Shown here piece after piece: positions 1-64,000 of a stretch of DNA of 64,000 nucleotides (its first letter is position 1; the number at the start of each line of letters is the position of its first letter). Source of the stretch: a virus (taxonomy: Duplodnaviria; Caudoviricetes). The notes beneath the pieces are model-generated. The model made no database searches, had not been told where the DNA came from, and saw nothing but the letters and a program-made list of their open reading frames with translations. Location: positions 5,079 to 69,078 of the IMG/VR virus record IMGVR_UViG_3300037418_001409; one strand, 5' to 3'. The translations under genes and the position numbers were made by a program.

Positions 1-82
1 GCCATTTCTACAAGCACATCAAGCCGCTCTCAGACAAGTATCCATATGTCCGAATCGAACCGGCGCATCAGACGGAGCAAGC

Positions 83-952
83 ATGAGTACCGCGACTATG
101 ACGGACGTCACGGATGTTGATGTCGCCGAACCGCTAGCAGCAAATCCCCCAGCAATCCGGCAGCAATCGGCTGTTACCCAACAGCAGGCAAGTGCATCCC
201 TTACGACGCCGGTTGACTTGCTGCGCTTCGCCATTCAGAGCGGCGCAGATCTGGACCGTCTCGAGCGTTTGATGAAGATGCAGCAGGAATGGGAGGCCAA
301 CGAAGCGAAGAAGTCGTTTAGGCGCGCAATGGCTGCATTCAAGGCGGAATGCCCGCCGATTTTCAAGCGCAAAGAGGTTGGATACAACACTCGCGATGGA
401 GATTTTGTCGGTTATAAACACGCCGAGCTTTCGGACGTTACCGATGTTGTCGGGCCTTGCATGGCCCGCCACGGGCTGACATATGACTGGGACATCCGCC
501 AGGAACCCGGAAAGATCGTCGTTGACTGCATCGTGACTCACATTGACGGCCATTCTAAGAAGGTCAGCATGGAGGGTCCGCCCGATGCGAGCGGCAAGAA
601 AAACATCATGCAACAGGCCGGTAGCACCGTAACGTATTTGGAGCGGTACAGCTTGCTCGCGTGCCTTGGAATGTCCACCAAGAACGAGGACAACGATGGT
701 GCTGGGGGCGCTGATGATCAACCAGGTGATCAAGGGGTCTCGCCGACAAATGCGCGCGCTACCAACAAGCCTGCTGAGCCGCATTTTTACGACCAGAAGA
801 AATTCGACGCTAACAAAGATACATGGCGCGAAATGGTGAAGTCCGGTCGCAAGACGACGGCGGGAATGATTCAGTTCATCGAATCCAAAGGGGCACGCCT
901 CACGGTTGATCAACAGAACACCATAGATAGTTGGGGCCACGAAAATGACTGA
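83..952 (+). CDS. ERF-family single-strand annealing recombinase
   Basis: ERF-like motifs YKHAELSDV, VDCIVTHIDGHS and QQAGSTVTYLERYSLLACLG. It lies directly upstream of the YqaJ exonuclease. Confidence 0.8.
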   Translation: MSTATMTDVTDVDVAEPLAANPPAIRQQSAVTQQQASASLTTPVDLLRFAIQSGADLDRLERLMKMQQEWEANEAKKSFRRAMAAFKAECPPIFKRKEVGYNTRDGDFVGYKHAELSDVTDVVGPCMARHGLTYDWDIRQEPGKIVVDCIVTHIDGHSKKVSMEGPPDASGKKNIMQQAGSTVTYLERYSLLACLGMSTKNEDNDGAGGADDQPGDQGVSPTNARATNKPAEPHFYDQKKFDANKDTWREMVKSGRKTTAGMIQFIESKGARLTVDQQNTIDSWGHEND

Positions 953-2564
953 ACGCGTCACGCACGACCTTTTACAGGGCTCAGACGAGTGGGCTCAATT
1001 CCGCCTCACACACTATGGGGCCAGCGAGGCGGCTGCAATGTTGGGAATCTCGAAGAAGGTCAAGCGCAACGAGTTGCTGCGCATGAAGCACACCGGCACG
1101 GCGAAGGAATTCAGCGATTGGGTGCAAGAAAATATCCTTGATGAAGGCCATCGTCTCGAAGCAAGCGCCCGACCCTACATCGAAATGCAGCTCGGCGAGG
1201 ATTTGTATCCCGTCACCATGTCTATCGGCCATATCTCGGCATCTTGTGACGGGTTGACGATGGACGAGCGCACGGCGTGGGAGCACAAGCAGTTCAATCA
1301 GGAACTGTTCGACTCGCTGACCGCTGGCGTGCTGCCCGAGGAACACATACCTCAGGCTCAACAGGTGCTGATGGTAACGGGCGCGGACCGTCTGATCTTT
1401 ACGTGCTCAGATGGAACAGACGAAAACATGGTCAGCCTCGAAATCAAGCCGAATCAGGTTTGGTTTGACAGCCTCATGGATGGCTGGGACCAATTCCGCA
1501 AGGATCTTGCCGAGTATGTACCGCAGGAAATTTCCGAAAAGCCCGTTGCGTCGCCGCAAGAGAGTCTTCCGGTGCCGTTCGCGCAAGTGAGTGGAAGTAT
1601 TGCGGTCAAGTCAAATCTAGACCTGTTCGGCGCTGCATTGAAGGCTTTCATTGATCGGATTCCGGAGAAGCCGGAGACTGACCAGGACTTCGCCGACACA
1701 GATGCAGCCTGCAAGAAGCTCAAGGATGCAGAGGACTGCCTGACAGCAGCCGAGGACACTGCTTTGGCTAGCATCTCCGATGTCGAGACGATGCGCCGTA
1801 TGGTCTCTGACCTCCGTGAACAGGCGCGGCAGACGCGCCTTGCCAAGGAAAAGCTTGTTGAAGCGCGCAAGAAGCAGATCAAGGAAGCCGCGGTCGCCGA
1901 ACGCCGCCAGAAGTACGCCGAGCATGTCGAAGCGATCAACAATGCACTGGGCGATGTCAGTATCGCTGTGGTGACCCCCGACTTCGCGGGTGCGATCAAG
2001 AGCTTGAAAACGATCGCCAGCCTTCACAACGCGCTCGATACGGCATTGGCGAATGCGAAGATCGCGGCCGACGCTGCGGCCCGGGATTTGCGCGCAAAGC
2101 TGGATTGGTACGAGGCTGTCAAGGTGGGATATTCGTTCCTATTCCGCGACCTGCAGCAAATCATCCAGAAGCCGATGGATGACTTCCAACTGATCGTGAA
2201 CACGCGCGTCGCCGAGCACAAGCAGGCGGAAGCGGAAAAGATTGCGCAAGTGGCAGTGCAAGCGGCTCAGGAATCATCGAAGCCGGTCGATCCACTCGAT
2301 CCGCCGCAGCGTGCGCCGAATATCCCACAGATCGCGCGCCCAGCGCAACGCGTCGCCCCGACGAGCGCCCCGACGCTTCGCTTGGGCCAGATCAACGAAC
2401 GGCTCGCGCCGATCACCCTGACTGCAGATGGACTCGCGGCGCTGGGATTCCCGCACGCTGGCACCGACAAAAACGCGAAGCTCTATCACGAAGATTCGCT
2501 CCCGTTGATCTGCGAGGCGTTGATCGCTCATATTCAAGCGGCATTGCAAAAACAAGCCGCCTAA
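945..2564 (+). CDS. YqaJ/lambda-exonuclease-family recombinase with a long C-terminal coiled coil
   Basis: LLQGSDEWAQFR..GASEAAAMLG, ASCDG and WEHK motifs, plus QAQQVLMV. Confidence 0.85.
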   Translation: MTERVTHDLLQGSDEWAQFRLTHYGASEAAAMLGISKKVKRNELLRMKHTGTAKEFSDWVQENILDEGHRLEASARPYIEMQLGEDLYPVTMSIGHISASCDGLTMDERTAWEHKQFNQELFDSLTAGVLPEEHIPQAQQVLMVTGADRLIFTCSDGTDENMVSLEIKPNQVWFDSLMDGWDQFRKDLAEYVPQEISEKPVASPQESLPVPFAQVSGSIAVKSNLDLFGAALKAFIDRIPEKPETDQDFADTDAACKKLKDAEDCLTAAEDTALASISDVETMRRMVSDLREQARQTRLAKEKLVEARKKQIKEAAVAERRQKYAEHVEAINNALGDVSIAVVTPDFAGAIKSLKTIASLHNALDTALANAKIAADAAARDLRAKLDWYEAVKVGYSFLFRDLQQIIQKPMDDFQLIVNTRVAEHKQAEAEKIAQVAVQAAQESSKPVDPLDPPQRAPNIPQIARPAQRVAPTSAPTLRLGQINERLAPITLTADGLAALGFPHAGTDKNAKLYHEDSLPLICEALIAHIQAALQKQAA

Positions 2565-2579
2565 ACCGAACGGGCAAAG

Positions 2580-2633
2580 CCGCCGATGCGATGAAGCGCA
2601 GCTCCCCTCTGCGTACGGATCTCGCATCGGCGG
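2580..2633 (+). other. Intergenic long hairpin (12-bp perfect outer stem)
   Basis: CCGCCGATGCGA (2580-2591) pairs with TCGCATCGGCGG (2622-2633); there is an inner CGCAG/CTGCG stem. Confidence 0.55.
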
Positions 2634-2647
2634 TAGAGCCCCTACAC

Positions 2648-3053
2648 ATGGACAAGATCAAGAAATGCCCGCTACTGCCTGCAACCGGCGAAGCTCGCTC
2701 GTTTTGGTGATGTTGGCTATTCCTACCAGCGCGATTACGGCCCGATGTACGTGTGCATACCCTGCGCCGCCCACGTCGGTTGTCACCAAGGCACGACAAA
2801 GCCCCTTGGCGGCCTAGCCAATGCCGAATTACGTGAGTGGAAGATGAAGGCGCACGCCGCATTCGATCCACTCTGGCAGGCAAAGATTCGCCGCGATGGG
2901 TGCTCGAAAGGTCAAGCGCGACGAGCAGGATACAGGTGGCTATCCGAACAACTCGGAATCCCGTTCAAGCTCACCCATATCGGATATATGAGCGTCGAGG
3001 AATGCCAGCGGGTTGTCGAGGTTTGCGAGGCAGTTAGGAAACTAAACAATTGA
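2648..3053 (+). pseudogene. DUF3268-like zinc-finger protein with an apparent +1 frameshift near the 5' end
   Basis: ATG 2648 reads MDKIKKC. Removing one C near 2668-2672 gives C-P/R-Y-C and joins the 2745-3053 frame (YVCIPCAAHVGCH..PLGGLA). Confidence 0.6.
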
Positions 3054-3062
3054 GGAAAACAT

Positions 3063-3644
3063 ATGTTTCAGGAATTCCCGAAGATGGCGCGTTATTCGCG
3101 CGAAGTGATCGTCACCGAGAAGATCGATGGCACCAATGCGGCTGTCGTGATTGAGCCAGCAAATCCTGGTTCTGGCGCTATCGCTACAGTCGGCGGCTTC
3201 GATATGTTCGCGCAGTCTCGCACGCGATTCATCACACCGGCAGACGACAACGCCGGATTTGCACGATGGGCTGTCGAACACGCAGAGGAATTGATGCGTC
3301 TCGGCACTGGCCGTCACTTCGGCGAATGGTTCGGCTCTGGCATACAGCGCAATTACGGCCTGGAGGAAAAACGGTTTGCCCTATTCAATGTTTCGCGCTG
3401 GGATGCCCCCGAGGCACGGCCCGCGTGCTGCCATGTTGTCCCGACACTCTGGCGCGGCAATTTCTCGGACCTAGACGTCGATTTCATACTGCACGGCTTA
3501 GAAACGCTAGGCAGTCATTCTGTGCCCGGATTCATGAGGCCCGAAGGAATTGTCATCTTTCACGTCGCGGCTGGCATCGGATTCAAAAAGACGATCGAGA
3601 AGGATGAGGTGCCGAAGTCCATTGCTGAGCATCAAGCAGCATAA
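3063..3644 (+). CDS. RNA ligase (Rnl2-like nucleotidyltransferase domain)
   Basis: Motif I EKIDGTN, plus FGEW, FALFNV, EGIVIF and the terminal KK motif. Confidence 0.8.
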   Translation: MFQEFPKMARYSREVIVTEKIDGTNAAVVIEPANPGSGAIATVGGFDMFAQSRTRFITPADDNAGFARWAVEHAEELMRLGTGRHFGEWFGSGIQRNYGLEEKRFALFNVSRWDAPEARPACCHVVPTLWRGNFSDLDVDFILHGLETLGSHSVPGFMRPEGIVIFHVAAGIGFKKTIEKDEVPKSIAEHQAA

Positions 3645-3713
3645 CCTCCCGCGCCTCTATGCGCGGTTCTTGGGCTGGCCAGTACGTGCGGCCTTTTTCT
3701 TATAGGAAAAATC

Positions 3714-4079
3714 ATGCAACAAGTTCAGATTCCTCCGCTCGCTGAAGGCGAGACCTATCTCTGTGGTTTCGTCACCGCAAATGGCGACGTCTCGCACACG
3801 ATCCTACTTCCTGGCGACAACGACGATGCGACGTGGCAAGAGCAGATGGAATGGGCCAAGAGCATCGGCGGAGATATTCTCACTCGCGCCGAGCTCGTCA
3901 TTGCCTATGAGAAGCATCGCGAGCAGTTCCAAGCCGATGCCTATTGGTCGAACACACCGGACACCGATCCTGGCTATGACGGCTGGGCTTGGTTTCAGAC
4001 CTTCTACCGCGGCGGCCAGGACGGCAGCCTACAGAGCTACAGGTTGCGCGCCCGGGCCGTCCGCAGATTGACCATTTAA
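3714..4079 (+). CDS. DGR target protein 1, DUF1566/Lcl-like C-type lectin fold, 121 aa
   Basis: YWS...GWAWFQTF..G.Q.......RARAVRR C-terminus; contains VR1. Confidence 0.88.
   Translation: MQQVQIPPLAEGETYLCGFVTANGDVSHTILLPGDNDDATWQEQMEWAKSIGGDILTRAELVIAYEKHREQFQADAYWSNTPDTDPGYDGWAWFQTFYRGGQDGSLQSYRLRARAVRRLTI
3979..4068 (+). repeat. DGR variable repeat VR1
   Basis: 90 nt aligned without gaps to TR 5104-5193; 14 mismatches, all at TR adenines. Confidence 0.97.
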
Positions 4080-4109
4080 CCATTCATCCATTTTCAAACG
4101 AGGATTGCA

Positions 4110-4571
4110 ATGCCGATCACGCTTGAGCATATCGAAGCAGAGCATTCGCGCATCGGTGCTTTGATCGAAGAATTCAAGAAACAGCCGAAGTCGACCGAGT
4201 ACCGAATCGACGCAGCAACGATTCCCCTCGCGGCTGGCGAGCGCTTCGCAGGGCCCGTTCTCAACGACGACGGTACGCTGAGCCACTACCTCATTTTGCT
4301 GCCGGGCACCGCCGCCGATCTCGACTGGAATGAGGCGAAGGCGTGGGCATCCGAGCACGGTGGAGAACTTCCGACACGGCGAGGGCAATCGCTCCTGTTT
4401 GCCAATCTCAAAGGCGAATTCGAGTCGGCCTATTACTGGTCGGGAGAGGAACACTCGTCGGCCGGCTGGGCTTGGTCTCAGTACTTCAGCGACGGCACCC
4501 AGCTCTACCACCCTCAGAGCAGCAGGTTGCGCGCCCGGGCCGTCCGCAGATTTATCCCTTCAGTAATTTGA
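4110..4571 (+). CDS. DGR target protein 2, DUF1566/Lcl-like fold with an N-terminal helix, 153 aa
   Basis: Paralog of target 1 (ILLPG, W..A..WA...GG.L.TR, YWS, WAW, RARAVRR); contains VR2. Confidence 0.88.
   Translation: MPITLEHIEAEHSRIGALIEEFKKQPKSTEYRIDAATIPLAAGERFAGPVLNDDGTLSHYLILLPGTAADLDWNEAKAWASEHGGELPTRRGQSLLFANLKGEFESAYYWSGEEHSSAGWAWSQYFSDGTQLYHPQSSRLRARAVRRFIPSVI
4462..4551 (+). repeat. DGR variable repeat VR2
   Basis: 90 nt aligned without gaps to TR; 14 mismatches, all at TR adenines, and a different variant from VR1. Confidence 0.97.
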
Positions 4572-4586
4572 CCATTTAAAACCATC

Positions 4587-4961
4587 GTGGCCTTGCATAC
4601 CCAACTCCCGATATATCGAGCGGCCTACGCTCTGCTCGATGTCGTAACCGATCTCGTGAAGAATATGCCACGCGATCTGAAGCGCACGATTGGCGAGAAG
4701 ATCAGCACCGAGTGCATCGAGATTATGGTGCTGGTGTTTCGCGCGAACGTAGCCTCGGACAAGTCGCCGTATCTGGGCGACTTGCTCGAGCGGCAGCAGG
4801 TGATCGACCTGCTTCTGCGTTTGAGCATGGACAAGCATCTGATCTCGCCGAAGGGATACGCCAAGGCGGTCGAGATCACGACGAGCATTGGGAAGCAGGC
4901 CAACGGATGGAAGAATGCCGCATATCGCCCGCATCGTGGAGGTCAAGGCCGCCATGACTGA
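4587..4961 (+). CDS. avd: DGR accessory variability determinant (four-helix bundle)
   Basis: GTG start; LPIYRAAY..L, MPRDLKRTIGEKI, LLRLSMDKHLIS and IGKQANGW. It lies between the targets and TR. Confidence 0.88.
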   Translation: MALHTQLPIYRAAYALLDVVTDLVKNMPRDLKRTIGEKISTECIEIMVLVFRANVASDKSPYLGDLLERQQVIDLLLRLSMDKHLISPKGYAKAVEITTSIGKQANGWKNAAYRPHRGGQGRHD

Positions 4962-6312
4962 GCGATCATTCAATCTGGTCGTGCCGCTGGCTCAAAAGGC
5001 CACCGCCATGCGCAATGAGGAAACCGACCGCCGGCGCGCGGATAGGTCCAGCGCAGTTTCTCGGCTGAGTGATCGGTCGAGCGACGTAGATAGCACGATA
5101 CATACGGCTGGGCTTGGTATCAGAACTTCAACAACGGCAACCAGAACAACAACCAACAGAACAACAGGTTGCGCGCCCGGGCCGTCCGCAGATCGAGGGC
5201 CATTTTCGTTCGTCGATCTGGTCGAAGCGTATCTCGACTGTCGGCGCACGAAACGAAACAGCAATGCGGCGCTTTCGTTCGAGATCGATCTCGAGCGCAA
5301 TCTGCGCCGCCTGCACGACGAGTTGTCCGATGGCAGTTACCGCCCCGGCCGCTCGCTGTGCTTCGTTATCACGCGACCGAAGCCGCGGGAAGTATGGGCG
5401 GCCGAGTTTCGCGATCGAGTCGTGCATCACCTGCTTTACAACCACATCGGCCCGCGTTTCGAGCGGTCGTTCATCGTCGACTCCTGCGCCTGCATCAAGG
5501 GGCGTGGGACGTTGTACGCGGCCGTGCGCCTCGAGGCAAAGATCCGCTCCATCACGCAGAACTGGACGCGGCCGGCGTACTACCTGAAGTGCGATCTCGC
5601 GAACTTCTTCGTAAGCATCGACAAGCGCATCCTGCGCGAGTTGTTGTTCGCGAAGATCTCGGAGCCGTTTTGGCGCGAGCTGACCGATCTCGTGCTGATG
5701 CACGATCCGCGAACCGACTTCGAATACCGCGGCGATCCGGCGATGATGCAACTCGTTCCTCAGCACAAGCGATTGCTTGAGCAAGAGGCGCATCTCGGGT
5801 TGCCAATTGGCAACCTGTCGAGCCAGTTCTTCGCGAACGTCTACCTCGACGTATTGGACCGGCGTGCAAAGCATGTTCTCGGCGCGCGCCACTACATCCG
5901 GTATGTCGACGACTTTCTGTTCTTGCATGAATCGTCGGCGAGGCTGAACGAAATACTGGCTGACGTAACCCACTTCCTGCCAGAACGGCTCGACGTCCAG
6001 ATCAATCCACGGAAGACGATCCTTCAGCCGATCGACCGCGGCGTCGATTTCGTTGGCCACGTCATCAAGCCGTGGTGTCGGTCGACGCGCCGACGCACCG
6101 TCAACGAGGCGCTTCGCCGAGTCGCGGCGGCCCCAACGGCCGACGTTCATGTAATGGCGAACAGCTACTTCGGATTGCTGCGCCAAGCGCCCGCAAGTCA
6201 TCACGATCGCGCGCGCCTCGCCAACATCGCGCGTGACCGCGGGCACGTCGTTGACCACGGATTCAAGAAGACGTATCGGCGCTCGGCGTATTCGCTAACG
6301 AAAGGGGTATGA
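4954..6312 (+). CDS. DGR reverse transcriptase (452 aa from ATG 4954)
   Basis: GLPIGNLSSQFFAN (DGR-type SQ), YIRYVDDF, INPRKT and GVDFVGH motifs. GGAGGT RBS at 4938-4943; the ATG overlaps the avd stop. Confidence 0.95.
   Translation: MTERSFNLVVPLAQKATAMRNEETDRRRADRSSAVSRLSDRSSDVDSTIHTAGLGIRTSTTATRTTTNRTTGCAPGPSADRGPFSFVDLVEAYLDCRRTKRNSNAALSFEIDLERNLRRLHDELSDGSYRPGRSLCFVITRPKPREVWAAEFRDRVVHHLLYNHIGPRFERSFIVDSCACIKGRGTLYAAVRLEAKIRSITQNWTRPAYYLKCDLANFFVSIDKRILRELLFAKISEPFWRELTDLVLMHDPRTDFEYRGDPAMMQLVPQHKRLLEQEAHLGLPIGNLSSQFFANVYLDVLDRRAKHVLGARHYIRYVDDFLFLHESSARLNEILADVTHFLPERLDVQINPRKTILQPIDRGVDFVGHVIKPWCRSTRRRTVNEALRRVAAAPTADVHVMANSYFGLLRQAPASHHDRARLANIARDRGHVVDHGFKKTYRRSAYSLTKGV
5104..5193 (+). 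repeat. DGR template repeat TR
   Basis: AAC-rich (9 AAC codons in the VR frame, 28 A in total); ends in the 14-nt G/C run GCGCGCCCGGGCCG shared with both VRs. Confidence 0.97.
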
Positions 6313-6313
6313 C

Positions 6314-7564
6314 ATGAAAGACATTTTGAACCGCATCGCGGATTCGAGCCCGAATGAAAGCTCACATGAGTTGCTCTGCCGCCTTCACGATTGTGCGCAT
6401 GAGATTGAGTCGCTGCGCCGTGCGGGAGGAACTGCCGATGGCACGCACGGTACCGCGACGTTCCAAGCACGCGTGCAGCCATGGATGCTGGAATGTTTCG
6501 GCGTAGAGATCGCAGCCGACCGCGTGGAGCGCAATCACCGCTTTTTCGAGGAGGCGGCCGAACTCGTCCAGTCCTGCGGGATGACGGCCAGCGAAGCGCA
6601 CCAGCTCGTCGATTACACCTGGTCGAGGCCGGTGGGCGAGCCGAACCAGGAGGTCGGTGGCGTCATGGTGACGCTCGCAGCGCTTTGCCTCGCGAACGGG
6701 CTCGACATGCACGCGGCCGGCGAAACCGAGCTCGCGCGTATCAATCGGCCCGACATGGTCATCCGGATCCGGGCTAAGCAAGCGTCTAAACCGAAGCACT
6801 CGCCGCTTCCTGTCGACACTTTTCAATGGCCTCAGCAACTGGCCGTCGAGGCGGGTGCGCGGGACGAGCACGAATTGCCGCAAAGTGTTCTCGACGCCCT
6901 ACGATTCTATGCGCATGGCCACCACTACAACATCGATTCGGATCATCAGCAATTCGATACGGTAAGCGGAGAGCCTCAGAACTGGCTGTTCAGCGAGCGT
7001 GACGACGATTGCACCATGATCGAAGATGGCAGCATTGCAAGGGCCGCGCTCTGCGGTGGGGGGCAGGGATTCGAGGAGCCAACGACACCGGTAGAAGGCG
7101 AAATATTCCGAGCCGCACTCGCCCGCGCATCCGAGGCGGCGGCAGGGGAGCCGATATATCAAGCTCGCCAGCACTCGGATGAAGAACAAAGGTGGGATGA
7201 CGTGCAAGAGGCGACGTATTTGGCCTGCGTTGCCGAACCCAGGTTTTACGAAACGCGCATCGTCTACGCCGCCCCGCAACCCGCCATCCCTATGCAAAAA
7301 CTGGCCGACAGTCAGCGTCCGCTCGATCCAGAATTCTCGCGCGTCTTGAACGAGAATCTGGCCGACCTGTATGCCACTGACGGCGACGCGCAACCCGCCA
7401 GCGAGCAGCAAGCGGCGCGCGGGCTGAGCGATGGCGAAATTCTCAAGCTACTCAATCAATTCGCGATGGTGAATCGCGATGGGTATTGGAAATTTGGCGA
7501 AAAACGCGCCGTGATGTTCGCCCGCGCCATCCTGGCCGCCGCCAAAGGAGACGGTCATGAGTGA
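6314..7564 (+). CDS. Mosaic accessory protein with a MazG/NTP-pyrophosphohydrolase-like domain
   Basis: ERNHRFFEEAAELVQ...QEVGGVMVTLAAL resembles the EExxE / ExxDV helices of the all-alpha NTP-PPase fold. Confidence 0.45.
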   Translation: MKDILNRIADSSPNESSHELLCRLHDCAHEIESLRRAGGTADGTHGTATFQARVQPWMLECFGVEIAADRVERNHRFFEEAAELVQSCGMTASEAHQLVDYTWSRPVGEPNQEVGGVMVTLAALCLANGLDMHAAGETELARINRPDMVIRIRAKQASKPKHSPLPVDTFQWPQQLAVEAGARDEHELPQSVLDALRFYAHGHHYNIDSDHQQFDTVSGEPQNWLFSERDDDCTMIEDGSIARAALCGGGQGFEEPTTPVEGEIFRAALARASEAAAGEPIYQARQHSDEEQRWDDVQEATYLACVAEPRFYETRIVYAAPQPAIPMQKLADSQRPLDPEFSRVLNENLADLYATDGDAQPASEQQAARGLSDGEILKLLNQFAMVNRDGYWKFGEKRAVMFARAILAAAKGDGHE

Positions 7565-8444
7565 CTATCTCAAAGCGATCCAAGGCGTCATTGACGATCT
7601 TGAGAGCGGAAATCTAGCGGGCATTGAAGATGCGATTGCCTACTTCCGCAGAAGGCTCGCCACCATCGCAGCCGTAGAGAACCGCCGAGCAGCCAGCGCT
7701 GCGCCTGCTGAGGGGCTGGATGTTCACGCTGAACTGATGGCAAAGATCGAGGAATACGGCCGCGTGCGCGATAACATCGGGCGCTCGCGCCAGGCGAACA
7801 ATTACGCCGCCAACGAAAGCGCAGTAAAGCGCTCCGTCGATTTGAAGTTCGAGATTGACGAGATGCTTCGATCCGCCCTCGCCACTGCCCCGACGGAGCC
7901 TGGTGAGGAGCCTATTCCGATGCTGCTGTTTTGTCCGAAGTGCGGTACGCAGCACATTGACGCGCCGGAAGTCGCATTCGGTGATGCAGACGATAGCGAT
8001 AGCCACGTAGCGTGGGAGAACCCGCCGCATCGCTCGCACCTGTGCCATGCCTGCGGAACGATTTGGCGACCTGCCGATGTAGCGACGACTGGGGTTGCTG
8101 CAATCGCGACTCGTGGGAAAGCAGATACGTGGGATGGCACCGCCACTGCCCCGACGATGAGCGAGGCGGCTCCTCTCGACGGTGCAGCTCGGTTTGAGCC
8201 GGACATGGTTTGGCCGAAGCACGACACCGAGCAGTTCTATCACTCACTGGACGATGCGGTAGACGGAGCGCTTCACGAGGACGGACTTGCGCCGGGCCAA
8301 GTCCTCACGTTCGAATGTGCTGCTCGACTTCCCGATGTTCGCGTCAAGATCATTGCCGTCGAAAATACGGACGAGCGCCAGTCAGTTGAGTGGGATGTCG
8401 AGCGCATCGACCGCGCCGCTGCGAAAGGGGAAAGCGATGAGTGA
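7557..8444 (+). CDS. Mosaic hypothetical protein with an internal zinc-binding module
   Basis: FCPKC...HLCHAC; start and stop overlap the neighbouring genes. Confidence 0.65.
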   Translation: MSDYLKAIQGVIDDLESGNLAGIEDAIAYFRRRLATIAAVENRRAASAAPAEGLDVHAELMAKIEEYGRVRDNIGRSRQANNYAANESAVKRSVDLKFEIDEMLRSALATAPTEPGEEPIPMLLFCPKCGTQHIDAPEVAFGDADDSDSHVAWENPPHRSHLCHACGTIWRPADVATTGVAAIATRGKADTWDGTATAPTMSEAAPLDGAARFEPDMVWPKHDTEQFYHSLDDAVDGALHEDGLAPGQVLTFECAARLPDVRVKIIAVENTDERQSVEWDVERIDRAAAKGESDE

Positions 8445-8519
8445 TTTTCAGAAAATGATGCAGCGCATGCATCAAAAGGCATACGACTTCGCTGCGATGG
8501 TCGCAAGGAGGCAGACCAA

Positions 8520-9314
8520 ATGAACGTTCGCGACCACTTTGAAGCTGCATGGCGCAAGGAATACCCGCTTCACAGCGCAACGGCTTTTAAGCGCAGCGGG
8601 TTCAACCCCGACGCATATGCAAACACGCGAGTTCAAGACGGTTGGCTCATGTGGCAAGCCGCCCGCCAGTCTGCCGGTGCTGATGAAGCGACGTTACGCG
8701 TGCTGCCCAGCCATGCCATCCGCAAGCACGAAGGCGTGACGATCTTCGGCGATCCGGCGCAGGTACTTAAAGTAATGGCGGCGATTGAGTCTGTCGGTGC
8801 GACAGGGCAGGAGGCGATGACACTTGGTTGTGGTGATCCGGAATGGCAAAAACGCCATTTGGGCGATCCGTTGCTGCGCGCAATCGTGGAGCGAGATAGC
8901 TGGCGTAGTGCCGTGACAGGCTTATGCACGATCTGGCCGAAGACCCCGGACGAGGCCGCTACCCACTTGCGCGCCAGATTGCACCCTGATCGCGCCGCCC
9001 CCATCGGCGATAACGGGGCGAAGGCGAAGCAGAAAGTCGTTGGCTACTGCAAGCAGGGTGAAAACTGCGTGTGCGGCGGTGATTTGCCGCAAGTGCGTGC
9101 AGGCTGCTGTGAATGGGTTTCGCAGCCAGCCGAGAGCAAGCGGGGGGAGTTGACGGACGAATACCGAAGCCTGCTCGCCAAGCTTGCGAACGGACTTGAG
9201 CTTGCGATCAAGCTTGCTGCTGAACGTATCTGCATTTCAGACGAGCTGGTTGCGAAGGATTGGATAAGGGATGCTCGGGCCCTGCTAGCCCGCGCGTCGG
9301 CTAAGGGGGAATGA
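8520..9314 (+). CDS. Mosaic hypothetical phage protein
   Basis: Long ORF with an RBS and coupled ends. Confidence 0.65.
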   Translation: MNVRDHFEAAWRKEYPLHSATAFKRSGFNPDAYANTRVQDGWLMWQAARQSAGADEATLRVLPSHAIRKHEGVTIFGDPAQVLKVMAAIESVGATGQEAMTLGCGDPEWQKRHLGDPLLRAIVERDSWRSAVTGLCTIWPKTPDEAATHLRARLHPDRAAPIGDNGAKAKQKVVGYCKQGENCVCGGDLPQVRAGCCEWVSQPAESKRGELTDEYRSLLAKLANGLELAIKLAAERICISDELVAKDWIRDARALLARASAKGE

Positions 9315-9583
9315 TGGCACTTTCAGACTACCGACTATGCGATGTATGCGATAGAAAGGCCTTCTACGACGCCGATCTTTCCTATGAGTTTGAGCCCAGC
9401 GAATATCGCGATACGCCGCCTTTTCGCATCGCTGGAGCCGAGCAGAACTCCGACCCGGAAATGAATCACAAGTATGGGGCTCGTCTGGGCTATCTCGGCG
9501 ATTGGGCGGTCATCTGCGAGGATTGCGCGAAGACCCACAGGACGCAAATCGTGAAAATCGAAGCCTCGAAGGAGCAATCATGA
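9311..9583 (+). CDS. Small zinc-finger-like hypothetical protein
   Basis: CDVC...CEDC; coupled to its neighbours. Confidence 0.65.
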   Translation: MMALSDYRLCDVCDRKAFYDADLSYEFEPSEYRDTPPFRIAGAEQNSDPEMNHKYGARLGYLGDWAVICEDCAKTHRTQIVKIEASKEQS

Positions 9584-10005
9584 CCGCCGATATAGACGAC
9601 CTGATCCATCGACTTCGCGACGTTGCCACGTCATACCATCCGGCCTGCGACGAAGCCGCCGACGCCCTGCGATCCCAAGCTAATCGCCTGCAAAAGATGG
9701 CACTGCAAGCCATTTCCGATGAAGCCAACAGGGAGCGATTGGTTGAGCGCATCACCGACCAAGCCGAGCGCATCCAAGCGCTAGAGGCTAAGTGCGCGGA
9801 GTTGCAGAGGCTAGAGGGGCGATGGAAGTACATGGAAGACCGATTCATTGGCGCGGACTTCGAGTGGGGACATGCCGAAGATGGTCAAGGAGGGGTGCCA
9901 GTTCTTCTCATTCAGATTGATGAAGATTTGAAGGTATGGGGCGATCTTGCATTGACGGTTGATGCCGCTATCGCCGCTCAGGCCGGATCGAAGGAAGGGA
10001 AATGA
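9580..10005 (+). CDS. Hypothetical coiled-coil (Ead/Ea22-like) protein
   Basis: ATGA overlap at 9580 with an AAGGAG RBS. Confidence 0.6.
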   Translation: MTADIDDLIHRLRDVATSYHPACDEAADALRSQANRLQKMALQAISDEANRERLVERITDQAERIQALEAKCAELQRLEGRWKYMEDRFIGADFEWGHAEDGQGGVPVLLIQIDEDLKVWGDLALTVDAAIAAQAGSKEGK

Positions 10006-10343
10006 CGCCCCTAAAATTCCCGCACGCATCGCCAGATCAAGTGCTAGAGCGCATGTCGGCCGACAAACTCTACACCTCTCCCGACCTCGCGAAATCATTC
10101 AAGGTGCCGAAGCAGTACATGCAAGACCTCTTGGCGCGCATGGTGCGAGCAGGAGATGTCGAGCGCATTCGCAATGATGACCGTACGTTCGCATATTCGA
10201 AAGTCATCAAGCGCACGCCGATCGACTTAAACACGACCATCGCTGGAGCGCCATATCCACCCGACCTGAAATCCACGATGCGTGGTTACGACTCTCAGTT
10301 TCGAACGAGGATGCAGTTGGCTATGATGGGGAGGGGAAGGTGA
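10002..10343 (+). CDS. Hypothetical protein, possible winged HTH
   Basis: YTSPDLAKSFKVPKQYMQDLLARMVRAGDVER. Confidence 0.55.
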   Translation: MTPLKFPHASPDQVLERMSADKLYTSPDLAKSFKVPKQYMQDLLARMVRAGDVERIRNDDRTFAYSKVIKRTPIDLNTTIAGAPYPPDLKSTMRGYDSQFRTRMQLAMMGRGR

Positions 10344-11041
10344 AGGAGAGGCCGATACTCTTTTCGTCGCCGATGGTGAGAGCGATCCTCGACGGCCGAA
10401 AGACGCAGACGCGGCGCGTCGTGCGCCGCGCCGCATTGGAATGGCTACAGCCCGGCATGTTCACGCCCGAATTCGTCTCTAAGCCTGAGAATGGTCTGAG
10501 CCCATTCGGCTGTACTGGAGATCATCTGTGGGTGCGGGAGACATGGACATGGATAGGTGGCCTGATCGACGGCAAGCACCCACCGGGAGGCGAACTGGTT
10601 TATGACGAACTCTACGTCACATATACCGCTGACGGAGAGAAGCGCGCCATAAAACCAGGCGGATACGTAAAGACGCCCGAGCAACCACCGCAACGAGAGG
10701 GCGAAGTCTATAGTTTGCGCGATGCCCCGGATTCTTTCGAGTATGACGGCGAGAACACCTATAGCGATCGGCTTTCGCGATGGTGGAGGCGCAAAATTCC
10801 TGCGATTCATATGTTTCGCTGGGCATCTCGTATCACGCTCGAAATTACCGACGTGCGAATTGAGCGTTTGAACGACATCACCGATGCCGACGCCGAGGCG
10901 GAAGGCTGGCCCGGTTTCACGGACGATAACGGGCTTGACTCCATGGCTTGGTATTCTGAACTGTGGGAGAGCATCAACGGAGCCGGATCATGGAATGCCA
11001 ATCCGTTTGTTTGGGTTCTGGGCTTCAGGAGGATTTCATGA
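10340..11041 (+). CDS. ASCH/PUA-like domain phage protein
   Basis: ERPILFSSPMVRAILDGRKTQTRR...LWVRETW...HMFRWASRITLEITDVRIERL...NPFVWV. Confidence 0.75.
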   Translation: MKERPILFSSPMVRAILDGRKTQTRRVVRRAALEWLQPGMFTPEFVSKPENGLSPFGCTGDHLWVRETWTWIGGLIDGKHPPGGELVYDELYVTYTADGEKRAIKPGGYVKTPEQPPQREGEVYSLRDAPDSFEYDGENTYSDRLSRWWRRKIPAIHMFRWASRITLEITDVRIERLNDITDADAEAEGWPGFTDDNGLDSMAWYSELWESINGAGSWNANPFVWVLGFRRIS

Positions 11042-11334
11042 CCGACTACGCAGCGCTTGAGCAAGATCACTTTGGCGATCCCGATAAGCGCACAGGCATC
11101 TATGCCCCGAAACGCGCCGTCCAATTCCGCATCGAGATCGGCGCAGACAACATGGAGGCACTTGCAACCGCGTTGATGAATCTTTCCCTGCTCGCGGACC
11201 GATCACAGCTTTCGTCGCACTCGGTTAGCGGTGGATACGACTCGGGATACGAACATTGGTTGACAGTCTCGGAAGGGCCGACGCACGAGGAATATGTGCG
11301 GCAGCTAAACGATTGGCTGGAGGCGAGGAAATGA
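11038..11334 (+). CDS. Hypothetical protein
   Basis: ATGA-coupled ORF (MTDYAALEQDHFG). Confidence 0.55.
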   Translation: MTDYAALEQDHFGDPDKRTGIYAPKRAVQFRIEIGADNMEALATALMNLSLLADRSQLSSHSVSGGYDSGYEHWLTVSEGPTHEEYVRQLNDWLEARK

Positions 11335-11498
11335 CGTTCATCATTGGAGACCGTTGCTCGCACGGGAAATTGTGGGCTGAGGCTTGCCCGGAATGCGAGC
11401 TCGTTAGCGCCAAGCAGATCGTCGAGCATTGGGGCAAAGCGGTCGACGAGGCTAGGGCGACTATTGCGGCGGCTGAGCAAAAGGAGAAGGTGTCATGA
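11331..11498 (+). CDS. Small hypothetical protein
   Basis: ATGA-coupled ORF (MTFIIGDRCSHG). Confidence 0.5.
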   Translation: MTFIIGDRCSHGKLWAEACPECELVSAKQIVEHWGKAVDEARATIAAAEQKEKVS

Positions 11499-11851
11499 GC
11501 GACCGAGAATTGCTCGAGCGAGCCGCAAAGGCGTATGGCTTCAAAGAACCGACCTTCGAGGACGGCGCATGGCTCGAATTGCGCTACGGGTTGACGGTGG
11601 CGATTTGGGACAAGGCCGAAGATGGAGGGGAGGGGTACTGGAATCCGTTGGAAAGCGACGGGCAGGCCATCCGATTGAGCAATCGACTTGGGCTATTGAT
11701 TAGCGCGCACGTCGATGAGGCTTGGGCGCAGTTCTATCGTCTGGATACTGGATGGTCGACGTTCAAAGAACCCTGCGGTGAAGAAAAGAACGCAGCGATG
11801 CGCCGCGTGATTGTGCGGGCCGCGGCAGAGATAGGGAGATCGATGGGATGA
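11495..11851 (+). CDS. Hypothetical phage protein (NinX-like motifs)
   Basis: MSDRELLERAAKA...WNPLESDGQA...MRRVIVRAAAEIG. Confidence 0.6.
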   Translation: MSDRELLERAAKAYGFKEPTFEDGAWLELRYGLTVAIWDKAEDGGEGYWNPLESDGQAIRLSNRLGLLISAHVDEAWAQFYRLDTGWSTFKEPCGEEKNAAMRRVIVRAAAEIGRSMG

Positions 11852-12300
11852 AAGTATCCGAACTGAGCGGCGCGCTGCTCGACTATTGGGTCGCTCGGGC
11901 CGAGATCGAGCAAGGCATCGGGCAGACGACTGGTTGCCAGATTCGTGCGCTCGACGAAGGGCGCTGGGTTCTGTTCGACTCCGACGACGGCGGGGCCGTC
12001 ATGATTATCTGCAAAGGCTTCAAAGCACTGCTTCAAACACGCAAGGAACTGAACGCAGACCGCTTCGTTGAGCGCTATTCGCCGTCTGAAATGTGGGCGC
12101 ACGCTGGGCCGATCATCGAGCGCGAGCGGATCACGGTTGCTTGGCAGCCGATGAAGGGAGAGTGGATGGCCGGCCTCATCGAAACTGAGTACGGATCGAT
12201 GCTCGAATTCAGATGGCTCGGGTTCAATGAATCCCCGCTCGTCGCCGCGATGCGCGCCTACGTCTCCAGCAAGTTTGGCGATGAAGTCACCGAAGCCTGA
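11848..12300 (+). CDS. DUF2591/NinX-family protein
   Basis: LSGALLDYWVARAE...YSPS..WAHAGPIIERERI...PLVAAMRAYV. Confidence 0.75.
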   Translation: MKVSELSGALLDYWVARAEIEQGIGQTTGCQIRALDEGRWVLFDSDDGGAVMIICKGFKALLQTRKELNADRFVERYSPSEMWAHAGPIIERERITVAWQPMKGEWMAGLIETEYGSMLEFRWLGFNESPLVAAMRAYVSSKFGDEVTEA

Positions 12301-12550
12301 TCCTCACGAATGCGAAGCCAGGATCAAAGTCGCCCAGCTTGCCGATTCCCTTCGCCGCGATGCGGAGAAAGCCCCACCTGCTTCTGCCGAAAGGCTGATC
12401 GAAGCCGCAGCAACGATCGAAGGGCACCTCGAAGCGTTCGCCGTAATCGTGCGCGATAACCATGGGCTTAAGGACGAGTTGAGACGTTTCCAAATCCTGC
12501 TCCGCGGCGCCTACGACATTATCGCGGACTACGCGCAAGGCAAGTGTTAG
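12281..12550 (+). CDS. Hypothetical coiled-coil protein
   Basis: ATG at 12281 overlaps the end of the upstream gene. Confidence 0.5.
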   Translation: MKSPKPDPHECEARIKVAQLADSLRRDAEKAPPASAERLIEAAATIEGHLEAFAVIVRDNHGLKDELRRFQILLRGAYDIIADYAQGKC

Positions 12551-12626
12551 ACCCTGCGACACCCCGTCTACCAAATCTTGCCGCCGCCGCGCGGCCAACG
12601 CCAATTATTTTTTACGGAGTGTAATA

Positions 12627-12857
12627 ATGAGCGACTATCTTTCCGCTCAGGAATTGGCAGAGCTTGTCGGCTGCAAGCCGAATCAAAGGGCCGCAATGAC
12701 CCATTGGTTGACCGATAACCACTGGCGCTTTGTGCTCGACAAGAATGGACTTCCCAAAGTGGCCCGCGCCTACCGCGATCGCAAACTTGGGTTGGTAAAT
12801 GAGACCTCAACGAACTCAAAATTCGATGCAGCGCCGAACCTACAAGCCTTTGCCTGA
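12627..12857 (+). CDS. DUF4224-family excisionase-like protein
   Basis: YLSAQELAELVGCK..QRAAM..WL....G.PKVAR.Y; overlaps the integrase start. Confidence 0.75.
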   Translation: MSDYLSAQELAELVGCKPNQRAAMTHWLTDNHWRFVLDKNGLPKVARAYRDRKLGLVNETSTNSKFDAAPNLQAFA

Positions 12858-14019
12858 GGCCACCAACGAAGGAACCGGCATCGACCGTCTTTACAAGAGA
12901 ACGGGCAAGCGAAAGGTGTCGTTCTGGTACAAATACCCGGACGGCCGCACCGAGACACTAACGACCGCTCCGAAGGGCGATCGCTCTGCGGCTGCCGAGG
13001 CTGAACGATCAGCCAAACGCAAGGCGCTTGACATTCAAGCGGGCCAGATAATAGCCGGATCCGTTGCGGATGCGATCGATCGATTCAGAACGGATGTTGA
13101 TCCGACACATTTCCGCGACCAATCCCGAGACGGCAAGTACGTGCGGAATTCCGCTTACGAGCGCCTGACCAAGTTTTTCGGGCGCATGGCACCAATGAAG
13201 CTCGAAACGCATCATGGATACCTGTATCTCGACGCGCGCGCGAAGGCTGGCGCGCCGATCGGGGCGAACAAGGATCTCGCGCTGATGCAGACCATGTGCA
13301 ATTACTTGATCAAATGGGGGATCATCAAGACAAACCCATTTTTCGGAATGATGTTGAACACCAAGGACAGGGATGTGCGTGTCATCGAGCGCGCGCATGT
13401 CGTGCGCTTTTATCTTTGGGCGCTTCGACAGCAGCAATCGTATCGGACGATGGGCCTAGCGGCGATGTTCTGTTACCTGACGGGATTTCGGGCTGCGGAG
13501 GTGCGACCGTTCCACATGACTGGCATCTCAGATGCTGGTGTGAGAGTTGTCAGCGCGAAGCGAAAGAGGGGCGAGGACGAGACGCAAAAGCTTCGGCTCT
13601 GGTCGACGAGGCTCCGCGTTGTGGTTGAGAGGGCGAAGCGGGATCGGTCGGTAGACAGCGTTTTCCTGTTCCCGAACCGCAAAGGACAGCCGTATTCGAA
13701 AAGCGGCTGGGCGTCGGTATGGCAAGATGCCATGTACACATACATCGGTACGAGCGATGCGGCCATCGCCAAGGAATTTGATCTCAAGAAAGAACGCGAG
13801 GCGGCCAAGCGGCGCGGACGGGAAGTGGCCAATGTAAAACTGACGCTGACGGATCATCCCAAATATTTTTCGATGAGCGACATCCGGCCCGCCGCGATCA
13901 CGACGAAACTGGAAAATCGCGCCGCGGACGCCTACGATTTCGCAGCGCACGTGAACCCGAGCACAACGCACAAACATTACGATCGGCGCCGCATCAAGAG
14001 GGCCAGCGCCACGGAATAG
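12799..14019 (+). CDS. int: Tyrosine integrase (alternative start at 12826)
   Basis: LTGFRAAEV, SDIR, AAHVNPSTTHKHYD catalytic region; adjacent to attP. Confidence 0.9.
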   Translation: MRPQRTQNSMQRRTYKPLPEATNEGTGIDRLYKRTGKRKVSFWYKYPDGRTETLTTAPKGDRSAAAEAERSAKRKALDIQAGQIIAGSVADAIDRFRTDVDPTHFRDQSRDGKYVRNSAYERLTKFFGRMAPMKLETHHGYLYLDARAKAGAPIGANKDLALMQTMCNYLIKWGIIKTNPFFGMMLNTKDRDVRVIERAHVVRFYLWALRQQQSYRTMGLAAMFCYLTGFRAAEVRPFHMTGISDAGVRVVSAKRKRGEDETQKLRLWSTRLRVVVERAKRDRSVDSVFLFPNRKGQPYSKSGWASVWQDAMYTYIGTSDAAIAKEFDLKKEREAAKRRGREVANVKLTLTDHPKYFSMSDIRPAAITTKLENRAADAYDFAAHVNPSTTHKHYDRRRIKRASATE

Positions 14020-14028
14020 GATGGGAAA

Positions 14029-14277
14029 ATTTCGGAACGGATGCCCGGAGAGTCCCATGAAACCGTATGCGCATACCCTTGTTTCGTTCCGAAATTATTT
14101 CCGTACTGCGATGTTTTTAAAAGAAAAAGTGCCGTTTGACTCCAGGATTGTGATTCCTGTTGTCGTGGGTTCGAGTCCCATCAGCCACCCCAAATTCCTT
14201 AGCAATTTCAATCATTTGCGTCACCGATCGAATTTCACGTAGCGAAATTTGGAACGCAGGAAGAGATTTCGGAACGG
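14029..14277. promoter_or_regulatory. attP region with integrase arm-type repeats flanking the core
   Basis: ATTTCGGAACG at 14029 and 14266, its reverse complement at 14085-14095, and the variant AATTTGGAACG near 14246. Confidence 0.75.
14141..14192 (+). other. attP core = 3' 52 nt of tRNA-His(GTG)
   Basis: CAGGA-TTGTGAT-TCCTG anticodon arm, GGTTCGAGTCC T-arm and CAGCCACCCCA end. The 5' acceptor strand and D-arm are absent. Confidence 0.9.
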
Positions 14278-14502
14278 TGCGCCTTATTCAATCTTCAGAC
14301 TCCCCGTATTTTTCTCGTTGAATTCGGTGCCGGACGGCCGTATAGCGCTTTGTGATCTGCGATATATACTGTTTTTCCATACAGTATTTCGCCATGTCCC
14401 AAAATCTTAAAAATCCTTACGGAACCTCTAGGCCTTGCCGCGATTGCGAGCATTGGGGCGGATGATGGATCGCGGTCCAACTCTCTAGACCCATAAAAGT
14501 AT

Positions 14503-14530
14503 TTGACATTAGCCCCTTTGGTGCTAATAT
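14503..14530 (+). promoter_or_regulatory. Sigma70-like promoter overlapped by a palindrome
   Basis: TTGACA-N16-TAATAT; ATTAGC-N9-GCTAAT at 14508-14528. Confidence 0.65.
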
Positions 14531-14582
14531 ACCTCTCAGAGGTAGCGCACCCCGCGCAGCCCGCACCCGAAAGGACGATGCA

Positions 14583-14738
14583 ATGGAAAAGACCTTGGAC
14601 ATCATCAAGACCGAAGCGGAAATCGCCAAGCTGATGGCTGAGACGGCGAAGATGAACCTTGAGATGCGCTGGATGCCCTTTGTATGGGCGAGCGCGCTGA
14701 TGGGCGCGGCGCTGGCTGTAGCGAAGTTTCTCGGATAA
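14583..14738 (+). CDS. 51-aa protein with a C-terminal transmembrane helix (not in the ORF track)
   Basis: MEKTLDIIKTEAEIAKLMAETAKMNLEMRWMPFVWASALMGAALAVAKFLG; AAGGA RBS. Confidence 0.7.
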   Translation: MEKTLDIIKTEAEIAKLMAETAKMNLEMRWMPFVWASALMGAALAVAKFLG

Positions 14739-14746
14739 CTCCAGGG

Positions 14747-14767
14747 GCCGCCGAAAGGCGGCTTTTT
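14747..14767 (+). terminator. Rho-independent terminator
   Basis: GCCGCC-GAAA-GGCGGC-TTTTT. Confidence 0.8.
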
Positions 14768-14770
14768 CAT

Positions 14771-15028
14771 ATGCGATACACCCCGCCAAAGCCGGAAGAT
14801 TTCCAGCGGCTAAAAATGGAACTGGGACTCACGGGCGAGCAGATGGCCGAGATTTTCGGCGTGGCCGGTGGCCAGCAGTGGCGCAAGTACACTGGCGGGG
14901 TCACACCACGCGAAATGAGTCCTCAAATGCTCTTTTTTGGCGCAGCGCGACTCGTTTTGAATAACGCGGAGATTGAGCGGGTGCTCGTAAAAATTCGGGA
15001 AATCGGGGCGGATATAGAGTTTGATTGA
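14771..15028 (+). CDS. XRE-family HTH regulator
   Basis: LGLTGEQMAEIFGVAGGQQWRKYTGG helix-turn-helix. Confidence 0.75.
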   Translation: MRYTPPKPEDFQRLKMELGLTGEQMAEIFGVAGGQQWRKYTGGVTPREMSPQMLFFGAARLVLNNAEIERVLVKIREIGADIEFD

Positions 15029-15057
15029 CGCGCTGCCGAGGCAGGCTAGGAGGAAGG

Positions 15058-15351
15058 ATGGACGAACTGACGATAGCGCAGATTATCGACGGCTTTCGCA
15101 TGATGCCCGTGCCGCTCGATGAACGCGCTGCCGCGCTGGCTGCATATCTCTCACGCGAGCCTCACACAATGGCCGCAGTGGAACGCCTGGACGGAAGCAC
15201 GGCATACATCATCCAACAGGCCATCCTCGAAGATTTCGAAACGTGGCGCCTGAATGGCTACGTGGGCGATGCGTACCGGACGACGAGGCTACGATTCCGA
15301 ATCGACATGGACCCGACTGTTCCGCTTGATCTGGTGTGGGAGAAAGTTTAA
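15058..15351 (+). CDS. Hypothetical protein
   Basis: AGGAAGG RBS before ATG 15058. Confidence 0.55.
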   Translation: MDELTIAQIIDGFRMMPVPLDERAAALAAYLSREPHTMAAVERLDGSTAYIIQQAILEDFETWRLNGYVGDAYRTTRLRFRIDMDPTVPLDLVWEKV

Positions 15352-15683
15352 GACGCGCCGCAGAACGCGGGCGATTGATGTGCGCGAGAGCGCTGGAGGC
15401 GGGATGGTTCGGTTCTTTACTGTGGGGCTAATGTTGCTGGGGTTTGTGATTTTGCCGTGGGTTAAGATTTGGATCTATGCGTCACGACGGCGGGGAAGGA
15501 GGAATGATGGGGCTTGACCCGCGATCCATCGAAGATATTAAGTGGGAAATTTGGGCTTCGATGTATTTTGGTGGAACTGGGCGATGGCCAACTAAGCCAG
15601 AGAAAACTATCCCAACAAACGATACAAAGCCTCGCGAGAACCACGTCCGCAATGCGGTGCGGGCGAATTTGTAGGGAGGAAGC

Positions 15684-16019
15684 GTGACATCGAAAAGCAG
15701 CGAATTCCCGTCAAAGTTGCTGGCACATATGATGGACAGCATGAAGGCCGAGGATCGTCCCAAGGTGGATCATTGGGCCGAAATACAAGAATTGGCGCGC
15801 ATCGATCCCGCCTGTCGAAACGCCGTGCTCGCGGTTCAAGCTGGACGAATGTCGATTCAGGAGTCCGCCCTAGCACTTGCATTGATTCAGACCAAGCGAG
15901 CGATGGAACTGCGTGATGGAGCGGTCGAATTTCTTAGGCTTGCGCCAATGCCGCCTATCGTCATCCCAGCCGACCAATGGCGCGGTCAAGTTCTTGACGG
16001 AAAAACTGGGCCGGCCTGA
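15684..16019 (+). CDS. Hypothetical protein
   Basis: GGGAGG RBS before a GTG start; helical ORF. Confidence 0.5.
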   Translation: MTSKSSEFPSKLLAHMMDSMKAEDRPKVDHWAEIQELARIDPACRNAVLAVQAGRMSIQESALALALIQTKRAMELRDGAVEFLRLAPMPPIVIPADQWRGQVLDGKTGPA

Positions 16020-16634
16020 CTATGCCGGCACGCCGGAGTTGATGGTAACTGGTGCCAGCGCCGCAATGACGCGCCCAATCTGATGGTCGATGACATTGGG
16101 AATCGGCAGTGCCGGCTTACCAATCGGGATCAGTCGCGCCGCCGCATGTCGCCAGTCCGGCGGCAGCGTAGGGACAACATCAAGGCCGTTCCGAAAGAGG
16201 CGAACATAGACCCGGGCGAGCGCTATCCTGGCGCTCATATCCGGGCTAACTCGCGGCGGTTCGAACCCATAGACAATGGCAGGAGGATTGCCGGAGATCG
16301 TCATATCGAGCGCCGCCGCGATCGCGAGTGCCGCTCCCAGCGAGTGACCGACTAACGTGACAGGCTGCCCATTGACCGAAGCTAGTACGTCGGTCGAGAT
16401 CGCTTGCCACGCCCGCCAGAATCCCGCGTGAAATTTCCCCACGCCGGGAACATCGACGGTTTCGATGTCGAAATCTGTTTCCCAACTATCGACGTTATCC
16501 GAGCCACGGAAGGCAACGACGAGACCAGCTGTCGTTTGTCGCACGATCGCGCGCGAGGCGCTATCCGCTTTGCCGACGTCGGGCGCTGCGGTATAGGCCT
16601 CTTGCGCGAGCAGGGCGAAATCCTGGGCGTTCAT
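16020..16634 (-). CDS. Lipase class 3 (alpha/beta hydrolase)
   Basis: VAFRGS, FHAGF, GHSLG nucleophile elbow, DVVPTLP and a terminal DH. Confidence 0.88.
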   Translation of the reverse strand: MNAQDFALLAQEAYTAAPDVGKADSASRAIVRQTTAGLVVAFRGSDNVDSWETDFDIETVDVPGVGKFHAGFWRAWQAISTDVLASVNGQPVTLVGHSLGAALAIAAALDMTISGNPPAIVYGFEPPRVSPDMSARIALARVYVRLFRNGLDVVPTLPPDWRHAAARLIPIGKPALPIPNVIDHQIGRVIAALAPVTINSGVPA

Positions 16635-17095
16635 TGCACGCTCGACGCCGGGGCCACAACGGCCGGTTGCGATGCGTTGTACTGAGCGACAGCGGTATTG
16701 AGAGCCGTTTGCAGAGCAATCGCGCCGATGGCGATGAGCGTCTTGTTGTCCTGCGACAGCGACGAGCCATCGACGAGCTTTAGGCCAGCCGGGATCGCCG
16801 TGTTCGCGAACGCTTGAATGCTCGCAACACTCACCGTTTCGTGAGCCGCGCAGAAGGAGTTCGTGTATGTGTAGACCTGATCGACGACGGCGGCTTGATC
16901 CGCGGTCAAACCAGGCTCGAGTGCTTTGATCGATGTGAGCGATGGCTCAATCGAGGTGCATGCGATATTGACCTGCGAATGGATCGTCGCGAGCAGTTGG
17001 GCAGGCGTTTGGTTCGATTGACCGGTGGAGGCGCAACCAGCAAAGGCGACGGACGCGACAATGCCTGCCGCGAGCAGCATGAGTTTCGATTTCAT
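16631..17095 (-). CDS. Lipoprotein in the lysis module (possible spanin component)
   Basis: Signal peptide II with lipobox FAGC. Confidence 0.65.
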   Translation of the reverse strand: MKSKLMLLAAGIVASVAFAGCASTGQSNQTPAQLLATIHSQVNIACTSIEPSLTSIKALEPGLTADQAAVVDQVYTYTNSFCAAHETVSVASIQAFANTAIPAGLKLVDGSSLSQDNKTLIAIGAIALQTALNTAVAQYNASQPAVVAPASSVQ

Positions 17096-17121
17096 GGGGT
17101 TTGTCCTAAGTAAAATGTTGC

Positions 17122-17149
17122 TTGATTAAATGCAGCCAGTGGCTATAAT
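17122..17149 (+). promoter_or_regulatory. Sigma70-like promoter with an internal palindrome
   Basis: TTGATT-N16-TATAAT; AGCCAGTGGCT palindrome at 17134-17144. Confidence 0.6.
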
Positions 17150-17206
17150 TCAGCCATGGATTCGACGAATCCGACGCGCATCGGGAACAGGGGCTGGAGA
17201 AGAAAA

Positions 17207-17380
17207 ATGACAACGTTCAATGTCTACGCAAATTTGGCTGAATTCGGACTTATCGAAGCCGCCGATGCACAAGAAGCACGCGACAAGGCGGCGCAAATCG
17301 CTGGCTACAAGAGCGAATCGGACATGGAAGCGCAGCGTGGCGCGACGTCTGAAATCGTGGCCGAACAAGTCAATGTCTAA
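17207..17380 (+). CDS. 57-aa hypothetical protein
   Basis: GGAG RBS; coupled to the downstream HTH gene. Confidence 0.65.
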   Translation: MTTFNVYANLAEFGLIEAADAQEARDKAAQIAGYKSESDMEAQRGATSEIVAEQVNV

Positions 17381-17621
17381 CCATCCCCACCGGGGCCGGC
17401 GCGGCCCCTCGTCGAATCCATCACCGGATGCAATCCGAACCGCACGCCAAGCCGCAGGCCTATCACAGACCGACGCCGCTGCTCTCGTGTACACCACGCC
17501 GAGCGGATGGCAGCGCTGGGAGTATGGCGAGCGATCCATGCACCCGGGCCTGTGGGAGCTTTTCCGGATAAAGACCGAATCTCTACTTGAGGATCTTCGC
17601 GGTCGAAATGGCCGTGTTTGA
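17373..17621 (+). CDS. XRE-family HTH regulator
   Basis: IRTARQAAGLSQTDAAALVYTTPSGWQRWEYGER. Confidence 0.8.
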   Translation: MSNHPHRGRRGPSSNPSPDAIRTARQAAGLSQTDAAALVYTTPSGWQRWEYGERSMHPGLWELFRIKTESLLEDLRGRNGRV

Positions 17622-17897
17622 GATCGCGCCAGCCACAGCGGTAGTAACCTGACCTTGTGCAGTGATGGGCGCCGTGGCGCCTACACCGGATTCGACGAAA
17701 TGGACGGTGATCGCTCCGCCAGGTTGCATGGCGAGGTCGAACGACACCGCGGCTACGTCCTTTCCTGAAAATGCTTCGGCGCGGCAGCAGATCAGCTTGT
17801 GCGTGCTCGGCTCATAGAACGGCTCTACTGTGTAGTGCGCCGTTCCTGCGCAAGCGCCCAGCATTCCGACAAACGGAAGGACGAGCAGGGCTTTCAT
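17583..17897 (-). CDS. Lipoprotein in the lysis module (possible o-spanin)
   Basis: Lipobox LGAC, plus a CC pair. Confidence 0.65.
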   Translation of the reverse strand: MKALLVLPFVGMLGACAGTAHYTVEPFYEPSTHKLICCRAEAFSGKDVAAVSFDLAMQPGGAITVHFVESGVGATAPITAQGQVTTAVAGAISNTAISTAKILK

Positions 17898-18100
17898 TGG
17901 GCGGCCGGCGCTGCGTCCTTCTTCGACATCAGCGTTTGCGCCAGCCAGTGAGCGCCTGACACGATGCCGACAGCAATGGACACCTGTGCGTCGCCATCGA
18001 GATCGATGTGGTAGTGCTTGACGATGGCAGCGAGGACGGACAGTACCGCTGCAGTGACCGCGCCGGCAGCGCCGGTTTGGGCGGGGGAGAGTTTGTTCAT
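17894..18100 (-). CDS. Putative holin (2 TM segments)
   Basis: 68 aa, two hydrophobic segments, basic tail; located in the lysis cassette. Confidence 0.6.
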   Translation of the reverse strand: MNKLSPAQTGAAGAVTAAVLSVLAAIVKHYHIDLDGDAQVSIAVGIVSGAHWLAQTLMSKKDAAPAAQ

Positions 18101-18102
18101 AC

Positions 18103-18657
18103 TTACTCCTGTTCGTGATGGATGATTTCGGAAGGGGTGAATTGATATCCCTCCTTGCCGTACACCTGGGCTAGCCAAAGGGGATATGGCAGGCTATGGA
18201 TTCCAGAATCGCGACCGCGATGATGTTCAGCACAGAGAAGCTTTCCGTTCACCGTCATGTCGTCGACGAAGCTATACGGGTCGTCAATGCTGAATGTCGA
18301 CCAATCGAAGGCTTGCGCATGAGGACCCCATATGCCTTTTTCACAATCGGCACGCACGCGAGACCAGTCGATCATGTTGGCTAGGCTGCGTTCGATCGGA
18401 TGGTGATGGGCCTCAAGCGGGCCGGCCTCGTCAGCGGTTCGACCACAGACGACGCATCGGCCACCCTCACGATCCTCAAGCATCTTCTTCGTACGCCGAA
18501 AAATAGACGTCGTTGTGCGCGGCTCATGGCCGGGCAGAAGAACATCAACGGCGAGCGTTTCCTTTTCTTCGTGGGTTTGCGTTACGTTCTTGAGCCCCTC
18601 GGTCATGCACTTATCGCAAACATGCTCAAGCGGCACGTTATGGCTGCATCTGGTCAT
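18103..18657 (-). CDS. HNH-like Cys/His-rich protein
   Basis: CVVC..EAHHH..NGKLLCAEHH..GIH. Confidence 0.55.
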   Translation of the reverse strand: MTRCSHNVPLEHVCDKCMTEGLKNVTQTHEEKETLAVDVLLPGHEPRTTTSIFRRTKKMLEDREGGRCVVCGRTADEAGPLEAHHHPIERSLANMIDWSRVRADCEKGIWGPHAQAFDWSTFSIDDPYSFVDDMTVNGKLLCAEHHRGRDSGIHSLPYPLWLAQVYGKEGYQFTPSEIIHHEQE

Positions 18658-18673
18658 GGATGGTCCAGAAATG

Positions 18674-18693
18674 AAAAAACCGCCCGCAGGCGG
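18674..18693 (-). terminator. Rho-independent terminator in the late operon
   Basis: CCGCC/GGCGG stem followed by a U-run on the minus strand. Confidence 0.65.
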
Positions 18694-18716
18694 CTAGAGG
18701 TGAGAGGGTTCGGGAA

Positions 18717-19364
18717 TCAGGCAATACCCATCGCTTGTTTCGCGGTGGCATACAGCGCCTTCCGGTGCGACGCGCCGAGCATCGCCGGGTTGATGCGTTT
18801 CGTGATCGAATCCATCGATCCGGCATCCGCCAGCACATTCAAGCCTTTCGTCGACCAAAACCACGCCGAGGTAAGGGCCGCGAGCGCTGGATCGGAGCGA
18901 ACACGATCAGGTTCGCCGACGAGATCAAGCGATAAATCGGTCCCGCACGCTTCGAAGTTGTCGCGGAACGTGAGTTGAATCAGGCCTGCGCCTCGAAATG
19001 CCCAGCCGTCACCGGTCGTGCTGTCGCCGTTTCCGTACTGGTTGGCATAGGCGATATTCGCGATGCGCGCCTGTCGTTCGACTGGGACAGTGCGCTCGCC
19101 AGGCTGTCGCCCCAACGTCGAGGCCAGCGCGGGAGTGATGCGCCGGAACATAACGGGCAGCGCAGCGACGCTGTAGTCGAACGATTCCGCAGTGCGCGCG
19201 AGGCCAGCGCTCTCATGACCGCACTGGGCAAGCCATGCAGCTACCCGTAGGGGAGTATCGATGCCAAACCGATCGCATGCAGTCTGCAATGGCGCGATCC
19301 ATTGCGTCGCGCGCGACAGCGGCGCTCCGGTGCCAGCGGAGACAATCTGAGGCGTGATGTTCAC
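18717..19364 (-). CDS. Endolysin, glycoside hydrolase family 19
   Basis: LAQCGHESAG, YANQYGNGD...GDGWAFRGAGLIQLT; GTG start overlaps the upstream stop. Confidence 0.9.
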   Translation of the reverse strand: MNITPQIVSAGTGAPLSRATQWIAPLQTACDRFGIDTPLRVAAWLAQCGHESAGLARTAESFDYSVAALPVMFRRITPALASTLGRQPGERTVPVERQARIANIAYANQYGNGDSTTGDGWAFRGAGLIQLTFRDNFEACGTDLSLDLVGEPDRVRSDPALAALTSAWFWSTKGLNVLADAGSMDSITKRINPAMLGASHRKALYATAKQAMGIA

Positions 19365-19654
19365 GGATGCCCTCCTGGCAGCTTGCCGTGCATGGCTGCC
19401 CAGATAAACGAAGCGACCGCGATGAACGGCCCGAACCACACCGCGAGTTTTCGAAGCACCCGACCGACGCTGGCGAAGAAATTCACCCCCGTCTTCGCCA
19501 TCTTTAGCAACTCGACGAGTTCCTTGGTGTTGCACTCGATCCGCAACGTCGCCTCGGTATTGGCCGCCAACTCGCTGCGCAGATCGCCGACTTGATGCTC
19601 GGTATTGGACATGCGTTGCTCCAGCGCTCCGATGCGCTCGTGGTCGTGGTTCAA
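19361..19654 (-). CDS. Coiled-coil protein with a C-terminal TM segment (holin/lysis-associated)
   Basis: Directly upstream of and coupled to the endolysin. Confidence 0.55.
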   Translation of the reverse strand: MNHDHERIGALEQRMSNTEHQVGDLRSELAANTEATLRIECNTKELVELLKMAKTGVNFFASVGRVLRKLAVWFGPFIAVASFIWAAMHGKLPGGHP

Positions 19655-19671
19655 ATTCGGCCCCGAAAATG

Positions 19672-19693
19672 AAAAAGCCGCCTAGCGAGCGGC
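19672..19693 (-). terminator. Rho-independent terminator
   Basis: GCCGC stem with a U-run on the minus strand. Confidence 0.6.
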
Positions 19694-19735
19694 CGGTTGT
19701 CGTCATGAGTTAAAATCGGCGGACTGGAGGTCAAA

Positions 19736-19945
19736 ATGACACTGCGATCCATTTTTTCTAAAATCTTCCCGTCTCGATCGAGCGACGTTGATCTGACGGT
19801 TCCATCCATCAAATCTGCCTATGAGGCCGGTCTGTCTAATCAAGACGAGATGCTTGCTAACCCGTATATGAAAGGGACGAAGCAATATGAGGCGTGGGAA
19901 AGAGGTTCGGCCGAGCGAGCCCGTAAGGACATGACCGTGTGGTAA
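19736..19945 (+). CDS. Small hypothetical moron protein
   Basis: GGAGGT RBS; directly upstream of the acyltransferase. Confidence 0.55.
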   Translation: MTLRSIFSKIFPSRSSDVDLTVPSIKSAYEAGLSNQDEMLANPYMKGTKQYEAWERGSAERARKDMTVW

Positions 19946-19953
19946 CGCACCCA

Positions 19954-21060
19954 ATGCAAAAAACCGAGATAACCGCTTTAACCGGCCTGAGATTCTTCGC
20001 CGCCTTCGTCATCGTGCTCGATCATCTGTGGCCAGTGATCTTTAAATTCGAGCGGTTTGCAGTGCTGAATGACGCGATGCATCAGTTGGCCTACTTAGGC
20101 ATGACGCTGTTCTTCGTGTTGAGTGGATTCATCATCCACTACAACTATGTCGACATCGTTGCTCGGCCGGGTGGTTTGCGGAAATTCTTCGTGGCTCGTT
20201 TCAGCCGTCTATATCCGCTCTACTTGCTGGTGCTTGCGCTCGATTTTGCGCTCTATCATCCGCCGATGGATGGTATGGCGCTTCGCATGCTCACGATGAC
20301 TCAATCATGGACATACCAGTTTAGCGATGGTCGATTCCTGCCGTACGGATATCATTTCTCCGTCGTCTCATGGTCGATAAGCACAGAGATATTCTTCTAT
20401 GCCGTCTATCCCGTAATCGGCCCCATGGTGCGTCGTTTGCCTGCGCTTGCGTCGAGCGTTGGCACTGTGATCATCTGCGCGATATGCCTTTGGTGGCTCT
20501 CGATCCATACCCCGAAATTCGATACTCAGGGATGGCTGTGGTACACATCGCCTTACGCTCGAGTGCTCGAATTTATCGTTGGTTGCGCGCTCGCCCACGC
20601 ATATCAGGCCGGTATCAAATTGAGTCGACCGTTTGCAACGCTTGCTGTCGTTTGGATTGCTCTTTTCGTGTTCCGCGGCTTCCTCAGAAACGAGGAGGTT
20701 TCGGTCGGCATGCTGCATCTTGGGTTGCTGCTTCCGATCTCAGTTTTGATCTTTTCGTCCGCGACGTCGCAGTCATTTGCGTGGTTGAGGCATCCATTTG
20801 CAGTGCGCATGGGAGATGCTAGTTATTCGATGTATCTGCTACATCTGATCGTTGTCGAAAAACTCGCTTTCAGCGCGCCACTTGCCGACACGCACGATTC
20901 ATGGGTGAACGCTTGCTCGCGGTTTATCGTGGCATTGCTGGCAATCAGCATCGTCTCCGTGCTCTCGCATCGTTACATCGAGGTTCCGGCACGGAGATGG
21001 CTGAGATCGGCGCTCATGAAACGAGCGCCCACCTCAATTAGTGCATCCGTCGGCAAGTGA
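19954..21060 (+). CDS. Acyltransferase-3 (OafA-like O-antigen/polysaccharide O-acetyltransferase) moron
   Basis: LTGLRFFAA, FFVLSGF, ARFSRLYP, WSISTEIFFY and SYSMYLLH motifs; about 10 TM segments. Confidence 0.9.
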   Translation: MQKTEITALTGLRFFAAFVIVLDHLWPVIFKFERFAVLNDAMHQLAYLGMTLFFVLSGFIIHYNYVDIVARPGGLRKFFVARFSRLYPLYLLVLALDFALYHPPMDGMALRMLTMTQSWTYQFSDGRFLPYGYHFSVVSWSISTEIFFYAVYPVIGPMVRRLPALASSVGTVIICAICLWWLSIHTPKFDTQGWLWYTSPYARVLEFIVGCALAHAYQAGIKLSRPFATLAVVWIALFVFRGFLRNEEVSVGMLHLGLLLPISVLIFSSATSQSFAWLRHPFAVRMGDASYSMYLLHLIVVEKLAFSAPLADTHDSWVNACSRFIVALLAISIVSVLSHRYIEVPARRWLRSALMKRAPTSISASVGK

Positions 21061-23467
21061 TGTAGCCGTTCACCGTAGCCGTAGCACCGGTCACGCTCCC
21101 TGCCTCAGCAACAAGATACAGTGTCGTCGTCGACGATACGTTTTCAACGAGCGTAGTCGGGTTGAGTGTGGTTGTGCCATTTCCTCCCGTCGTCAGCGTG
21201 GTTCCCAGGTATGTCGTGTTCGGGCTGGCCGGCAATGTCGCCGATGTGGTGGTCAGTCCTGCTGCGATGTTTGCCACAACAGCAGAAGTCGCCGGTACGA
21301 AAGTCGCATTACCCCAACAATTCCAGTCTCCAGCCGGGACCGGGATGCTAGTCGCATTGACGGTCGTGCCGCTCGTAATCGTAGTGCCTATGGTGGAATT
21401 GTTGATGGGCTGACCGACTACTCCGCTTCCAGCGGTCGCGCCGTTCGTGACTCCATTGATCGTCGGCGTGTTGATCGTCGGGGAAGAAGTGGCGAAGGCT
21501 GTCGTAGCGATCTGTGTTGTAGCGGTACCCGCAGTTGCAGTCGGGGCGGTAGGGGTGCCGGCCAATGCGGGAGATGTTGCCAAAGCGATCCCGCCGGATC
21601 CGGTTACCGCAGTTCCCAGTGCCGTTGCCACGCCTGTTCCTAGCCCCGACACACCCGTCGAGATTGGCAATCCAGTTGCATTCGTCAACGTGACGGCTGA
21701 AGGAATCCCGAGATTAGGCGTCGTGAGCGTTGGCGATGTCGCCAGTACACTCAATCCCGTTCCGGTGTACCCACCACCAATAGGATTCGATCCGCTGTTT
21801 TGGATCGGCGTCGTGATGTTCCCGCCTTGAATCGTGTTTCCAAGCGCCGCAACAGAAGAAGAGGTTGCATCAGCTTGCACGCCAAACGACGAGTAGCCGC
21901 TGAGAGTATTGTTTGCGATAACGGTGCCGGTCGAACCCGTCAGAAAGAAATCAACCGCACCAGCGTGGGCCGAAGTATTGTAGACGCTGTTGCCCGTGTA
22001 GACATTCCCCGTCGAGTTCGTTTCCTTGATGGCGTACTTGTTGTCGTTGAACGCCGAATTCGTCACCTTTATGTTAGAACTGCTCACTGAGTTTACACCG
22101 ACAGCGTATGCGTAGTTTGCTTCGCCGCCGATCTGTACTCCTTGAATCTGCAGCGAGCCCACGCACGACGAGCAGTAGATACCATCGGTCTCCGCGAGCA
22201 TGCTAACCGGATTGATCCAGCCATCGGAGATCGTCAACATCTGCTGCGCGGGCAGAGCATTGACCAAGATGCCTTGCAGCGTGAAACCGTCGACCACAGG
22301 ATTGTGGACGATGACATCGGCGTAACCACCGGCCGTCGCCGTCGAATAATCGAACTCATAGCCGTAGTTCGTTTCGGCGGTCGCAGCGTTGCTGAAATAC
22401 AAGTCTGAGACATATGCCCCATATGCTTTGTACCCAATCTGCCCGGTCGGACCGCTGTACGAGCCAGTGCCCGAGACGTAAGTATCGCGCCACGTCGAGG
22501 ATTCATTGCCTCCTGCGCAACCGCCACCGCCATTGATGTTCCATCCGGTGAAACCGTTTGTCGCCGCAGAGTACGTCATGCCTGCTCGTTCGAATGCGCT
22601 GTTCGTGGCGCATTCCATATCGGTGCCAGTGAAAAAGTTGTTCGCCTGGACATCGATGATTTTCGCGAGCGATGTGAAGTGCAGCGTAATGCCGACGTTC
22701 GTCGTGCCGGCCGTCGATGATGTGAGACTGAAATCGCGGAAGGCCAGTCCCGTAATGGGGGACCCGAGGGAGCCAGTCGCGTTGATGCCATTGACGTTCG
22801 TGCCGCTGACATTGACGGTCGTTGCGAACTTCCCGGCACCGACCAATGCAACATTGGCTTTAGGCGTGACCGTGCTTTGCCACGTGTACGTACCGGGCGC
22901 CATACTGATGACGCCATGCACATTTTGCAGGAAGGAATAAGCGGTATTGAAGCCACCCGCAGAGTCAGACGCCGACACACTACCGCCGAACCATTCGGGA
23001 TAAGCGGTCATCCCGACATCGGCCTGAGGCATCAAATTAGCGAAGATCTGCGTTCGGCCTGCGAGAATCTGTTGCTGGAACTGGACTAGTTCCGTGCCAT
23101 TCGTACCGATTATCTCTCCGTTGGCTTGAAACTGGACCTGCGTGTTAGGCGAAAACGTGATGGCTGTGCTGATCTTCGATGGGCACGAGATAATCAACGT
23201 TGTTGGCGTCGATCCGATTGTCGAAATCGCGCTAGACCATGCCGCATTGTCAATCGTCGACCCATCGCAATGCGGAGCGAAGTCTGTGAAGTTGACGATC
23301 TGATTGAGCTTGCCCGCTACCGTCGTCGCATTCGGGTTATTGAAGGTGAGCGAATACGGGACCGTAGACGTACCAAGAACCGTGAGATTCTGGAACGTCG
23401 GCGATGGATATGTCTGGGCGAGCGCGACCAGTGGCAGCCAAAGCAGCGCCAAGAGCAGCTTTTTCAT
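21038..23467 (-). CDS. Tailspike-like parallel beta-helix (pectate lyase superfamily) depolymerase with an N-terminal signal-like peptide
   Basis: WFGG...DSAGGFN.A, G.Y, LVGAG and repeated N-rich beta-helix turns; located in the tail module. Confidence 0.75.
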   Translation of the reverse strand: MKKLLLALLWLPLVALAQTYPSPTFQNLTVLGTSTVPYSLTFNNPNATTVAGKLNQIVNFTDFAPHCDGSTIDNAAWSSAISTIGSTPTTLIISCPSKISTAITFSPNTQVQFQANGEIIGTNGTELVQFQQQILAGRTQIFANLMPQADVGMTAYPEWFGGSVSASDSAGGFNTAYSFLQNVHGVISMAPGTYTWQSTVTPKANVALVGAGKFATTVNVSGTNVNGINATGSLGSPITGLAFRDFSLTSSTAGTTNVGITLHFTSLAKIIDVQANNFFTGTDMECATNSAFERAGMTYSAATNGFTGWNINGGGGCAGGNESSTWRDTYVSGTGSYSGPTGQIGYKAYGAYVSDLYFSNAATAETNYGYEFDYSTATAGGYADVIVHNPVVDGFTLQGILVNALPAQQMLTISDGWINPVSMLAETDGIYCSSCVGSLQIQGVQIGGEANYAYAVGVNSVSSSNIKVTNSAFNDNKYAIKETNSTGNVYTGNSVYNTSAHAGAVDFFLTGSTGTVIANNTLSGYSSFGVQADATSSSVAALGNTIQGGNITTPIQNSGSNPIGGGYTGTGLSVLATSPTLTTPNLGIPSAVTLTNATGLPISTGVSGLGTGVATALGTAVTGSGGIALATSPALAGTPTAPTATAGTATTQIATTAFATSSPTINTPTINGVTNGATAGSGVVGQPINNSTIGTTITSGTTVNATSIPVPAGDWNCWGNATFVPATSAVVANIAAGLTTTSATLPASPNTTYLGTTLTTGGNGTTTLNPTTLVENVSSTTTLYLVAEAGSVTGATATVNGYITCRRMH

Positions 23468-23518
23468 TTGTACTCCGCGAGATGGGTATTTCTAAGAAAC
23501 CGAAGCAGGAAGGGATAA

Positions 23519-23740
23519 TTACGAGATTGAAACCACGCCACCGTCATTCCACACAACGCCAGCAGTTGAAGGGCGCGAAGTAGGTAACCCAGATGCCCAT
23601 GCGGTCGAGTTGGATGATCCGATGATCGACGAGAGCATAGAGAGAGGCATGGAGCATTCCGCTTTCTCGCCATTCTGCTCTTGCAAGATCGTCACGATTT
23701 CATTCCCTGTGAGGGGCTGTGGCAGGCCGTGTATTTTCAT
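23519..23740 (-). CDS. Small tail-associated protein
   Basis: C-terminal LPTS.P..AGVVWNDGGVVSIS motif shared with 24469-25368. Confidence 0.55.
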   Translation of the reverse strand: MKIHGLPQPLTGNEIVTILQEQNGEKAECSMPLSMLSSIIGSSNSTAWASGLPTSRPSTAGVVWNDGGVVSIS

Positions 23741-23742
23741 GA

Positions 23743-24462
23743 TTAGTATCCGAAGGCGAACCAAAACACTGGGGCTCCTGCCAGTGGCGTCCCGTTTGTA
23801 TTGAGCACATCGATTTCGATTCCGGTAACAGTCAGGCTTCTAAGAGTCGTACATCCGGCGATAGCCGATGAATTGGTTATGATTCCGGTCCCGGCGATCC
23901 AGCCATTCGGGAACTGCTGAGTGAAGGTTGCGGTAGCCACACCCGATGAGTTGGTCGTGAAAGCCCCGTACTTGAGAATGAAAAGACCGCTCGGGGTTTC
24001 ACTGCTCGGGAAGGTTTGACTGCCGTTCGCGGTACTGAAATACCCTCCGAATTGACCAAGATTCACAGCATGAGCGTCTAGAAGTGCGGTGCCGACTGAT
24101 ACCGGTTGCTGGAACGTATTGTTTCCTGTGAATGTGTTGGTCGCGCCGAGTTGCGGTAGCGATCCCATCTGGCCCTTCGTCGGAGCGCTAAAAGCGAAAT
24201 CTCCCGTGGACCAAGCCAGGGCGGCGGTACCCTCTTGCCCACGTAGCAAGCCGCTCAATGTCGCTCCAGAAATAGAGGTCGCATAAATGATCTCGTAGTT
24301 CTGACGTGTCGACGCATCATTAAGCGTAATGACGAGCACTTGACCGGACGGAATGGACGACGGCAGGTTTGCCGCGCTCGACAATGTCAAGGACGTCGCG
24401 GAAGTCGAAATGTTTCCCGCCAGCGTCGTGTTGACGTTGTTCGCGAAAATGAAGATGGTCAT
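23743..24462 (-). CDS. Tail fibre protein (gp53-like C-terminal domain)
   Basis: LLRGQEGTAA N-terminal domain; GLFILKYG...TFTQQFPN...WFAFGY. Confidence 0.7.
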   Translation of the reverse strand: MTIFIFANNVNTTLAGNISTSATSLTLSSAANLPSSIPSGQVLVITLNDASTRQNYEIIYATSISGATLSGLLRGQEGTAALAWSTGDFAFSAPTKGQMGSLPQLGATNTFTGNNTFQQPVSVGTALLDAHAVNLGQFGGYFSTANGSQTFPSSETPSGLFILKYGAFTTNSSGVATATFTQQFPNGWIAGTGIITNSSAIAGCTTLRSLTVTGIEIDVLNTNGTPLAGAPVFWFAFGY

Positions 24463-24468
24463 ATATAA

Positions 24469-25368
24469 TTAAGCGATCGAGACGACGCCGCCGTTGTTCC
24501 ACAGTTGCCCGGTACCGACCCCAGGATTAGATATCGGAAGATCTCCGCCACCCATGGAAAGCAGTTGCTGAGGAAATGTGTACTGAAAATACAGCGGAGC
24601 AGCAGATGGATTAGGAGTGTGCCCAGGTATCACAGATATCACTCCGCCATTCCACCAGGCCGATCCCGCTACTAGGCCCATTGGGCTAGTTGGGTAGGTC
24701 AAAGAAATGGGGAGATAGAGCACCCCACCATCATTTATGAAGCTGTCTGTTACGAAATTCAGCGTGTATTGGAATGGGAATGTCAGTGCGCCATTCGCAT
24801 AGCAGAGTTGCAACGCTGAGTATGCCGTGCTGTTGTACGAAGTTACTGTAAAGGTCGTGCCCGATACGGTGACCGATGGAGGGAAATTCAAAACCGGATA
24901 GTCTCCCCCATTTGCTCCATTGAGGAATCGATTGATTCTATTTTTCACCCAACCGATCGTGAACATCTGTCCGTCACCGCGGTACAGAATCCACGTCATG
25001 ACGCGCTTGTAGATGTCGTCGTTTGCTATTGATGCGGTTTGGTTTGACGAGAAATACAAACCGTTGTAACTGATGGTGTTGTAGGCATTCTCGTCATATC
25101 CGGCTAGCCTCAGTGTCGCCGTAGAGGCGAGAACGGGACGCGCAATCCCATAAACCCCGTTACCAATCCAGTCCAGCAAAGATCCTGTGATATAAGGTGA
25201 CGTGTACAATCCTAACGGCGCGTTGTTGAACCACGACACGTATCCCTGCGTGATCGAGTTGTACGCGTCGACGAATGCCTGCAAGTTCTCATCGTCTGAG
25301 TATTCGGCAAAAAGATAGCTTGGTATCGCCTGCTTCAGGGGAGAGGTCGAGAAGGATTCGATCTGCAT
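24469..25368 (-). CDS. Baseplate wedge protein (DUF2612-like position)
   Basis: LLDWIGNGVYGIARP; follows baseplate J. Confidence 0.65.
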   Translation of the reverse strand: MQIESFSTSPLKQAIPSYLFAEYSDDENLQAFVDAYNSITQGYVSWFNNAPLGLYTSPYITGSLLDWIGNGVYGIARPVLASTATLRLAGYDENAYNTISYNGLYFSSNQTASIANDDIYKRVMTWILYRGDGQMFTIGWVKNRINRFLNGANGGDYPVLNFPPSVTVSGTTFTVTSYNSTAYSALQLCYANGALTFPFQYTLNFVTDSFINDGGVLYLPISLTYPTSPMGLVAGSAWWNGGVISVIPGHTPNPSAAPLYFQYTFPQQLLSMGGGDLPISNPGVGTGQLWNNGGVVSIA

Positions 25369-25369
25369 G

Positions 25370-26788
25370 CTAGCTCTGCGTCACAGTGACGCCATTCGAG
25401 GCGCAGTTAAAGAAGCTCTCCGGATCGCTTGGAATAATGCTGGTCCCGGCGGTCGGGCTAACAGATACCCCGTTGACCGTCACGGTGAACTGAAGTGTCG
25501 TGATGTTCTGCGGCAAAATCACCGATGACACGGCATTCTGGAAAACTTCCGTCATCATCAAAAGATTGATGGGCTGACCCACATAAATCGAATTCAGATA
25601 CGCTTGCAGTGCCGGGGCCGCCAACTGCGCGACAGACGTGCCACCAGTGAAATTCGCCATGGTTGTATGCCATGTGACCGATACCGTGACGTTTTGTTGA
25701 GGGGGTATGACGAACGGGATCGTATAGGTGTTCGGATTTTGAAAAAGTGACACCGATACGTTACGAGGATTGGGTGAGAGCGTCGCTCCGCTCACATAGG
25801 CGCCAAATCCAGAGCCATTCGTCGTGGTAGTGATCGTCGTCGCCGTGACAGAGGAGATCGTGTATGTCAGGTTGTATGCGTTTGGCGTTGCACCTGCGAC
25901 AGTGACCGTTTGCCCCGCTATGTATCCGTGATTCAGATTTGTGGTGATGACTACTGGATTAGCGGCTGTCATGCCTGTGATGGCGAGTTGTGACCCTTGC
26001 AACGTTGCGATGTCGCCAACGCCCTGCAGGATGGCATTAGCCACTGAATACGCATCGCCGCCGCCGCATACGATCTGCCAACCGCCCGACACAGCATTGA
26101 TCGAAACTAGGCGAGCCTGAACTCCGGTCACCTTCTCGATCAATGTTTTGACGTATGCCGGAGTTCCGATCGAAGACACCTGGCCAGCCTGCAGTACACG
26201 CGATCGATATGCCTGAACGCTTTCGGCGGATGTTGCAGGAAATCCAGCACTCGGATTGGTGACTGTGACGGTGTACGCGCTTGGGATAGATGTAACAAGC
26301 TTAGTGACCGTATTTGCGGGGATGGGGAATGTCCCGCTGTTGGTCGCGACCGCATACAGCAAAGGCGTCATTCCATTCGACTGAATGACTCCTCCATCCT
26401 GAAGCGCATACTGATTGGAGCCATCCCCTACCAGGAAGCCGGGCTGAAAAACATATCCCGCCGGTCCAGTGAATTGCACATAGACATTTCCGTTCGCACT
26501 AACACCCTGCGGCACCCCAAACTGAGCGCCCAGCTGTGCGAGCAGAAACGCATTGGCTCCATATGGGCTTACGCTGTTGATGGCGTCGACTCGCGCCTGA
26601 TCAATCGCGGTTAGGGCGCCAACGGAGGTTCCCGAGACATCATCTATGAGGCCAGCCGGTAGAACCGTGTAGCCCGGAACCTGATTTGAGACGTAGTTGA
26701 TCAGGTTTGAGTACAGCGTCGACACCGGAGTTGCTACCGGCCCCGCGCTCGTCATGATCAACGGGATGGACGTAGGATTGATAGCCAT
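25370..26788 (-). CDS. Baseplate J-like protein with an inserted beta-rich domain
   Basis: ESVQAYRSRV, GT..YVK..IEKVTGV. Confidence 0.75.
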   Translation of the reverse strand: MAINPTSIPLIMTSAGPVATPVSTLYSNLINYVSNQVPGYTVLPAGLIDDVSGTSVGALTAIDQARVDAINSVSPYGANAFLLAQLGAQFGVPQGVSANGNVYVQFTGPAGYVFQPGFLVGDGSNQYALQDGGVIQSNGMTPLLYAVATNSGTFPIPANTVTKLVTSIPSAYTVTVTNPSAGFPATSAESVQAYRSRVLQAGQVSSIGTPAYVKTLIEKVTGVQARLVSINAVSGGWQIVCGGGDAYSVANAILQGVGDIATLQGSQLAITGMTAANPVVITTNLNHGYIAGQTVTVAGATPNAYNLTYTISSVTATTITTTTNGSGFGAYVSGATLSPNPRNVSVSLFQNPNTYTIPFVIPPQQNVTVSVTWHTTMANFTGGTSVAQLAAPALQAYLNSIYVGQPINLLMMTEVFQNAVSSVILPQNITTLQFTVTVNGVSVSPTAGTSIIPSDPESFFNCASNGVTVTQS

Positions 26789-26802
26789 TCGGCGCGGGCA
26801 AT

Positions 26803-26825
26803 AAAAAATCCCGCTACAAGCGGGC
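26803..26825 (-). terminator. Rho-independent terminator
   Basis: CCCGCT/AGCGGG stem with a U-run. Confidence 0.6.
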
Positions 26826-26846
26826 TATGGTCTGGAGCAGAAGTTT

Positions 26847-27644
26847 TTACAGCGCTTCTAGCTTGATGTGTATGGCGTACTGCATGGCTGTTGCGCCGGA
26901 AGTGGCGTAGCCATTTGTCGAATACGTGATGTTCGTGCCGGCCGCGGCATTCACAATGACAGACCCCGTTCCGTATTGGCCTGCGGTGTTATTCGTTCCA
27001 GTAGACGTCACTGAATTTATCTCGGCGACATTCGCGTTCGCATCGGTCCATCCGATCGAGCAACTCGGCATCGTCGAGGAGGTCGTCGCGGCTTGCGTCA
27101 GTACCACATAGCAGGATGCTCGATAGAGACCGGCTTCGCCGGCGGGCACGGCATACAACGTGGTAGTGCCGATATTCGCAGCCTGGGCTGTCGCATCCGC
27201 GCCAGCATATTCCACCGCAGCACCATTTCCTATCGTCGATACGCCCTTGTAGGAAGTAATCGTTCCTGGGATAGCTAGAGTCGACGGGAGCCCGATGGTG
27301 ATGCTGCCAGCGCCATTAGTGACGGCGATTTGATTCGCCGTACCCGTGAGTGTCGACGCAACCGGCGCAGTTCCTGTCGAACCGATCAGTATTTGACCGT
27401 TGGTCGGCGCCGCCGTCGTGGAGAGCGCTTGGCTGGAGTTGGTGAAGACGAACGCATTCGCCGTCAGGCCGGTCACGGTCAGACTCGGCACCACAAGTGG
27501 TCCAGTCAGCGCGCCACCAGACATTGGCAGCACGTTTTCGAATGCACTATTGAGCTGGGCGGCTGTCAATATTTGTCCGGCAACGAACTGAGCATTTGCC
27601 GAAGAGCAGGCAAAAAGCAAGAGAAAGGCTAGGCGGCGGATCAT
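26847..27644 (-). CDS. Tail-module protein with a Sec-type signal-like peptide
   Basis: MIRRLAFLLLFACSSANA|QFVAGQILTAAQLN; Thr/Ala-rich beta content. Confidence 0.65.
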   Translation of the reverse strand: MIRRLAFLLLFACSSANAQFVAGQILTAAQLNSAFENVLPMSGGALTGPLVVPSLTVTGLTANAFVFTNSSQALSTTAAPTNGQILIGSTGTAPVASTLTGTANQIAVTNGAGSITIGLPSTLAIPGTITSYKGVSTIGNGAAVEYAGADATAQAANIGTTTLYAVPAGEAGLYRASCYVVLTQAATTSSTMPSCSIGWTDANANVAEINSVTSTGTNNTAGQYGTGSVIVNAAAGTNITYSTNGYATSGATAMQYAIHIKLEAL

Positions 27645-28045
27645 GCTAGTGTCGACTCGTTGAGGATGAATGTGTTGTCAAGCTGCGGCGCGACGATGGA
27701 AGAATCCACGTACGGCGTCAGGATTGCTCCGTTGTTGCATACGGCCGTGATGTCATAGACCGGCGGGAACGATCCCTGTCGACGCGTGATCGTCAGCGAA
27801 GCGAAGTAGGGCGCGAAATACTGCTGAATCTGATTGACGTAGAAGTCTGGGAAAACCTGTGTGACGATGGTCTGGTACTGCGGGATGCCGAGATTGGCGT
27901 AAAATGGGCTTTCCCCGAGATTCAGCTTCAGCGCCTGCGCTAGCGTGGTAAGCCAGCAATTGTCGTTGAAGCCGTTGGCGTCCGTTGTCACCTGGACCCA
28001 AGTTTTAGAGCCGTCCTCGTTTTGGATCCGCGCCCATGTACGCAT
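27641..28045 (-). CDS. Baseplate protein (gp25/W-like position)
   Basis: LKLNLGESPFYANLGIP; position in the tail module. Confidence 0.6.
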   Translation of the reverse strand: MRTWARIQNEDGSKTWVQVTTDANGFNDNCWLTTLAQALKLNLGESPFYANLGIPQYQTIVTQVFPDFYVNQIQQYFAPYFASLTITRRQGSFPPVYDITAVCNNGAILTPYVDSSIVAPQLDNTFILNESTLA

Positions 28046-28062
28046 TTGAAGTCCACTAATCT

Positions 28063-28707
28063 ATGTCTGACGAGCGTCCGCCGAGCTTCTTCTCGCACGA
28101 GAATCTATCGCGAATTTCTCGCGACTACTTAATGCTCGCGTTGTTCGTGAAAGGCCGGTCCGAGGCCTTCCAGTGCGCGCTTGATGTAGCAAAGAGAGCG
28201 CCTCTGTTTGTCGAGCGCAGTCTCGAAACGATGAAGATTTATGTCTGCGGCTTCTTCGCAACAGCCGAGGGAGCTGCGCAAGCCATAGATCTTATCCATT
28301 ACGTGCGCGGATGGAAGGGAACCCACTTCTATGCGCAAGGACGGATGATCATCGGTGAGATGGAGCCGGCATTCCACCTTGAGGCGGTCTTAAAATGCTT
28401 TTCGGACTCGTGCGCTGCTCGAGACTATCGAGCGCACTGCTTTCGACTGATCGATAATCCGTCTGATCCACTGGCGACCTATCGTAACTTTGATCATGTG
28501 GCGCCATACTTCCGCCATTTCGAAGTCAAATCGGAATATGGAACGTATGTTTTCCCGTGCGCTCACATGCTCAAGTGGTTTAGATCGCAGCGCGACCATC
28601 CCGCCTCGATCTCCGATCAGATTCAAGCGGAAGGAGTTGATAAGATGTGCGACGTCTGCCCGCGATTCGATCCATACGATTTCGGAGTAACAGTGAAGCG
28701 ACGCTAG
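28063..28707 (+). CDS. Antisense moron of unknown function inside the baseplate module
   Basis: 214-aa ORF on the opposite strand; its stop overlaps the stop of 28704-29360. Confidence 0.7.
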   Translation: MSDERPPSFFSHENLSRISRDYLMLALFVKGRSEAFQCALDVAKRAPLFVERSLETMKIYVCGFFATAEGAAQAIDLIHYVRGWKGTHFYAQGRMIIGEMEPAFHLEAVLKCFSDSCAARDYRAHCFRLIDNPSDPLATYRNFDHVAPYFRHFEVKSEYGTYVFPCAHMLKWFRSQRDHPASISDQIQAEGVDKMCDVCPRFDPYDFGVTVKRR

Positions 28708-29360
28708 TTGATCGGCGGGTCTGTCTGTGTCTTGGTGCCGCCGCCCGGGAAATATCCGTGCGTATGGTTCTCGTAGCTCTCGCCATTAATGATTAGACCC
28801 GATCCATTCAGCACAATCGTTTTTGACCCGAATGTCATCGTGATGCCCAGGGCATTGACGACCAGCGATGCCGTGCCGAATGTCAGAGTTACGCCTTGTT
28901 GGTTGACTACCGCGGACGAAGTCGTACCACTTGTCGTCTGGAGGATCGCGCCATTCGGGCCTTGAACCTGCGCTGCGTTTTGATCGATTGGGCCAGAGTT
29001 CGCGTTGCTGATCGGCACGAATACAAGCGCCGTCAAGTTGCCTCGCTGCGCCGCTGTCGCGGTACCCCCACCGAGTCCGGAAACTCCTCCGAGATACACG
29101 TCGGCCGGCATCGTGACGCCCTTATCACCAACCTGAGTGGGCATTCGAATCCAAGGACTCTCGGCCTTGGGGATCGTGATATTGGGAAGCGATTGAGGGT
29201 AGCTCTGAACCTCGAAGGCGACGGTAACAATCGCGCCACTAACCTTGACGACCCGACACGGCAAAGCCCGTCCGGTGTTCTGGATAGTCTGCCGAGCCCG
29301 GTTGATCGCAAGCTGGTTCGAGCTCTTCTGGATCGATAGCTTGTCGTAGTAATCAGCCAT
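28704..29360 (-). CDS. Baseplate spike/puncturing protein (OB fold plus beta-helix)
   Basis: ALPCRVVKV...P.QVGDKG; C-terminal HTH Fe-binding motif (ENHTHG). Confidence 0.75.
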   Translation of the reverse strand: MADYYDKLSIQKSSNQLAINRARQTIQNTGRALPCRVVKVSGAIVTVAFEVQSYPQSLPNITIPKAESPWIRMPTQVGDKGVTMPADVYLGGVSGLGGGTATAAQRGNLTALVFVPISNANSGPIDQNAAQVQGPNGAILQTTSGTTSSAVVNQQGVTLTFGTASLVVNALGITMTFGSKTIVLNGSGLIINGESYENHTHGYFPGGGTKTQTDPPIN

Positions 29361-30312
29361 TTGGACTCAACAGGCAGGTTGCGATGGTGACCCATTGCGA
29401 GGCTTCTGGGTTTCTAAAATTGCCTATCTGCCTTAGTTCCTGAACGATTAGGTTGCTTTGAAACGTCGTTTGGTACTTGACCTGCGACGGATAGGCGTTC
29501 GCCGTCGTTGTCACGAATCCGGGCGCATTCTGGTAGCCCTGTGGCATCTTGACGATCCCGCCCATGCGTAAGTCGGCTCGAGCAATCACTTTGATCTGGA
29601 TCGTGTTGACGGCGAGCCATGTCGGTTGTCCCACGAAGTCAGTGATGGCCAACTGGATTGGCGAAGGGGCGTATGTAGCGTCATATACGACGATCCGCCC
29701 AGCCTGAATTCCGATCGTGACGCGATTGTCAAACACGGCTTCGGTGATATCACCGACGACCTGCGCCAATTGGTCAATCGTTCCGCAGACGTGGATATCG
29801 TCGAATGCCTGGACCAGATCGCCGCTGATGTTCATGTCTACTGGCATACCAGGGTATGCCGTCGCGAAGGTCTGCTGCAGCGCGGTCGAGAGCGGCGTAC
29901 CGGCGGACCAATACAGGACGAAATCGCCCTGGTTGTCGATGGTGTAAATGCCCGGAATGACGACGAAATCTAGCGTCTGCTCAACTCCTTCCCAGTTGCC
30001 AAAGCACTGAAAGACTTGCCCTTTAAGAATCGATCCTGCTTGCGCTGGATTGGCCAGCGGTAGACCTGACTTCATGCCGGCCTTGAGCTCAAGAGTCATC
30101 CCGGCGAATTGTTGCGGCTGCGTCAAATCTTGGAGCGCTATGCCGCGGAGCGTGACCGTCGATGCCCCGGACGGGGTGCCATACGGACCGATTAGGGCAT
30201 CATATTCGATCTGCAACGCGCCGGGATCGAGAATTCCGCCTGGATGCGATGCCCATGTCCGGATCGGCGTCGTTTGCCCTTGTGGCGTAAGCGTGAGTTC
30301 GTAAAACCTCAA
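29353..30312 (-). CDS. Baseplate hub protein
   Basis: Position and size; LRQIGNFRNP..W.T motif. Confidence 0.65.
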   Translation of the reverse strand: MRFYELTLTPQGQTTPIRTWASHPGGILDPGALQIEYDALIGPYGTPSGASTVTLRGIALQDLTQPQQFAGMTLELKAGMKSGLPLANPAQAGSILKGQVFQCFGNWEGVEQTLDFVVIPGIYTIDNQGDFVLYWSAGTPLSTALQQTFATAYPGMPVDMNISGDLVQAFDDIHVCGTIDQLAQVVGDITEAVFDNRVTIGIQAGRIVVYDATYAPSPIQLAITDFVGQPTWLAVNTIQIKVIARADLRMGGIVKMPQGYQNAPGFVTTTANAYPSQVKYQTTFQSNLIVQELRQIGNFRNPEASQWVTIATCLLSPNG

Positions 30313-30587
30313 GGGTTGACCTCAATGTTGCCGGTGTCTTCTCGGAACAGGATTGTGGACGTCGAGAAAACACCGGGCGCCAGATGGATGTCATAGCCAA
30401 GTGGGGAACCCACCATCGCACCGATCCACTTCACCGATCCCGACTGATCCACAATCGACAGATACCAACGCTGACCGTAGATGTTCCACGCCACATTGCC
30501 GAGGTAGGCGGTGCCATCCAGCGTCAATTGTGCAGAGAATGGTGGCGACGAAGAATTGTTCGGAGCGAACTGAATCAGCGTCGTCAT
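30309..30587 (-). CDS. Small baseplate assembly protein
   Basis: FSAQLTLDG...WNIYGQRWYLSI. Confidence 0.6.
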   Translation of the reverse strand: MTTLIQFAPNNSSSPPFSAQLTLDGTAYLGNVAWNIYGQRWYLSIVDQSGSVKWIGAMVGSPLGYDIHLAPGVFSTSTILFREDTGNIEVNP

Positions 30588-31330
30588 AGTGCAGGCCTGC
30601 TCAGGTACTGATTGACTACGCCGGAGATTTGCCCGATGTTCGACAGCGCATTCTGGGCAGCCGAACCAACCGCCACTGCTGGATTGGACCAGAACGAAGT
30701 GCCAGCCGTTGTTGGCGGAGTGACTTGGCCGCCCGACGACAGTTTCGACATAAGCGAATTATACGTCTGCGTCAGTTGTTCACCGGTTACAAGCGGGCGC
30801 GTGAAATCAATCTGAAACTGCACCATCTGTTGACGACTCGACGCATCTCCGATGTCAGTCATCTGCAACATGAGGCAGTTCGTGAAGATGAAAGCCGGGG
30901 TAGCGATGTGGTAGCGGCCGCCCGCCGCATTGTGCGCGACCAACGAGTTTTGCAGCGACGTAAAGATGGCTAGCTTGGTCAAATAGCCGGCCGTGTCCTT
31001 CACGGGAGCGATCATTCGCAGCGAGATATTCAGCGGCTGCTGGATCGTCGCATTGGCCGCCACTGCCTGATTCGCGAAAGGATATGTAGCGACTTGCTGG
31101 CTAACCAGCGTCGAACCCGGCACCGGCAAGAACCGAGCAAAGAAATCGTCCTCACTCAGGCTTCCGCTTGATGCGGCCCCCTGGAATGCCGCGGCAAGCT
31201 GACCCGTCAGTCCGATGATTGGCAACATCCCGCCAATCGAATTCGACGCAATCCCGTCGACCAGAATGATCGGCGATACCTGGAAGGCAAGATCATAGGC
31301 GAACCGTGCAGCGTCGGAAATAGTGGCCAT
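30584..31330 (-). CDS. Tail tube initiator-like protein
   Basis: Directly after the tape measure gene; coupled. Confidence 0.55.
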   Translation of the reverse strand: MATISDAARFAYDLAFQVSPIILVDGIASNSIGGMLPIIGLTGQLAAAFQGAASSGSLSEDDFFARFLPVPGSTLVSQQVATYPFANQAVAANATIQQPLNISLRMIAPVKDTAGYLTKLAIFTSLQNSLVAHNAAGGRYHIATPAFIFTNCLMLQMTDIGDASSRQQMVQFQIDFTRPLVTGEQLTQTYNSLMSKLSSGGQVTPPTTAGTSFWSNPAVAVGSAAQNALSNIGQISGVVNQYLSRPAL

Positions 31331-31331
31331 A

Positions 31332-32954
31332 TCAATGAGGCGCTGCGTTTTGAGAAACGGCTACGCGTGCTGCAGTCGAGTTCGTGATGCTGATATTGAC
31401 GCCTTGACGTTGAGCCATCAAAGCGATGATCTTGCCGATATATTGCTGGGTTTCCCGCGGAGCATGAGCTTTCCAATTTGGACCGTTTGTGGCGACATCC
31501 TTGTCCAAATGCCCCATTCCCCAGTTGTACGCAGCAAGAGCCTTGCGAATGTCCCCGCCATAGCGCTTCAGTAGAAACGCGTCATATTGACCGCCAGCCA
31601 TTAACGATTGAGCCGGATCGAACGGATCAGTGACGCCGTATTGCTTGGCGGTCGCGTCCATCAGTTGCATCAATCCCTTGGCGCCTTTTGGAGAGACTGC
31701 GCGTGGGTTTCCACGGGATTCCACAAAAGATTGAGCCTCGAGCAACCCTGGCGGCAAGTTGGACATTGCTCCGATACCAGTCGGGTTAGCTCCGCTCCCG
31801 CTGAGGTGCGCAACCTTATCCTGGAATAGGCCAGCAGCAGAGCGCAGTCGATTTCCGAATATCCTGAGCCCGTGAACAACGCGCCCTTCGTTAGGTTGCT
31901 CTACGCCGGGATTTTCCAACGCGTTCAGTAGACTCTTTGCTTCAGGCCCCGCTACCTTCAACAGGCTAATCGCCGCCGCCGCTGCGGCGTCTCCCATCGT
32001 TTTCAGTTCTGGGGCGGCCTTGGCGAGTTGGTCGTTGAAGGTATTGACCACTTCCGCCCAATCCGATTTGAGGGCGGCTTTGACGTCGGATGCCTGATCC
32101 GCAGTGTTTTGATCGACCTCCGCTTTTTGTGCGGCCACGATCTCCTTCTGCTGCGCTTTCATCCATTCTTGATCGCTGTAGCTGGCTCCCGTGCGGAGTT
32201 GCTGCAGCGACAAGAAATCCGTAAAACCATACGCCTGAGCCATCGAGGCTGCGGGCATGCCGGCCTTCTGCCATTCCCGATATTTACCGCTGGCCGCTCG
32301 AGCGAAGTCATACGTCAGTTGCTCGGCGTCTTCGTTCTGAATCTGTTGCGGCGTGAGTCCTGCGGATATTAGGGCTCGCCATTTGCTGACGTCGCCCTGG
32401 GCGTTGGCGATGTTTCCTAGGTCCGACGCTCCGAGACCAAACTTCTCGAAATTTGCTCCGAAAGCCTGCGTCTGACCGATGCGAAGTCCCAACCCGCGCG
32501 ACTGCAAATTTTGGCCGGCTAAGGCATTGACCGAGCCAAAGACAGCAGCCGGTATCGTCATCGCCGAGCCGCCTAGCGCGCCGATCTTGAGTAGCACACC
32601 ACTCAATTTGGCGATGTCTTTGTGCATCTCCTTCGAGAACTTGGCCATGCGACCCATCTGGATCGCGCCGTCCTTGGCCTTGCCATTGAACTTGTCCTGC
32701 ACGCCCGTTGCCGAGCGCATTGCCTTGGTGATCGCGTCAGCCTGAATGGCAGCGATCATCAGGAATTCTTTGGAGGAGTGAGACGACTTGGCGAAGCCAT
32801 CCATCCCGCCGCCAGCATCATCGATCGCATCGACGACTTTCTTCCAGTCGTCCGGCATATCCTTGAGTTGCTCTTGATACGACGCGAACAACTCATAAAA
32901 TTCGCGAAATTGCCCGTCGCGAATTTCGATATCGACAATGCTCTTGGCCGTCAT
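31332..32954 (-). CDS. Tape measure protein with a C-terminal lytic transglycosylase (SLT) domain
   Basis: VESRGNPRAVSPKGAKGLMQLM...ALAAYNWG. Confidence 0.88.
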   Translation of the reverse strand: MTAKSIVDIEIRDGQFREFYELFASYQEQLKDMPDDWKKVVDAIDDAGGGMDGFAKSSHSSKEFLMIAAIQADAITKAMRSATGVQDKFNGKAKDGAIQMGRMAKFSKEMHKDIAKLSGVLLKIGALGGSAMTIPAAVFGSVNALAGQNLQSRGLGLRIGQTQAFGANFEKFGLGASDLGNIANAQGDVSKWRALISAGLTPQQIQNEDAEQLTYDFARAASGKYREWQKAGMPAASMAQAYGFTDFLSLQQLRTGASYSDQEWMKAQQKEIVAAQKAEVDQNTADQASDVKAALKSDWAEVVNTFNDQLAKAAPELKTMGDAAAAAAISLLKVAGPEAKSLLNALENPGVEQPNEGRVVHGLRIFGNRLRSAAGLFQDKVAHLSGSGANPTGIGAMSNLPPGLLEAQSFVESRGNPRAVSPKGAKGLMQLMDATAKQYGVTDPFDPAQSLMAGGQYDAFLLKRYGGDIRKALAAYNWGMGHLDKDVATNGPNWKAHAPRETQQYIGKIIALMAQRQGVNISITNSTAARVAVSQNAAPH

Positions 32955-33702
32955 GATCGCTTCAAGTGCTCAAGTAAGTAGCGCTGACGGTACTCGAGCG
33001 CCGATCGGTAGGGGGAATCGTATCGCTCGAACGTCTCAACGAATCCCTCCCTGGAAATCCAATTCAGGATGGAATCAAGAATGTTGCCGTTTTCGTAGCT
33101 TCGGCCTGCGTCGAGGTCCCCGAGGATCCGACGAACTCCATAGGCGCCGATGACGTAATCGACGCACCGAGCAGAGAAGCCGTTGCTTTCGCTGTCGTCT
33201 CGCGATCTGCTTTTCGGGCCATCGCATAGTGACAGGAGAAAAAAACGATGGACGACGCCACCTCCTCCCAATCTTCAGCGTCGATCTTGCCGTTTGAGAT
33301 AGCGGTATCGACGGGAAGCATGTCCCAACCATTCGACCCAGGGCAGAGGATCATCGTCAAGCGCTTCAACTCGGCGAAGAGGGCCTGCGTGTCTTCATCT
33401 CGCACGTTGCCATCTTCATCGAACAATCCGCGCGCTTGCGCGTCTTTTTTCCCCTCGTTGCGCAGTGTCAATGCCGCGACGCGGGGGCCGGCCAGAGTGA
33501 GGTAACTGCCCCCCTTGTTATACAAAGCTGCTTTCGTGGCCGCTAAGAGATGAAAGTACGTCTCAAACAATTCACGCGCGATCGGGCTGTGGTAGGCCCA
33601 TACCTTGACCACGTCTTCCGAAACTTCCTTTCCGTCGGCCTTTCGTGTGACCCTCTCGGTCACGACAGGAATCACTAGATTCCGCTTCTCATCAATTTTC
33701 AT
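32951..33702 (-). CDS. Tail assembly chaperone (33064-33702) with a probable -1 frameshift extension to 32951
   Basis: Sits between the tube and tape measure genes; the -1 frame is open to 32951 and has no suitable ATG. Confidence 0.6.
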
Positions 33703-33792
33703 CTCAATCCTTCATTGAGCCTTATGGAGGTGCCGCGGCAACCGGTAAGGGGCCGGCGTTCGGTTGCAAGCCTAGCCGCGGCTAAGTGATGC

Positions 33793-34236
33793 TCAGGTCG
33801 GAGTCCAGAGCGATCCGTTAATGTTGAATGAGCCTCGGAGCACGAGACGCACAACCGGATCGGTGCCGTCGAATGCTCCCGGCTCGATCGAGCGAATACC
33901 GACGTCGTTGATCGTGATCGCAGGAAACGCCGAGGTATCCGGATAAATCGTCACGTCGCCTAGCGTTGTAATCGTCTGCGCCTGCGCAAGCCACGCAGCC
34001 GAGAGGCCTTGAGACCGCAACAGACCCACGGCGATCGAAGCCATAACGTAAGGCTCCGGCGAGTTCACGACTCCGGTTGCCACTTCGATCTGCTGATTCC
34101 AATCGCCCTCAAATTCGATTCGAGCGAATGACTTGCCCATGAACTGCGGCGTGATATTCAGCGTTGGCGTCGACGGTACAACCACATGGCAGCGGACACG
34201 ATTTAAGGGGCCAGCAGCGAGGAAAGGATTTGCCAT
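33793..34236 (-). CDS. Tail tube protein
   Basis: 147 aa, follows the sheath gene. Confidence 0.7.
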   Translation of the reverse strand: MANPFLAAGPLNRVRCHVVVPSTPTLNITPQFMGKSFARIEFEGDWNQQIEVATGVVNSPEPYVMASIAVGLLRSQGLSAAWLAQAQTITTLGDVTIYPDTSAFPAITINDVGIRSIEPGAFDGTDPVVRLVLRGSFNINGSLWTPT

Positions 34237-34250
34237 TTTCTATTTCTCCC

Positions 34251-35576
34251 TTATCCCACAAACTGCACGGCCGACAGATTGAACGTCAGCGTGAGGAATC
34301 CGTTCTGACCAACCACCGTTGCCGCAAAGCCGTTGTAAATGCCGTTGTTGTAATCGCTCGGATTCTGCGCTGAGTAGGTCGAGAAAGGCACTGCCGTAAC
34401 CGTCGCGCTCAGCAGGCATCCAAACTGCACGGCTGAATTTGCGACGCCCTGTGCGATCGAAAGCAGCGTGTTGATGCCGTGCTGGTCATAGAGCAGAGGA
34501 GGATTGCTGTTCGAGCCATTCAAGACAGCGTTGGCGAGTGCTTGCTTGACCTGAATGCGGAACCAGTCCACGCCATACCACCACGCAGACTGCTCGCCAT
34601 CCATCGTCGTGCCTTTGTACAGGCTCGCAGTCGATACTCCGCCCTCAGCACCCGTGAGGATCAGGTTGCCGTAGTTCGTCAGAACGGTATTGATGTTCGT
34701 CTGATTGCCGACGAGCGTCCATGGCGTCACGCCGGACTGCCAGCGAAATGCCATCGGCGCGAGCTTGTTTGCGGACCCTGGATTATTCGACAACCAATCG
34801 TAGAATGCCGCCGCGCTTTGTTGTTCCGTACTTGGCGCGGCAGGGTTCGGCACGACCGCGAAAACAGCCTTATTGGCGGCATACGTCGGAAGATTTGCAA
34901 CCGTCGTGGTCACAAAGAAATACGTCTGTCCGCTCGGCGATTCGTAGTTTGCCGTCATCGTATTGAGTGCTGCAGCGGATGACGTGTCCCACGAGGCAGG
35001 CACCAAGTACGCATAGAAAACTTGCGGCGTGCTGTTGTTCGTGATCCACGTCTGCAACGCAGTGATAGCCGTTGCAGCAGTCATCGCCGCACCCAGCTCG
35101 AGCACATAGACGCCGACCGCATTCCCCTGCGCAAAGTGCGTCGTCTCGGCATTGTTCAAAAATGCCGAGTAGGGAGGCGTGTACGTTCCTGGCGTCGTTT
35201 CCGTGCCGGGATTCGGAGTCAAGGCAAACGTGAAAGTATTGGCTGCCGTGACAGTCGCGACGTACGTGCCGTTGTAGGCAGCCGGAACAGCGCCCGCAAT
35301 CGTGGTCACAAATGTTTGACCGGTCGATGCGCCAATTGCAGCGGTAGTCGTGACGGTAACTGTCCCGGACGACCATACCATGCTGGTGATGGCAAGAGGC
35401 GCCGCCAAAATGGCCTGCAGCTGGGACAACGTGCCGCAATACTGGTACGTTCCCGCCGTCAGTGTGGTGCCTCCGGCCGATACGATTGCGCCGCTCTGTT
35501 GAAGCTGATTAACGGTGGGCGCGCGTACAACGGTCGTATTGACCGTGACGATCGTCGGAGTGATGGTGGTTGCCAT
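34251..35576 (-). CDS. Tail sheath protein (DUF3383-like)
   Basis: WYGVDWFRIQVKQALAN...LYDQHGIN; size and position. Confidence 0.75.
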   Translation of the reverse strand: MATTITPTIVTVNTTVVRAPTVNQLQQSGAIVSAGGTTLTAGTYQYCGTLSQLQAILAAPLAITSMVWSSGTVTVTTTAAIGASTGQTFVTTIAGAVPAAYNGTYVATVTAANTFTFALTPNPGTETTPGTYTPPYSAFLNNAETTHFAQGNAVGVYVLELGAAMTAATAITALQTWITNNSTPQVFYAYLVPASWDTSSAAALNTMTANYESPSGQTYFFVTTTVANLPTYAANKAVFAVVPNPAAPSTEQQSAAAFYDWLSNNPGSANKLAPMAFRWQSGVTPWTLVGNQTNINTVLTNYGNLILTGAEGGVSTASLYKGTTMDGEQSAWWYGVDWFRIQVKQALANAVLNGSNSNPPLLYDQHGINTLLSIAQGVANSAVQFGCLLSATVTAVPFSTYSAQNPSDYNNGIYNGFAATVVGQNGFLTLTFNLSAVQFVG

Positions 35577-35594
35577 TTAGGCGGCCTCCGGCGG

Positions 35595-35960
35595 TTAGAT
35601 ATACGAGACGGCGATCGAACCTGCCGAGCCGGGCGTGACGACGATTCCGTTTGCGCAAGGCCAGTCGAGGACGTAGACCGTGCCAGCGGCGGGTGTTGCA
35701 GCCGAGAAGATCAAATTGGATGCAGCGGCGGCGCCAGTCGTCGCTGCATCATTGGCAGTGAGGTTTCCGGTGATCGTGCTGGTGACGACGATGCGCACAA
35801 GCCGTCCTGCGGTGGCCTTGACGGCCGTGGCAGCCGTGATGTTGTAGACGCCCGTCTTGCCCGATGCGACGTATTCATTGCCCGTCGCGTCGACGACGTT
35901 CATAACGAATTTGCCAGCGGGATTGACGGCGGTTGCTGCATTCAAAGGCGATTGGGGCAT
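35595..35960 (-). CDS. Small structural protein
   Basis: Ala/Thr-rich, beta-sandwich-like. Confidence 0.6.
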   Translation of the reverse strand: MPQSPLNAATAVNPAGKFVMNVVDATGNEYVASGKTGVYNITAATAVKATAGRLVRIVVTSTITGNLTANDAATTGAAAASNLIFSAATPAAGTVYVLDWPCANGIVVTPGSAGSIAVSYI

Positions 35961-35976
35961 GACACGCTCCGGAAAT

Positions 35977-36002
35977 AAAAAAAGCCCGCGCTAGGGCGGG
36001 CT
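35977..36002 (-). terminator. Rho-independent terminator
   Basis: AGCCCGC/GCGGGCT stem with a U-run. Confidence 0.7.
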
Positions 36003-36043
36003 GGATGATGTCTGGCGGGAAATCCGCCGAACGATTGGATCAA

Positions 36044-37036
36044 TTACTCGATTGCGGATCGATCAAGTACGAAGGTGCTACCCAACTTTCCTGGAACCGA
36101 GATCGACGAGAATCCTGCGGACAGAATCAGACGGCGAGCGATCGCATCTGCTGTTGATTGGAAATACCAAGCCTCAATATCAATCGTCTTCTTCATGGCG
36201 ATCACATTGAGCTCTGACTGAGTGCGCTTGTGATCTTTGATCGCGGGAGAGTTTCGGAATCCGAAATTGTCTGTGTTCAACGAGTAGTCGACCAAAGATG
36301 CGAAGTACTGGATCGCCATCGCGTTGGTGAATCCGTACAGCGTCAAGCGCACTCGATCGAGTGCGAGTTGCGAACTCGGTAGATCATGCAAAGGCGACGC
36401 ACCCGAATTCGCTCGCGTAGCACCGGGCCAAGCGTAGATCGGAAACGACGGCACTTCCGTCAAATCTGGATCGATGTGAGCAACGATGTACGGCGGCACG
36501 ACATTCGCTGGCACCAAGTACGAGGCATAAACCGGAGCCATGCTGTTTTGGCTGAGCCAGATCGGCAGACTGTTCGATACGATTGGCCCGACCGGCAAAT
36601 CTGCCGCGCTATTGACCAACTGCGAGGCAAGGGCCGGATAGACCGCGTTACCCTCATAGTGGTACAGGTTCGCTTGTTGGTAGAACGAACCGCGGGTATT
36701 GAATGAAAACTGAATGCCGTTGAACGTTCCAATCCAAAGGACGCCCGGTGCTATCGTGTTGAACGAATCTACCTGCGAGAGAGAGGTGAAGATGATGCGA
36801 TTGATATCGATCGTCTCATCTTCGTTCTGCTCTTGATGCGTCGCATAATGGAGCGACCCTTGCGCCGTAGTTGTTATCCCCGTCGCAACCCAGAAGACAG
36901 ATGCATCCGGAGAAACGATCTGCTGGGTGTACTGCGTAAAAGTGATCTGCTGGTTGAGCGAAAGCGTGTTGACGCCAGCCGCCAGGGTATCCGCAAGTTG
37001 GTCTTGCGAATTCATCGACTCAGCGATTGATGGCAT
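36044..37036 (-). CDS. Neck/tail-completion protein
   Basis: Position between the head and sheath genes. Confidence 0.55.
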   Translation of the reverse strand: MPSIAESMNSQDQLADTLAAGVNTLSLNQQITFTQYTQQIVSPDASVFWVATGITTTAQGSLHYATHQEQNEDETIDINRIIFTSLSQVDSFNTIAPGVLWIGTFNGIQFSFNTRGSFYQQANLYHYEGNAVYPALASQLVNSAADLPVGPIVSNSLPIWLSQNSMAPVYASYLVPANVVPPYIVAHIDPDLTEVPSFPIYAWPGATRANSGASPLHDLPSSQLALDRVRLTLYGFTNAMAIQYFASLVDYSLNTDNFGFRNSPAIKDHKRTQSELNVIAMKKTIDIEAWYFQSTADAIARRLILSAGFSSISVPGKLGSTFVLDRSAIE

Positions 37037-37626
37037 TACTCAAACCAGGCTAGGAGGGACTGCCAGTAAAGCGTCGTATCCATGAAGGAGGGACGCACGG
37101 GATTCTTCTTTGCATAGGGATGCTTGAGGCGGTGATTCACACCATTCAAAGCAGCCTGTGTGGGCACGCCTTCGATACCCATGTGCTCGATCTCTTGCGA
37201 CGAGATGAATTTCTTCATCATGTTCGTAATCGATGACTCTGCGCCCTTAAATGGGTTGCCAGAGGAACGACCGCCCATCATCAGCGTTTCCAATTCACCG
37301 GCAATTGAATCCTCGAGTGCTTTTGCGATGTCGGGCAGACGCGCAAAGGCGAACGTATCTAGCACACCGTACTTTTCCTCGAGAATTTCTGCAACCTCTC
37401 CCGTCGTCTTTGTGGCGCCGCTACCGGTCGGTTTGACTGGTCGATTCTTCTTTCCCTTCTTAGCTTGTGCGATTTTCTTCGGAGCTTCGTAGGGCTGGTA
37501 TGGTTGATCGATAACGCCGAGATGAAGCGTGATGCGATTTGGTGGCGCCGTCGTCGGGCCGGCATGCGTTGGCGCGTAACTACCTCCGCCATCCGCCATC
37601 GGTGCGCCGAACTCTTTTGCCGCCAT
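37036..37626 (-). CDS. Neck protein (HK97 gp10-like position)
   Basis: RPSFMDTTLY motif; position. Confidence 0.55.
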   Translation of the reverse strand: MAAKEFGAPMADGGGSYAPTHAGPTTAPPNRITLHLGVIDQPYQPYEAPKKIAQAKKGKKNRPVKPTGSGATKTTGEVAEILEEKYGVLDTFAFARLPDIAKALEDSIAGELETLMMGGRSSGNPFKGAESSITNMMKKFISSQEIEHMGIEGVPTQAALNGVNHRLKHPYAKKNPVRPSFMDTTLYWQSLLAWFE

Positions 37627-37634
37627 GATCTACC

Positions 37635-38153
37635 TCAGCTAAGGCCCCAAATGTTTCCAAGTGACTGTTGCATGCTCAGCCATTGACGCCCGTATGGATC
37701 CTTGAGCGCCTGCAACTGATCCAGCGTCAACCCCTTCAAAAATTCCGGCGCCAACAGCGATTCGCTCGTCGCTTGATCTGCCGACGATTGCACCGTCCCG
37801 CCAACGAAACCGGTCAGGTTCCACTTCTGACGAAGAATGGCGAAATACGTATTGTTTGGTTCCGGCAACGCCGGGTTATCCGGGCACCAATTGATCAGGA
37901 ACGAGGTTGCTAGGCAGTAGACCGCGAAACAGTAGTAGTCCTGTCCGATCGCATACAGCACGAGCAGCGTTTTTTCCTCGGCGCAGCTCAGCGCCCATGG
38001 TAGATAGGCGCTATTCGACGGGAGCGCGGCGGTTGGTATGCCCACAACCGTCGTCAGGAATGTGTACAGATCGGCCACATTGGGCGTCGTCTGAGTCTGC
38101 CAGGGGGCGAGCACGCCCATACCCGGCAACGGAGGAAAGCAGGGCGTGCACAT
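37635..38153 (-). CDS. Head-tail adaptor (DUF4054-like)
   Basis: G.VQSSADQATS..L...DPYGRQWL. Confidence 0.65.
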   Translation of the reverse strand: MCTPCFPPLPGMGVLAPWQTQTTPNVADLYTFLTTVVGIPTAALPSNSAYLPWALSCAEEKTLLVLYAIGQDYYCFAVYCLATSFLINWCPDNPALPEPNNTYFAILRQKWNLTGFVGGTVQSSADQATSESLLAPEFLKGLTLDQLQALKDPYGRQWLSMQQSLGNIWGLS

Positions 38154-38156
38154 AGG

Positions 38157-38666
38157 TTAGCTCTTGCGAGGACGACCGCGGCGACGCGGCTCTTGCGCTT
38201 CTTCGCCGACCGAAATGATTTCGTGAATCTGAGGATCGACACCCTTTTGCTCGACTTCCTCGATTTCCACCTCGAAGTTGTTGAGTTTCGTGTCGGTCTC
38301 CTGAGCGGTGCGGCGCATCAGATCGTCGGACGCAACCGCCATTTCTTTGCGTCGCTCAAGTGCCTGCTCGTTAAGAACTTCCTCGTTGTTGAGCATCGTC
38401 GTGTACAGACGATCCAATGGGATCGGCGTGTCGAATTGATAGCACTGGCCGACGAAACCGGGGTGACGATCAATCTCCGATGCAGGGATGAGCCCGTATT
38501 GCTTGTGCTGATCGACGATGCGTTGATGGTCGATCTGATTGCCCTGCGGGTAAATGCTCTTCTGCTTTCCCGGCTCGATATGCTCGATGACAGGCTTGTT
38601 GACGCCCTCGGTCCAGAAATGCAACTGGAAATTGAACTTGCTGAGGTTGGCGATGTAAAGTGCCAT
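38157..38666 (-). CDS. Head-associated hypothetical protein
   Basis: Follows the major capsid gene; C-terminal RRGRPRK. Confidence 0.6.
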   Translation of the reverse strand: MALYIANLSKFNFQLHFWTEGVNKPVIEHIEPGKQKSIYPQGNQIDHQRIVDQHKQYGLIPASEIDRHPGFVGQCYQFDTPIPLDRLYTTMLNNEEVLNEQALERRKEMAVASDDLMRRTAQETDTKLNNFEVEIEEVEQKGVDPQIHEIISVGEEAQEPRRRGRPRKS

Positions 38667-38757
38667 GGTTTTTCCTGTGATGTCCTGTGATGGATGCCCA
38701 CTCCAACCCGCACAGGTACGGGCTTTCGGCTCCGGAGCCTAGGAGTGGGACAAACCT

Positions 38758-39777
38758 TTAATACCCTGCGGAGATCAGCGTGAGGGCTTCGGGACGAACA
38801 CCCCAGCCCGACGTCGAACGCAGTTCCGACACGACATCCACCGCGCCCGCAGGCAACGGAGCCGTGATCTCGGTCGGTGCGGCACGGTCGACGAGCTGCA
38901 TCGTGCAGGCTTGGAGACCGGGCGTGAGTTCGGCGAACTCGTTGGTGTTGATGCGGCCACCCTTAGGCTTCTTCACTTCCGGCATCGAAATGATGATGAG
39001 GTCCGTACCACCCGCGCCTTTACCGATAAGCGTGTCATCCGCACCCCACGTGATTTCGTCATCGTTGCGCGCGAGCACATCGTCGACAAGACCCTGGGTC
39101 GTTTCCGAGCCAGCACCCGTGCGTTGGAACTGCGTGAGTTGCACGATGCCCGGATACGAGATCTGCTCGAGGATTTCCTGTGTGGTCGTCACCGAGAAGC
39201 GGACGCCGACGCCGATTTGCATCGTGCGGCGTTTGATGTTGCCCATCTGCTGGAGCAGGAAGAACGCCAACTGACCGTTGTCGTACGTCGAGACGGTCGT
39301 ATTGCCGTTCGAATCGGCCGGCAGGTTGATAGCCGTCGCGCCGTTCGTGTTGGCAAGGCCTTCGCCGTTCGCAGGATAGGCGCCATACAGGAGCAGGTTC
39401 CGCTGTTGCTGGAACGTTGCCTGACGCATGGCCAGACGATGCGCTTCGACAGCCGATGCACCAACACGACCGAGAGCCGCCGTGTCGTGGTGATCATATT
39501 CGGCGCGCGAACGGATCATGTACGTCGGCGTACTGAATTCGCTGTACACGACCGTGCAACTCGGGATAGCGTTCGAAACGAATTGGCCCGTGTTGACTTG
39601 CGTGCGCACTTCCATGCGCTTGCCGTAGACAGCCAAATCGTTTTCGCCCAAACGAACGAGCGGATCGCCCGTTGCAATGAGATCGAAGGCGCCGGACGCC
39701 TGCTGATACTGAAGGAGCAGTTCGGGGATCAGATAATGCGGGCTGACCCGAATCTGTGCGGGTACGAGATTCGCCAT
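38758..39777 (-). CDS. Major capsid protein (DUF2184-like, HK97 fold)
   Basis: 339 aa; GEGLAN, RSTSGWGVRPEA; position. Confidence 0.75.
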   Translation of the reverse strand: MANLVPAQIRVSPHYLIPELLLQYQQASGAFDLIATGDPLVRLGENDLAVYGKRMEVRTQVNTGQFVSNAIPSCTVVYSEFSTPTYMIRSRAEYDHHDTAALGRVGASAVEAHRLAMRQATFQQQRNLLLYGAYPANGEGLANTNGATAINLPADSNGNTTVSTYDNGQLAFFLLQQMGNIKRRTMQIGVGVRFSVTTTQEILEQISYPGIVQLTQFQRTGAGSETTQGLVDDVLARNDDEITWGADDTLIGKGAGGTDLIIISMPEVKKPKGGRINTNEFAELTPGLQACTMQLVDRAAPTEITAPLPAGAVDVVSELRSTSGWGVRPEALTLISAGY

Positions 39778-39786
39778 GTTTTGACC

Positions 39787-40671
39787 TCAGATTTGGATGA
39801 GAGCGGTATAGCCCTGGCGATTCCAGGTAGCCGCACCAGTGGTGGGGTTGTAGATGACGGTCATGCTGTTGCCGGCATCGATGTCGATGATCTTCACAGG
39901 CAGCGCGCCCGTGCCGTAATTCAGCACGATCGTGCCCGTCAGAGCGCCGGTAGCGATCGCACCCGAAGCTGCAGTGATCTGAATCGAGAAGTGCTGGTTA
40001 TCCGTGAAGGCCGAGACGATCTGATTGCCATTCACCAGCGCTGCACCCGTGCCGGTCACGCCACTGATGTTGATGCGGTCACCGACAGCCGCGACAGGAG
40101 AAGCGGCAGCCATGACGATCGCAATCGTGTAGACGCCGTTCGCATAGCTCGACGTTGCCGACGTCACCGAATAGGTAGCCGTCGAGGCGTCATACGGTTG
40201 CAGGACTTGGTTGTTGAAGTCCCACGACACTTGCTGCGTGATAAGACCACCATCGAGCGAGACGAGCGAAGGATCCATCGCGACGGGGATTTCGATGCCC
40301 GAACCCATGCGGAAGAACGGGATCGTCATGCCGGTTGCGCCAGCCATCGGTACCGGGCTTTGCGGCGAACCAGGCCACGCATAGGCGTTGTTGAACACCG
40401 AGAAGCCCGTGATGTTCGTCACAGCCGTTGCGGCGACGATCGTGCCGCCTTGCGTGCGGTCATAGCCGGTAGCCGGGGCGATGCTTTCCGAGATCGCCAT
40501 GCCGCCCCAGATCGGGCCAGTGGCGCTCGCGGAAAGCGTGCCGGTCATGAGGGAATACCGGAGAGCCGGGGCGTCTTGGTAGACACCCTGGACATAGCCA
40601 GCGCTTTGTACCGCAAACGAGCCCGAGGCATTCGTCGTCTGGTACGGATAGAAGGGGGTGTTGATTGCCAT
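39787..40671 (-). CDS. Capsid cement/decoration protein with an inserted beta-rich domain
   Basis: Between the protease and capsid genes; PFFRMGSGIEIPV. Confidence 0.65.
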   Translation of the reverse strand: MAINTPFYPYQTTNASGSFAVQSAGYVQGVYQDAPALRYSLMTGTLSASATGPIWGGMAISESIAPATGYDRTQGGTIVAATAVTNITGFSVFNNAYAWPGSPQSPVPMAGATGMTIPFFRMGSGIEIPVAMDPSLVSLDGGLITQQVSWDFNNQVLQPYDASTATYSVTSATSSYANGVYTIAIVMAAASPVAAVGDRINISGVTGTGAALVNGNQIVSAFTDNQHFSIQITAASGAIATGALTGTIVLNYGTGALPVKIIDIDAGNSMTVIYNPTTGAATWNRQGYTALIQI

Positions 40672-40690
40672 GTTTCCTTATCCAGAAATG

Positions 40691-40716
40691 AAAAAGCCCG
40701 CGCTGTGGCGGGCTTT
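40691..40716 (-). terminator. Rho-independent terminator
   Basis: AAAGCCCGC/GCGGGCTTT stem with a U-run. Confidence 0.7.
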
Positions 40717-40735
40717 GCTTTGGCGACGAATACGC

Positions 40736-42658
40736 TTAGTGGGAGTTGCTTGCGACTTTTTGAAGCTCGGACTTCTTGCTCATGATGCGGGGAGTCCGGA
40801 AGCTGTCCATCCACGACGGACGGCTATCGAAGAACTCCGTGATCGTATGACCGGTCGAGAGTTGACGGGTGCGAGCGATTTCACCGCGGCCGGCGCTGTC
40901 GGCAGGACGCAGGGACGCCGATTGAGCGTCGGCGTAGATTGCCGCTTCTGCGATCGCGAAGACCGATGCGTCGAGCGCGCCCAGATCGACATCCTTCCAT
41001 GCGGCGCTGTGCGACTTCATCGGGGCAGCGAGACGCTTTTTATACGCCAAGACATCTTCGCCGTTAAGCGCGCGCGGGGCCTGCTTGCCGAATGCGCTAT
41101 ACACGCTGTCGGCCTTCGCTTGGGCATCCGCGAACGCTGTATGATCGGCATCCGTGAGGGGTTTTGGCGTCAGCTGCGCCGTCTGCACGAGCATCTTTTC
41201 GAGGGTCGCGAGACGCTCGAGCAACGCGCTTTCACGCTTCGCGGCATCGGCCTTGGCTTCTTCTTCCTTGGCTTCGGCTTTCAGCTTGGCGGCCTCGGCT
41301 TCCTTCTTCTTGGCCTCTTCGTCTTCGGCATCGGCTTTGCGGTCAGCCACCGGCAATTCTTGCGCCGGCATCGCATCGGCCTTCTTGCTTTCCATCGAGT
41401 CCATGCGCTTCATGAGCGAATCGCACATGCTCATGAGTTTGTCGTACTTCTCGGCGTCGGCCTTCGCTTTCGCTTCTTCAGCGTCAGCTTTAGCCTTTTC
41501 CTCGGCGTCTGCCTTGGCGCGCGCTTCGAGTTCTTCCTTCTCTTTCGCCTCGGCGTCCGCCTTGGCCTTACGCTCTTCTTCGGTCATTTCAGGTTCCTGA
41601 ACGTTAGTGGTGGATACGCCAGATGGCGGGCCGCCCTTGTCCCACACGCCAGCCTCGCAGATAGCGATGTGGTCGAGCAGGTTCGGTTTTCCCTCGATCA
41701 AAAGATCCTGGCCACCGTCGAGGGTCGCGGTGGTATTCGTGATGCTGGGGCTGCGAAAGACGACGTTAGGCGAAGTCGACAACTGCTCTTGCGACATGAG
41801 CGTCGCAGCAGTTTTGTCGTAAATGCGCGCGATCGCCCAGACTTCATCGCCTTTGATATAGGGCAAGAGCACCGTGCCGACGATGCGCTTCTTGAACTCT
41901 TCCGAGTCCAGGTTGCATTTCTCGGGGTGCTCGATGATGACGGGCAGTCCGTTGCAGCGCGCGAGGAATTCGTCGTTGAGATATTCCTCAGGCGGCCGAT
42001 AGACGTATTCCTCGTCCTTGGATCGATACGACGATCCAGTCCCCGTGATCCGAATATCGAACAGCCACATGTTCGTAAAGAACTGCGGCGAAGAGAATTC
42101 GCCGGCCACCATCGCTCGAGCGACGTCCGTCTCGGTCATGTGCGCCTTGCGGATGACCTTGAACGCATCGGACTCTAGAACGAATCGGCAACCGGGATGC
42201 AGGGGCTCTGGCCATGAGCCGATCGGAGACCAGAGATACTCCGTGCTTTCATCGCTCAGTTTGACTTCGAACGGACGGCACTCATGATAGAAGGTCGTGA
42301 ATTCGACTGCGCCATCGTTCGTCGTTCCGAGTTCGATCAACTTTTCGGGCTCGTATCCAGCTTCCTCGAATGTCTCGCGGCGAGCGGCTTGCTCCGGAGT
42401 TTCATCGGATTCTACGTGTCCACCCGGGAATGCCCATTCGCCAGGATGATCGCCACCATTGCCGCGGCGCAGGAACAGAACATTCCCATCGGCGACGATC
42501 AACGCACCGGCGGCCTTAACGAGGTCGGAGTCCGATTTGCTCTTGCCCGCCTCCTTCATCGCGATAGCGATGCTTTGGTCCTCCGGATGCCCTGCGGCGC
42601 GGAGCTCGGCGATATTGTGTCCGACAACCTCGTTGGACGAACCTTTTTCTAATGGCAT
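40736..42658 (-). CDS. NUDIX hydrolase - DUF2213 prohead protease - scaffold fusion
   Basis: Nudix box [23 protein letters not shown]; [15 protein letters not shown] and [12 protein letters not shown]; EAK-rich coiled coil. Confidence 0.85.
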
Positions 42659-42659
42659 T

Positions 42660-43490
42660 TCATGCTCTCATTGCCGCGATCTTCGCGCGCGCCGCAGCAA
42701 GTTCATCCTTGCCTTTCTGGGTAATCATGTCGTCGGGGAGGTATCGAAGACCGTAAATCCACTCGGCCCAGCATGAGCAAAAGACTTCCTCGCCAACCTT
42801 CGTGATGTCGTCGTAGTACCCGGCAGGGCCTGGCTTGATGAGACCTTTCTCTTTCGCCCAGCTCGAGCGAAGAAGGTAGATGTTCCCCTCGCGTTCCTTA
42901 TGGTCGGGCCGGTTGTGATACCCGGCAGAATGCCGTATGTGCCATTGCATCGCGATGGCACCGCCATCAACCGCAATGATCTCGTTCAATGCCGAGGTGA
43001 ATTTCGCCGATTGGTCGATAACACATCGCCGCTCTTCGAACGGAAGCGACGTCAGGGCCTTGCGGATGTGCTCTTTGGTCTGCTTGACCTCGACTGCTTT
43101 GGATCCGCCGGCGGGAATGCTCGATGCCCACCCAACCATGCGCTGAATCGCCTTCTCGACTGCCTGCTCACGATTAAGCTTGATGAGGCTGCGCGATACC
43201 ATCAGGCGCCGATCCAACTCGGCCCGAAGCTTTGGCTTCAGACGTTCGATCGTGAATTTTCCGACGCCATTGTGCGTTTTCAGGATTTGGCCGTCGTCGA
43301 TCAGACGTTTATAGATGCCGCCTAGCGAGCGCTGCAATTCCTCGTTGAGAACCGATTCGGGCGTGAACGTTTCCTGCGCGGCTCGACGGATTCGTTCAAT
43401 CCACTGTTGCAAGACTTCTGCACTGGTGAATCCGTGCTCTTCAAAATACCGAACGGCCTCCGTCACGACCTTGTAGAAGGAATCGGCCAT
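42660..43490 (-). CDS. Head morphogenesis protein (SPP1 gp7/Mu F-like)
   Basis: DQSAK...WH..H...NRPDHKER...FCSC. Confidence 0.75.
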
Positions 43491-44911
43491 CAGACATGGG
43501 AGTTAAAGGGTTCGGGCTCTTTCGGCTCAGCCATGGGCTGGGGCGGTTCATAGTTCGCCAACTCGTCGTAATCCAGCACGAGGGGGCTAGTGATGAGATG
43601 CTTCGAGGCGTTGAGGTTATTGGCCGCCCATTCAATGATCCGGGCTTTGTTCTTCGGGTCGGATTGAGGCATCAGCACTTCCACGAATGCAACGATCGCC
43701 TCGTGTTTGACCTTCTCCACCTCTACGAGCTTTGACTCGGGTTCAACCAGCAGCGACGGCCACTCAGCAGCGAAAGCGTTCTTCCAGAGGTAGAAGGCCT
43801 CTTTGTAGGACATCTTCTTGTACTCTGGAATGTCCGCCTGCAGCGTCGCGAAGAATTCCTCGGTCCACGCCAGTCGCTGAACGATCGGATCGAAGAAGTC
43901 ATAAAGTGGCTTCATCGTCATGCGCTCGTTGTCGATATAACGCACAACTTCTTTCGCATCCTCGGTGCCTTCTCCGAATCCCTCAGCGTACGACTCGGAG
44001 TTGAGCAGCTTGGCGGGTTGAGGGACTGCCGCGGCGATGTTCTCGAGGATATTCTTGCGAGCCGTCGTGATAGCACCGTCGGCGTTCATCAGATTCAACG
44101 TCTCGATCGCCTCATCGGGGGCGATGTTGATGACATTGTTGGTCTGCGCTTCCTTGACGACGTTTCGCTTGATGCCGGAAAGAACAGCCATCGCTCGATC
44201 AGCGATAGAGCCGGCCGGCTTCATCTTCGCGACGAGAACGCCGACCTTGCGCGAAATCATGTCGTCCGCGACCATCGTCTGGACGAACGACTTCAGCGGG
44301 TAGAGCGCACGCTGATACACGCTTCGGCCCGTGTAACCGTAGGCCGAACTCGTGTACTGGATGTAGATCGGGTCTTCGTTGAAGCAGACGATGCAGCGCG
44401 ACGGGTGATACTTCTGACCGGCGGCCGTAACGATCGTGGGCTTCTGAAAGTCAGGCGAATTCGGATCTTGGTTGAGAACCAACGATCCAGCGGTGTTCAA
44501 AGGGTCAAGCGCATTGAAGTATAGATCCACCTCGACCTTCGAAAGCTTCTCCAGATCGATCGGCGACTCTGTATCCATGTCCTTCGCGCCCATGACGAGA
44601 GCGGAAGCGCCATAGATTTTTCGAAGGCGAGAAACGTTGGCGATCTTCGAGTTGACATTCAACTCGTCCCACTTACTCTGAAACGCCTCGACGATTCGAT
44701 CCTCGGCGATCACCGGAACCGTGAGCTTGCGCAGCTGGCTCATCGCGATCTTGATCGGCTGATCGACGATCTTCCCACCCAACGGGTGTGCAACGTAGAT
44801 CAGCTTGCAAAGCTCGTAACTCGGCTGGTCTCCGGGCGTTATATCCTCGGCCATCAGCAAGTTGTAGAGCGCCGAACCCACGTTCGAACCGCTGATGGTT
44901 ATTTCTGCCAT
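43490..44911 (-). CDS. Portal protein (DUF1073-like)
   Basis: 473 aa after TerL; HPSRCIV, GRSVYQRA. Confidence 0.8.
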   Translation of the reverse strand: MAEITISGSNVGSALYNLLMAEDITPGDQPSYELCKLIYVAHPLGGKIVDQPIKIAMSQLRKLTVPVIAEDRIVEAFQSKWDELNVNSKIANVSRLRKIYGASALVMGAKDMDTESPIDLEKLSKVEVDLYFNALDPLNTAGSLVLNQDPNSPDFQKPTIVTAAGQKYHPSRCIVCFNEDPIYIQYTSSAYGYTGRSVYQRALYPLKSFVQTMVADDMISRKVGVLVAKMKPAGSIADRAMAVLSGIKRNVVKEAQTNNVINIAPDEAIETLNLMNADGAITTARKNILENIAAAVPQPAKLLNSESYAEGFGEGTEDAKEVVRYIDNERMTMKPLYDFFDPIVQRLAWTEEFFATLQADIPEYKKMSYKEAFYLWKNAFAAEWPSLLVEPESKLVEVEKVKHEAIVAFVEVLMPQSDPKNKARIIEWAANNLNASKHLITSPLVLDYDELANYEPPQPMAEPKEPEPFNSHV

Positions 44912-44921
44912 GGAGTGTTTG

Positions 44922-46466
44922 TTACAACCCGTCGCTGTCGCCGAGTCCGATTGCTATGCCGTAGACGCCTGTGTCGTACAGGTCATCTGATTGGTTTGGA
45001 ATACCGAGTCGATATCCGAAGAATTGGCTCAGAAAATGGTTTTGAGCGCGGCCCTTGTATTCGACGATCTTGTTGTAGGCGTGCTCGCAAATCTTGACAT
45101 CGCCGTGATGCACGAAGTCGGAGACGCCGGTTCCTCGAGCGTCTTTGCTCATTGACGTCAACTTGCTATCGATTGCCTGCGCGGGCCAACCGTTTCGAGT
45201 CGCGCGCTGCAAGAGCGTGATGCCGCTGCCTTTGTCCTCGACGAATGAACCAATGCCACCCAATCGAGCACCAGTCGTTTGCGCGAGCTCGCCGATACGC
45301 TGCATGACGGACGGGAACCACTCCGCGATCAAATCAGACTCAATCTGTGTGATGTCCCAATCGAGAATGAGCAGCTTGTGGCCGTGGAATCGGTTGCGCG
45401 CGAAATACGTGACTGCCGTACCGTCGTTCTTGTCACCGGCCTTGAGCGCCGAATCGAGCACCGCAAAAACGTAATCACACTGTTTCGGCATCGGAACTGG
45501 CTGGCCATCGACCAACATGTTCTCGACTTTGAACAGCGTGCCTTCCATCGGTCGCGGCAACTGCTGATAGAGCGACGCCCATGTGCGGACGTTGCTTTGA
45601 AACTGAGCCCAGTGCTTTTCAGTGAACCATTGCGGCCATAGGTACTCGCCGATCTTGCGCCCGAGCGGGTCGTTTTGAACCTCGCAGCGAGCTTGCAGGC
45701 AAACGACTTCCCAGACGTTTCCATCGCGACAAAGAATGGGTCCCGACTCGCCTTTCCAGTCTTCAGGGAGAATACGACCGGCTAGATCGTCTTCATGCCA
45801 ACGCGTTTGGATGAGTACGACCCAGCCGCCAGGAATCAGACGGGTTTTCAGATCGTCGTTGTACGCGTCCCACGTTTTGTCGCGGATCGTGGGTGAATCG
45901 GCTTGCTCGCGACCCTTCACCGGATCATCAATGATGATGCCGTTGGCACGATTGCCAGTCACCCCGCCGAGAATCCCGGTCGCGATGTACTCGCTTCCGT
46001 TCGTCAAAGAGAATTCCTGTGCGGCGGCTGATTCTGCGGTCAGTTCGCAGCCGTAGATTCCCTTGAACCGCTTCTGCTTGATGATTGATCGCGTACGGCG
46101 CCCCATCTTGCGGGCCAAGTCGTCGCCGTAGCTGGCGAGAATGACCTTGCGATTCTTTTCCGCTCCAAGATAGCGAGACGGGAAAACCACCGACGCATAC
46201 GTACTCTTCGCACTGCCAGGCGGCATGAAAAACATTGCCCGCCCATGCGGCGTCTTACTGATCCGCTCCATCGTCTCGAGAATCAGGCGGTGGTGCTGCG
46301 CCATTGTTGTTTCGATGGGCTCGAAGAACTCGGTATCTGGATCCTCGCTCGCTGGCTTTCCGGGAATCTCAATCGCGTTGGCGTAGTCGAGAACGTTCTC
46401 CCTGGCTTTGCGCCTAATCAGCAGCTCGCGCGCTGCCTGTTGCGGCGATGGCAGCGAGTTGTTCAT
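44922..46466 (-). CDS. terL: Terminase large subunit
   Basis: MPPGSAKST Walker A, IIIDDPVK Walker B, QTRWHEDDLAG, DSALKAG nuclease motif. Confidence 0.92.
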   Translation of the reverse strand: MNNSLPSPQQAARELLIRRKARENVLDYANAIEIPGKPASEDPDTEFFEPIETTMAQHHRLILETMERISKTPHGRAMFFMPPGSAKSTYASVVFPSRYLGAEKNRKVILASYGDDLARKMGRRTRSIIKQKRFKGIYGCELTAESAAAQEFSLTNGSEYIATGILGGVTGNRANGIIIDDPVKGREQADSPTIRDKTWDAYNDDLKTRLIPGGWVVLIQTRWHEDDLAGRILPEDWKGESGPILCRDGNVWEVVCLQARCEVQNDPLGRKIGEYLWPQWFTEKHWAQFQSNVRTWASLYQQLPRPMEGTLFKVENMLVDGQPVPMPKQCDYVFAVLDSALKAGDKNDGTAVTYFARNRFHGHKLLILDWDITQIESDLIAEWFPSVMQRIGELAQTTGARLGGIGSFVEDKGSGITLLQRATRNGWPAQAIDSKLTSMSKDARGTGVSDFVHHGDVKICEHAYNKIVEYKGRAQNHFLSQFFGYRLGIPNQSDDLYDTGVYGIAIGLGDSDGL

Positions 46467-46896
46467 CGGTCATTTCTTGTGGATTCGTCGGAATCAGTGG
46501 GGCGCCATCCTTACCGGTCATTTCTCGACGGTTGGTAAATGCGCCGCCCGATTCCTTCGCGGCCTGTTCAATGAGTTGAGCGGCGAGCGCCATGTTTCCG
46601 TGGCTTTGGACGCGCTCATACATTCGGTTGAGCGCTCGAAGCCGAAACGCCTGATTGGCAATAGGGATGGTCGAAACGTCGTCAAGAAACTTCTTGCGCG
46701 TCTCGTAGAAAATCGTGCGCCACTTCTCGCTGAGATCCTGGGCGACGCGGCGCTCTGGGTGATACAGGGAGACTTGCTGCTTCGTCACGTCGATGCCAAA
46801 TTCCTCCTTCACCTGACGACAAACTTCAGTGGGGGAATCAAAGCAGGCAAGTGCGCGCACGATGAACGCCTTAACGTCATCTTTAAGTGCTGCCAT
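46414..46896 (-). CDS. terS: Terminase small subunit (DUF2280-like)
   Basis: FIVRALACFDSPTEV...EQAAKESGG...REMTGKDGAP. Confidence 0.8.
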   Translation of the reverse strand: MAALKDDVKAFIVRALACFDSPTEVCRQVKEEFGIDVTKQQVSLYHPERRVAQDLSEKWRTIFYETRKKFLDDVSTIPIANQAFRLRALNRMYERVQSHGNMALAAQLIEQAAKESGGAFTNRREMTGKDGAPLIPTNPQEMTDEQLAAIAATGSARAAD

Positions 46897-46941
46897 ATTG
46901 TGAAATTGGGTAAAGGTATCGTAAAGGTATTAAGCGCCGCG

Positions 46942-47226
46942 TTACTGGGGTAGCGGAAAGTCTTCAAATCTGCCGCTGCTCAACGCGACAAAGCGTTTCT
47001 TCCGGTGAAACACATCCAGCTCGCTTCTCGTCAGTGCGACCGTCGAGTACCAGCAATCGGTCTCATGATCGTAGGCTGAGGGGTAGAACTTGCCGCCCAT
47101 AATGAATCCGTGGAGGCGGCCGTCGAGAGTAGGGCCGCACACTCTGAACGTGTAGCACTGATGCGCCTCGGTCATTCCGAAATTATTAAGCTCCGTGGCG
47201 CGATCTCCCCGATCTTGCGTATCCAT
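46942..47226 (-). CDS. Hypothetical protein
   Basis: ORF fills the gap between the metallopeptidase and terS. Confidence 0.45.
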   Translation of the reverse strand: MDTQDRGDRATELNNFGMTEAHQCYTFRVCGPTLDGRLHGFIMGGKFYPSAYDHETDCWYSTVALTRSELDVFHRKKRFVALSSGRFEDFPLPQ

Positions 47227-47245
47227 GCTGGTCCCCTTTGATCAG

Positions 47246-47902
47246 TTAAGCCGCGCGAAGCAGGCACGTCCCGCAAGCCTGAGCGATGTTGAGTTGGCCA
47301 ATCTCCGGGGCGCGACGCGATACCTCTATCAGTTTGGCTGTTTCGCCCGCTCCGATGCCATACCGCCTGACGATGCCAACGAATTCCTCGACATCGTGCG
47401 ATCGGATGCCCAGCTTCGGCGCACCGTCTTTGGTGAACGCCGGAGCGCCGAACTCATTGGCTTTCTGCCCTATGTGATAAAGCTCATGCTCGACCAAAGC
47501 GCACCACTCGATGTCAGAGCACTCCAGCGCGTACTGGGCGTCAAACGTAATGAGGTAGTCCGGGACGCGCCCGAACCACTCCTCCATCTGTTGCTCTTGC
47601 CGCCCTTTCTGCCAAGCCCCGCATCGAAACGTGACTTCCTCACATTGGCCGACGACGCGGCGCATTTGTCTCGAGTTCTCTTGATTCGCCCACATATAGG
47701 CGATGTCTGCCTCGCGGAGATGCTGATGATCTTCGTTGTGGAGGGGCGAGCCCTCGCGCATAAGGCAAGCCTCTACCCACTCGGCAACACCATCAGCGGG
47801 AACAAACCGACGAAACCAGTTCTCTGCGGCAAACAACGATTCTGGTGGGCGAGGGCGGTTAGCGAAAGGCTCTAACTCAGGATTGGCTTTCTTGCGAGTC
47901 AT
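47246..47902 (-). CDS. Putative phage metallopeptidase
   Basis: HELYH (HEXXH) and HDVEEF. Confidence 0.75.
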   Translation of the reverse strand: MTRKKANPELEPFANRPRPPESLFAAENWFRRFVPADGVAEWVEACLMREGSPLHNEDHQHLREADIAYMWANQENSRQMRRVVGQCEEVTFRCGAWQKGRQEQQMEEWFGRVPDYLITFDAQYALECSDIEWCALVEHELYHIGQKANEFGAPAFTKDGAPKLGIRSHDVEEFVGIVRRYGIGAGETAKLIEVSRRAPEIGQLNIAQACGTCLLRAA

Positions 47903-47941
47903 TCCTTTTTATCCGCGCGGTGCCCCAATTCAATTCCATTC

Positions 47942-48301
47942 TCAGTTTATCCGCCAAACCGGAATAGCGCCCTCGTCCACATTCTGGCCGTTCGGATACT
48001 GCGCTGCATGCGCGGGTAGGCTCGTCGCATTCCAGACCGGTATTGCGCCAGTGTTGACCCCTTGGTCGTTCGAGAATGGCCCGTTGCCTACAGGAGCGCT
48101 CTCTACCCGCACCGGGATTGCGCCACCAGCCTTTGATTGGTCATTCGGCCACGGACCGGAGCTCGGCTGGGTGACGAACACAACCGGAATCGCTCCATTG
48201 GCGTTGCTCTGCGAATTCGGCCACGGGCCAGCGGTAGGCTGCGCCACGATGTAGACCGGAATGACGCCAGCAGCAACGTTCTGTGCGTTCGGATAGCTCA
48301 T
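47942..48301 (-). CDS. Small tandem-repeat protein (5 x about 24 aa)
   Basis: Repeated (W/F/Y)PN.Q....GAIPV unit. Confidence 0.75.
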   Translation of the reverse strand: MSYPNAQNVAAGVIPVYIVAQPTAGPWPNSQSNANGAIPVVFVTQPSSGPWPNDQSKAGGAIPVRVESAPVGNGPFSNDQGVNTGAIPVWNATSLPAHAAQYPNGQNVDEGAIPVWRIN

Positions 48302-48399
48302 ATCGGACTATGAATTGGTGCCGCCCACCATGGCGGCAGCCACGCCCCGTTGCGGGACGGGCGGGGAGACACGGCTACGACGAGCCGCGGCGGGAAAAC

Positions 48400-48486
48400 T
48401 GGTGGATGGCCCTGGATTCGAACCAGGAAGGTCGCAACAACGGATTTACAGTCCGCCCCCGATACCAGTTACGGGACTATCCATCC
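48400..48486 (-). tRNA. tRNA-Tyr(GTA)
   Basis: Minus strand: GCGGA-CTGTAAA-TCCGT anticodon arm, long variable arm, CCTGG-TTCGAAT-CCAGG T-arm, encoded ACCA. One mismatch at acceptor pair 7. Confidence 0.85.
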
Positions 48487-48721
48487 AAAACAGCCCGACC
48501 GAAATCGGGCAATCCATGCCATTCAGGCCTGGAGGAGATTGGTTGAGAGTGGCCAATCGCTTTCTTGGCTATGGGCCAAGCGCGCTTTGGCTGTCACCCT
48601 CATGGATGCGCCTCTCATCCTAGTATCGGCGGAAAGCACCCCAAATCGACGGGGCGGAGACGCATGCGTGAAGGCGCTGGCTTCGAACCAGCTTGCCGGC
48701 CTGCGTACCGGAGCTTTCCCC

Positions 48722-48794
48722 TGGCGGGCAGCGAAGGAATCGAACCTCTCCCGGCGCGGATTTGGAATCCGGCCCACGCCCTGCGTTACCACCC
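48722..48794 (-). tRNA. tRNA-Trp(CCA)-like, degenerate
   Basis: CGGA-TTCCAAA-TCCG anticodon arm, GGTTCGATTCC T-loop, GCCA end; several G-U pairs and mismatches. Confidence 0.6.
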
Positions 48795-48930
48795 TCACGG
48801 CTGCCGCCCCTTAGGGTTGTGACGCATCACCGGCAGCAGTGAGAAGACTGGTTACGCCAGTCAGGCGGCGGCACGCTAATTTTCTCCGCCCGTCATCGCA
48901 GTTAAGGATTGCGGCTCCTGAGTGAATTAC

Positions 48931-49022
48931 CCTCACGTCATGGCAGCCGGTGCTGCTAACTCCGGCCCGCTGGGGTTTTGGCCCCATGCTCTCTCAGACT
49001 CTGAGCTATGCCATGCGTGAGG
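48931..49022 (-). ncRNA. tRNA-like cloverleaf structured RNA with a non-canonical T-arm
   Basis: 14-bp closing stem, TAGCTCAG..GAGC D-like arm, TGGGG/CCCCA arm, GCCGG/CCGGC arm. Confidence 0.5.
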
Positions 49023-49224
49023 CGGCTCACTTTCGAGAGCCACTCGGCGCAAAGCAACTGCTCACCAGTTGATCCATTTGCGTCGTTCAAGGCTCGACGC
49101 ATCCTCTTAACCTGGTCTCTGCTCCCGGTATGCTCGTGCCGGTAACGGGTTCCGGCAGCCGCCCTATCTCTGCGGCCGATTTTGCTAGGCGAAGCCTAGG
49201 CTAAGCCCCTCGCGGGGATACTCG

Positions 49225-50391
49225 TTACGCAGTCTCAATCATTCCTACATCGACGCGATGGCGTTCGATTTCACCGTGCTCACAATGATGAACGATACAC
49301 AGCATATCGCGGCCAGCGCGATAACCGTGTCCAGCCGCATAAGCATCCTGCGCAGCAAGCGTGCGGAATGATTCACAGACGACGCCAGGCAATTCCGTTA
49401 CTGTCTTCGAGTGGATGTGGCCGGTGTACCAGACGCGATGCTTCGTGGCACCCCAGTCTTGCGGTCGATCAGCAGCCATAATACCTCCAAGCTTTTCATG
49501 CTTGGTCGTATCACCGTGCGTAGAGCCGATCAGCACCTTGCCGAAGCGGAAGTACCAGTGTTTTGCCGGCCCGAGATCCACCTCGACGCGCGGCTCATTC
49601 GAAAAGTACGCGGCCAGCGTAAAGGCGAGGGACCAAATCGCGTGTGGATCGTGATTGCCCGGAATGGCTTTCACAATCACTCGCCTGTGCTTCTCAAGCG
49701 CCCGCAGGATCGCGTGCCGGTAGGTTTCTATACCTACCTGAAGCACTTTCACGAAGCGCGAATCGACATCGAGCTGATGACGATGGGCTGGCGTCTGGTT
49801 GGTCTGGTCGTCCATATGGAAGACGTCGCCAAGCAGAAGCAAGATCGCCGTGGCGGCGGCCGGTGCGCTCGAAACGAGCCGATCGACCGCGCCGAGCGTT
49901 AGCTTGCGCCCGATGTCCAGGTCAAAGTCATCGCCACACTCTTTGGCCCAAACGTAGAGCCCGACATGAGGATCGCCGAATGGATAAACTGCCAACAAAT
50001 CAGCGTTGGCTTGATCGGGCGGCTTCGCCAGTGGCGCGAGCCCCTGAACCTCCGTAGAAAGCGCTGCGATTGTCTCGCGTACGATCTGCTCTGTCCGCTC
50101 TCTGTCCTCAGCGGATTTTACCCACTGTCCGCGAACCTTTCCGTCAACATCGTAATACGTCGAAACACCGCGCACCTTGAACCCATCGGGTACAACGTGC
50201 TTCATGTCGTGGGATGGCGAATATCCCATCTTCGCGGCCCGTCGCCGCAAATTAGCAATTGCACCTCCAACGGTGCCGCGAGATAGGCCAAGCGCTTTCG
50301 CGGCCTTTCTCTCCGAGCCATGCTTGGCGATGGCGTCGATTATCTCTAGCATCCTCGGCGTCGCGAAAGATCGCAGATTGTCATCGATCAT
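49225..50391 (-). CDS. HTH plus calcineurin-like metallophosphoesterase
   Basis: GDPHVG, GDVFH, GNHD, HGD and GHIH motifs; N-terminal GSERKAAKALG HTH. Confidence 0.8.
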   Translation of the reverse strand: MIDDNLRSFATPRMLEIIDAIAKHGSERKAAKALGLSRGTVGGAIANLRRRAAKMGYSPSHDMKHVVPDGFKVRGVSTYYDVDGKVRGQWVKSAEDRERTEQIVRETIAALSTEVQGLAPLAKPPDQANADLLAVYPFGDPHVGLYVWAKECGDDFDLDIGRKLTLGAVDRLVSSAPAAATAILLLLGDVFHMDDQTNQTPAHRHQLDVDSRFVKVLQVGIETYRHAILRALEKHRRVIVKAIPGNHDPHAIWSLAFTLAAYFSNEPRVEVDLGPAKHWYFRFGKVLIGSTHGDTTKHEKLGGIMAADRPQDWGATKHRVWYTGHIHSKTVTELPGVVCESFRTLAAQDAYAAGHGYRAGRDMLCIVHHCEHGEIERHRVDVGMIETA

Positions 50392-50397
50392 ATTCGC

Positions 50398-50616
50398 TCA
50401 GGAGTTAAGAGGTGCCTTGAATTCTCCGCACCAATGGTCGGGGTTGACTTCGGGGTTTTGCGCGGATGATGTGCCCGTCTGATAATCGTAGACAAAGACA
50501 GGTGGGAATCGGAAGCAGCGAAGCCCGTCGCCCCGCTTGATGTCCGCGAACCGGCATTCTCGGCAGATTTCCGTACGCTCGGCGACGACCTCGACCTTCT
50601 TCTTGGGCGTCGCCAT
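50398..50616 (-). CDS. Small Cys-rich hypothetical protein
   Basis: CREC..CFRFPP..WCGEF. Confidence 0.6.
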   Translation of the reverse strand: MATPKKKVEVVAERTEICRECRFADIKRGDGLRCFRFPPVFVYDYQTGTSSAQNPEVNPDHWCGEFKAPLNS

Positions 50617-50617
50617 T

Positions 50618-50815
50618 TCAGTGCCTTACCGAAAATGCCGCTTCTGCGGCCTCAGCGGGCGTCAGGCCAGCTTCGTAGTACCCGGTCATCCGCTCGCACA
50701 TAGCGTCACTCGCGCGCCAGGGAGGAACGATATAGCCAGCCCGAACGGCCTCGTCGAACGCGACCATGGTCCACGATGTCAACTTCTCGCGCTCGGCGTC
50801 GGAAACGGTGCTCAT
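50618..50815 (-). CDS. Small hypothetical protein
   Basis: GAGG RBS; tandem arrangement. Confidence 0.5.
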   Translation of the reverse strand: MSTVSDAEREKLTSWTMVAFDEAVRAGYIVPPWRASDAMCERMTGYYEAGLTPAEAAEAAFSVRH

Positions 50816-51117
50816 GCAATCCTCAGGTCGTAACGACTGCTGCTGGCGCCTCCCGGCGAGCAGTCTGATAACAATCGCTACGCCTCAAGATTCCGCGGCG
50901 GTAGATCAAGCAATGCTTCCGCCTTCGCGCGAGCCTCCGACCATTCGCCCTCAGCACGCGGTTTGAGCGTTAGAGTAGGGCGCTTGGCTTGGGACCGCTC
51001 TTGCGCTTGTCGCTTCGCCCGATTCGCTTCCTCGGATTGCCGCGCGGAAACGACTTCCATCGGGTCGCGGTAGAAACGCGACTCGAGAGGTTCGGGGAAT
51101 TTCATGAGAGCGGAAAG

Positions 51118-51153
51118 AAAAAAAGCCCCGCGAGCGGCTAGCTGGCAGGGCTT
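51118..51153 (-). terminator. tR'-like terminator after the late promoter
   Basis: AAGCCC...GGGGC followed by a T7 run on the minus strand. Confidence 0.65.
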
Positions 51154-51271
51154 GAGAATTCTTAGGGACGACAACGCCCATCTGCTGGCATTGGGGACCC
51201 TTTCGGGCATCCGCCTAACGCGCTTTGTTTTGCGCGCTACTCCTAAATCGGATTTCGACAGACTCAGGAAT

Positions 51272-51300
51272 AGTATATACGCAATTTGTGTGGTTTACAA
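51272..51300 (-). promoter_or_regulatory. pR'-like late promoter
   Basis: TTGTAA-N17-TATACT overlapping the Q stop codon. Confidence 0.75.
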
Positions 51301-51825
51301 CATCTCCTGTTCGGGCCTGAGCAATTCCCTGACTTTACCGCCCGTAGCCGCCGCAGCCCCAGTGAGACAGCCCATCACCGCATCGAAGTTCTTCTGATGT
51401 CCCACATTCCAGACGCCGCTGAGGCCGCAGTTGTTTGAACGCTCCCAATCGGAGTATGTCTTCAACCCACTGCCGCCGCATTTCGTGCATTTGAGCGCCC
51501 GCGACGGAGTGCCGGGGTGAGCCAGTAAGCCAGTTCCCTCGCAATGCGAACATGTGTCGTCGTTCCATTCCTGCATCACGCCGATAACCAAGCCGAATAG
51601 GTAGCTGGTCTTGGGCCGCTTGATGCGCTCTTCTGCCTTATCAGCGAGCAGATAGAGAGCCTTTTTAAAGGCCGCTTGATCGCGCAGGTACTTGAAGCGC
51701 CACAACGCAGCCCCGAGCGCATCGGACATACCGAATGCAGTCAATCGATCGATGGCGCGCTCAAAGTCAGCATGCCAAGCCAAATTCGATGACAGCATTG
51801 CGCTCACAATCTTTTCACGAACCAT
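51295..51825 (-). CDS. Q: Late antiterminator Q-like protein
   Basis: CSHCEGTG..CTKCGGSG zinc finger; last nin-region gene, followed by a promoter and terminator. Confidence 0.7.
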   Translation of the reverse strand: MVREKIVSAMLSSNLAWHADFERAIDRLTAFGMSDALGAALWRFKYLRDQAAFKKALYLLADKAEERIKRPKTSYLFGLVIGVMQEWNDDTCSHCEGTGLLAHPGTPSRALKCTKCGGSGLKTYSDWERSNNCGLSGVWNVGHQKNFDAVMGCLTGAAAATGGKVRELLRPEQEML

Positions 51826-51905
51826 CGCGAACTCCCTAAAAGTCGCTCAGCTATTTTAACATGGTTAGGACTACTTATTAACTACAGAGCGCGCATAACT
51901 CGGCA

Positions 51906-52118
51906 TTACTCATCCTCAAATCCAGTCAGGTTTAGCCAGCGATAATCGACGCGCCCGGCTTCAGGTTCTGGCTTCTCGAATGCCTGCGCGATGTCCCAGT
52001 CGGTCACTATCGACGCCGAGGCATCCTCGTCTCTCGGTTGCCCCGTCGCCCCACGCACAAGCAAGATGACGATGGCCGCGATTGCGAAGATGACGACGAA
52101 GAAGGCGGCGGCGATCAT
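51906..52118 (-). CDS. Small membrane protein
   Basis: N-terminal TM segment. Confidence 0.55.
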   Translation of the reverse strand: MIAAAFFVVIFAIAAIVILLVRGATGQPRDEDASASIVTDWDIAQAFEKPEPEAGRVDYRWLNLTGFEDE

Positions 52119-52846
52119 GCTTCACTCCAATCGATCTTCTGCGGCGCGGCCGGCGTCATCTCTAAGGTCGCCAGGTTGATGAAAGTGAAATGGCCTTCTC
52201 GCGTCCAACCTCCCGTGTCTATGTGGTAGACATTTCCTAGTACGGCGGGGCGGCGTATAGGGGTATGGCCGACGATGACCGCTCGGACGTCTGAAACACC
52301 AGATTGATCTTCGGTCTGGATGCGGTCACGGCACCAAAGGCAATCATTTGTGATCTCCTTGAGATTGTTGTTGCTGGTGACGCTGGCGAATTTCTCAACC
52401 ATCTCCACCCACGTCTTGCCGGCGACATCAGCATGAACGATTCCGATCAGGCCTTCGGCCGTTTCAACCTCGATGGCGTACGGAAGATCGGCCAGCCCGA
52501 TTGCGTATTCCTGCTGCTCTGGAGGCGTCTTGCCGATCAGCCATGCACCACCGTTTGCGGCGTAGTGGTAGGCGTCTCGATTACCTGGCGTGACATACCT
52601 AATCGCCATATCTTCATGATTGCCCTGGACTGCGTGAAACCACGGCTTTTCGATGAACTCCAGCGCTCGCTCCGACTCCGGACCGCGGTCGACTAGATCG
52701 CCGACGCTGAACAGCCGGTCGCGCGATTCGTCGAATTCGATGGACTCAAGAGCTCGCTCGAGTCGGCCGAAGTGGCCATGGATGTCGCCGACCGCGAAAT
52801 CGGTACCACTCGTGTTGCGCTCGAAACGATGGACAAATTGGCTCAT
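52115..52846 (-). CDS. ninI: Ser/Thr protein phosphatase (lambda NinI-like)
   Basis: GDIHG, GDLVDRGPES, GNHE and VGHTP motifs. Confidence 0.9.
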   Translation of the reverse strand: MSQFVHRFERNTSGTDFAVGDIHGHFGRLERALESIEFDESRDRLFSVGDLVDRGPESERALEFIEKPWFHAVQGNHEDMAIRYVTPGNRDAYHYAANGGAWLIGKTPPEQQEYAIGLADLPYAIEVETAEGLIGIVHADVAGKTWVEMVEKFASVTSNNNLKEITNDCLWCRDRIQTEDQSGVSDVRAVIVGHTPIRRPAVLGNVYHIDTGGWTREGHFTFINLATLEMTPAAPQKIDWSEA

Positions 52847-53008
52847 GCCCGTAACTCCTCGCCGATCGAAAACAGTTTGAGAAGGATCGCTGAGAGTAGG
52901 GCGACGATGGCTTGATCGTGCTTGCCTACCGCGCTGCAAAATATGGCCCCCGCTAAATCCAGTGCCACCAAAATGTGGAAAAAGGTCTTCGTCATCTGGT
53001 TAGCCCCA

Positions 53009-53392
53009 TTATTTTTGAATTCGGCCGCCGGCTTCCAGAATCGGCAAGCCAGCCTCAGTCGGGACATATATCGTTTCCCCGTCTCGGTCTTCCATCATCT
53101 TGATCCATTGCCACTTCAGGTACAGGTCGTGCTTCGTCAATTGATCGCCGATGCAATGAATCTGCAATGCCACTGCCTCAGCCTCGACCACTGCGGCTTG
53201 CTTGTTCAATTGGGCCGCGTCAAGCCGCCCCTGAGCCTCTGCCACCTGAATCTGCTGCTCGTTTTTGGCCCACTGCAGATCGGCCAATCCGGCTTGGTGG
53301 CTGGCCCAAACCCGCCAGTGGGGATAGCCGAATAAAATCCAGAACAAGACGAACGCCAGAACAAACGCACCAATCCAAAAAATCGCTTCCAT
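53009..53392 (-). CDS. Membrane-anchored coiled-coil protein
   Basis: N-terminal TM segment; YVPTEAGLPILEA. Confidence 0.6.
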   Translation of the reverse strand: MEAIFWIGAFVLAFVLFWILFGYPHWRVWASHQAGLADLQWAKNEQQIQVAEAQGRLDAAQLNKQAAVVEAEAVALQIHCIGDQLTKHDLYLKWQWIKMMEDRDGETIYVPTEAGLPILEAGGRIQK

Positions 53393-53552
53393 TACACGTC
53401 CTCCAAAAACACAGCCTTGAACCCCTGCATAGCAGCCCATTTTTCGGCTACAGCAGAGTCTTTGAATATCTTGATCTCGCCGTCCTCCCATACACAGAAC
53501 ACGTAGGTACGGCGTTGCATCCAGCGGCGGAATTCTAGGGTTGGGATTTTTA

Positions 53553-54158
53553 TCATGCTGCGTCCTTCCGTTTTTCGATCCGTTTCTCCAACCTGCGAGC
53601 CTTTTTGTTCATGACCTTCTTGAGCCGTTGCAAGTACTCAACGGACCATTTGGCCGTCCACTGCATGGATTCGATTTCCTCGACACGCCCGATCGTGATT
53701 CGCTCAATAAGGTTTTTTCGGTATTCGACCGTGTTCGATCCGAGATCGCGATTGCACCGCTTGCATTGGAGGTGAATGTTCGGCAGGAAAAAGCGCATGT
53801 GTGGCGCACTGCCGACAGAGCGAAAGTGGCCGGCATCCATCGCACCACCGAAGCGCTCTTTAGGCTTCGCGTGGCACGATATACACCCATGCCCAGCTAG
53901 AATGTCACGCAGTCTCGCCACCTTGTTGACGACAGCCTGGCACTCAGCAATCCACTCGCGTCGCGTCTTGAGCTTCGTTTTTCGTTCGGCCAGAGACTTC
54001 CGCTCATCCCGCTTCGCTCGAGCCTCTTTCTGTGCGCGTTGCTTCGCTGCGAATTCGGTAGCGCATGCCGGCGAGCAAACGGATTGAAGGGAGCGCGCTG
54101 GCGAGAATGTCACTTTGCATTGCCGGCAGCGGCGAGGCTTTAGGGATGCACGAATCAA
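53553..54158 (-). CDS. ninG: NinG/Rap recombination endonuclease
   Basis: CRQC..CSPAC, CISC, DAGHFRSVG and NIHLQCKRCN. Confidence 0.9.
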   Translation of the reverse strand: MIRASLKPRRCRQCKVTFSPARSLQSVCSPACATEFAAKQRAQKEARAKRDERKSLAERKTKLKTRREWIAECQAVVNKVARLRDILAGHGCISCHAKPKERFGGAMDAGHFRSVGSAPHMRFFLPNIHLQCKRCNRDLGSNTVEYRKNLIERITIGRVEEIESMQWTAKWSVEYLQRLKKVMNKKARRLEKRIEKRKDAA

Positions 54159-54580
54159 TTTTCGAACTCCACACCCAATTCGGTTGTTGCGTAAGCCTCA
54201 ACCTCATTGATGAATTTCGTCATTCGCTTAAGACTGATATGACCGCGCGCCACCGAACTGCGTTTCAAGATGATTTCTCCGCTTGGCGTGGTGATTTCGC
54301 GAGTCGGCAGAAACATTTTTGCTAGTTCCTCGTGCCAAGCGTCCTTATCGAATTGTCGACCTTCGATCCATGCCTGCTCGGATATCGTCTTGATTACCAC
54401 GCCGAAGTAGTAGCGGATCTGTTCGTCGAGCCGATCGACTTCTTCCTCGGTGACGATCACGCGTAGAGGCGTACCTCTTTCAGCAAATGCCTTCGCATTG
54501 GATTTCACGAAAGCGACGAGCGAAGACCAGACGCCGCCGTCGCGTAGAGTGAACTCGCGGTAGAGGGCGGCTTCGCTCAT
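54155..54580 (-). CDS. ninB: NinB/Orf recombination protein
   Basis: QIRYYFG..I..I...WHEEL...MTKFINEVEAYA. Confidence 0.75.
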   Translation of the reverse strand: MSEAALYREFTLRDGGVWSSLVAFVKSNAKAFAERGTPLRVIVTEEEVDRLDEQIRYYFGVVIKTISEQAWIEGRQFDKDAWHEELAKMFLPTREITTPSGEIILKRSSVARGHISLKRMTKFINEVEAYATTELGVEFEN

Positions 54581-55392
54581 GCCGTCAACTCCTCGCGCGT
54601 ATCTTCGTCGACTGGAAGGCCGTCGAGGGGGCGAAGATACTCGTCGAGCACCTGTGCGGCGCCGAAGACAATGTTTCCTCGCATCGTGACGACAAAGCCG
54701 CGGAATTTCACCATCCACCATGGATGGCCGTTTTGACCTTCTCTAACCACCTCGACTATCATGCCGTTTTGCTCGGGCCTCGAAGAGCCGACGACGTACG
54801 CGAGATCACCAACTTTGCATCGAGTTTTCATGCCGAACTCCGATTGCTTTCCGCGATCTGCCGCGCATCCATCTCGCGGGCGGCGTGTTCGGTCAGTTGT
54901 TGCTCCAAGTCACGAATTGCACTGGCCGCCTCACGCATGATCTTTGCCTGCGAATAATGTCCAGCGATCTTTTGCGGATGGAGCAAGGTCGCAAAACTGT
55001 CGAGGCGGTCTGCCAATTGCAAATATCCCTTCATGCCGCAACCCTCGCATCCTGATTGCGCACTTCCCGAACGCATCCCGGAACCGGCGCATCTTCCTGG
55101 CGATGCTTGTCGCAATAGTCCCGGCCTTTGTTCGTCCAATGAGCCTTGACGCGCGGGCCGATGCACTCGCAGCAGTAGCGATGACCGCCTGCTTTGACCA
55201 TATCCTTCGTGATCCGCTTCATGCTGCACCTCGGAACTCAGCAGTTGCGACAGACATCAAGGCATCGACCGCGCTTTCGAGCTCGTAGAGCGCATGCATC
55301 GATTCCGCGGTTCGAAATCCCTTGGCGGATAGCTCTTCGATCCGCCGGTGAATGTTCCCAATCTTTACGACAAGCTCCGCACTGTTGCTCAT
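54577..55392 (-). CDS. Run of four small coupled hypothetical ORFs (54577-54831, 54828-55034, 55031-55222, 55219-55392)
   Basis: Each pair is joined by an ATGA overlap. Confidence 0.55.
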
Positions 55393-56105
55393 GCTGCCCT
55401 CCGTCCAGTTTTTTCCCACTCATCAACATCCATGCTTTGCTGAAAGATGCGCACAGGTGCAACTACTGTGATCGGTTGAACGAAGCCGGCCGCCGTCGCG
55501 AAAGGATTTGAGATTTTTCTTCCCACGCGAGACTTGGACGATCGGAACGGCTTCGGCGCATCAGGACGTCCATCCGACAACCCGATCAAAGGGGTCCATC
55601 TCCCCGTGTGACGAGGGGGAAGATAGTCAGCAATTCGCAGGTTCGACGCGTTCGTTTCGCGTAACTTCGCAACCGCCGATTCGGTGATATGCAAAGCCTC
55701 AGCGATTTGCGACTGAGTGAGAGGACCTCGAGCCTCGAGGAGAGCCCGCATGCGCTCCCAGCCAGGATGGAAGTGAACCAAGCCATATGTCGGCCGTTTC
55801 AATCCCAAATCCGCCGCTCGCTTGTGTATTGAGATCATCGTGTGAGGAGCCAAATGCGACACGATTTCCCGAATCGGCATCGTCGTCGGGTAGATCTCCT
55901 TCAACAGCTTGATTTCGTGCGTCTTCCATTGCTCACGGCCGGCGCGCCGGAGATTCAAGGCGTTTGCTTGAGCTCCGATTGCTTGGCGGCTTCGTCGGGG
56001 CAAAGCTGCGAGCAGGTCTTCCCACGATCCATAGACATACATTGATCGAATGATCGCGTTTTCCTCGGGTGTCCAAGCCGCCCCCGTTCTTCCGTTCTTG
56101 TTCAT
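55389..56105 (-). CDS. Protein with two Myb/SANT-like HTH repeats plus an HTH
   Basis: WTPEE..I...Y..RS..AI...A..L and WK..E..LL...Y...I...A..LGL; LTQSQIAEAL. Confidence 0.6.
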   Translation of the reverse strand: MNKNGRTGAAWTPEENAIIRSMYVYGSWEDLLAALPRRSRQAIGAQANALNLRRAGREQWKTHEIKLLKEIYPTTMPIREIVSHLAPHTMISIHKRAADLGLKRPTYGLVHFHPGWERMRALLEARGPLTQSQIAEALHITESAVAKLRETNASNLRIADYLPPRHTGRWTPLIGLSDGRPDAPKPFRSSKSRVGRKISNPFATAAGFVQPITVVAPVRIFQQSMDVDEWEKTGRRAA

Positions 56106-56584
56106 GCCACCTCCATCTCAGACGAATAGAAATGCCCTTCGCGCACGCGTTCACCGAGTGCGACCAGTGCCGCCCGAATCTCGGATCGCGTAGCAAGCGC
56201 GCACTGCTGATCGTGGATTGCGAGGGCCGTTCGCGTGGCGTTGATGCCATCACCATCGAAACTCCATTGACCGGTTTCCTGGGCGCGGTAGTTCGCGCGC
56301 ATCAGGGCCTGCATTGCCGCCTTGATCTCTGGGATGAACTCGGCACCGTAATCCATCTCCGCGAGCATCAATGCGACGTTCATAGAACCGGCGAGGATGA
56401 ACCACGCATCCTGATCGCCGCCGCGGAGCATTTTTTCGAAGGCAACGTGGTATTGCAGACCAAGATCGCGCTGCTGGTCTTCGGTCAGCGGCTTTCTATC
56501 GACTCGGACTTCATGCGCGGCCACTGTGCGGCGCAGCCAGCGGCCGGGTTGATACTTTCTGCGGGGTTTTTGGGACTTGCTCAT
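56102..56584 (-). CDS. Hypothetical phage protein
   Basis: Coupled downstream of dnaB. Confidence 0.6.
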   Translation of the reverse strand: MSKSQKPRRKYQPGRWLRRTVAAHEVRVDRKPLTEDQQRDLGLQYHVAFEKMLRGGDQDAWFILAGSMNVALMLAEMDYGAEFIPEIKAAMQALMRANYRAQETGQWSFDGDGINATRTALAIHDQQCALATRSEIRAALVALGERVREGHFYSSEMEVA

Positions 56585-57966
56585 GCAAAACCTCTCTTTC
56601 GCTTGGGCGGCTCCGATTGCTGAGTAGGGAAAGTGCCGGCGCGATTCTCAAACCGAACCTGCTCGCCGATGTACGTCAATCCAACATCGCCAGTCGCGCC
56701 GTGGCGAAACTTCGCTATACGAATTTGTGCAAAGCCGTGCCATTCGGATCCGCACTCAGGATTCGAGATTTCCTCGCGATGCACGAAGAGAACCGCATCT
56801 GCGTCTTGCTCGATCGAACCGGAGTCGCGCAAGTCTGAGAGCTTTGGCAAGCGCGCTCCGCCTTCTTCGACCTTTCGATTGAGCTGGGACAGCACGAGGA
56901 TCGCAACGCCCATTTCCTTTGCCAACGCTTTCAGTCCGCGAGAGATCGTCTGGATGCGCACATTGGCGTTCTCACCATCGCCTTCCATGAGCTGCAAGTA
57001 GTCGAGCACTATCAGGTCAAGACCGGACTTTCGTTTGACGGCGCGCGCTTTGGTCCGCACGTCTAGCAAGCGAAGTCCACCTTGATCGTCGATGTACAGA
57101 TTCAAGTCCTTAATCTTCATCGTCGCCGCAGTGATGCGATCCCAGAATTCCTCGTTCTCGCGCCTTGCCTCTGGCGGCGGCGTCATGACTTCGGATAATG
57201 GGATGTGACCGAGCGACGCTAGGGAGCGATCTTGCAACTCCGACTCAGGCATTTCCATGGAAAGGAACAGGACGGCGTGATCTCGAGCGACGTTGTGGCT
57301 AACGTTCAGCGAAAGGGCTGTTTTACCCATCCCCGGACGACCAGCCAGAATCACAACCCAACCCGGCCGAAAGCCCCCGTTCAGACGTCGATCAAGATCG
57401 ATGTAGCCAGTAGGGATTCGACGCTCAGTTCCGTGCGAGCGCTTTTCGACCGTATCGATGTGCTCGGCAAGCCCATGAGCAATCAGCCTAGGCTCGCGCT
57501 TGACGATCTTTTCGGCCAGACCATCGATCTTCGTTGCAGCATGGTCGATCAACTGCTCAGCGGTATCGCGCGAAACGATGACGGAATCCTGGATTTCCGA
57601 AGCAACGGCCAGCAATCCGCGCTTTTGAAACCGATCGCGAACGATCCCGGCGTACCGAGCCATGTTTGCCGAGCTCGGTGTGTTCGACGCAAGTTCGTTC
57701 AGGTAGGCGAGACCGCCAACGTCCGCAGCCTTGTCCATGGCTTGCAGACGTTCGAACACAGTGAATACGTCAGCTCCGCCACCCTGCGCGATCAGGGCGA
57801 TGATCTCCGCGAAGATGGCGCGATGATCTCCGCGGTAAAAATGCTCAGCGCGTAGATCGCCCATGCGGTCGATAGCATCGTTGTCGAGCATCAATGCGCC
57901 GAGCACGTATTGTTCGGCCTCAACCGATTGCGGAGTAGCGCGAAGGTCATGGGGGGCGTTCATCAA
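56581..57966 (-). CDS. dnaB: Replicative DNA helicase
   Basis: AGRPGMGKT, LSMEM, VLDYLQLM, LSQLNR and LRDSGSIEQDAD. Confidence 0.95.
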   Translation of the reverse strand: MMNAPHDLRATPQSVEAEQYVLGALMLDNDAIDRMGDLRAEHFYRGDHRAIFAEIIALIAQGGGADVFTVFERLQAMDKAADVGGLAYLNELASNTPSSANMARYAGIVRDRFQKRGLLAVASEIQDSVIVSRDTAEQLIDHAATKIDGLAEKIVKREPRLIAHGLAEHIDTVEKRSHGTERRIPTGYIDLDRRLNGGFRPGWVVILAGRPGMGKTALSLNVSHNVARDHAVLFLSMEMPESELQDRSLASLGHIPLSEVMTPPPEARRENEEFWDRITAATMKIKDLNLYIDDQGGLRLLDVRTKARAVKRKSGLDLIVLDYLQLMEGDGENANVRIQTISRGLKALAKEMGVAILVLSQLNRKVEEGGARLPKLSDLRDSGSIEQDADAVLFVHREEISNPECGSEWHGFAQIRIAKFRHGATGDVGLTYIGEQVRFENRAGTFPTQQSEPPKRKRGFA

Positions 57967-58784
57967 CGATCCTTGTTTTCGTAATTGCCTTGCAAAACCT
58001 TGGCGAAGTTTTCAGCCTTGACTAGCCAGCCCAAATCGCAATTGGCCCACTTGCCGCTACGGCCGGTCAGGAAATCGCTCTTTGCTGCATACGCAAAAAA
58101 CTTCTCAAACCAGGCGACGGCACTCGCCTCATCCGTGGCGTAACGACAACCGTCTTCATTCTTGGCCGTCAGAACCCACCGCCATCTCGCACGCATAGCA
58201 TTCGCCCTTTGCCCTTCCCAAATCCGCGGGTAGGGCAGTTCAGGCAGATGCTTCGCGTACAGGTCAATCAATGCCTTATGCGGGCAATCAGGGATTTGCT
58301 CGGCAGAGGGCTGATCGGCATCGCCGATCGCATCTTCTCCGTTAGGAGAAGAAATATCGTCTCCGTCTCCGTCTCCGTCTCCGTCTCCGTCTCCGTCTCC
58401 GTCTAAGTGAGCGGTTGACTCGCATTGATGTGCAAGTGCTAAGCAACCGTTAGCAGTTGTTGGAGGGTTCGGATATTTGCTATGCTTCGATCGCACTTGT
58501 TGGCGAAAGTCGAGCATTTCCAAGCACTCCTTTCCATCAGCCGTATAGACCTTGACCAGCCCCGCTTTTTGACACTCTTCCAGCCACTTGAGAACATGTT
58601 CGTTCTTGACGACGTCAACTCGAAGCGGGTAACAGGACGAGCGAAGAAGCTTGGGATTCGCGGTGAAGCGGCCGAAATCATCCACGACAGACATAAGTCG
58701 GCGATAGAACAGTTCCCCTTCGGTGCTGAGCGCATCCACGCGCTCGCTCGTCAGGATTCCTTCACGGAGAATCCGTACTGGCAC
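57963..58784 (-). CDS. Phage replication initiator
   Basis: Upstream of dnaB; DDFGRF N-terminus and DLGWLVKAENFAKVLQGNY C-terminus. Confidence 0.75.
   Translation of the reverse strand: MPVRILREGILTSERVDALSTEGELFYRRLMSVVDDFGRFTANPKLLRSSCYPLRVDVVKNEHVLKWLEECQKAGLVKVYTADGKECLEMLDFRQQVRSKHSKYPNPPTTANGCLALAHQCESTAHLDGDGDGDGDGDGDGDDISSPNGEDAIGDADQPSAEQIPDCPHKALIDLYAKHLPELPYPRIWEGQRANAMRARWRWVLTAKNEDGCRYATDEASAVAWFEKFFAYAAKSDFLTGRSGKWANCDLGWLVKAENFAKVLQGNYENKDR
58359..58404 (+). repeat. Hexamer tandem repeat (GTCTCC) x7 plus a partial copy, encoding a Gly-Asp tract
   Basis: Read directly from the sequence. Confidence 0.95.
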
Positions 58785-58933
58785 TTACTTGCTCCGAATT
58801 GTTCGAATCAACGATTGGCAGAGCATGTGCGCCTGCTGGCGCTTCGCCTGCTTCGACTTGAGTTTCGCGATGTTCCGGGCCATGTCGATCTGCTTCTGCT
58901 GTTCGACGGTTTTGGTATTGCACAGGTCGCGCT

Positions 58934-59119
58934 TCATGCTCTTTCCTCGCTATCGATATAGCGCTTCAACTCCCGACGCTGGATCTGTGCCGAAGCCTCA
59001 CCGAACGCATCACGCACGCGGTCGACGAGACCCCGGCAGAGCGAGAAATCGCCGCGGCGAGCAGCGCTTACTGCGCGCTTGAAACAGGTGAAGCAGTCGG
59101 AGGGGGTGAGGGTGCTCAT
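58934..59119 (-). CDS. Small hypothetical protein
   Basis: CFTC motif; coupled to the methylase. Confidence 0.5.
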   Translation of the reverse strand: MSTLTPSDCFTCFKRAVSAARRGDFSLCRGLVDRVRDAFGEASAQIQRRELKRYIDSEERA

Positions 59120-59997
59120 GCGACCTCGGCGAACAAGTCAACCTGATCGAGCAAAGCGCTCCTGCAGTTCTCCACCGCCAGCTTGAAGTAGGACGGCTTG
59201 AGCTCGGATCCCACACCACGACGCCCCATCTTGAGTGCCGTGTAGACCTCGCTCCCGATGCCGAGAAACGGGGTGTAGACCAGATCATTCGGGTTCGTCC
59301 AGAGATCGATCGCGCGTTCGATTACCTCAAGCTGTAGGGGCGATATGTGGCGCTCGTCGTCGTTTTCACGCGCACTCATGTACTGCAGTGTCTTCGACTG
59401 GTTGATATCCATCCAGACCGGCGAGGCATAGCGCTGCCACAAATCAACCGGAAGGCTTTCATGCGTGTGCGTGACGGGATCCGGGTTTTCTCCCGGCTTG
59501 CGCATGATGACCAGATAGTCGGCGATGCCCTGACGGCTCATGGCGCTGTCCTTGCGGAGTTGCTTGTAGAGCAGGCCGAGCGCCTTCGTGCGCTGCATTG
59601 CGACTACCGGGTCTTTCCAGATGCACACTTCCGAGTGATAGATGAAGCCAGCGTCCTGATGGGCGCGGATGATTTCGCCGCGGAAGTCTTTCAAGCCGAT
59701 ATAGCCATCCCGGGCCTTGGACGTCGGGAGGTTCATGCAATGAATCGCGACCAAGCGGCCTGGCTTCATGATGCGGATATGCTCCGCGATCAGGAATCTA
59801 TAGTGGGTCCAAAAATCGGCGCTCGACGCATTGTTCCCCATGTCGCGCTCGGAATTGCTGAATACGAACAGCGATTCGAATGGCGGGCTGTAGACCGAGA
59901 AATCGATAGACGAGTCCGGCAGCGAGCGGGCAACGTCGACGCAATCGGCGTTGTAAAGCGAAAATCGGTCGTGAATTTCTTGATTGAGCACGTTCAT
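59116..59997 (-). CDS. DNA N4-C/N6-A methyltransferase (beta class)
   Basis: YSPPF catalytic motif upstream of PFLGIGS (SAM-binding). Confidence 0.88.
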   Translation of the reverse strand: MNVLNQEIHDRFSLYNADCVDVARSLPDSSIDFSVYSPPFESLFVFSNSERDMGNNASSADFWTHYRFLIAEHIRIMKPGRLVAIHCMNLPTSKARDGYIGLKDFRGEIIRAHQDAGFIYHSEVCIWKDPVVAMQRTKALGLLYKQLRKDSAMSRQGIADYLVIMRKPGENPDPVTHTHESLPVDLWQRYASPVWMDINQSKTLQYMSARENDDERHISPLQLEVIERAIDLWTNPNDLVYTPFLGIGSEVYTALKMGRRGVGSELKPSYFKLAVENCRSALLDQVDLFAEVA

Positions 59998-61385
59998 TAG
60001 GCACGCTCCACGTTCTGCGCGATCCATCCTGGAATCACCAAAGGAAGTTGAGGGCGATATGCCTCGGTTCCCCTTTTGGCGCCTTCGATTTGCTTCTTGG
60101 TCAGATCGCGCATGTAGGCGACCATTTCACTAGCCATGGCGTCGCTTTGCTCCTGCTTGCGGGCGATGTTGTCTTTCACTGCACCCTCGGTATCGGCGGT
60201 GATGATGTGTACGGTTACGGCGTTCTTCTGCCCGAACCGATAGCAGCGCCGGACGGCTTGATAGAACTGCTCATATGAATCATTCATGCCGGCGAAGATC
60301 TGCGTGTCGCAGAACTGCCAGTTCATGCCAGCGCCGCAGATAGATGCCTTGCTGACCAGCGCGCGCTTTTCTCCATGCGTGAAGGCCATGATGTTTCGAG
60401 TCTTGTCTTCGACAGACATTGATCCGGTCACTTCCACCGCGCCGTCGATCAGCTTTGCGAGACGTTCCGATTCTTCGTTCAGATGACACCAAACGATGAC
60501 GGGGCCGGAGTGCTCATTGGCAAGACGAGCCGCCAGTTCGATCCGGGAATCGATGCTGGCCTTCTTCGCTTGCCGACGTTCGCTCAGGCTTTGAGCCACG
60601 ACCGGGAACAAGTGACCTTCAAGCAATTCGCCGCTTTCGATGACGTGCTCGACCAAACGAAGAGGAGGCAACACATAGCCAGCACCGTCGAATCCGAGGT
60701 CCGCAGAACTACGAATGCAAATGGCCCACGTCGCCATCCATTCCCAAAACTTGACCTTCCCGTGCCCCTTCAAGCGCCATTTGCCTGTGTCGCCCCCGTC
60801 ATGCGTAAAGAACGTCGAGAGCATTTCCACCGCAGTCATAACGCCAAGGAACTCAGCCTGATTGCCCAGTTCCATCCAATCGTTGGGGCTCGGCGTCGCG
60901 GTGCAGGACAGCTTGTACGGCGTACGGCGAAACGCATCGGTAATGAACTGGCGCGTCTTGCTCGTGTGAGATTTGAGGATCGAGCTTTCATCGAGCACGA
61001 CGCCGACGAACGAATCGAGCTCAAAGTGATCGAGCATTTCATAGTTCGTGATCGTGATTCCGGGCTCAACTTCGCTGTCTTGGCGGCAATACTTGATCTC
61101 GATGCCGAACTTCGCCGCTTCTTCGACGGTCTGCTGAGCCACGCACAATGGCGCGACGATGATGACGTCACCGCCCGTGTGCTCGCATACCTTCTGAGCC
61201 CACACGGCCTGCTGTAGAGTCTTGCCGAGGCCCGTATCTTCGAACAAGGCGGCGCGACCGCGTTTCAGAGCCCATTTCACGCAGGCGGCCTGGAAATCGA
61301 ACAACGGGCCGACCGGAATATCGCAGTCGAAGCCAGTCGGCACGTCAGCAAAGCCCTTGCTGGCGATGAACGACTCATAATCCAT
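59997..61385 (-). CDS. SNF2-like/DEAD-box helicase
   Basis: DTGLGKT, LDESS, SCTATP and QAVRRCYRFGQ; start at MDYESF. Confidence 0.88.
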   Translation of the reverse strand: MDYESFIASKGFADVPTGFDCDIPVGPLFDFQAACVKWALKRGRAALFEDTGLGKTLQQAVWAQKVCEHTGGDVIIVAPLCVAQQTVEEAAKFGIEIKYCRQDSEVEPGITITNYEMLDHFELDSFVGVVLDESSILKSHTSKTRQFITDAFRRTPYKLSCTATPSPNDWMELGNQAEFLGVMTAVEMLSTFFTHDGGDTGKWRLKGHGKVKFWEWMATWAICIRSSADLGFDGAGYVLPPLRLVEHVIESGELLEGHLFPVVAQSLSERRQAKKASIDSRIELAARLANEHSGPVIVWCHLNEESERLAKLIDGAVEVTGSMSVEDKTRNIMAFTHGEKRALVSKASICGAGMNWQFCDTQIFAGMNDSYEQFYQAVRRCYRFGQKNAVTVHIITADTEGAVKDNIARKQEQSDAMASEMVAYMRDLTKKQIEGAKRGTEAYRPQLPLVIPGWIAQNVERA

Positions 61386-61572
61386 GTACGGAACGGCGCT
61401 CACCCTCACTCTCCTCGTCGCAACATAGCGATAGCAGCCATAAAAGCAGCGCGCGCGGGGCCGCATCCTTCGACGCACCGCCAGAAACGGTAGCGGTTCA
61501 GGAACGTCGGGCGGGACAACGCCTGACCGCAGATCGCGAGTTTTTCGAGAGTGGTTATGGTCATGCTTCGCC

Positions 61573-61758
61573 TCAGTGAGAAGTCGAATGTTTGCCACTT
61601 ACAACCATCTGGCCGACGATCAGAAATGCCTCCATTAGTCGTCGATCCGTGACGCAACGTCGATTCAGTTCGGCCATGACTGCCGCCAGTTCGTCGCATT
61701 GCGTTCCTGTCTCCTGCGTAGCCTCGCGTGCTATCGCGAGCGCCTCTTGTTCGGTCAT
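61573..61758 (-). CDS. Small hypothetical protein
   Basis: Coupled to the upstream regulator gene. Confidence 0.45.
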   Translation of the reverse strand: MTEQEALAIAREATQETGTQCDELAAVMAELNRRCVTDRRLMEAFLIVGQMVVSGKHSTSH

Positions 61759-62129
61759 GCAGCCTTCTTTGCGCGTTGCGCGAGCATTTCCTCCATCAAG
61801 GTCAATTGCGCCTGACGGATGAGGTATTGAGTGATCGCTCTGTTTCCAAGCGCGCTCTCGACATCGCAGATCTTTTCCGCAGGGAGAGAGCGTCGGCGCT
61901 GGCCCTTCGGGTTGCTTTCCGCTCGAGCGAAGTAGTCCGACAAATGCTGAGGGAGAAGACAGCAGAGTTCGGCAAGCCGATCGCGCGTCATGCCTTTACT
62001 GCGCCGTTCGTCCCATGCGAGACACACCGCATCGCGATACGTCTTGCATGAAGCGATCTTGTCGTCCGAGAGAAAGACCGGACCGTTGAGCATGCCGCCC
62101 ATCAAAGGAAGTTCATCGCTGTTGTTCAT
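61755..62129 (-). CDS. CII-like HTH transcriptional regulator
   Basis: MTRDRLAELCCLLPQHLSDYF; position after cro. Confidence 0.6.
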   Translation of the reverse strand: MNNSDELPLMGGMLNGPVFLSDDKIASCKTYRDAVCLAWDERRSKGMTRDRLAELCCLLPQHLSDYFARAESNPKGQRRRSLPAEKICDVESALGNRAITQYLIRQAQLTLMEEMLAQRAKKAA

Positions 62130-62287
62130 TGCTTATTTGAAAAATCCAATCGTTTAACCTGTTCCCTAACCGGTTAAGAAAGGGGCCAAATAAAGGCGTC
62201 CACAGGACGCCGATACAACAACCAACAAGAACCGATATGCCCACCTACCTCTTTGACCGTATTCCTGATCTAACTGGTGTAGACGCG

Positions 62288-62530
62288 CTAGACCGAACCA
62301 TGTCCCTTGTCTGTGAGTTCGGGCCAAACGTCCGCCCAGTCCTCCCTCAAATCCTGACGCCGCACCTCGCCGTTCGATTCTTGTTCGATGCGCACGCAAA
62401 GCTCGCAACGGAACTTCTGCCCAGTGCTGCGGGCCTTTCGCATGTAACCCTCGGAGGTGCCGCAGCGAGACGCGAAGTCTGTGCGCTGGGCCTTATCGAG
62501 GCTGTTGAGGAAGGTGATAAGCTTGTCCAT
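62288..62530 (-). CDS. cro: Cro/YdaS-like repressor
   Basis: FASRCGTSEGYM..IEQESNGEVRRQDLREDW..WPEL; divergent from cI. Confidence 0.8.
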   Translation of the reverse strand: MDKLITFLNSLDKAQRTDFASRCGTSEGYMRKARSTGQKFRCELCVRIEQESNGEVRRQDLREDWADVWPELTDKGHGSV

Positions 62531-62539
62531 GGCCTCCAT

Positions 62540-62594
62540 ATTACTAGATGGTAATCGCATGTCAACACCTTTTGGTGATTTACCTTTAGGTAAT
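62540..62594. promoter_or_regulatory. oR operators and pR
   Basis: Three 16-bp palindromes: ATTACTAGATGGTAAT, AACACCTTTTGGTGAT, TTTACCTTTAGGTAAT. TTGACA -35 on the minus strand at 62560-62565. Confidence 0.75.
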
Positions 62595-62608
62595 GGACAA
62601 TGACGCGC

Positions 62609-63424
62609 ATGGCTACCATCAAAGAGATACGGAAACAGGAGGCCGACCGGCGACGCGCTCGTCTGTCCGAGTTGATCCGGCTCCATTTCGAGGACAGGCA
62701 GAAAGCCTTCATAGATCGAACTGGTATCAACCAAGGCGAGCTTTCCGGACTGCTCAAAGACAAATCGTTCGGGGGACTAAAGGCGAGGGCGCTGGAAAGC
62801 GCAGCGGGACTTCTGCCAGGAAGTCTTGATGCCGCAGAGGGAGCGCCTTTTTATGCGGCCTCCTACCACAACCATGTTTCCATTGATACGTCGAATACGC
62901 GGGGTGCCAAACGTTTAACTGAGGAGCGAAAAGTCGTACGCACGGGTAATCTTTTCCCTACAGAAGATCTACCTCAACCCTCAGAAGAAGAGTTCGCACT
63001 CGTGCCCCAACTCGATATCGCGGCGGCCTGCGGCAATGGTCGATTCGAGGATCATGTAGTCGTGAAGGGTGGCCTGGCATTCAAGAAATCGTTTTTGAAA
63101 GAGTATGGCGTCCCCGAGCACGCTGCACGCATCATTTATGCGTCAGGCGGAAGCATGTCTCCTCGCATTCAGGATGGCCGCGTTGTGCTGATCAATACGG
63201 CCGAGCGCAACCCCATCGATGGACGAATTTTTGCTGCGTGCTTGCCAGACGGCGGACTCATCCTGAAGCGTCTTGTACGCGATTACCATCCGATGGTTGG
63301 CGAGACGGTCTGGATTCTTCGTAGCGACAACCCTGATAAGGTGATGTTCCCGGACAAGATACTCCCGCCCGACGATAGAACGGTGATCGTTGGACGCGCC
63401 GTCTGGACGGACAGCATCCTCTAG
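62609..63424 (+). CDS. cI: CI-like repressor with an S24 autocleavage domain
   Basis: N-terminal HTH; AACG, GGSMSPRIQDG (Ser) and ILKRL (Lys). Confidence 0.9.
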   Translation: MATIKEIRKQEADRRRARLSELIRLHFEDRQKAFIDRTGINQGELSGLLKDKSFGGLKARALESAAGLLPGSLDAAEGAPFYAASYHNHVSIDTSNTRGAKRLTEERKVVRTGNLFPTEDLPQPSEEEFALVPQLDIAAACGNGRFEDHVVVKGGLAFKKSFLKEYGVPEHAARIIYASGGSMSPRIQDGRVVLINTAERNPIDGRIFAACLPDGGLILKRLVRDYHPMVGETVWILRSDNPDKVMFPDKILPPDDRTVIVGRAVWTDSIL

Positions 63425-63453
63425 CCTCGTCGACGCCGCGCACCAGCCTGACG

Positions 63454-63480
63454 AAGCCCGCCTAATGCGGGTTTTTCTTT
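63454..63480 (+). terminator. Terminator after cI
   Basis: GCCCGC-CTAAT-GCGGGT stem followed by a T-rich tail. Confidence 0.7.
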
Positions 63481-63490
63481 ACACAAAAAA

Positions 63491-63533
63491 ATTACCAAAC
63501 GGTATTGACATACGCATTACCATTGAGTAATCT
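63491..63533 (+). promoter_or_regulatory. oL operators and pL
   Basis: ATTACCAAACGGTATT and ATTACCATTGAGTAAT match the oR consensus; TTGACA-N17-TAATCT. Confidence 0.8.
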
Positions 63534-63539
63534 ACCTCC

Positions 63540-63764
63540 ATGGCAGCACCGAACAACGCAACGAAGGAGATGACGGTGGAACGCGCACTGTATCAAGTGG
63601 AAACGGAAACTAAAGGCGAACGAGACCATTTCACCGTTTTGGCGGCCAATCGCGATGAAGCACGAAGCGAGGCAGAGCGCGCGTTGTATTGCGTCACTTC
63701 TGAGCGCTACAGCGGTGCGGCGACGATCGTAAGCGTCGATCTCGCTGGTGCTCTTTCCGCCTAA
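63540..63764 (+). CDS. First pL-operon hypothetical protein
   Basis: Directly downstream of pL; alternative GTG start after an AAGGAG RBS. Confidence 0.55.
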   Translation: MAAPNNATKEMTVERALYQVETETKGERDHFTVLAANRDEARSEAERALYCVTSERYSGAATIVSVDLAGALSA

Positions 63765-64000
63765 CCACCACGACGGGCAGTCCCGGCTTACTTGATGGGG
63801 ATGATGATGGACGATTTCGGAACGTATCTTCCGCTCGCGCTTGAAGAATTGGCGGCTACTTTCGAGCCGATTCCGATGCTGGCTAACTACGATCGCATTA
63901 TCGCGATGTATCGCGCGCATACCCGCTTCATGTGCGACGGCGCTGACTAACCACCGCGCCGCTACAGGAGAAGACGATGCCGCGCGTTCGAATCACGCCG

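What the first reader, a model, noticed from the sequence alone, without database searches (positions are those of the whole stretch)
3714..6312. Complete DGR in which one template diversifies two tandem, apparently cytoplasmic early proteins rather than a tail fibre
Seen in sequence: TR 5104-5193 aligns without gaps to VR1 (3979-4068) and VR2 (4462-4551). Each has 14 mismatches, all at TR adenines (for example AAC to TAC, CGC, GGC, AGC or CTC), and the two VRs carry different variants. A 14-nt G/C run precedes the 3' end, and avd and an RT with LSSQ/YVDD are adjacent. Established: this is the adenine-mutagenic retrohoming signature of BPP-1-type DGRs, and each AAC can yield 15 amino acids, so the 9 AACs alone allow about 3.8e10 variants per target. 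Inference: both targets are 121-153 aa stand-alone lectin-fold paralogs without signal peptides. They sit in the pL-type early operon, far from the tail genes, and I saw no VR copy in the tail module. They may be hypervariable intracellular binders, for example against host defence or host takeover targets, possibly acting as a heterodimer with two variable surfaces. DGRs themselves are known; the function of targets like these is not established.
Basis: partly seen in the sequence, partly recalled or inferred. Interest (0 to 1): 0.9.

Follow-up and report, generated by a model that had tools for sequence, protein, structure and literature searches.

The report
Phage DGR diversifying two small early lectins
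A temperate phage of a Burkholderia-like soil bacterium carries an intact targeted-mutation system (a DGR) that rewrites the binding face of two tiny lectin-fold proteins encoded among its early genes instead of its tail; the element is real, but it belongs to a common family already on record, and what the proteins bind is still unknown.

Summary
TR 5104-5193 matches VR1 3979-4068 and VR2 4462-4551 without gaps. There are 14 mismatches to each VR, and all 28 fall on TR adenines (chance about 6e-15). The TR has 9 AAC codons and a 14-nt G/C run. Avd and a BPP-1-like RT (LSSQ, YVDD) are adjacent. No further VR exists in the 69-kb record.

The element is not new. It is about 80% identical in DNA to the DGR cassette of Burkholderia phage Magia, noted in its 2021 genome announcement. 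It also occurs in vB_E192a, vB_PL1 and at least 168 IMG/VR contigs. This scan has met the family several times on other DNA.

In relatives the family is clearly active. Three cassettes that differ by at most 1 base in about 2,460 differ at 10-16 positions in each VR.

The targets are stand-alone DUF1566-type C-lectin domains without signal peptides. I add four points:
- The cassette rides on at least three unrelated tail types, and no virion gene is shared.
- None of 244 flanking genes hit a virion family in the tallies; the neighbours are recombination, DNA-modification and RNA-repair genes.
- Target 2 has a heptad-indel coiled-coil neck.
- The TR lies inside the RT reading frame.

The "intracellular binder" idea is therefore favoured over a virion role but remains untested.

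The parts
3714..4079 (+). Target 1: 121-aa stand-alone DUF1566-type C-lectin domain, no signal peptide
   Evidence: ORF. More than 1,000 homologue clusters, named 'DUF1566 domain-containing protein' in Burkholderia, Paraburkholderia, Ralstonia and Trinickia. AF2 mean pLDDT 76 with the VR loop 88-107 below 50. Foldseek lists C-type lectins and Lcl 8q4e, all weak (E 0.2 or worse).
3979..4068 (+). VR1 (last 30 codons of target 1)
   Evidence: 14 mismatches to the TR, all at TR adenines, 0 at other bases.
4110..4571 (+). Target 2: 153-aa paralogue with an N-terminal helix (residues 5-23, probable coiled-coil neck) plus a DUF1566-type C-lectin domain
   Evidence: AF2 pLDDT 91. VIA Z 13.3 to Bd2740 C-domain, 13.1 to Lcl C-domain 8q4e, 8.3 to Mtd 1yu0. 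The only length polymorphism of the N-terminal segment in 120 homologues is +7 residues. Weak Pfam Lcl_C hit, 19.4 bits, below the cut-off.
4462..4551 (+). VR2
   Evidence: 14 mismatches to the TR, all at TR adenines. The variants differ from those of VR1.
4587..4961 (+). avd (accessory variability determinant), GTG start
   Evidence: Pfam PF22296 bAvd 43.3 bits, above the cut-off of 40. NCBIfam DivGenRetAVD E 3.6e-13, below its cut-off.
4954..6312 (+). DGR reverse transcriptase. The start is inferred at ATG 4954, which overlaps the avd stop (ATGACTGA). The conserved RT domain begins at about 5194.
   Evidence: RVT_1. Best PDB relative is Bordetella phage bRT 8ub7, E 3e-36, with query residue 87 aligned to bRT residue 16. 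LSSQ and YVDD are present. No ATG/GTG/TTG lies in frame between the TR and the conserved N-terminus. The frame is open from avd to the RT domain in 63 of 67 relatives.
5104..5193 (+). Template repeat (TR): 28 A, 9 AAC codons in the VR frame. It lies inside the RT reading frame, read in a different frame from the one in which the VRs are read.
5171..5184 (+). 14-nt G/C-only run within the shared 3' end (IMH-like). The same run lies in VR1 at 4046-4059 and in VR2 at 4529-4542. TR and VRs diverge right after ...CGCAGAT.
83..3644 (+). Upstream context: Erf-like annealing protein (83-952), RecE/YqaJ-like exonuclease (945-2564), DUF3268 zinc-finger protein (2745-3053), RNA ligase (3063-3644)
12799..14019 (+). 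Tyrosine integrase at the distal end of the same-strand early gene block
   Evidence: phrog_1, E 3e-21.
62600..63424 (+). CI-like repressor (context for temperate, lambda-like layout)
   Evidence: phrog_4 and phrog_6201.

Best explanation
This is an intact diversity-generating retroelement of the Bordetella-phage BPP-1 type.

Mechanism. A transcript containing the TR (5104-5193) is copied by the RT-Avd complex. Random bases are inserted opposite template adenines. The cDNA then replaces the homologous 90-nt VR at the 3' end of two adjacent genes. This recodes about 11 codons (9 AAC, TAT, CAA) on the ligand-binding face of two small C-type-lectin (DUF1566/Lcl_C-type) proteins.

What is shown: the element's anatomy, the adenine-only mismatch pattern, its membership of the Magia-type cassette family, and recent activity of that family in close relatives.

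What is inferred:
- The window's own copy is active (about 0.85). Both VRs show zero non-A mismatches, and RT and Avd are intact.
- The targets are not virion parts. They are soluble proteins made from the early, recombination-to-integrase gene block in the infected or induced cell (about 0.65).
- Target 2 oligomerises through an N-terminal coiled-coil neck, like collectins and tetranectin (about 0.6).
- Each incoming phage genome therefore expresses its own pair of binder variants inside the new host. The most likely selective use is binding variable host or competitor molecules, for example counter-defence (about 0.3). The ligand is unknown.
For: DGR identity: TR/VR pattern; only three copies in the record; Avd; RT closest to bRT 8ub7 at E 3e-36, against 3e-8 or worse for group II and retron RTs; C-lectin fold.

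Family membership. There is about 80% nt identity restricted to T1..RT in Magia, vB_E192a, vB_PL1 and vB_Sb_QDWS. Searches show the T1-T2-Avd-TR-RT order in most of 80 IMG/VR loci.

Family activity: one search counts 1,754 A-site against 33 non-A TR/VR mismatches. Searches show that E192a, PL1 and L045 have cassettes with 0-1 differences outside the VRs but 10-16 differences in each VR, with identical TRs.

Non-virion inference:
- No signal peptide or TM segment.
- Close relatives are always stand-alone; the 'longer' search found only read-through tandem fusions.
- The window's tail sheath is found in 7 of 50 cassette-bearing records, a PF04984 sheath in 15 of 51, and neither in about 28.
- In 19 whole records the only protein clusters shared by more than 12 are the DGR parts.
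- None of 244 flanking ORFs hit a virion family in the tallies. Upstream are YqaJ/RecT/ERF/DUF2303; downstream are DNA methylases, HNH, DUF5131, RtcB, PAPS reductase and DpdA.

Coiled coil: helix 5-23; the only indel is +7 residues.
Against: There is no direct evidence of variation in this element's own population. The only runs available are contigs. The alternative VR1 contig (six differences, all at TR-A sites) may come from a related phage present in both samples.

No GC hairpin follows either VR, although BPP-1 uses one for efficient homing.

No expression, virion-proteome or binding data exist for any family member.

Gene position does not prove timing or location of the protein, and no promoter was located.

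A multivalent lectin with a coiled-coil neck is the classic design for binding repetitive surfaces. That fits an extracellular or virion role at least as well as an intracellular one.
Confidence: 0.85

Rival explanations
1. The two lectins are virion-associated adhesins. They would be small accessory receptor-binding proteins that dock on tail fibres, baseplate or capsid. The DGR would then serve tropism switching, as in BPP-1.
For: This is the default role of phage DGR targets (PMC8144416). The fold resembles fibre-tip adhesins: Bd2740 C-domain Z 13.3 and Mtd Z 8.3. PHROG 4245 and BFVD hits include long phage proteins with a C-terminal DUF1566. The coiled-coil neck of target 2 suggests a multimeric, fibre-like head.
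Against: There is no attachment domain: target 1 is a bare 121-aa lectin domain. The genes lie in the early recombination-to-integrase block in every one of 60 or more loci, and none of 244 neighbours hit a virion family in the tallies. The cassette moves alone (about 80% nt identity ends exactly at T1 and RT) between phages with unrelated sheath and tail types, and no virion gene is shared that could be the docking partner.
Confidence: 0.2
2. The lectins are soluble proteins set free by lysis and act outside the cell, for example by coating receptors, debris or matrix glycans. No export signal would be needed.
For: No signal peptide, yet a lectin fold whose solved relatives bind extracellular ligands. 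A probable oligomeric neck suggests avidity for repetitive surfaces.
Against: There is no precedent that I know of and no direct evidence. An early-operon position is an odd place for a product needed after lysis. The neighbours are intracellular nucleic-acid enzymes.
Confidence: 0.12
3. The element is a recently dead relic. The VRs are frozen and the pattern is history only.
For: No read-level variation could be shown for this copy. No hairpin follows the VRs. Several relatives have lost the RT and keep orphan targets (L010, L037, L044, L050 and L062).
Against: There are zero non-A mismatches in 2 x 90 nt. The avd and RT frames are intact with their catalytic motifs. Scaffold-identical relatives have different VRs.
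Confidence: 0.08

Closest known systems
DGR of Burkholderia cenocepacia phage Magia (MT701587; genes 44-47 and remote gene 57; Microbiol Resour Announc 2021, PMC7883833), with vB_E192a (PQ789819) and vB_PL1 (PV072756)
   Same: The same cassette: small lectin target, second small target, Avd, TR, RT. It shares 79-81% nt identity over 3726-6233. It has the same position between early recombination or regulator genes and the integrase, the same VR motif, and adenine-only TR/VR differences.
   Different: The phage backbone is unrelated: there is no nt similarity outside the cassette, the sheath type differs, and the genome is 69 kb. Upstream here are Erf, RecE and an RNA ligase rather than an AAA ATPase and a regulator. 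Magia has a third, remote target; this record has none.
Bordetella phage BPP-1 DGR (mtd-avd-TR-brt)
   Same: Adenine-specific mutagenic retrohoming signature, Avd, an RT closest to bRT (8ub7, E 3e-36), a C-lectin-fold VR at the C-terminus, and a G/C-rich IMH-like 3' end.
   Different: In BPP-1 the target is a 381-aa tail-fibre-tip protein in the late structural operon. Here there are two 121- and 153-aa stand-alone domains in the early block. The TR lies inside the RT reading frame rather than in a non-coding spacer. No GC hairpin follows the VRs.
Legionella pneumophila DGR target LdtA and the 'category d' (DUF1566/CLec2) targets of Wu et al. 2018 (PMC5758913)
   Same: DUF1566-type C-lectin VR ending in ...RARAVRR. 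According to that survey, about half of this class are short, domain-only proteins, and 13% of DGRs have two targets.
   Different: LdtA is a surface-exposed lipoprotein with an export signal on an ICE. The proteins here have no signal and sit in a phage early block.
DGR-diversified cytoplasmic C-lectin sensors of multicellular bacteria and cyanobacteria (PMC10907252, PMC7517822; seen by title and abstract only)
   Same: A precedent that DGR-diversified C-lectin domains can work inside the cell in conflict or signalling systems.
   Different: Those are cellular genes in which the C-lectin is fused to NTPase, kinase or protease domains. Here the lectin stands alone, has no effector domain and is phage-encoded.

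Membership tests
Diversity-generating retroelement (BPP-1 type) | TR/VR repeat pair whose differences are confined to TR adenines | tested here: met
   28 of 28 mismatches fall at A and 0 at other bases, for two VRs. Chance is about 6e-15.
Diversity-generating retroelement (BPP-1 type) | RT of the DGR clade (motif 4 [I/L]GxxxSQ, YxDD) next to the TR | tested here: met
   IGNLSSQ and YVDD are present. The best solved relative is bRT 8ub7 at E 3e-36, against 3e-8 or worse for others. All retron, Drt, group II and AbiA models score far below their cut-offs.
Diversity-generating retroelement (BPP-1 type) | Accessory protein Avd | tested here: met
   PF22296 bAvd 43.3 bits, above the cut-off of 40. 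NCBIfam DivGenRetAVD 49.7 bits, below its cut-off of 80. No PDB sequence hit.
Diversity-generating retroelement (BPP-1 type) | VR at the C-terminus of a C-type-lectin-fold target | tested here: met
   AF2 models. VIA Z 13.3, 13.1 and 8.3 to Bd2740-C, Lcl-C and Mtd.
Diversity-generating retroelement (BPP-1 type) | IMH/IMH* with a G/C-rich element, and a hairpin or cruciform downstream of the VR | tested here: inconclusive
   A 14-nt G/C run is present, and TR and VRs diverge right after CGCAGAT. No stable hairpin follows either VR: MFE -2.9 and -3.6 kcal/mol, no better than shuffles.
Diversity-generating retroelement (BPP-1 type) | Ongoing mutagenic homing | tested here: inconclusive
   For this copy only contigs are available. 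For the family, scaffold-identical cassettes have 10-16 differences per VR.
Magia-type two-target cassette of Burkholderiaceae prophages | Gene order T1-T2-avd-TR-RT, with orthologous T1 and T2, in the early block upstream of int | tested here: met
   (T1 52-83% and T2 49-84% aa identity); for context.
Pfam PF07603 Lcl_C / DUF1566 | Score above the Pfam gathering threshold | tested here: not met
   T2 scores 19.4 bits against a cut-off of 34.9, and T1 has no hit. Homologues at 70-80% identity carry PF07603 in the precomputed tables and are named DUF1566 by NCBI. The fold match to Lcl-C 8q4e has Z 13.1. So these are divergent members by fold and homology, not by the HMM threshold.
Phage receptor-binding tail protein (Mtd-like) | N-terminal fibre or attachment domains and a location in the tail module | tested here: not met
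   The proteins are 121 and 153 aa, a lectin domain only (plus a 20-residue helix in T2). The tail genes lie at 21-35.6 kb on the other strand. No neighbour hit a virion family in 60 or more relatives.

The most novel reading that the evidence does not exclude
The cassette is a portable 'binder library' for the phage's early intracellular conflict with its host. Every progeny genome would carry a different pair of lectin-fold binders, expressed immediately on entry alongside methylases, RNA ligases and recombination functions. Rare variants that neutralise a host defence protein, or a competing prophage's protein, would rescue infection. This would be the counter-defence mirror image of DGR-diversified tail fibres.
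Probability: 0.25. Interest if true: 0.85.

Novelty: new member of a known kind. Interest (0 to 1): 0.38.

Why it matters
DGRs are the only known natural system of targeted protein hypermutation outside vertebrate immunity. In phages they are understood as tools for switching receptors. A large, active family in Burkholderiaceae prophages (168 or more IMG/VR contigs and more than 1,000 protein clusters per target) instead diversifies signal-less mini-lectins encoded among early counter-defence-type genes. If these proteins act inside the cell, this would be a new use of DGRs: an anticipatory repertoire of inhibitors. It would also be a ready-made scaffold for evolving intracellular binders. 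This particular window adds only another member. The open question belongs to the family and can be tested in cultured phages such as Magia and vB_E192a.

Tried and rejected
I obtained context from the search for related loci and the fetch from genomes instead.
- Sequencing runs: no RNA holder is listed, and all 24 runs are kept as contigs only. Laying four runs gave fragmented unitigs that break at the three repeats. One alternative VR1 contig differs at six listed places, all of them TR-A sites. It occurs in the source run and in a second study that holds only 32% of the words, so it may belong to a related phage. I do not count it as proof of variation in this population.
- The promoter scan of 2900-6600 found nothing, and the terminator hits are no more than chance. 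A hairpin plus U-tract at about 3672-3699, upstream of target 1, is weak (z -1.4).
- No hairpin follows the VRs.
- The search for fused or longer relatives of target 2 found three proteins: two are tandem-target read-throughs and one is a target joined to unrelated sequence.
- PADLOC has no model for the targets, Avd or the three downstream genes.
- PHROGs has no family for target 1 and only the C-terminus of an unknown 583-aa family for target 2.
- Foldseek of the target 1 model against the PDB gave only weak C-lectin rows (E 0.2 or worse), because the VR loop is modelled poorly.
- The literature held no proteomics or expression data for Magia, vB_E192a, vB_PL1, vB_Sb_QDWS or zrk29-1.
- The heterodimer idea could not be tested because no multimer prediction is available.
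- The codon-position test of the avd-TR spacer showed no periodicity. I therefore do not claim that the RT N-terminal extension has a conserved protein sequence.
Full report
**1. Observation**

An ungapped comparison of TR 5104-5193 with VR1 3979-4068 and VR2 4462-4551 gives 14 mismatches each, and every one is at a TR adenine. The TR has 28 A in 90 nt, so all 28 mismatches falling on A has a chance of about 6e-15. The two VRs carry different substitutions, giving 12 amino-acid differences over 31 codons.

In the VR reading frame the TR has 9 AAC codons, and 15^9 = 3.8e10. The shared 3' end contains the G/C-only run GCGCGCCCGGGCCG (5171-5184). TR and VRs diverge right after ...CGCAGAT.

A repeat search of the window and a BLAST of the TR against the whole 69,078-bp record (the window is bases 5079-69078 of an IMG/VR record) find only these three copies. 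No VR lies in the tail module.

**2. The genes**

- Target 1 (3714-4079, 121 aa) and target 2 (4110-4571, 153 aa) are paralogues, about 40% identical.
- avd is 4587-4961. It scores above the cut-off for Pfam bAvd and hits NCBIfam DivGenRetAVD below its cut-off.
- The RT reading frame is open from 4888 to 6312 and carries IGNLSSQ and YVDD.
- The RT's best solved relative is the Bordetella phage RT 8ub7 (E 3e-36). Group II, retron and other RTs score 3e-8 or worse, and all defence-RT models fall far below their cut-offs.
- Neither target has a hydrophobic N-terminus. The maximum 19-residue Kyte-Doolittle mean is 0.86, and both proteins are acidic.

AlphaFold2 gives a confident model of target 2 (pLDDT 91). 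It consists of an N-terminal helix (residues 5-23), a linker and a C-type-lectin domain. VIA-align finds Z 13.3 to the Bdellovibrio Bd2740 C-terminal domain, 13.1 to the Legionella Lcl C-domain 8q4e, 9-11 to many animal C-type lectin domains and 8.3 to Mtd. BFVD gives phage DUF1566 proteins. The target 1 model is good except for the hypervariable loop.

**3. Genome context**

On the + strand lie an Erf-like annealing protein (83-952), a RecE/YqaJ-like exonuclease (945-2564), a DUF3268 zinc-finger protein, an RNA ligase (3063-3644), the DGR, several unknowns and a tyrosine integrase (12799-14019).

On the - strand lie lysis genes (16-19.7 kb), tail fibre, baseplate and sheath genes (21-35.6 kb), head, portal and terminase genes (38.7-46.5 kb) and replication genes, including a helicase at 59997-61598. 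A CI-like repressor is at 62600-63424.

The phage is therefore a lambda-like temperate myovirus. The DGR lies in the recombination-to-int ("pL-type") gene block, 15 kb or more from the tail genes. The block's promoter was not located.

**4. It is a known family**

Megablast against GenBank phages finds 79-81% identity confined to 3704/3726-6089/6233, which is exactly target 1 through RT. The hits are Burkholderia phages Magia, vB_E192a and vB_PL1, and two 47,902-bp records labelled Shewanella phage vB_Sb_QDWS and Hujiaoplasma phage zrk29-1. The rest of the window matches nothing.

Magia's record annotates the genes as "lectin fold domain protein, potential DGR target", Avd-like protein and RT. 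[quoted passage not shown]

Each target has more than 1,000 clusters at 90% identity. Most are named "DUF1566 domain-containing protein" from Burkholderia, Paraburkholderia, Ralstonia and Trinickia. IMG/VR holds 168 contigs with a target 2 relative. In the 80 loci fetched, the order T1-T2-Avd-TR-RT is nearly universal, and many have a third tandem target or a remote one 2-10 kb upstream.

Wu et al. 2018 already record that 13% of DGRs have two targets and that about half of DUF1566-type targets are short, domain-only proteins. Earlier agents of this scan reached the same family on other genomes.

**5. Activity**

Across the family there are 1,754 TR/VR mismatches at A sites against 33 at other bases.

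The strongest evidence comes from three cassettes: vB_E192a, vB_PL1 and IMG/VR locus L045. They differ by 0-1 bases in about 2,460 nt outside the VRs and have identical TRs. Yet they differ at 10-16 positions within each 64-nt variable stretch, in both VRs. Both targets are therefore being rewritten on a time scale at which no ordinary substitution has occurred.

For the window's own copy I have only indirect evidence. Both VRs show zero non-A mismatches, and avd and RT are intact. The public runs are contigs only. An alternative VR1 contig whose six listed differences all fall on TR-A sites may belong to a related phage.

**6. What the targets do: new comparative evidence**

(a) The cassette is independent of the virion.
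- The window's sheath protein is found in only 7 of 50 cassette-bearing records. A PF04984-type sheath is found in 15 of 51. About 28 have neither.
- In 19 whole records clustered all-against-all, the only protein clusters present in more than 12 records are the RT and the targets. Some pairs of records share nothing else; G037 and the window share 2 clusters.
- A small adhesin that had to dock on a fibre or capsid would need a conserved partner. None exists.

(b) The neighbourhood is conserved in kind.
- Of 124 ORFs just upstream, the recurrent families are YqaJ, DUF2303, AAA_23, beta-clamp, NinB, RecT and ERF.
- Of 120 ORFs just downstream, they are C5 and N6/N4 DNA methylases, HNH, DUF5131, RtcB, PAPS reductase and DpdA.
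- No family in either tally is a virion family. In the window itself an RNA ligase sits directly upstream.
- These are early recombination, DNA-modification and RNA-repair functions, many of them counter-defence in character.

(c) Close relatives are never fused to another domain.

(d) The only length polymorphism of the target 2 N-terminal helix among 120 homologues is an insertion of exactly 7 residues (37 against 44 residues). That is the signature of a coiled coil. Target 2 is therefore probably an oligomeric "neck plus lectin head", like tetranectin or the collectins.

Points (a) to (c) favour soluble early proteins over virion parts. Point (d) suggests avidity for repetitive ligands and cautions against a simple 1:1 inhibitor picture. 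I put a non-virion role at about 0.65, the counter-defence binder idea at about 0.25-0.3, a virion adhesin at about 0.2 and an extracellular role after lysis at about 0.12.

**7. Other anatomy**

The RT domain homologous to bRT begins at about nt 5167-5212. No ATG, GTG or TTG lies in frame between the TR and that point. An ATG at 4954 overlaps the avd stop (ATGACTGA). In 63 of 67 relatives the RT frame is open from the avd stop through the TR. The TR therefore lies inside the RT reading frame, read in a different frame from the one in which the VRs are read. Whatever plays the role of BPP-1's spacer RNA must then overlap RT coding sequence.

The spacer before the TR shows no codon-position periodicity. 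The extension is thus probably translated but unconstrained in sequence. No GC hairpin follows either VR.

**8. Verdict**

It is another member of a catalogued, widespread cassette family. The question is best pursued in the cultured relatives.

Noticed in passing
window 4954-5193 (and 67 related loci): The TR lies inside the RT reading frame. ATG 4954 overlaps the avd stop. No start codon lies between the TR and the bRT-homologous N-terminus. The frame is open from avd to the RT domain in 63 of 67 relatives, yet the pre-TR spacer shows no codon-position periodicity. The RT therefore seems to carry a translated but unconstrained extension of about 80 aa that includes the TR.
   Followed up: partly
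window 4110-4240 (target 2 residues 1-44): The N-terminal helix of target 2 has a single length polymorphism of exactly one heptad (+7 aa in 27 of 120 homologues). This suggests a coiled-coil neck and an oligomeric lectin, like tetranectin or the collectins.
   Followed up: partly
L006 (OK094664) and hit H3 (OP650936): 'Shewanella phage vB_Sb_QDWS' and 'Hujiaoplasma phage zrk29-1' are both 47,902 bp and carry the same Burkholderia-type DGR cassette with near-equal match statistics. They may be the same phage, and the host labels look doubtful.
   Followed up: no
window 4068-4100 and 4552-4586: No GC-rich hairpin follows either VR (MFE -2.9 and -3.6 kcal/mol, no better than shuffles), unlike BPP-1. 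The same TTGACCATTTAA string ends both target regions, as another first-reader note on this window said.
   Followed up: partly
window 3063-3644: An RNA ligase gene (PF09414) lies directly upstream of the DGR. In relatives, RtcB, DNA methylases, DpdA and PAPS reductase sit directly downstream of the RT. The cassette lies in an island of counter-defence-type early genes.
   Followed up: partly
window 14125-14194: A 70-nt stretch just downstream of the integrase is 91% identical to Burkholderia phage BgManors32. It may be an attP core. ARAGORN finds no tRNA there.
   Followed up: partly
window 19939-21060: An O-antigen acetyltransferase-like gene lies on the + strand, between the lysis and tail-fibre genes on the - strand. 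It is a likely lysogenic-conversion moron.
   Followed up: no
L010, L037, L044, L050, L062, L075, L076, L082, L087: Some relatives keep tandem target genes but have no detectable RT, and sometimes no Avd, within the locus. These are orphaned and presumably frozen targets.
   Followed up: no
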